A DNA stretch of 17,435 nt from Planctomycetota bacterium (GCA_038213805.1 JBBQSO010000105.1:1-17435), one strand, 5' to 3'. Positions 1-17,435 are shown, numbered from the stretch's first letter. Numbers and translations: made by a program. The notes: generated by a model not told the origin, from the letters alone.

Positions 1-46
1 GATGTGTCGCCCGCTCCGCGGGCTATCGACGCACACAATCAGCCTG

Positions 47-65
47 ACTTGTGGGTAATGGGTAG
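47..65 (-). mobile_element. Orphan IS4/IS50-like terminal inverted repeat (right-end type)
   Basis: The reverse complement CTACCCATTACCCACAAGT is identical to the 19-mer abutting the transposase stop at 17298-17316 and matches the Tn5 outside end CTGACTCTTATACACAAGT at 13/19 positions. A TGA overlaps it, as in the gene-bearing copy. Confidence 0.75.
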
Positions 66-108
66 GGCTCGCGCCCTGGGCTAGTGGATGCCGCCCGCTC
101 CGCGGGCT

Positions 109-178
109 TTGGGCAGGTGCATTTCGAGGTTATTTTCCCGCGAATTTCGTCAATATTCGAGATGTGGGTAATGGGTAG
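109..178 (-). mobile_element. IS50-like end variant (probable left end) with about 50 bp of AT-rich interior
   Basis: 160-178 reverse-complements to CTACCCATTACCCACATCT, whose CACATCT 3' part resembles the Tn5 mosaic end. The interior on the - strand reads TTGACG-N15-TAACCT, which looks like an inward-facing promoter. Confidence 0.55.
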
Positions 179-317
179 GGCGGGGGCCCTGGGCTACGAT
201 GTGTCGCCCGCTCCGCGGGCTATCGACGCACACAATCAGCCTGACTTGTGGGTATTGGGCACGGCGGTTCCCTTGGCTTCCCACCGGTCGCGCCGTCGGC
301 ACTCGCGCCACACCCCC

Positions 318-740
318 TCACCGCTTCCGCCGCTGCTCCTGCAAGGCCAGCACCAGTTTGCGCAGATCGGCGAGCGGCAAGGCGCGCAGGCCGCCGATGC
401 GCGTGTTGAGTTCGGCGCCCGCAAGGGTGACGAGCTGGTCGACGGTAAGGATGGCGATGTCGACTTCGATCCGCCCCGCCGCCGGCGCCTCGACCGCGCC
501 GCCGACGCGCTTCCCGAGCGCCGCCGGTTTCTTGCGGAACAGCAGGTAACAGATGGTCTTCTGACTGCGACCCTTCTCTGTGAGCTGTTGAAAGCGCGCG
601 AAGTGCCGCGGGCTCAACCGCACCAGCACCGCCCGCCCGCCGGTGGATCGCCGGGACTGCCAGTTCGAGACGTAGTAGACCCAGCCGTCGCGCTCGCTGA
701 AGATGGCGTCCTTCGGAAGCTGAACTGCAGGCGTGGCCAT
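318..740 (-). CDS. Hypothetical basic protein (140 aa), C-terminus weakly resembling a Rho N-terminal/HEH-type helical domain
   Basis: ATG at 740 is preceded by a GGAGGA RBS. Composition is protein-like from MATPAVQLPKDAIFSERDGWVYY. The longer track ORF (to 842) just reads through heptamer repeats. Confidence 0.75.
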   Translation of the reverse strand: MATPAVQLPKDAIFSERDGWVYYVSNWQSRRSTGGRAVLVRLSPRHFARFQQLTEKGRSQKTICYLLFRKKPAALGKRVGGAVEAPAAGRIEVDIAILTVDQLVTLAGAELNTRIGGLRALPLADLRKLVLALQEQRRKR

Positions 741-798
741 GGCGGAGTCCTCCGTGGGGTGATGGAGCCGGATGCCGGGACGGAACCAGCGGACATGC

Positions 799-859
799 GC
801 TGCGAGCTGCGAGCTGCGCAACTCGCAACTCGCAACTCGCAACTCGCAACTCGCAACTC
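799..859. repeat. Heptamer tandem/inverted repeat cluster
   Basis: (GCTGCGA)x2.7 is followed by (GCAACTC)x6. The two blocks are near-complementary and can fold back. The cluster sits immediately after the symporter stop. Confidence 0.9.
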
Positions 860-1846
860 CTACGCCGCACCCTCCCCGGAGTTGCCCCCCACCTCACCGA
901 CCCTCTCCGGCATCCCCACCCAGCGACCCACGATCACCACGCCGATGACCATCGGCACCTGCATCAGCACCGAAGGCAGCAGCAGGTGGGCGTCGCCAGG
1001 GAAGAACTGGATGGCGACGACCAGGGACAGGCCGTTGTTCATGTAGACGGTTGAGCAGGCCATGCTCACACCACGGTCACGGCCCAGCCAGACGCGCATC
1101 AGCCGGCTGGCGAGGATGAAGAAGCCACTCGCCGCGCACACCAGCAGCAGCGGCTCGAGCAGTTGCTGCGCCGTCCAGCCTGCCCAGGCGTGGCGGTTGC
1201 AGGCGATCGACAGGGTGATCAGCGGGCACAGGCAGGCGATCGCCGCGGGTGACAGGCGGTGCTGGTTGCGCTCGACCAGGCGCGGCGCCATGCCGCGGAT
1301 GACCTGCGCGAGCGTGAAGGGCGTGCCCAGCAGCAGCACGATGTACAGCGCCTGCATCGCGAACAACGCAGACTCGCTGGGCTGGCCGGGAACGTGCTGG
1401 CCGATGCCGAACAGGTGCAGCATGGTCGGCGCGGTCAACGGGCAGATCAGGCTGCCTCCAAACAGCAGCAGCAGCGCCAGGCCGCGCTCACCGCCATAGA
1501 GGTCGGCGAAGGCCAGACTCGACAATCCGCCCGGCATCATCCCGACCAGCAGCATCCCCGGCGCCCACTCCGGGGCTACGGCCAGGGTCGCAGCGTAGGG
1601 GATCAGGGGCAGCAGCAGCAGCTTGAGGACGATCAGCGCGCTGAGGCGCGGCAGCGCCCCGGGCTCAAGGAAGGCCGCACGCACCTGGCCGAGGCTGACC
1701 TTGAGGCTGGAGCAGAACAGGATCCCGCCAAGCAGCACCGGCACCAGCGGCTTCAGCGCGGTGAAATCGCCGGGCAGCAAGAAGCCGGCGACCAGGGCTA
1801 TATAGGCGGGGATCCAGAAGGCCGAGCCGAGCAGACGCGCGAGCAC
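860..1846 (-). CDS. Bile acid:sodium symporter (BASS/SBF) family transporter
   Basis: About 9-10 hydrophobic segments and family-like motifs (LKLLLLPL, MPGGLSSLAFADLYGGERGLAL, YMNNGLSL). GTG start at 1846 has AAGGA upstream; 328 aa. Confidence 0.85.
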   Translation of the reverse strand: MLARLLGSAFWIPAYIALVAGFLLPGDFTALKPLVPVLLGGILFCSSLKVSLGQVRAAFLEPGALPRLSALIVLKLLLLPLIPYAATLAVAPEWAPGMLLVGMMPGGLSSLAFADLYGGERGLALLLLFGGSLICPLTAPTMLHLFGIGQHVPGQPSESALFAMQALYIVLLLGTPFTLAQVIRGMAPRLVERNQHRLSPAAIACLCPLITLSIACNRHAWAGWTAQQLLEPLLLVCAASGFFILASRLMRVWLGRDRGVSMACSTVYMNNGLSLVVAIQFFPGDAHLLLPSVLMQVPMVIGVVIVGRWVGMPERVGEVGGNSGEGAA

Positions 1847-1995
1847 GATGGGGGTCCTTGCCGGGCGGACGGGCCGCGGCTGGGGTGATGGTGGGGCCCG
1901 CCCGCCCACCGCCAGGGGCGAGTGCCGGTCGACTCCGGGCGGATTCGCGAGTACAACCTTAGCCGGGAACACCGCCCTCCGCCCCACCTGCGCCG

Positions 1996-3186
1996 ATGAA
2001 CTCGCCCTCTGACCACCTGTTGTTCGGAAAATTGCTGCTCGAGAAGCGCCTGATCAGCGCCGAGCAGCTGGACCAGTGCCTCCGTCTGCAGGTCGCGCAG
2101 GCCGAGACCGGCGAGCCCCACCGCACCCTCGGCGACCTGCTCATGGAGCTGGGCCTGATCGACCGCGAGCAGCTCGAGGCGACGCTCTCGGAACAGCGCC
2201 GGCGCCTGGTGCTGACCACCATCGGCCCTTACGTGCTGGTCGACCGCCTCGGCCAGGGCGGCATGGGCACGGTCTACCGCGCCCAGGTGCCGAACACCGC
2301 CACGCGCGTGGCGCTCAAGCTGCTGCCCAAGCATCTCGCGGGCGACCCCAACTACCTCTCGCGCTTCCGTCGCGAGGCCCAGATCGGCGTCGGCATGGTC
2401 CACCCGCACATCGTGCGCGCGGTGGACTTCGGCGAGTACAAGGGCACCTACTACCTGGCCATGGAGATCGTCGAGGGCGGCACCCTCGAGCAGCGCCTCG
2501 AGGACCTCGGTGCGCTCAGCGAGCGCAGCGCGCTGGGGATCGCCCGCGACCTGCTCGACGCGCTCGAGTACGCGCATCGCCGCGGCCTGGTGCACCGCGA
2601 CGTCAAGCCCTCGAACATCCTCTTCGACCTGCAGGGCGTGGCCAAGCTCAGCGACTTTGGCCTGAGCAAGGCCTCGGCCCCGGACCCTTCCTTCATGCTC
2701 GAGCACGGCCGCACGGTGGGCACTCCGCATTACATGGCGCCCGAGCAGGCCAAGGGCCAGGAGGTCGACGGCCGCGCCGATCTCTACGCGCTGGGCGCGA
2801 CGCTCTACCACGCGGTCACCGGGCGGTCGCCATTCAACGCCTCATCCGCGCATGGCCAGATGCAGGCCCAGGTCACCCAGGATGCGCCACCGCCGGAATC
2901 CATCAATCCCGACATCAGCCCGGCCTGCAGCCGGTTGATCCGCACCTTCATGGCCAAGGACCGCGGCCTGCGCCCGCCTTCCGCGCTCGCCGCCCTGGCC
3001 GATGTCGAGCGCGTGCTGCGTGGCGAGCAGCCGGCGACCCCGGGCCCACGCAACTTCGGCATTAAGCGTTCGACCACGGTGCGCGGCAGCCAGGCGCGTA
3101 CGCCGCTGCCCGCCTGGCTGGTGCCCGCCCTGGCCGCGCTGGTGGTGATGCTGGCGGCGACGGTGATCTGGCTGCTGGTGCGGTGA
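1996..3186 (+). CDS. Hanks-type Ser/Thr protein kinase with N-terminal MshEN-like tandem motif and C-terminal TM anchor
   Basis: Kinase motifs LGQGGMGTVY, VALK, HRDVKPSN, DFG, GTPHYMAPE and DLYALG are all intact. The N-terminus has two LGxxLxxxGLIxxxQLxxxLxxQ-like motifs, and the C-terminus is a hydrophobic helix. Confidence 0.95.
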   Translation: MNSPSDHLLFGKLLLEKRLISAEQLDQCLRLQVAQAETGEPHRTLGDLLMELGLIDREQLEATLSEQRRRLVLTTIGPYVLVDRLGQGGMGTVYRAQVPNTATRVALKLLPKHLAGDPNYLSRFRREAQIGVGMVHPHIVRAVDFGEYKGTYYLAMEIVEGGTLEQRLEDLGALSERSALGIARDLLDALEYAHRRGLVHRDVKPSNILFDLQGVAKLSDFGLSKASAPDPSFMLEHGRTVGTPHYMAPEQAKGQEVDGRADLYALGATLYHAVTGRSPFNASSAHGQMQAQVTQDAPPPESINPDISPACSRLIRTFMAKDRGLRPPSALAALADVERVLRGEQPATPGPRNFGIKRSTTVRGSQARTPLPAWLVPALAALVVMLAATVIWLLVR

Positions 3187-3207
3187 GCGTGCAGTTGTGA
3201 GCGTCGG

Positions 3208-3243
3208 GCTGCGAGCTGCGCGTCACGACGCGCAGCTCGCAGC
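3208..3243. terminator. Perfect 17-bp inverted repeat between convergent genes (heptamer-derived hairpin, possible bidirectional terminator)
   Basis: GCTGCGAGCTGCGCGTC-AC-GACGCGCAGCTCGCAGC lies between the kinase stop (3186) and the surface-protein stop (3261). There is no U-tract, so terminator function is inferred only. Confidence 0.55.
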
Positions 3244-3260
3244 TCGACACTCGCGGCTCT

Positions 3261-6200
3261 TCAGCTATCTCCGACCGGCACTGGCGGGAGTTCCGGCTCG
3301 ATGACCACCACCACCGCAGCGTCGGGATCGCTTACGGCGAAATCGGCGGTGGCGGCGATGACCACGGTCGCGTCACCGGTCAGCGTGCCGTCGGCGACGG
3401 TGCTGAGCACGATGGTCGCCTCCAGCGCGCCGGCCGGGATGACCAGGACCACGACCGCGAGGGCATAGTCGGCCGGATCGGCGCTGCCGGAGCTGGCCAG
3501 GACCACGTTGACATCGCGCACCGCCGCGCGGTCGAGCCGCACGGTGAGCGTGGTGGCGGCGCCGGCCGTGACGAAGGCGTCCGCGGCGGTCAGCGACAGC
3601 ACCGGCATGCCAGCGTCGGTGATGGCCACACCGACCTGGCTCGGATCGCCGGGTAGCGCGTGCTGGACGCCGACGATGGCGACCGCGACCAGCTGGTCCC
3701 CGTCGGCCAGACCGTCGTCCTGCGCTGCCAGCTGCACGCTGCCAGCCAGCAGGCCGGCGGGGATGACGATGACCGGTGCGGTCAGCAGGCCTTGGGCGGC
3801 GCCGGCAGCGAGGGACACGGTGACCGCGCGGCCGCACGGTGCGGACAGCGTGGCAGTGATCGTCGCCACACCGCCGGCCTCGGCGATGACCGCCTGGTCG
3901 ACGGCCAGCGCCACCAGCGGCGGCGCGTCGTCGTCGACGATCAGCGCCACCAGCGGTTCGACCATGGCGTCATCGGCACCGACCACCGCTGCGATGTGCA
4001 ACGCCAGTGCCTCGGTGCCCTCAAAAAGCTGATCGTCGACGGCCATAAGCGTGACGCTGGCACTCAGCGCACCCGCGGGGATGACGATCAGGGGTGCCGA
4101 CAGCTGCCAGTCGTCCGCGCTGGCCGGCTCCGCGCCATCCGCCAGCGGATCGGCGGTCACGGGTGCGGCCGTGACGTCGGGATCGGCGCCGCCCGGCGCG
4201 GCGGGCGCGCTCGCCGGCACGCTCACGCCCAGCGCGCCGATCACCACGGTCACGTCCGTGGCCGCCGGCACCGACAGCGTGGCGGTGAGCGTGGCCGTGC
4301 CGCCGGCCTCGACCAGCACGCTGGCATCCAGCGCCAGGGTCACGGTCGGCTGCGGTTCGTCATCGACGATCAGGATGCCCACCGCACCGCCACCAACCAC
4401 CGCACCGCTGGCGGCCAACCCGGTCACGACCACGACCTCGTCGCCCTGGTGGAGTCCATCGTCGTGACCAGTGAGCGCGATGCCGCCACCCAGCGCCCCG
4501 GCCGGGATGACGATCCGCGTCGCGCCGGCGTCGTAGCGGCCCTCCGCGCCGCTGAAGCCGAGGGTGACGGTCACTTCAGCGTCGGCCGGACCTGACAGCG
4601 TGGCGGCGAGGGAGGTGGCGCCGCCGTTCTCAGCGATCGCGGCCGCGCCAGCGGCGAGCGTCACCATCGGCAGGGTCTCGTCGTCGACCACGGTCACCAC
4701 CGCGGTCGCGGGCGAGGCCACCGCTCCCGTCCCGATGACGATCCCGATGGTCAGCGCGCGATCGCCTTCGTAGACGGCGTCATCGACCGCAGTCAGCGTC
4801 GTCGTCGCGGACAGCGCCCCCGCGGGGATCTCCAGCGTCGTCGTGGCCAGCGCATAGCGCCCAGCTGCCACCCCGTCGTCGGTGGTCAGCGCGACGACGA
4901 CCGGTGTGCTGCTCGCACCCGACAGCGCCACCGTCAGCGTCGCCACGCCGCCGGCCTCGGCGATTTCGGCAAGATCTGTGCTCAGGATCGCCGTCGGCAG
5001 CGGCTCATCATCGGCGAGGATCGCGACCACGCCCCCTCCCAGACTGATCACGCCGGGGGCGGACAGCAGGGCGATCGCCACCGCCTGGTCGCCCTGGTGC
5101 ACGGCGTCATCGCGCCCGGTCAGGGTGATGCTGCCGCTCAGCGCCCCCGCCGGGATGATGATCTGCTGGCCCGAGGTCGCATAGCGCCCCGGCGCCGCCG
5201 CACCCCCGAAGCCGAGGGTCACCACTACCGCGTCGGCGCACGGTCCGGACAGCACGGCGCTGATCGTGGCCACGCCGCCGTTCTCGGCAAAGGGGCTGCC
5301 GGCCACGTCCAGGGCCACGGTGGGCACACTCTCGTCGTCGCCCACCGTGATGGCGAGCGGAGTCGCATCCGGCTGCATCTGCGCACCCACCACCGCGCCC
5401 AGCGCCAGGTGCAGGACGCGATCACCCTCGTAGAGCGCGTCGTCGACGCCGGACAGGTGCGTGGTCGCGCTGAGCGCACCGGCCGGAATGGTCAGCAGCG
5501 CGTCCTCTAGCAGGTAGCGGCCCGCCGCCACGCCGCCGTCGGCCACCAGCGGCACGCGCACCGCAACGCTCGTTGGGCCGGAGAGCGTGGCCGTGAGTTG
5601 CGCCACACCACCGGCCTCGGCTACGGTTGCCACATCGGTTGCGAGAGTGACGAACGGCACCGCTTCGTCATCGGCGATGGTCACGGTCACCATCGCGGGC
5701 GCGCCCACGCTGGCACCAGCCACCGCGCCGATGCCGATCGTCAGGCCCTGATCGCCGTCGTGGATGGCATCATCGACCGCGGTGAGCGTCGCCGTGGTTG
5801 CCAAGGCGCCGGCGGGGATGGTCAGCTGCGTGCTCGACACCACATAGCGCCCGGTCGCGACCCCAGCGGTGACGGTCAGCGCCATCTGCACCGGCACGGT
5901 GGTCGCGGTCGACAGGGTGGCGGTCAGCGTGGCCACGCCACCCCGCTCGTCCACGGTGGCGGTATCCGCCGCCAGGGTCACCACCGGCACCGGCTCATCG
6001 TCACTCTCGACCAGGGCGACCGCGGACGCGCCGGACGCGGCCTGTGCTCCGCTGACCGTGGCGATGCTGACGGTCAGCGTCTGGTCGCCCTCGTGGACGT
6101 CATCATCCACGCCGGTGACGGTGGCGCTGACGGCGAGCGCGCCGGCGGGGATGATCACGGTTGACGGCGCAAGACGCCAACGCGCGGTCGCCACACCGCC

Positions 6201-8288
6201 AGCGACCAGCTCCACGGTGACGTCGGTCGCGGCCGGCGCGGACAGCGTGGCGATGACGGTGGCGGCACCGCCATGCTCGCTGAACGGCGCGCCTTGCGCG
6301 CTCAGCGATACCTGGATGGGCACCGGCGCGGGATCGTCGTCGACGATGGTCAGGGTGACGCCGGCGCCGGCGGCGGTGCCGCCATTGACCGCGGCGATGG
6401 TGACGGCCAAGGCCGCGTCGCCGTCGTGGGCGGAATTGTCGATCGCGGCGACCACCACGCTGCCGGCCAACGCACCGGCCGGGATGACGATGGTCGTAGC
6501 TGAGGCGGCGTAGCGCTCCGCCGGGGCCCCGCCGAAGGCCAGGGTCACCGTCACCGCGGCGCTGGAAGGATTGGCCAGGCTCGCCTGGACGCCGAGCTGG
6601 CCACCGTGCTCCGGCAGCACACCACCCTGCGGCAGGGACAGCGTCACGGTCGGCAGCGGATCGTCGTTGCGGATGGTGCCCAGGGCCACCGCGGTAGCGA
6701 TGGTCGCCGGCACGTTGGGCAGCAGGGTCAGAGTGGTTCCGGCGAAGTTCGCCACCGCGACATCGGTGCGCGCGTCACCGGTAAGCAGGCCCGTGGCCAC
6801 GGCCACCGGACCGGCTCCGACCGCATAATCGCTGCGCGCGGCAAAGGCGGGATCGCCACCGGCGACGCCGAGGCTGCGCAGCACCGAGATGGTGTTGCTG
6901 GTCTGGTTGACGGTGATCAGCTCCGCCCGCCCGTCGCCGTCGAGATCGGCGGTGGCGATCGCCACGGCCCCAGCACGGATCGGCACGGTCAGCACCGGGC
7001 CGAACGCGGTCGTCGCCGCTCCGACCGGGGTGAGATTGCGCAGCACCAGGGCGTGACTGGTGCCCGGCACCAGCACGGCGAGATCGGCGAGACCGTCGCC
7101 GGTGAGATCCTGCGCTGCGAGATCGACGCAGCCGCCTTCCATGGCAGCGCCGCCTGCGGCGATGAACGTCGGCGTTCCACCCGCCGGCGTGGCGTTGGCC
7201 AGCACCACGACCGTACCGGAACCCGCCACCCCGGGGGTGCCGGCGCCGAGCACCGCCAGGTCGGGGCGGCCATCACCGGTGAGTTCGGCGCAGGCCAGCG
7301 CGCACGGTCCGGTGCCGACCGGGATACTGCGCGCCACCAGGGCCAGCGCGGTGGTGCCGCGCACGGTGAGATTCTGCAGCACCTGCACCTGCCCGGACAC
7401 CACCACCGCCAGGTCGGTGAGACCATCCTGGTCGAAGTCTCCCGCGGCGAGGGCGAGCGGCAGGCCGTGCAGATCAAACGCGCTGGCGGTGAAGGCGGGG
7501 ACGGAGGCGCCGGACGGCGTGGTGTTGAACAGCACGGTGAGCGTCGCCCGGGTACCCCCGCTGAGGTCCTGGCTGATCACCGCGAGATCGAGCCGGCCGT
7601 CGCCGTTGAAATCGCCGGCCACCACCGCCACCGGTGCCGGGCCGGTGGCGAAGGCCACTGCGGGCGCGCTGGTCATCACCGCCGCGCCGGGCACGGTGGT
7701 GTTCAGCAGCACCGTGACCGTGCTGTCATCGCTGTCGACGCTGACCAGGTCGCAGCGGCCATCACCGTTCAGATCGCGGGCAAGCACCGCGTGCGGGCTG
7801 CTGCCACAGCGCAGGCTCTGACGGGTCGCGAAGTTCATGCCCGGACCATTCACCGCGCTGATGCCGGTCAGCCGCAGCTGCACGGTCTCATCGCGTTCCC
7901 AGATGCGATCACCCAGCACCGGCACATGCACCACCGCCGCGGTCGCGCCAGCGGCGATGGTGACGGTGCCGCTGGTGGCGGTATAGTCGCTGCCGGCGCT
8001 GGCAGAACCGTCGACGGTGGCGAAGCCGACCACCACCTCGGCCCCGGTATCGCCGCTGCGGGTGATGGGGAAATCAAGATTGGTGATGCCGCTGTCGCCT
8101 TCCTGCACCGCCGTCGCGCCGACTGCGATGCGCGCATCCTCGGCCTCGGCCGGTGGCCCGCACAAGGCGCCAAGCAGTGCCACCAAGCCCGCAGCCAGGG
8201 TGCCGCGGCGACCGCGCACGCTCACTCCGCTTGCGCGTGGAAGCGTTGATGACCACCGGGACGCGCCGTGCCGACTGTGCCTGCCCAT
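3261..8288 (-). CDS. Large secreted/surface protein: FG-GAP (VCBS-like) beta-propeller plus about 11 Calx-beta-like repeats; putative adhesin
   Basis: AAGGAG RBS before ATG 8288 and a signal-peptide-like N-terminus ending AEA. There are seven DxxGDGxxDL-type repeats (DLNGDGRCDL, DFNGDGRLDL, DFDQDGLTDL, DLDGDGRAEL and others). These are followed by roughly 110-aa repeats (ExGG...IPAGALS...DD..EGD...TIxDDE). Confidence 0.92.
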   Translation of the reverse strand: MGRHSRHGASRWSSTLPRASGVSVRGRRGTLAAGLVALLGALCGPPAEAEDARIAVGATAVQEGDSGITNLDFPITRSGDTGAEVVVGFATVDGSASAGSDYTATSGTVTIAAGATAAVVHVPVLGDRIWERDETVQLRLTGISAVNGPGMNFATRQSLRCGSSPHAVLARDLNGDGRCDLVSVDSDDSTVTVLLNTTVPGAAVMTSAPAVAFATGPAPVAVVAGDFNGDGRLDLAVISQDLSGGTRATLTVLFNTTPSGASVPAFTASAFDLHGLPLALAAGDFDQDGLTDLAVVVSGQVQVLQNLTVRGTTALALVARSIPVGTGPCALACAELTGDGRPDLAVLGAGTPGVAGSGTVVVLANATPAGGTPTFIAAGGAAMEGGCVDLAAQDLTGDGLADLAVLVPGTSHALVLRNLTPVGAATTAFGPVLTVPIRAGAVAIATADLDGDGRAELITVNQTSNTISVLRSLGVAGGDPAFAARSDYAVGAGPVAVATGLLTGDARTDVAVANFAGTTLTLLPNVPATIATAVALGTIRNDDPLPTVTLSLPQGGVLPEHGGQLGVQASLANPSSAAVTVTLAFGGAPAERYAASATTIVIPAGALAGSVVVAAIDNSAHDGDAALAVTIAAVNGGTAAGAGVTLTIVDDDPAPVPIQVSLSAQGAPFSEHGGAATVIATLSAPAATDVTVELVAGGVATARWRLAPSTVIIPAGALAVSATVTGVDDDVHEGDQTLTVSIATVSGAQAASGASAVALVESDDEPVPVVTLAADTATVDERGGVATLTATLSTATTVPVQMALTVTAGVATGRYVVSSTQLTIPAGALATTATLTAVDDAIHDGDQGLTIGIGAVAGASVGAPAMVTVTIADDEAVPFVTLATDVATVAEAGGVAQLTATLSGPTSVAVRVPLVADGGVAAGRYLLEDALLTIPAGALSATTHLSGVDDALYEGDRVLHLALGAVVGAQMQPDATPLAITVGDDESVPTVALDVAGSPFAENGGVATISAVLSGPCADAVVVTLGFGGAAAPGRYATSGQQIIIPAGALSGSITLTGRDDAVHQGDQAVAIALLSAPGVISLGGGVVAILADDEPLPTAILSTDLAEIAEAGGVATLTVALSGASSTPVVVALTTDDGVAAGRYALATTTLEIPAGALSATTTLTAVDDAVYEGDRALTIGIVIGTGAVASPATAVVTVVDDETLPMVTLAAGAAAIAENGGATSLAATLSGPADAEVTVTLGFSGAEGRYDAGATRIVIPAGALGGGIALTGHDDGLHQGDEVVVVTGLAASGAVVGGGAVGILIVDDEPQPTVTLALDASVLVEAGGTATLTATLSVPAATDVTVVIGALGVSVPASAPAAPGGADPDVTAAPVTADPLADGAEPASADDWQLSAPLIVIPAGALSASVTLMAVDDQLFEGTEALALHIAAVVGADDAMVEPLVALIVDDDAPPLVALAVDQAVIAEAGGVATITATLSAPCGRAVTVSLAAGAAQGLLTAPVIVIPAGLLAGSVQLAAQDDGLADGDQLVAVAIVGVQHALPGDPSQVGVAITDAGMPVLSLTAADAFVTAGAATTLTVRLDRAAVRDVNVVLASSGSADPADYALAVVVLVIPAGALEATIVLSTVADGTLTGDATVVIAATADFAVSDPDAAVVVVIEPELPPVPVGDS

Positions 8289-8576
8289 GGTCCGCTCCTT
8301 TGCCGTCTACGCGTACTTTCCCGTGACTCCGCCGAACTTCCTGCTTTCGCCCCGAATGCCTGGAGGCAATCGGCTGACCATATGCCAACCGCCGCAGGGG
8401 TGAAGGAATTTGTTCCGATCCCTGCCTGCAGCCGCCGCCGCGTATCACGCAGAAATACGGTGAAATCAGGGCATTCCGCGCTTTACGGGCAGATGCGCCC
8501 TTGACCGCGCACCGCTTGCACCAGGTGCGGCGTTCGGAAGGTTCGCCGGTCGGGCCGCCATTCGGAAATAGGTGAG

Positions 8577-8648
8577 AGTTGCGAGACGCGAGACGCGAGA
8601 CGCGAGAGACTGCAAACAACTGACAACCAACTGCGGACTGCGGACTGC
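8577..8648. repeat. Heptamer repeats (GCGAGAC)x3+ and (CTGCGGA)x2.5
   Basis: Directly visible tandem 7-mers in the intergenic region upstream of the surface protein. Confidence 0.8.
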
Positions 8649-8759
8649 TACGATAGCAGATGTGCGCGTTGGTATTCTCGCGTCACGCTAACCGCATGAT
8701 TTTTCCGTGCTCAGCGCGGAACCGACCGCACTCCATTACCCCTCGCCGTGCGGCCGCCA

Positions 8760-8790
8760 TCTCGCGCCTCGCGCCTCGAGCCTCGAGCCC
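8760..8790. repeat. Heptamer repeat (CTCGMGC)x4, inverted relative to 8577-8608
   Basis: TCTCGCGCCTCGCGCCTCGAGCCTCGAGCCC directly abuts the stop codon at 8791. Confidence 0.75.
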
Positions 8791-9624
8791 TCAATCCCGC
8801 TTCAAATCCCGCCACTGCACGATCACCCCCGGGATCACCGTCACCAGCGCGGTGACCCCCAGGATCAACGGCAGCTGCGCGCTCTCCGGGTGGGTGAGGA
8901 TGACGATGCCGAGCTGGCACAGCAGCGCGCCGTAAAGCACGGTCTGGATGATACCGATGGCCGGGGCGGCCTTCCAGCCCAGGCCGACGCCGAGCACGAA
9001 GCCGAGCACCCCGAGCACGAAGGCGATCGCGCCGCTGGTGGTGCCGGGGTGCGGCACGGCGCCGAGCGCGGCACCGGCGAGCGCGGCGAACAGCACGAAG
9101 CCCAGCACCCCGCCCTGCGCCGCCACCCCCGCCTGGTAGAGCCAGGCGCCGAGCACGCCGGCGAGCAGAGCGGCGCTGACCGCCGCGGTCCACGCCATGC
9201 CGGGCTCGAGCAGGCCATCGCAGCGTGCCATCACCGCGCCGCCCACCACCCCGGCGGCGAGCAGCGCGGTGGTCCAGCGGATCAGCCGCCAGCCGGCGAA
9301 CAATGGTATCATGCCGACCAACACCAGCACCGGCCCCAGCCACGCGGGCTGCGCATTCAGCCAGTGCCACAACTCGGAAGCCGTAGGCAGCGCTGCGCCA
9401 GCGGCCGGCGCCCCTGGCGCGGCCTGGCCCACTGCCGGAGCCGGTGCTCCGGATGGCGCCGGAGTCGCCGGAGCTGCTGGTTCCGCGGCAGCTGCCGGTG
9501 CCGCCGGTGCCGCCACGGCTGCGTCCTCTCCAGCGCCGAGCGGCGCGCCGGCCAGCATCGCCAGCGCGGCGAACGCACTCAGAACGCCGAAGCCGCGCAG
9601 CGCCGCGAAGAGGGTGGACCACAT
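8791..9624 (-). CDS. Membrane protein, DUF4203/TMEM198-like, with signal peptide and Ala/Pro-rich linker
   Basis: Signal-like N-terminus, an APAAPA linker, then about 7 Gly-rich TM helices. The segment LFAGWRLIRW resembles the FFGYRL motif of DUF4203. The ATG at 9624 avoids overlap with the upstream gene. Confidence 0.75.
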   Translation of the reverse strand: MWSTLFAALRGFGVLSAFAALAMLAGAPLGAGEDAAVAAPAAPAAAAEPAAPATPAPSGAPAPAVGQAAPGAPAAGAALPTASELWHWLNAQPAWLGPVLVLVGMIPLFAGWRLIRWTTALLAAGVVGGAVMARCDGLLEPGMAWTAAVSAALLAGVLGAWLYQAGVAAQGGVLGFVLFAALAGAALGAVPHPGTTSGAIAFVLGVLGFVLGVGLGWKAAPAIGIIQTVLYGALLCQLGIVILTHPESAQLPLILGVTALVTVIPGVIVQWRDLKRD

Positions 9625-9667
9625 CACGCCCCCAGCATCGCCGCTGCGGCGCGCCGGCCAACCCTCT

Positions 9668-11844
9668 TCAGGGCACCGCCACCAGGCGGAACGCCACATC
9701 CTTGCCGCGGTCCAGGCGCGTGCCCTGCGGGAAGACCGCCTCGCCCCCCAGCAGGCGCAGCATCGGCAGCAGCTGCAGGCGCACCACGCCGCTGGCCGGC
9801 ATGCTGAAGGGCTGCGCCGGCCCGAGCGCAGTGCCGCTCCACGGATCGAACCAGGTCAGCAGATACGCGCCCGGGCGCAGTCCCGACAACACCGCCTCAC
9901 CGCGCCGCTGCGGCGCGAAGGCCCATCCGTACAGCGCATCGCCATCGGCACCGACACCGGCGTGCGCGAGGGCCAGGGCCCGAACGCCCGCACCGCCCAT
10001 GCAGCGGATGCGCACCAGCGGTGCGCTGCACGCCACCAGACCGTCCGGCGCAACCCCGGCGAGGACGGTGCGCAGCGCGGCCAGCTGCGCGCCGTTGTCG
10101 AGCGGGTACTGCGCGGCGCCGAACGGACCGCCGCCGTCGCGCCAGCGCAGCTCGCCGAACTCCTTGCCGTCGTCCCAGTCCATCACCGTGCCGGCCATCC
10201 CGCTGAACACCGCCGCCCAGATGCCGTGGTGGTAGAGCGTCGGGTAGAGCGGCGATGGCGCCGCTTCGGGCGTAGCGCGCTCGGCCGCGCCGAACTCACT
10301 GATCAGGCGCGGGCCTGCACCCGGCTGCTGGGCGAAGGCAATGATGCCGTCGATGGTCAGGCTCCATGCGTCATCGATGCCGGCGCCGCGCGGCCACGAC
10401 GGGTACCAGTGCCAGCCGACGACATCGACGCGCCCACCCGCCGGTCCGCCCTCCCAGGCAAGGTTGCCGTCGGCGGCGGCGCCGGTGGCGCTGCTGGTGG
10501 TGCTGGCGTGCAGCGGGTGGTGCCAGGGATCGCCGCCATAGCGCAGGCCGTCGCGCCGCACCAGCGCGCCGCGCAGCAGCGTCACCTGGTCGGCGAGCCA
10601 GCGCGCGCAGTCCGGGTGCGCCCACCAGCCGCGGCCCGTGCGCATCACGCCCAGCTCGTCGCCGACCACGTCGATCTCGTCGCCCAGCACCCACATCCCG
10701 ATGGCGCGTGAGGCGCCCCAGCGCGCCACCACGTAGCGCAGGTGCGCCGCCTGCCAGTCGAAGAGCTGCGCGCGCCACTCGTCCGCCGGCGCGCGCGGGT
10801 CGGCGGCGAAGAAGTCCCAGCACTCCTCGAGACCCGGCAGCGCGCTCAACCCGCAGCGCTGCGCGGGCGGACGGAAGCCCGCTGCATCGGCGGGGGCCTG
10901 CGCGCCCCATGGCTGCCCGGCCGCGGTCATGCAGCCGTGCGGCAGCGGCGTCAACAGCAGGCGGATGGTGCGCTCGCCCGGTGCGCCGGCGCAGGCCTCC
11001 ACCACGCGGTCGAAGGCCGCGGCGCGGCCCTGGTCGTAGCAGGCCCACGGCCGCCACGCCGCCTGCGCCGGCAATGCCGTACGCTGCCAGCGCCCGCCAA
11101 CGCGCCAGTGCTCGGCGCGGTCCTGATGAACGAGCAGGAACTCCCACGGCGCCAGCCATTGGTTGAGCAGGTTATAGCCCGCCGCGCGCAAGTGCGGCAG
11201 CAGCTCACGCTCGCGGTCGAGGCCCTCGAACGGCGCCCAGCCCACGCCGTGCGGATCGCTGTCGACCACCCAGGCGCGACAGGCGCCGAACAACCAGGTC
11301 GCGGTGCTGCCGCCGTCAGCGCGGCGCGCGCGCAACCAGCCCTTTGCCTGGTGCGGCCCAGGCATGATCAGCGGGCCATCGAGCTGCTCGTCGATCAGCG
11401 CCATCCACGCCCCGCCATCCGCCTCAAGGTGCAGTGGCGCTCCGCCAATCCGCGCGCAGCCGTCGAGAAGCAGCCGCATGCGCCACGCGCCGGCGCGGTC
11501 CGGTGCCCAGCGCACCGCCCAGCGCCATGGCGCGCCCGGCGCATCGCGCAGGGCGAAGGCCGGCACGTCCAGCTGCGTGCCATCCTCGTGCGCAAAGCGC
11601 GCGGTGATGCGCAGGAACACGCCATCGCGATCGGCGTCGTAGGCGTCGTGCACCTGGTCGTCCGGCAGCGAGGCGAAGGGGGCGGCGGAGCCCGCGAAGG
11701 ACAACGTGATCTCATCGACCGCGAAGACCGTGGCCGCGACACCGTGCTGCGCGCGCAGCGCGGGCTCTTCAGCGGCCTGGCCGCCCGCCATCGCCGCAAC
11801 CAGCAACGCGAGCAGCCGCAGCGACCCACTGTCCGTCACGCGCC

Positions 11845-11848
<4 letters not shown>
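9668..11848 (-). CDS. Secreted clan GH-A (GH5-like) glycoside hydrolase-like protein with N-terminal DUF5060-like Ig domain and C-terminal beta domain
   Basis: Signal-like N-terminus; WAVRWAPDRAGAW is DUF5060-like. RYVVARWG...WVLGDE marks the putative acid/base, followed by WHWY and LISEFG (putative nucleophile), and a C-terminal YLLTWFDPWSG. The start is GTG 11848 (GTGA overlap with the rarA stop) or GTG 11839. Confidence 0.75.
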
Positions 11849-13125
<1,277 letters not shown>

Positions 13126-13180
13126 GGTGGCCTGATGCGCGGGACCGGAAGCCGGAAAGCGCCGGGAGCTGGCAGCAGCT

Positions 13181-13281
13181 CGGAGCTGCGAGCTGAGAGC
13201 TGCGAGCTGCGAGCCGCGAGCCGCGAGTTCGAAGCTCGAAGCCGGTGACTTCCGGACTTCCGGACTTCCGGACTTCCGGAC
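13181..13281. repeat. Heptamer (GAGCTGC/GAGCCGC) array followed by octamer (ACTTCCGG)x4
   Basis: Directly visible; fills most of the divergent rarA-ruvA intergenic region. Confidence 0.9.
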
Positions 13282-13300
13282 CCCGGGCAGAATGCCCCCC

Positions 13301-13897
13301 ATGTACGACTTCCTGCGCGGTACCGTCGCCAACCTCGATGCCGCCAACCGGCTGAGCCTGGATGTGGGCGGCGTGGGCTACTCGCTGCGCATCAGCGAGC
13401 AGACGCGCCGCAACATCCCACTCGATGGCACGGTGGTGACCGTGCACGTGCGCCTACTGGTGAAGGAGGACGACCTCGTGCTGTTCGGCTTCAGCGACGC
13501 GGCGGAGCGCGCGGCCTTCGACCTGCTGACCTCGGTGCAGATGGTCGGACCGGCGGTTGCACTTGCGGTGCTTTCCGCACTTGGCGTCACCCAACTGCGC
13601 CAAGCGCTGCTCACCCGCGACCTTGGCGCGCTGCGCGCAGTCAAGGGCGTCGGCCCCAAAAGCGCCGAGCGCATCGTCATGGAACTCGCCGACAAGGTCG
13701 AGCGCATCCCCGCGCCCACTCAGCCCGCGGGCACCGGCGCCGGCGCCACCACCGCCCAGGCGATCGCCGAGGCGCATCGCGCACTCATCGTGCTCGGCTT
13801 CGACAGCAAATCCGCCGGCGACGCGCTCGCCAAAGTGGTGCAACCAGGGCTATCGGCGGAGGCGTTGCTGCGCACTGCGCTGGCGAGTCTGCGCTGA
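13301..13897 (+). CDS. ruvA: Holliday junction branch migration protein RuvA
   Basis: MYDFLRG, DVGGVGY, LVLFGF, two HhH motifs (VQMVGPAVAL, VKGVGPKSAERIVMELADK) and a C-terminal ALIVLGF domain. Alternative ATG at 13292. Confidence 0.96.
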   Translation: MYDFLRGTVANLDAANRLSLDVGGVGYSLRISEQTRRNIPLDGTVVTVHVRLLVKEDDLVLFGFSDAAERAAFDLLTSVQMVGPAVALAVLSALGVTQLRQALLTRDLGALRAVKGVGPKSAERIVMELADKVERIPAPTQPAGTGAGATTAQAIAEAHRALIVLGFDSKSAGDALAKVVQPGLSAEALLRTALASLR

Positions 13898-13934
13898 GGC
13901 AGGGGGTCCGGTGGTGGCGTGGTTGGGGAGTTTT

Positions 13935-13995
13935 GAGCTGCGAGGTGCGAGCTGCGCGTCTCGCGTCTCGCGTCTCGCGTCTCGCGTCTCGCAAC
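13935..13995. repeat. Heptamer inverted/tandem repeat downstream of ruvA
   Basis: GAGCTGCGAGGTGCGAGCTGC is followed by (GCGTCTC)x4 and GCAAC; the cluster can fold back. Confidence 0.85.
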
Positions 13996-14029
13996 TTATA
14001 AGCCGAGGCTCATCCTCCCGCAGCCACGT

Positions 14030-14088
14030 CAATAATACCTAAGTTATTATTGGATAATCCCTTGCGAACATTTTTCTAGATAGATAAT
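14030..14088 (+). promoter_or_regulatory. AT-rich island with operator-like inverted repeat and possible promoter
   Basis: CAATAATA-N7-TATTATTG at 14030-14052, and TTGCGA (14062-14067) N15 GATAAT (14083-14088), upstream of the cytochrome c gene. Confidence 0.5.
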
Positions 14089-14265
14089 GGTGCGGCGCAG
14101 GAAAGCCGCGACGTGCAGCACCCAACGCGGACCGCGCCAAGGGCGTAGAAACCGAACGAAACCAGTCCATCACCCGCGACGGATGGGGTTTCCACCCACA
14201 TTGACACATCCGGGGCGCGCACGACCTTCTTCCTCCGTAGCCAAGCACCTCACAGGGTTCCAGCC

Positions 14266-14667
14266 ATGTCCAGCCTGTCCAAACTCCCCCACCTCTTGAG
14301 CCTCGCGGCCGCCACCCTGCTGGTCGGCGCGCTCGGTGCGACCACTGCGGCCACTGCCGCAGAGGACGGCAAGGAGCTCTTCAAGGCCAAGATCTGGCCG
14401 GTGCTGGAATCGTCCTGCATCGGCTGCCACGGCGACAAGAAGCAGAAGGGCAAGCTGCGCCTCGACTCGGAAGAGGCCTTCAAGAAGGGCGGTAAGGAGG
14501 GCGTGATCTTCGTCGCCGGCAAGCCCGCCGACAGCAAGATCATCGCCGCCATCAAGCGCGGCGACGACGACACCAAGATGCCGCCCAAGGATGAGAAGAA
14601 GCTCAGCCCCGAGCAGGTCGCCGACTTCGAGAAGTGGATCGCCGCCGGCGCCCCCTGGGCGAAGTGA
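14266..14667 (+). CDS. Planctomycete cytochrome c domain protein (PSCyt1-like), monoheme, exported
   Basis: Signal peptide, then FKAKIWPVLESSCIGCHG (CxxCH), KGKLRLDS, GKPADS, KMPP (putative axial Met) and WIAAGA. Confidence 0.93.
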   Translation: MSSLSKLPHLLSLAAATLLVGALGATTAATAAEDGKELFKAKIWPVLESSCIGCHGDKKQKGKLRLDSEEAFKKGGKEGVIFVAGKPADSKIIAAIKRGDDDTKMPPKDEKKLSPEQVADFEKWIAAGAPWAK

Positions 14668-14711
14668 GCCCCGCGGCGGGTTGACCGCCGATCCTTCACC
14701 AGTCTCACGTG

Positions 14712-14743
14712 CGGGACGGCCGATGGCCGTCCCGTATTTTTTT
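14712..14743 (+). terminator. Rho-independent terminator
   Basis: Perfect 10-bp stem CGGGACGGCC-GAT-GGCCGTCCCG followed by TATTTTTTT, about 45 nt after the cytochrome c stop. Confidence 0.88.
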
Positions 14744-14859
14744 CGTGCCCACGAACGTTCCCGGCGGCTGGCCCAGGCCGGGGCGCGCGGCCTTCTGATG
14801 CCCCCTGCCTCCACCGGATATTCACGCGCCCTGGGCATGGCTGGTCGCGGCTCGTGGCC

Positions 14860-14927
14860 CGAGCTTCGAGCTTCGAGCGCGGCATTTCGTCTACCGCCGC
14901 ATCTCGTTGTTCGAAGCTCGCAGCTCA
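14860..14927. repeat. Degenerate heptamer inverted repeat
   Basis: GAGCTTCGAGCTTCGAGC ... GTTCGAAGCTCGCAGCTC form complementary arms around a spacer of about 30 nt. Confidence 0.65.
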
Positions 14928-15058
14928 CTACCCGGAAAATCCACACCCACCCCGAGTCTGGCCACCCCACACCCTCCGCAGCTGCACGCCGCAACGTCCA
15001 CCTCACCCTGGCAAAGCGATGCCGTGGCGCATCATCGCCTCCAGCGAGGGAAAATCCC

Positions 15059-15607
15059 ATGTCCCGCTGCATGGTCCTGAACGCCAGTTTCGAATTCCTC
15101 TCCATCCAGGAGCGCTGGATGGATTCGCTGCTGCTCGTCCTCGCCGGCAAGGCCCTGCCCCTGGAGCACTACCCCGACGTGGTGCGCAGCCAGCACTGCA
15201 CCTTCCAGCTGCCCGCGGTGGTGGTGATGCGCAACCATATCCGCACCCACCGCCGACGACGGATGTTCGACACGCCCAGTCGCAAGGCCGTGTTCATCCG
15301 CGACGCGTTCCTGTGCCAGTACTGCGGGGTGAAGGTCAGCATGAGCACCGGCACCCGCGACCACGTCATCCCGCTCAGCCGCGGCGGCCCCGACACCCTG
15401 GCCAACGTCGTCACCGCCTGCCGCGACTGCAACCACCGCAAAAGCAACCGCACCCCCGAGGAGGCCGGCATGCCCCTCAACCGCAAGGCGCGCGCCCTCA
15501 ACGAGGAGGAGAAACTGCGCTGCCTGCTGAAGACCTGCAAGGCCAAGGAGCGGGAGACGTGGTTGTTGTGCTTGAAGCGGTTGGGGATTCCGTTGTGGGC
15601 GGCGTGA
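15059..15607 (+). CDS. HNH endonuclease (McrA/HNH_5-like, Zn-binding), 182 aa
   Basis: VLNAS N-terminus, RD.FLCQYCG, TRDHVIPLSRGG and NVVTACRDCNHRKSNRTPEEAGM. A GAGGG RBS lies 8 nt before ATG 15059. Confidence 0.93.
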   Translation: MSRCMVLNASFEFLSIQERWMDSLLLVLAGKALPLEHYPDVVRSQHCTFQLPAVVVMRNHIRTHRRRRMFDTPSRKAVFIRDAFLCQYCGVKVSMSTGTRDHVIPLSRGGPDTLANVVTACRDCNHRKSNRTPEEAGMPLNRKARALNEEEKLRCLLKTCKAKERETWLLCLKRLGIPLWAA

Positions 15608-15637
15608 GGGCGGACTGGCGAAGCCGTACCGGACTTG

Positions 15638-16084
15638 TCATTTGATTTCATAGATGGCAGGCGGGGACGGATCCAGCTGAGAGCGCATTATCACGTTGGG
15701 ATCCCTGATGGATTCCAGCCAAGAGGCGAAATGATTGAAGCGATAGACTTGTACTGAGACAACGCTCCGAAAGGCTTCCGCCCCCGAGTACGCAGGCGGC
15801 GCGAAAACGACTGCTAAGTAATACTCGTATTTGGAAACGAACAGCGACGGCTTGTACGTCTCGTCCCACATCTGATCCGCGATCAGGGAGTCGATGCGCG
15901 AACCCGTGAGCGCTTCGACCTCCGCCCTGATCATGCCCTTGCGAATGAGCCGCCAAGTGCTCGGGAAGCCGGCTTGGCTCCAGCGGAGCAGGTAGACGGC
16001 GACCAGCGACACGAATACCGAGAGGATCAGCAACCCGCGGCGAAATCCGCGCCGCCCAGGCCGGAGTTCGTTAGGATCGTTCAT
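15638..16084 (-). CDS. Hypothetical N-terminally membrane-anchored protein (paralog A)
   Basis: A basic stretch followed by a TM helix. It aligns by eye along its length with the neighbouring ORF (GFP..WRLI.KGM...V.AL.G). GC is lower than in the flanks. Confidence 0.8.
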   Translation of the reverse strand: MNDPNELRPGRRGFRRGLLILSVFVSLVAVYLLRWSQAGFPSTWRLIRKGMIRAEVEALTGSRIDSLIADQMWDETYKPSLFVSKYEYYLAVVFAPPAYSGAEAFRSVVSVQVYRFNHFASWLESIRDPNVIMRSQLDPSPPAIYEIK

Positions 16085-16125
16085 GACGGCCGATCTGGAA
16101 GCAGGGGACAGGCCCGCCTGGAGGT

Positions 16126-16572
16126 TCAGTTTAACGAATAAACCATACTATCGTCCAACGTCGTGGCCACCTGTGGCATGCTCCACAAGGAGCGCAGCCA
16201 CTCCATCGCCCGGTTGCGCTTCGTCACCCAGAGGCAGACGACCATTTGCGGCTCTGCACCGCCCATTCCCGGCATGCTGTAGACGATATTGAGGTCGTAC
16301 TCGTGCGCGGACGCGAAGATCGCCGGGTGGTACCGCTCCTTGCCCATGAAGCCGCACAGCAGGTGGCCGCCATGTCCCCCGACGAGCGCATCGACCTGCG
16401 ACTGGGTCATGCCCTTCGCGATGAGCCGCCACTCCGCGGGGAATCCGCGGTTGCCCCACCACAAGCCATATCCGGCCATCGCCGCAACGAGCGCTAGCGC
16501 AATGATCCACCTCTTCCGCATGTTGCGTGCGGGGTGCTCGGTGAAACTGCCAACTGACATGAGCACCGTCAT
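16126..16572 (-). CDS. Hypothetical N-terminally membrane-anchored protein (paralog B)
   Basis: Paralog of 15638-16084. A GGAG RBS precedes ATG 16572; alternative starts are 16560 and 16521. Confidence 0.78.
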   Translation of the reverse strand: MTVLMSVGSFTEHPARNMRKRWIIALALVAAMAGYGLWWGNRGFPAEWRLIAKGMTQSQVDALVGGHGGHLLCGFMGKERYHPAIFASAHEYDLNIVYSMPGMGGAEPQMVVCLWVTKRNRAMEWLRSLWSMPQVATTLDDSMVYSLN

Positions 16573-16909
16573 TTCTCTCCGAGGACGGCCACCCAAGCGC
16601 ATCCTTTCGTTTTAAGCGAACGCCTGCGCGCCGCCAACTCGGCCCGGTACGAACAGCGCCGCTCAACGTCAGCGTAGGATCGGCATCACCCGAGCATCAC
16701 CCGATACCCCGCGAGCCCATTGGGGCGTATAAAGTTAAGGAGTAACTGAATGAAAGGCGTGCACTGGATGACCAATCGACCTCGGCCCGCCCAGGGACGA
16801 AATCCCGTACGGTCCGCGCTTCCTGCCGGACGAGGCTGATGCCGGCGACCGGCGGTTCGTGCCGGCAGGAAGCGCAGACCGTGCGGGATGGTTAGGTTGG
16901 GCGATGGGT

Positions 16910-16957
16910 CCCAGGGCTCACGCCCTGGGCTAAATGGTGTCGCCCGCTCCGCGGGCT
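16910..16957 (+). repeat. Intact (uninserted) REP-like double hairpin
   Basis: CCCAGGGC-TCAC-GCCCTGGG-CTAAATGGTGTC-GCCCGCTCCGCGGGCT; same family as the left-edge units but without an IS end. Confidence 0.85.
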
Positions 16958-17064
16958 TTTGCATCGTCACACCATGGTTCGCAATGTCGCCCGCTCCGCG
17001 GGCTTTCGCAGCGTCATACCATGGTTCGCAATGTCGCCCGCTCCGCGGGCTTTCGCAGCGTCAT
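16938..17064 (+). repeat. 47-bp tandem repeat (about 2.7 copies) built on the second REP hairpin
   Basis: TGTCGCCCGCTCCGCGGGCTTTYGCAKCGTCAYACCATGGTTCGCAA starts at 16938, 16985 and 17032. Confidence 0.9.
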
Positions 17065-17074
17065 GATATGGGTC

Positions 17075-17297
17075 TCCGGGCTCACGCCTTGCTCATTACC
17101 CACAAGTCGTCCAGGCCGTCACGTCAAACGGGGCAGTTTGTCTGAAGCGCCATCGGCGCGACGCAAAGATAGCCCAGGGCAACGCCCCTACCCATTACCC
17201 ACAAGTCAGCGGGACGTTCGGCAGGTCACGGGGGACACCGTGGCTGTCTGCCCAGAGCGCCAACGGCGCGGCCAGAGGACCAGCCCAGGGCGAAGCC
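17075..17297. repeat. Right-edge array of REP halves fused to orphan IS50-like ends
   Basis: Ends lie at 17089-17107 (3 mismatches) and 17188-17206 (exact), each preceded by GGGC-N3/4-GCC(C). Paired second hairpins are AGCGCCATCGGCGCG and AGCGCCAACGGCGCG. Confidence 0.8.
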
Positions 17298-17435
17298 CTA
17301 CCCATTACCCACAAGTCATCGTCGTCGTTTTCGTTTTTCCGGCTGTTCAGCCTGAGCCTTGGCCATTTCCGCTTGAGCTTCCAGGGCCATGGCGAAATGC
17401 CGCACCATGTCGAGGCCGATCCATAGCGTTTTGGA
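17298..17435 (-). mobile_element. Right end of an IS4-family (IS50/Tn5-like) insertion sequence, truncated by the window edge
   Basis: The 19-bp end CTACCCATTACCCACAAGT at 17298-17316 overlaps the stop codon of a transposase-like C-terminus. The element is inserted in the REP stem after CCCAG-GGCGAAGCC. Confidence 0.78.
17316..17435 (-). CDS. IS4-family (Tn5-like) transposase, C-terminal 39 aa only (partial)
   Basis: Manual translation gives SKTLWIGLDMVRHFAMALEAQAEMAKAQAEQPEKRKRRR*. KTLWxGL resembles the PGxKTLWxGL motif of the Tn5-type dimerisation domain. It is absent from the ORF track because it is short and 5'-truncated. Confidence 0.72.
   Translation of the reverse strand, partial: SKTLWIGLDMVRHFAMALEAQAEMAKAQAEQPEKRKRRR

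Follow-up and report, generated by a model that had tools for sequence, protein, structure and literature searches.

Our study concerned a 17,435-base stretch of DNA, referred to here as the window, which is the whole of contig C105 in a genome (G000) that is assembled in 180 contigs and is 90% complete. Ordinary genes fill the mid-section of the contig, among them those for RuvA, an MgsA-type AAA ATPase, a Ser/Thr kinase, a protein of the sodium/bile-acid symporter family (SBF) and a Calx-beta/FG-GAP surface protein of 1675 residues; its two ends are repeat piles without genes. The right-hand end reads ...CCAGCCCAGGGCGAAGCC up to a junction, beyond which the sequence continues as CTACCCATTACCCACAAGT CATCGTCG... 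until the contig stops. The features of the two ends are the following, in window coordinates:

47..80, minus strand: MITE end (47-65, exact 19-mer) and REP right half GGCTCGCGCCCTGGG (66-80)
160..193, minus strand: MITE end (160-178, 2 mismatches, ...CACATCT variant) and REP right half GGCGGGGGCCCTGGG (179-193)
244..277, minus strand: degenerate MITE end (244-262, 3 mismatches) beside a REP-like flank, likewise degenerate; no paralogue found
16910..16929, no strand assigned: intact, unoccupied REP CCCAGGGC-TCAC-GCCCTGGG; a second hairpin repeat, GCCCGCTCCGCGGGC, comes next in three copies
17074..17088, plus strand: degenerate REP left half CTCCGGGCTCACGCC, adjoining the element that starts at 17089
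17089..17187, plus strand: older MITE-like fragment with a degenerate repeat at 17089-17107 (3 mismatches), cut by the next element
17188..17297, plus strand: left-hand portion of a MITE-like element that has its inverted repeat at 17188-17206 and is cut by the IS at its internal REP; intact copies continue through the REP
17284..17297, plus strand: left-hand remnant of the broken REP (arm CCCAGGGC, loop GAA, then GCC); paralogues on C141, C52 and C107 share 98.6% identity with the 70-nt flank
17289-17297: predicted left copy of a 9-bp duplication, GGCGAAGCC
17298..17435, plus strand: terminal 138 bases of an IS assigned to the IS50 subgroup, with the C-terminal end of its transposase; the contig ends there; 99% identical to the copies on C55 and C66
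17298..17316, plus strand: 19-bp terminal inverted repeat CTACCCATTACCCACAAGT, matching the IS50-subgroup consensus at 7/7 specified positions and the IS50R outside end at 13/19
17316..17435, minus strand: last 39 codons and stop of the putative transposase (Tn5 dimerisation domain), 87% identical to residues 427-465 of P0003

The 19-mer occurs six times in the window with three mismatches or fewer and was absent, at the same threshold, from 200 shuffles. The minus-strand frame next to it (17319-17435) translates as SKTLWIGLDMVRHF...KRKRRR, this strand encoding SKTLWIGLDMVRHFAMALEAQAEMAKAQAEQPEKRKRRR, and its stop codon at 17316-17318 overlaps the final base of the 19-mer. This overlap and the 13/19 resemblance to the Tn5 outside end had both been pointed out in a first-pass annotation of the window, and both were borne out, the second by sliding the 19-mer along an annotated IS50R record, where the outside end lies 92 bases upstream of the transposase start. 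The same annotation took the frame for a Tn5-type transposase, which agrees with what its C-terminus and its relatives contain: the 61-residue C-terminus available from a longer version of the frame on C66 scores 40.4 bits on the Pfam profile Dimer_Tnp_Tn5 (PF02281; cut-off 26.7), and the closest full-length proteins, P0003 (466 aa) and P0004 (465 aa), which are 87% and 84% identical to it over the 61 shared residues, each carry the Tnp_DNA_bind, DDE_Tnp_1 and Dimer_Tnp_Tn5 domains. P0003 scores 400 bits on the NCBIfam model NF033590, 'IS4 family transposase' (cut-off 160), is only about 29% identical to IS50R by tblastn, and aligns to the crystallised Tn5 transposase with E = 3e-32 and with the motifs NDTTE, ADREGD and YVCRWQIEIYFRVLK in register. 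The DTT, DRE and Y-x2-R-x3-E-x6-K signatures are kept in P0003, and DDE and YREK are also present in two full-length relatives of the element, L009 from the sister genome G002 (1477 bp) and L147 from a metagenome contig (1486 bp; a transposase of 462 residues with all three domains). An exact-pattern scan of metagenome contigs for the end together with the coding start gave 0 matches.

The IS50 subgroup is described as comprising elements of 1350-1550 bp with a single ORF, direct repeats of typically 8-9 bp and the end consensus CW------Y---CA-A--W-, starting with 5'-CT, within an IS4 family whose direct repeats are 'about 10 bp' as a whole (De Palmenaer et al., 2008, Table 1; PMC2266710). Because of the Dimer_Tnp_Tn5 domain, the domains of the relatives, the end consensus and the size of the relatives, the window element is, by sequence comparison, a member of the IS4 family and of its IS50/Tn5 subgroup, and its own copy would share the DDE domain of those relatives.

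Two other contigs of the genome end in the element, C55 with 139 bases and C66 with 205 (99% identity), and the breaks at the ends of C105, C55 and C66 are the signature of a multi-copy repeat breaking short-read assembly. Profile and tblastn searches showed the remainder of the C105 copy to be absent from the G000 assembly: a PF14706 profile search gave no match, and tblastn with P0003 and P0004 returned just the three C-terminal pieces. The PF01609 matches in G000 proved to be three other, unrelated DDE transposases, two of them being full-length IS on C87 and C123. The far junction of the C105 copy (GGGTAG then GGCGAAGCCCTGGG) is also absent from this assembly, and none of the 18 matches to GGCGAAGCCCTGG in G000 is preceded by an element end. 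The 1.25-kb unique flank of C105, compared with ten genomes of the genus, gave no orthologous empty site, just another short repeat. With 138 bases visible, the C105 copy could be a relic.

What precedes the IS is half of a hairpin. The left flank at 17284-17297 is CCCAGGGCGAAGCC, and the IS joins directly after GGCGAAGCC, while the paralogues of this flank on C141, C52 and C107 run on as CTGGGTAGTGCAG, that is, as an intact CCCAGGGC-GAA-GCCCTGGG in which the loop is 3 nt long and GGCGAAGCC is exactly symmetric about it. Since the REP is uninterrupted in these paralogues, the IS has split a REP that was internal to a MITE. The unoccupied REP at 16910-16929 folds into a stem of 8 bp with a loop of 4 nt (-10.1 kcal/mol, z = -3.85). 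Strict intact REPs with 3- or 4-nt loops number 45 in G000, against 0 for a scrambled control, and 99 in the sister genome G003. Two genes for Y1 (RAYT-like) transposases in G000 (C48:21166-21507 and C97:14408-14752) each lie between inverted REPs of the very family targeted by the IS, the pair on C97 having GTAG/CTAC tags, and the hairpins are thus true RAYT-associated REPs.

Other repeats accompany these hairpins. Three tandem units of about 47 bp at 16941-17060 each contain the second hairpin repeat GTCGCCCGCTCCGCGGGC, which genome-wide is found about 10 bp from REPs at a fixed distance, forming a composite (BIME-like) module. An inverted-repeat element of about 90 bp at 16802-16889 (ttcctgccgg...ccggcaggaa), also present on C8, C120 and C19 and in the sister genomes G010 and G003, is a further repeat family.

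Four other element ends of the window sit at, or within 1 nt of, the same place in their REPs. The junctions at 65/66, 178/179 and 17088/17089 all fall after the GCC of the 3' arm, and that at 17187/17188, in an internal REP (17173-17187, loop AAC) of the 17089-17187 fragment, falls 1 nt further on. Paralogues that run through an intact REP are available for three of the six window junctions: besides those of the IS flank, a C120 paralogue of the 47-80 site is 97% identical over the 70-nt flank and has the REP intact, and paralogues of the 160-193 site on C65 and C42 have it intact or near-intact. The first-pass annotation was right about the position of the IS junction, directly after a 9-mer symmetric about the loop, and about the empty target at 16910-16929; of the four further junctions it had grouped with that of the IS, the agreement in position to within about 1 nt stands, but they are the ends of transposase-less MITE-like elements and not of IS copies.

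These MITE-like elements contain no transposase, have just their first 20 or so bases in common with the IS, and are in several cases nested. The MITE cut by the IS would in turn sit in the internal REP of the older MITE; nesting at the 17089-17187 fragment is suggested by analogy, the paralogue search of G000 having returned no paralogue of its flank. The head-to-tail stack at 17089, 17188 and 17298 would arise from elements nesting in one another's internal REPs. The MITE families of G003 are about 203 and 324 bp long, and those of G000 about 245-440 bp; they end like the IS and have 9-10-bp duplications, and we infer that they are mobilised by this particular transposase. No transposase was detected in the MITE-bearing G003, a genome that is 62% complete, so this says little. 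Two large G003 elements with MITE ends (1929 and 2188 bp) had raised the hope of autonomous copies, which was not borne out: the larger (L129, G003:C37:20030-22530) is a MITE of the 324-bp family invaded by an IS110-family element, whose ORF (473-2170, plus strand; 565 aa) codes for an IS110-family transposase with Transposase_20 and DEDD_Tnp_IS110 domains, and the smaller (L128) looks, judging by ORF similarity, like a decayed version of it.

The association with REPs extends well beyond the window. G000 contains 50 copies of the 19-mer with three mismatches or fewer, against one for the reversed control pattern, and 37 of the 50 are directly preceded by a REP left half (strict pattern: CCAGGGC, a 3-5-nt loop, then GCC), which is found at 0.29% of background positions (binomial P = 3e-83). 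By eye, the remaining 13 comprise six or seven degenerate REP halves and six ends at non-REP sites. Just three of the 50 copies run into transposase, the others leading into about ten different short interiors. IS ends with the same REP flank are found in the sister genome G010, whereas related IS copies lie outside REPs at L009 and L017 (same genus; G002 and G008) and at L146, L166 and L168 (metagenomes). The REP preference is strong, not absolute.

It is conceivable that insertion is essentially random, as for Tn5, and that the link to REPs reflects survival alone, genic insertions having been purged. REPs are indeed extragenic, and one copy does sit in a gene: at one of the three IS junctions of G000, the C55 copy splits a long cheA-like ORF (C55:34106-35605; L010:1-1500), which contains the Hpt motif HTIKG and breaks off after ...DTEIDRTLAE. 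The insertion represents either a genuine disruption of the gene or a variant within the population behind the MAG. We nevertheless hold this explanation to be very improbable, as selection would be unable to fix the ends at one phosphodiester of a 19-20-bp motif, the strict REP motif accounts for about 1 kb in a genome of 5.5 Mb, and the position of insertion differs by no more than 1 nt between G000, G003, G010 and L147. The 'safe harbour' role that the first-pass annotation gave to REPs is an interpretation; its expectation that most genomic ends would have REP flanks is confirmed by the 37 of 50.

Whether the junctions are insertion sites at all can be judged from the sequences duplicated on their two sides. 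The long contigs of G003 contain 73 ends with two mismatches or fewer, against 0 for the control pattern, and 29 adjacent pairs of plus and minus ends examined among them were distributed as follows:

Perfect 10-bp duplication: 14 pairs
9 of 10 bases duplicated: 4 pairs
Perfect 9-bp duplication: 3 pairs
8 of 9 bases duplicated: 2 pairs
8 of 8 bases duplicated: 1 pair
No duplication: 5 pairs

Twenty-four of these 29 two-ended MITEs are on the REP axis and five at non-REP sites. For a full IS, L147 lies between GTAGCCCAG[GGCAACGCC] and [GGCAACGCC]CTGGG, with a perfect 9-bp duplication and the REP split in two. Its far end has both the duplicated 9-mer and the other REP arm, as the first-pass annotation had called for. 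The 'type 1 association' of REP-targeting IS (Tobes & Pareja, 2006) is thus seen in L147 and in the 24 G003 MITE pairs; for the window copy the left REP fragment alone is visible, and the paralogues show the intact REP. The pairs that could be parsed in the nested arrays of G000 (n = 11) comprise three clean 10-bp duplications, one at 7 of 10 and seven without any, some of them with inverted-looking loops. It is possible that duplications are few in G000 because of short-read assembly through repeats, with chimeric joins at identical MITEs, or because of recombination between copies.

The inverted-looking pairs of G000 raised the idea that the REP half belongs to the mobile unit, either within a longer inverted repeat or within a REP-plus-end module that the RAYT would disseminate, in which case the junctions would not be insertion sites. 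The same 15 or so bases do precede every end, a 5-bp mini-hairpin (AGGGC-loop-GCCCT) is kept at the junction, and in several G000 pairs the same loop appears inverted on both sides. However, the asymmetric loops appear as direct and not inverted repeats in 17 perfect G003 pairs, three G000 pairs and L147, which rules out the longer inverted repeat. The uninterrupted REPs of the paralogous copies, the use of the same ends at non-REP sites with 10-bp duplications of their own, and the unrelated flanks beside the same ends in other phyla also speak against it, leaving the explanation as a whole extremely improbable.

The non-REP duplications of 10 bp in G003 are GTCCAGAGCC, which is perfect, and GGTCTAGGGT and ACCCTAGACC, each at 9 of 10. 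Some MITE ends directly adjoin runs of a 7-base unit in tandem, (AGACCCT)n and (GCGAGAC)n (G000 C40:46740-47045, C21:7880-7900 and C31:48480-48880; L006:1350-1405 in G010; L129:130-160 in G003). These runs are the main non-REP target, with ACCCTAGACC as the duplication.

Taken with the paralogous empty sites, the G003 duplications and L147 support what the first-pass annotation had proposed, a Tn5 relative with REP-specific targeting, and we consider it very probable that an IS of the IS50/Tn5 subgroup and its MITEs insert preferentially at the dyad of the REP hairpin. In the mechanism that we propose, a full-length IS of about 1.48 kb would encode one transposase of about 465 residues between 19-bp inverted ends, and this transposase would move, in this Planctomycetota genus, not only the IS but also several MITE families, 200-440 bp in length, in which just the IS ends are kept. 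Its preferred target would be the dyad of a GC-rich, RAYT-associated REP, CCCAGGGC-loop-GCCCTGGG, into which the two strand transfers would be made 3 bp into each arm from the loop; repair would then duplicate GGC-loop-GCC and leave each element end adjoining CCCAGGGC-loop-GCC. As many of the MITEs carry internal REPs, elements would insert into one another and give rise to head-to-tail stacks such as that at 17089-17435.

The length of the duplication bears on how the target may be read. Both joints lie after the third arm base counted from the loop, the duplication being GGC-loop-GCC, and its length follows that of the loop: loops of 4 nt go with 10 bp in 13 perfect REP cases, and loops of 3 nt with 9 bp in three perfect cases and in L147. 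This 1-bp difference is independent of how the element termini are defined. This range of 9-10 bp is within the 'about 10 bp' of the IS4 family and beyond the 8-9 bp listed for the IS50 subgroup. Among the 24 occupied REPs, 19 have 4-nt loops, compared with 14 of the first 50 of the 99 intact REPs listed (Fisher P = 4.6e-5), an intact set that is inflated by 3-nt-loop REPs carried inside the MITEs themselves.

One reading of these data is that the same element recognises its target as a structure, an extruded hairpin or cruciform, with strand transfers measured from the stem and a duplication equal to the loop plus 6 for loops of any length. This would account for the way in which the duplication tracks loop length, for the use as targets of stem variants with paired changes (such as CCCCGGGC...GCCCGGGG in L104 and L128), and would fit the stability of the REP hairpin as single-stranded DNA. 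We think it rather unlikely, however, since non-palindromic sites are used with 10-bp duplications (GTCCAGAGCC, GGTCTAGGGT and ACCCTAGACC), occupied REPs are skewed towards 4-nt loops, as fits a preferred 10-bp spacing, and one site with a 4-nt loop has a 9-bp duplication (L095); loops of 5 or 6 nt were not seen among the sites. We lean towards a sequence-specific reading, in which the target is recognised in duplex DNA as two symmetric half-sites with 1 bp of play between them, which would be a strengthened version of the weak preference that Tn5 has for palindromes bounded by G...C. We read the two duplication lengths as those of a transpososome with a preferred stagger of 10 bp that tolerates 9 bp.

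Of the DDE transposases, that of Tn5 is the best understood, and it is prized for inserting almost at random; Tn5 has only a weak 9-bp target consensus and serves as a near-random mutagen. The window element and IS50/Tn5 have in common the end consensus, a three-domain transposase (seen, for the former, in its relatives) and a stop codon in or at the end repeat, but differ in that at least 74% of the ends studied here are at one position of one motif and in that the duplication is 9 or 10 bp. The target duplication is G...C-bounded and palindromic in both, as described for Tn5 (PMC1525189).

REP targeting as such has precedents, having been reported in the IS3, IS110, IS4, IS256 and IS5 families (Tobes & Pareja, 2006; PMC1525189). 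Insertion on the REP axis by a member of the IS4 family is already published: all ten copies of ISRm22 in Sinorhizobium meliloti 1021 are in REPs, inserted on the axis of palindromy with 6-bp direct repeats, and recombination between copies, by which the lack of perfect direct repeats in some copies is explained, was invoked for three of nine copies (PMC1525189). ISRm22 is thus, like the window element, a DDE element of the IS4 family that inserts on the REP axis and has some copies without perfect direct repeats. It differs in its subgroup, IS4Sa (De Palmenaer et al., 2008; PMC2266710), in the length of its repeats (6 bp, against 9-10 bp here) and in its alphaproteobacterial host; the swarm of self-nesting MITEs seen with the window element has no counterpart in the accounts of ISRm22 given in PMC1525189 and PMC2266710.

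Other elements also take a fixed position in REPs and are flanked by the broken halves, namely IS1397 and ISKpn1 (IS3 family) and IS621, ISPpu9, ISPpu10 and ISPa11 (IS110 family) (PMC1525189; PMC12288879). Their enzymes and chemistry are unrelated to those of the window element, IS110 elements using a DEDD recombinase guided by a bridge RNA (PMC11208160). The IS110-family element nested in a G003 MITE means that two unrelated REP-associated IS families co-occur in the genus. The literature searched contained no report of REP targeting by an element of the IS50 subgroup.

The end CTRCYCATTACCCACAAGT was found at 70 loci of species-representative genomes from many phyla, at least four of which are coincidental matches in coding sequence. 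A REP flank was recognised by eye at 20 of the 70, all of them from two Planctomycetota MAGs. Flanks from other phyla often have CTAGNN or ACATGTC at their end; such loci, from Proteobacteria, Verrucomicrobiota and others, include L024, L027, L047, L053, L054, L056, L071, L076, L036, L043, L069 and L090. This hints that a palindrome-centred target preference may be general in this clade of IS, with a different palindrome in each lineage.

Three features are new: REP targeting within the IS50/Tn5 subgroup itself, a duplication whose length, 9 or 10 bp, changes with the hairpin loop, and MITE families, derived from the ends, that bring their own target along and insert into one another, in a Planctomycetota genus that is mostly uncultured and has received little study. 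Should a Tn5-type DDE transposase turn out to capture the REP by its shape, with a stagger of loop plus 6 in place of a fixed ruler and with self-nesting MITEs, an outcome that we regard as doubtful, the family behind the standard 'random' transposase of genomics would gain its first near-single-site member guided by structure. A natural Tn5 relative with a defined palindromic target offers a direct handle on how this class of enzyme captures target DNA, and may be a possible seed for site-preferring tagmentation or integration tools.
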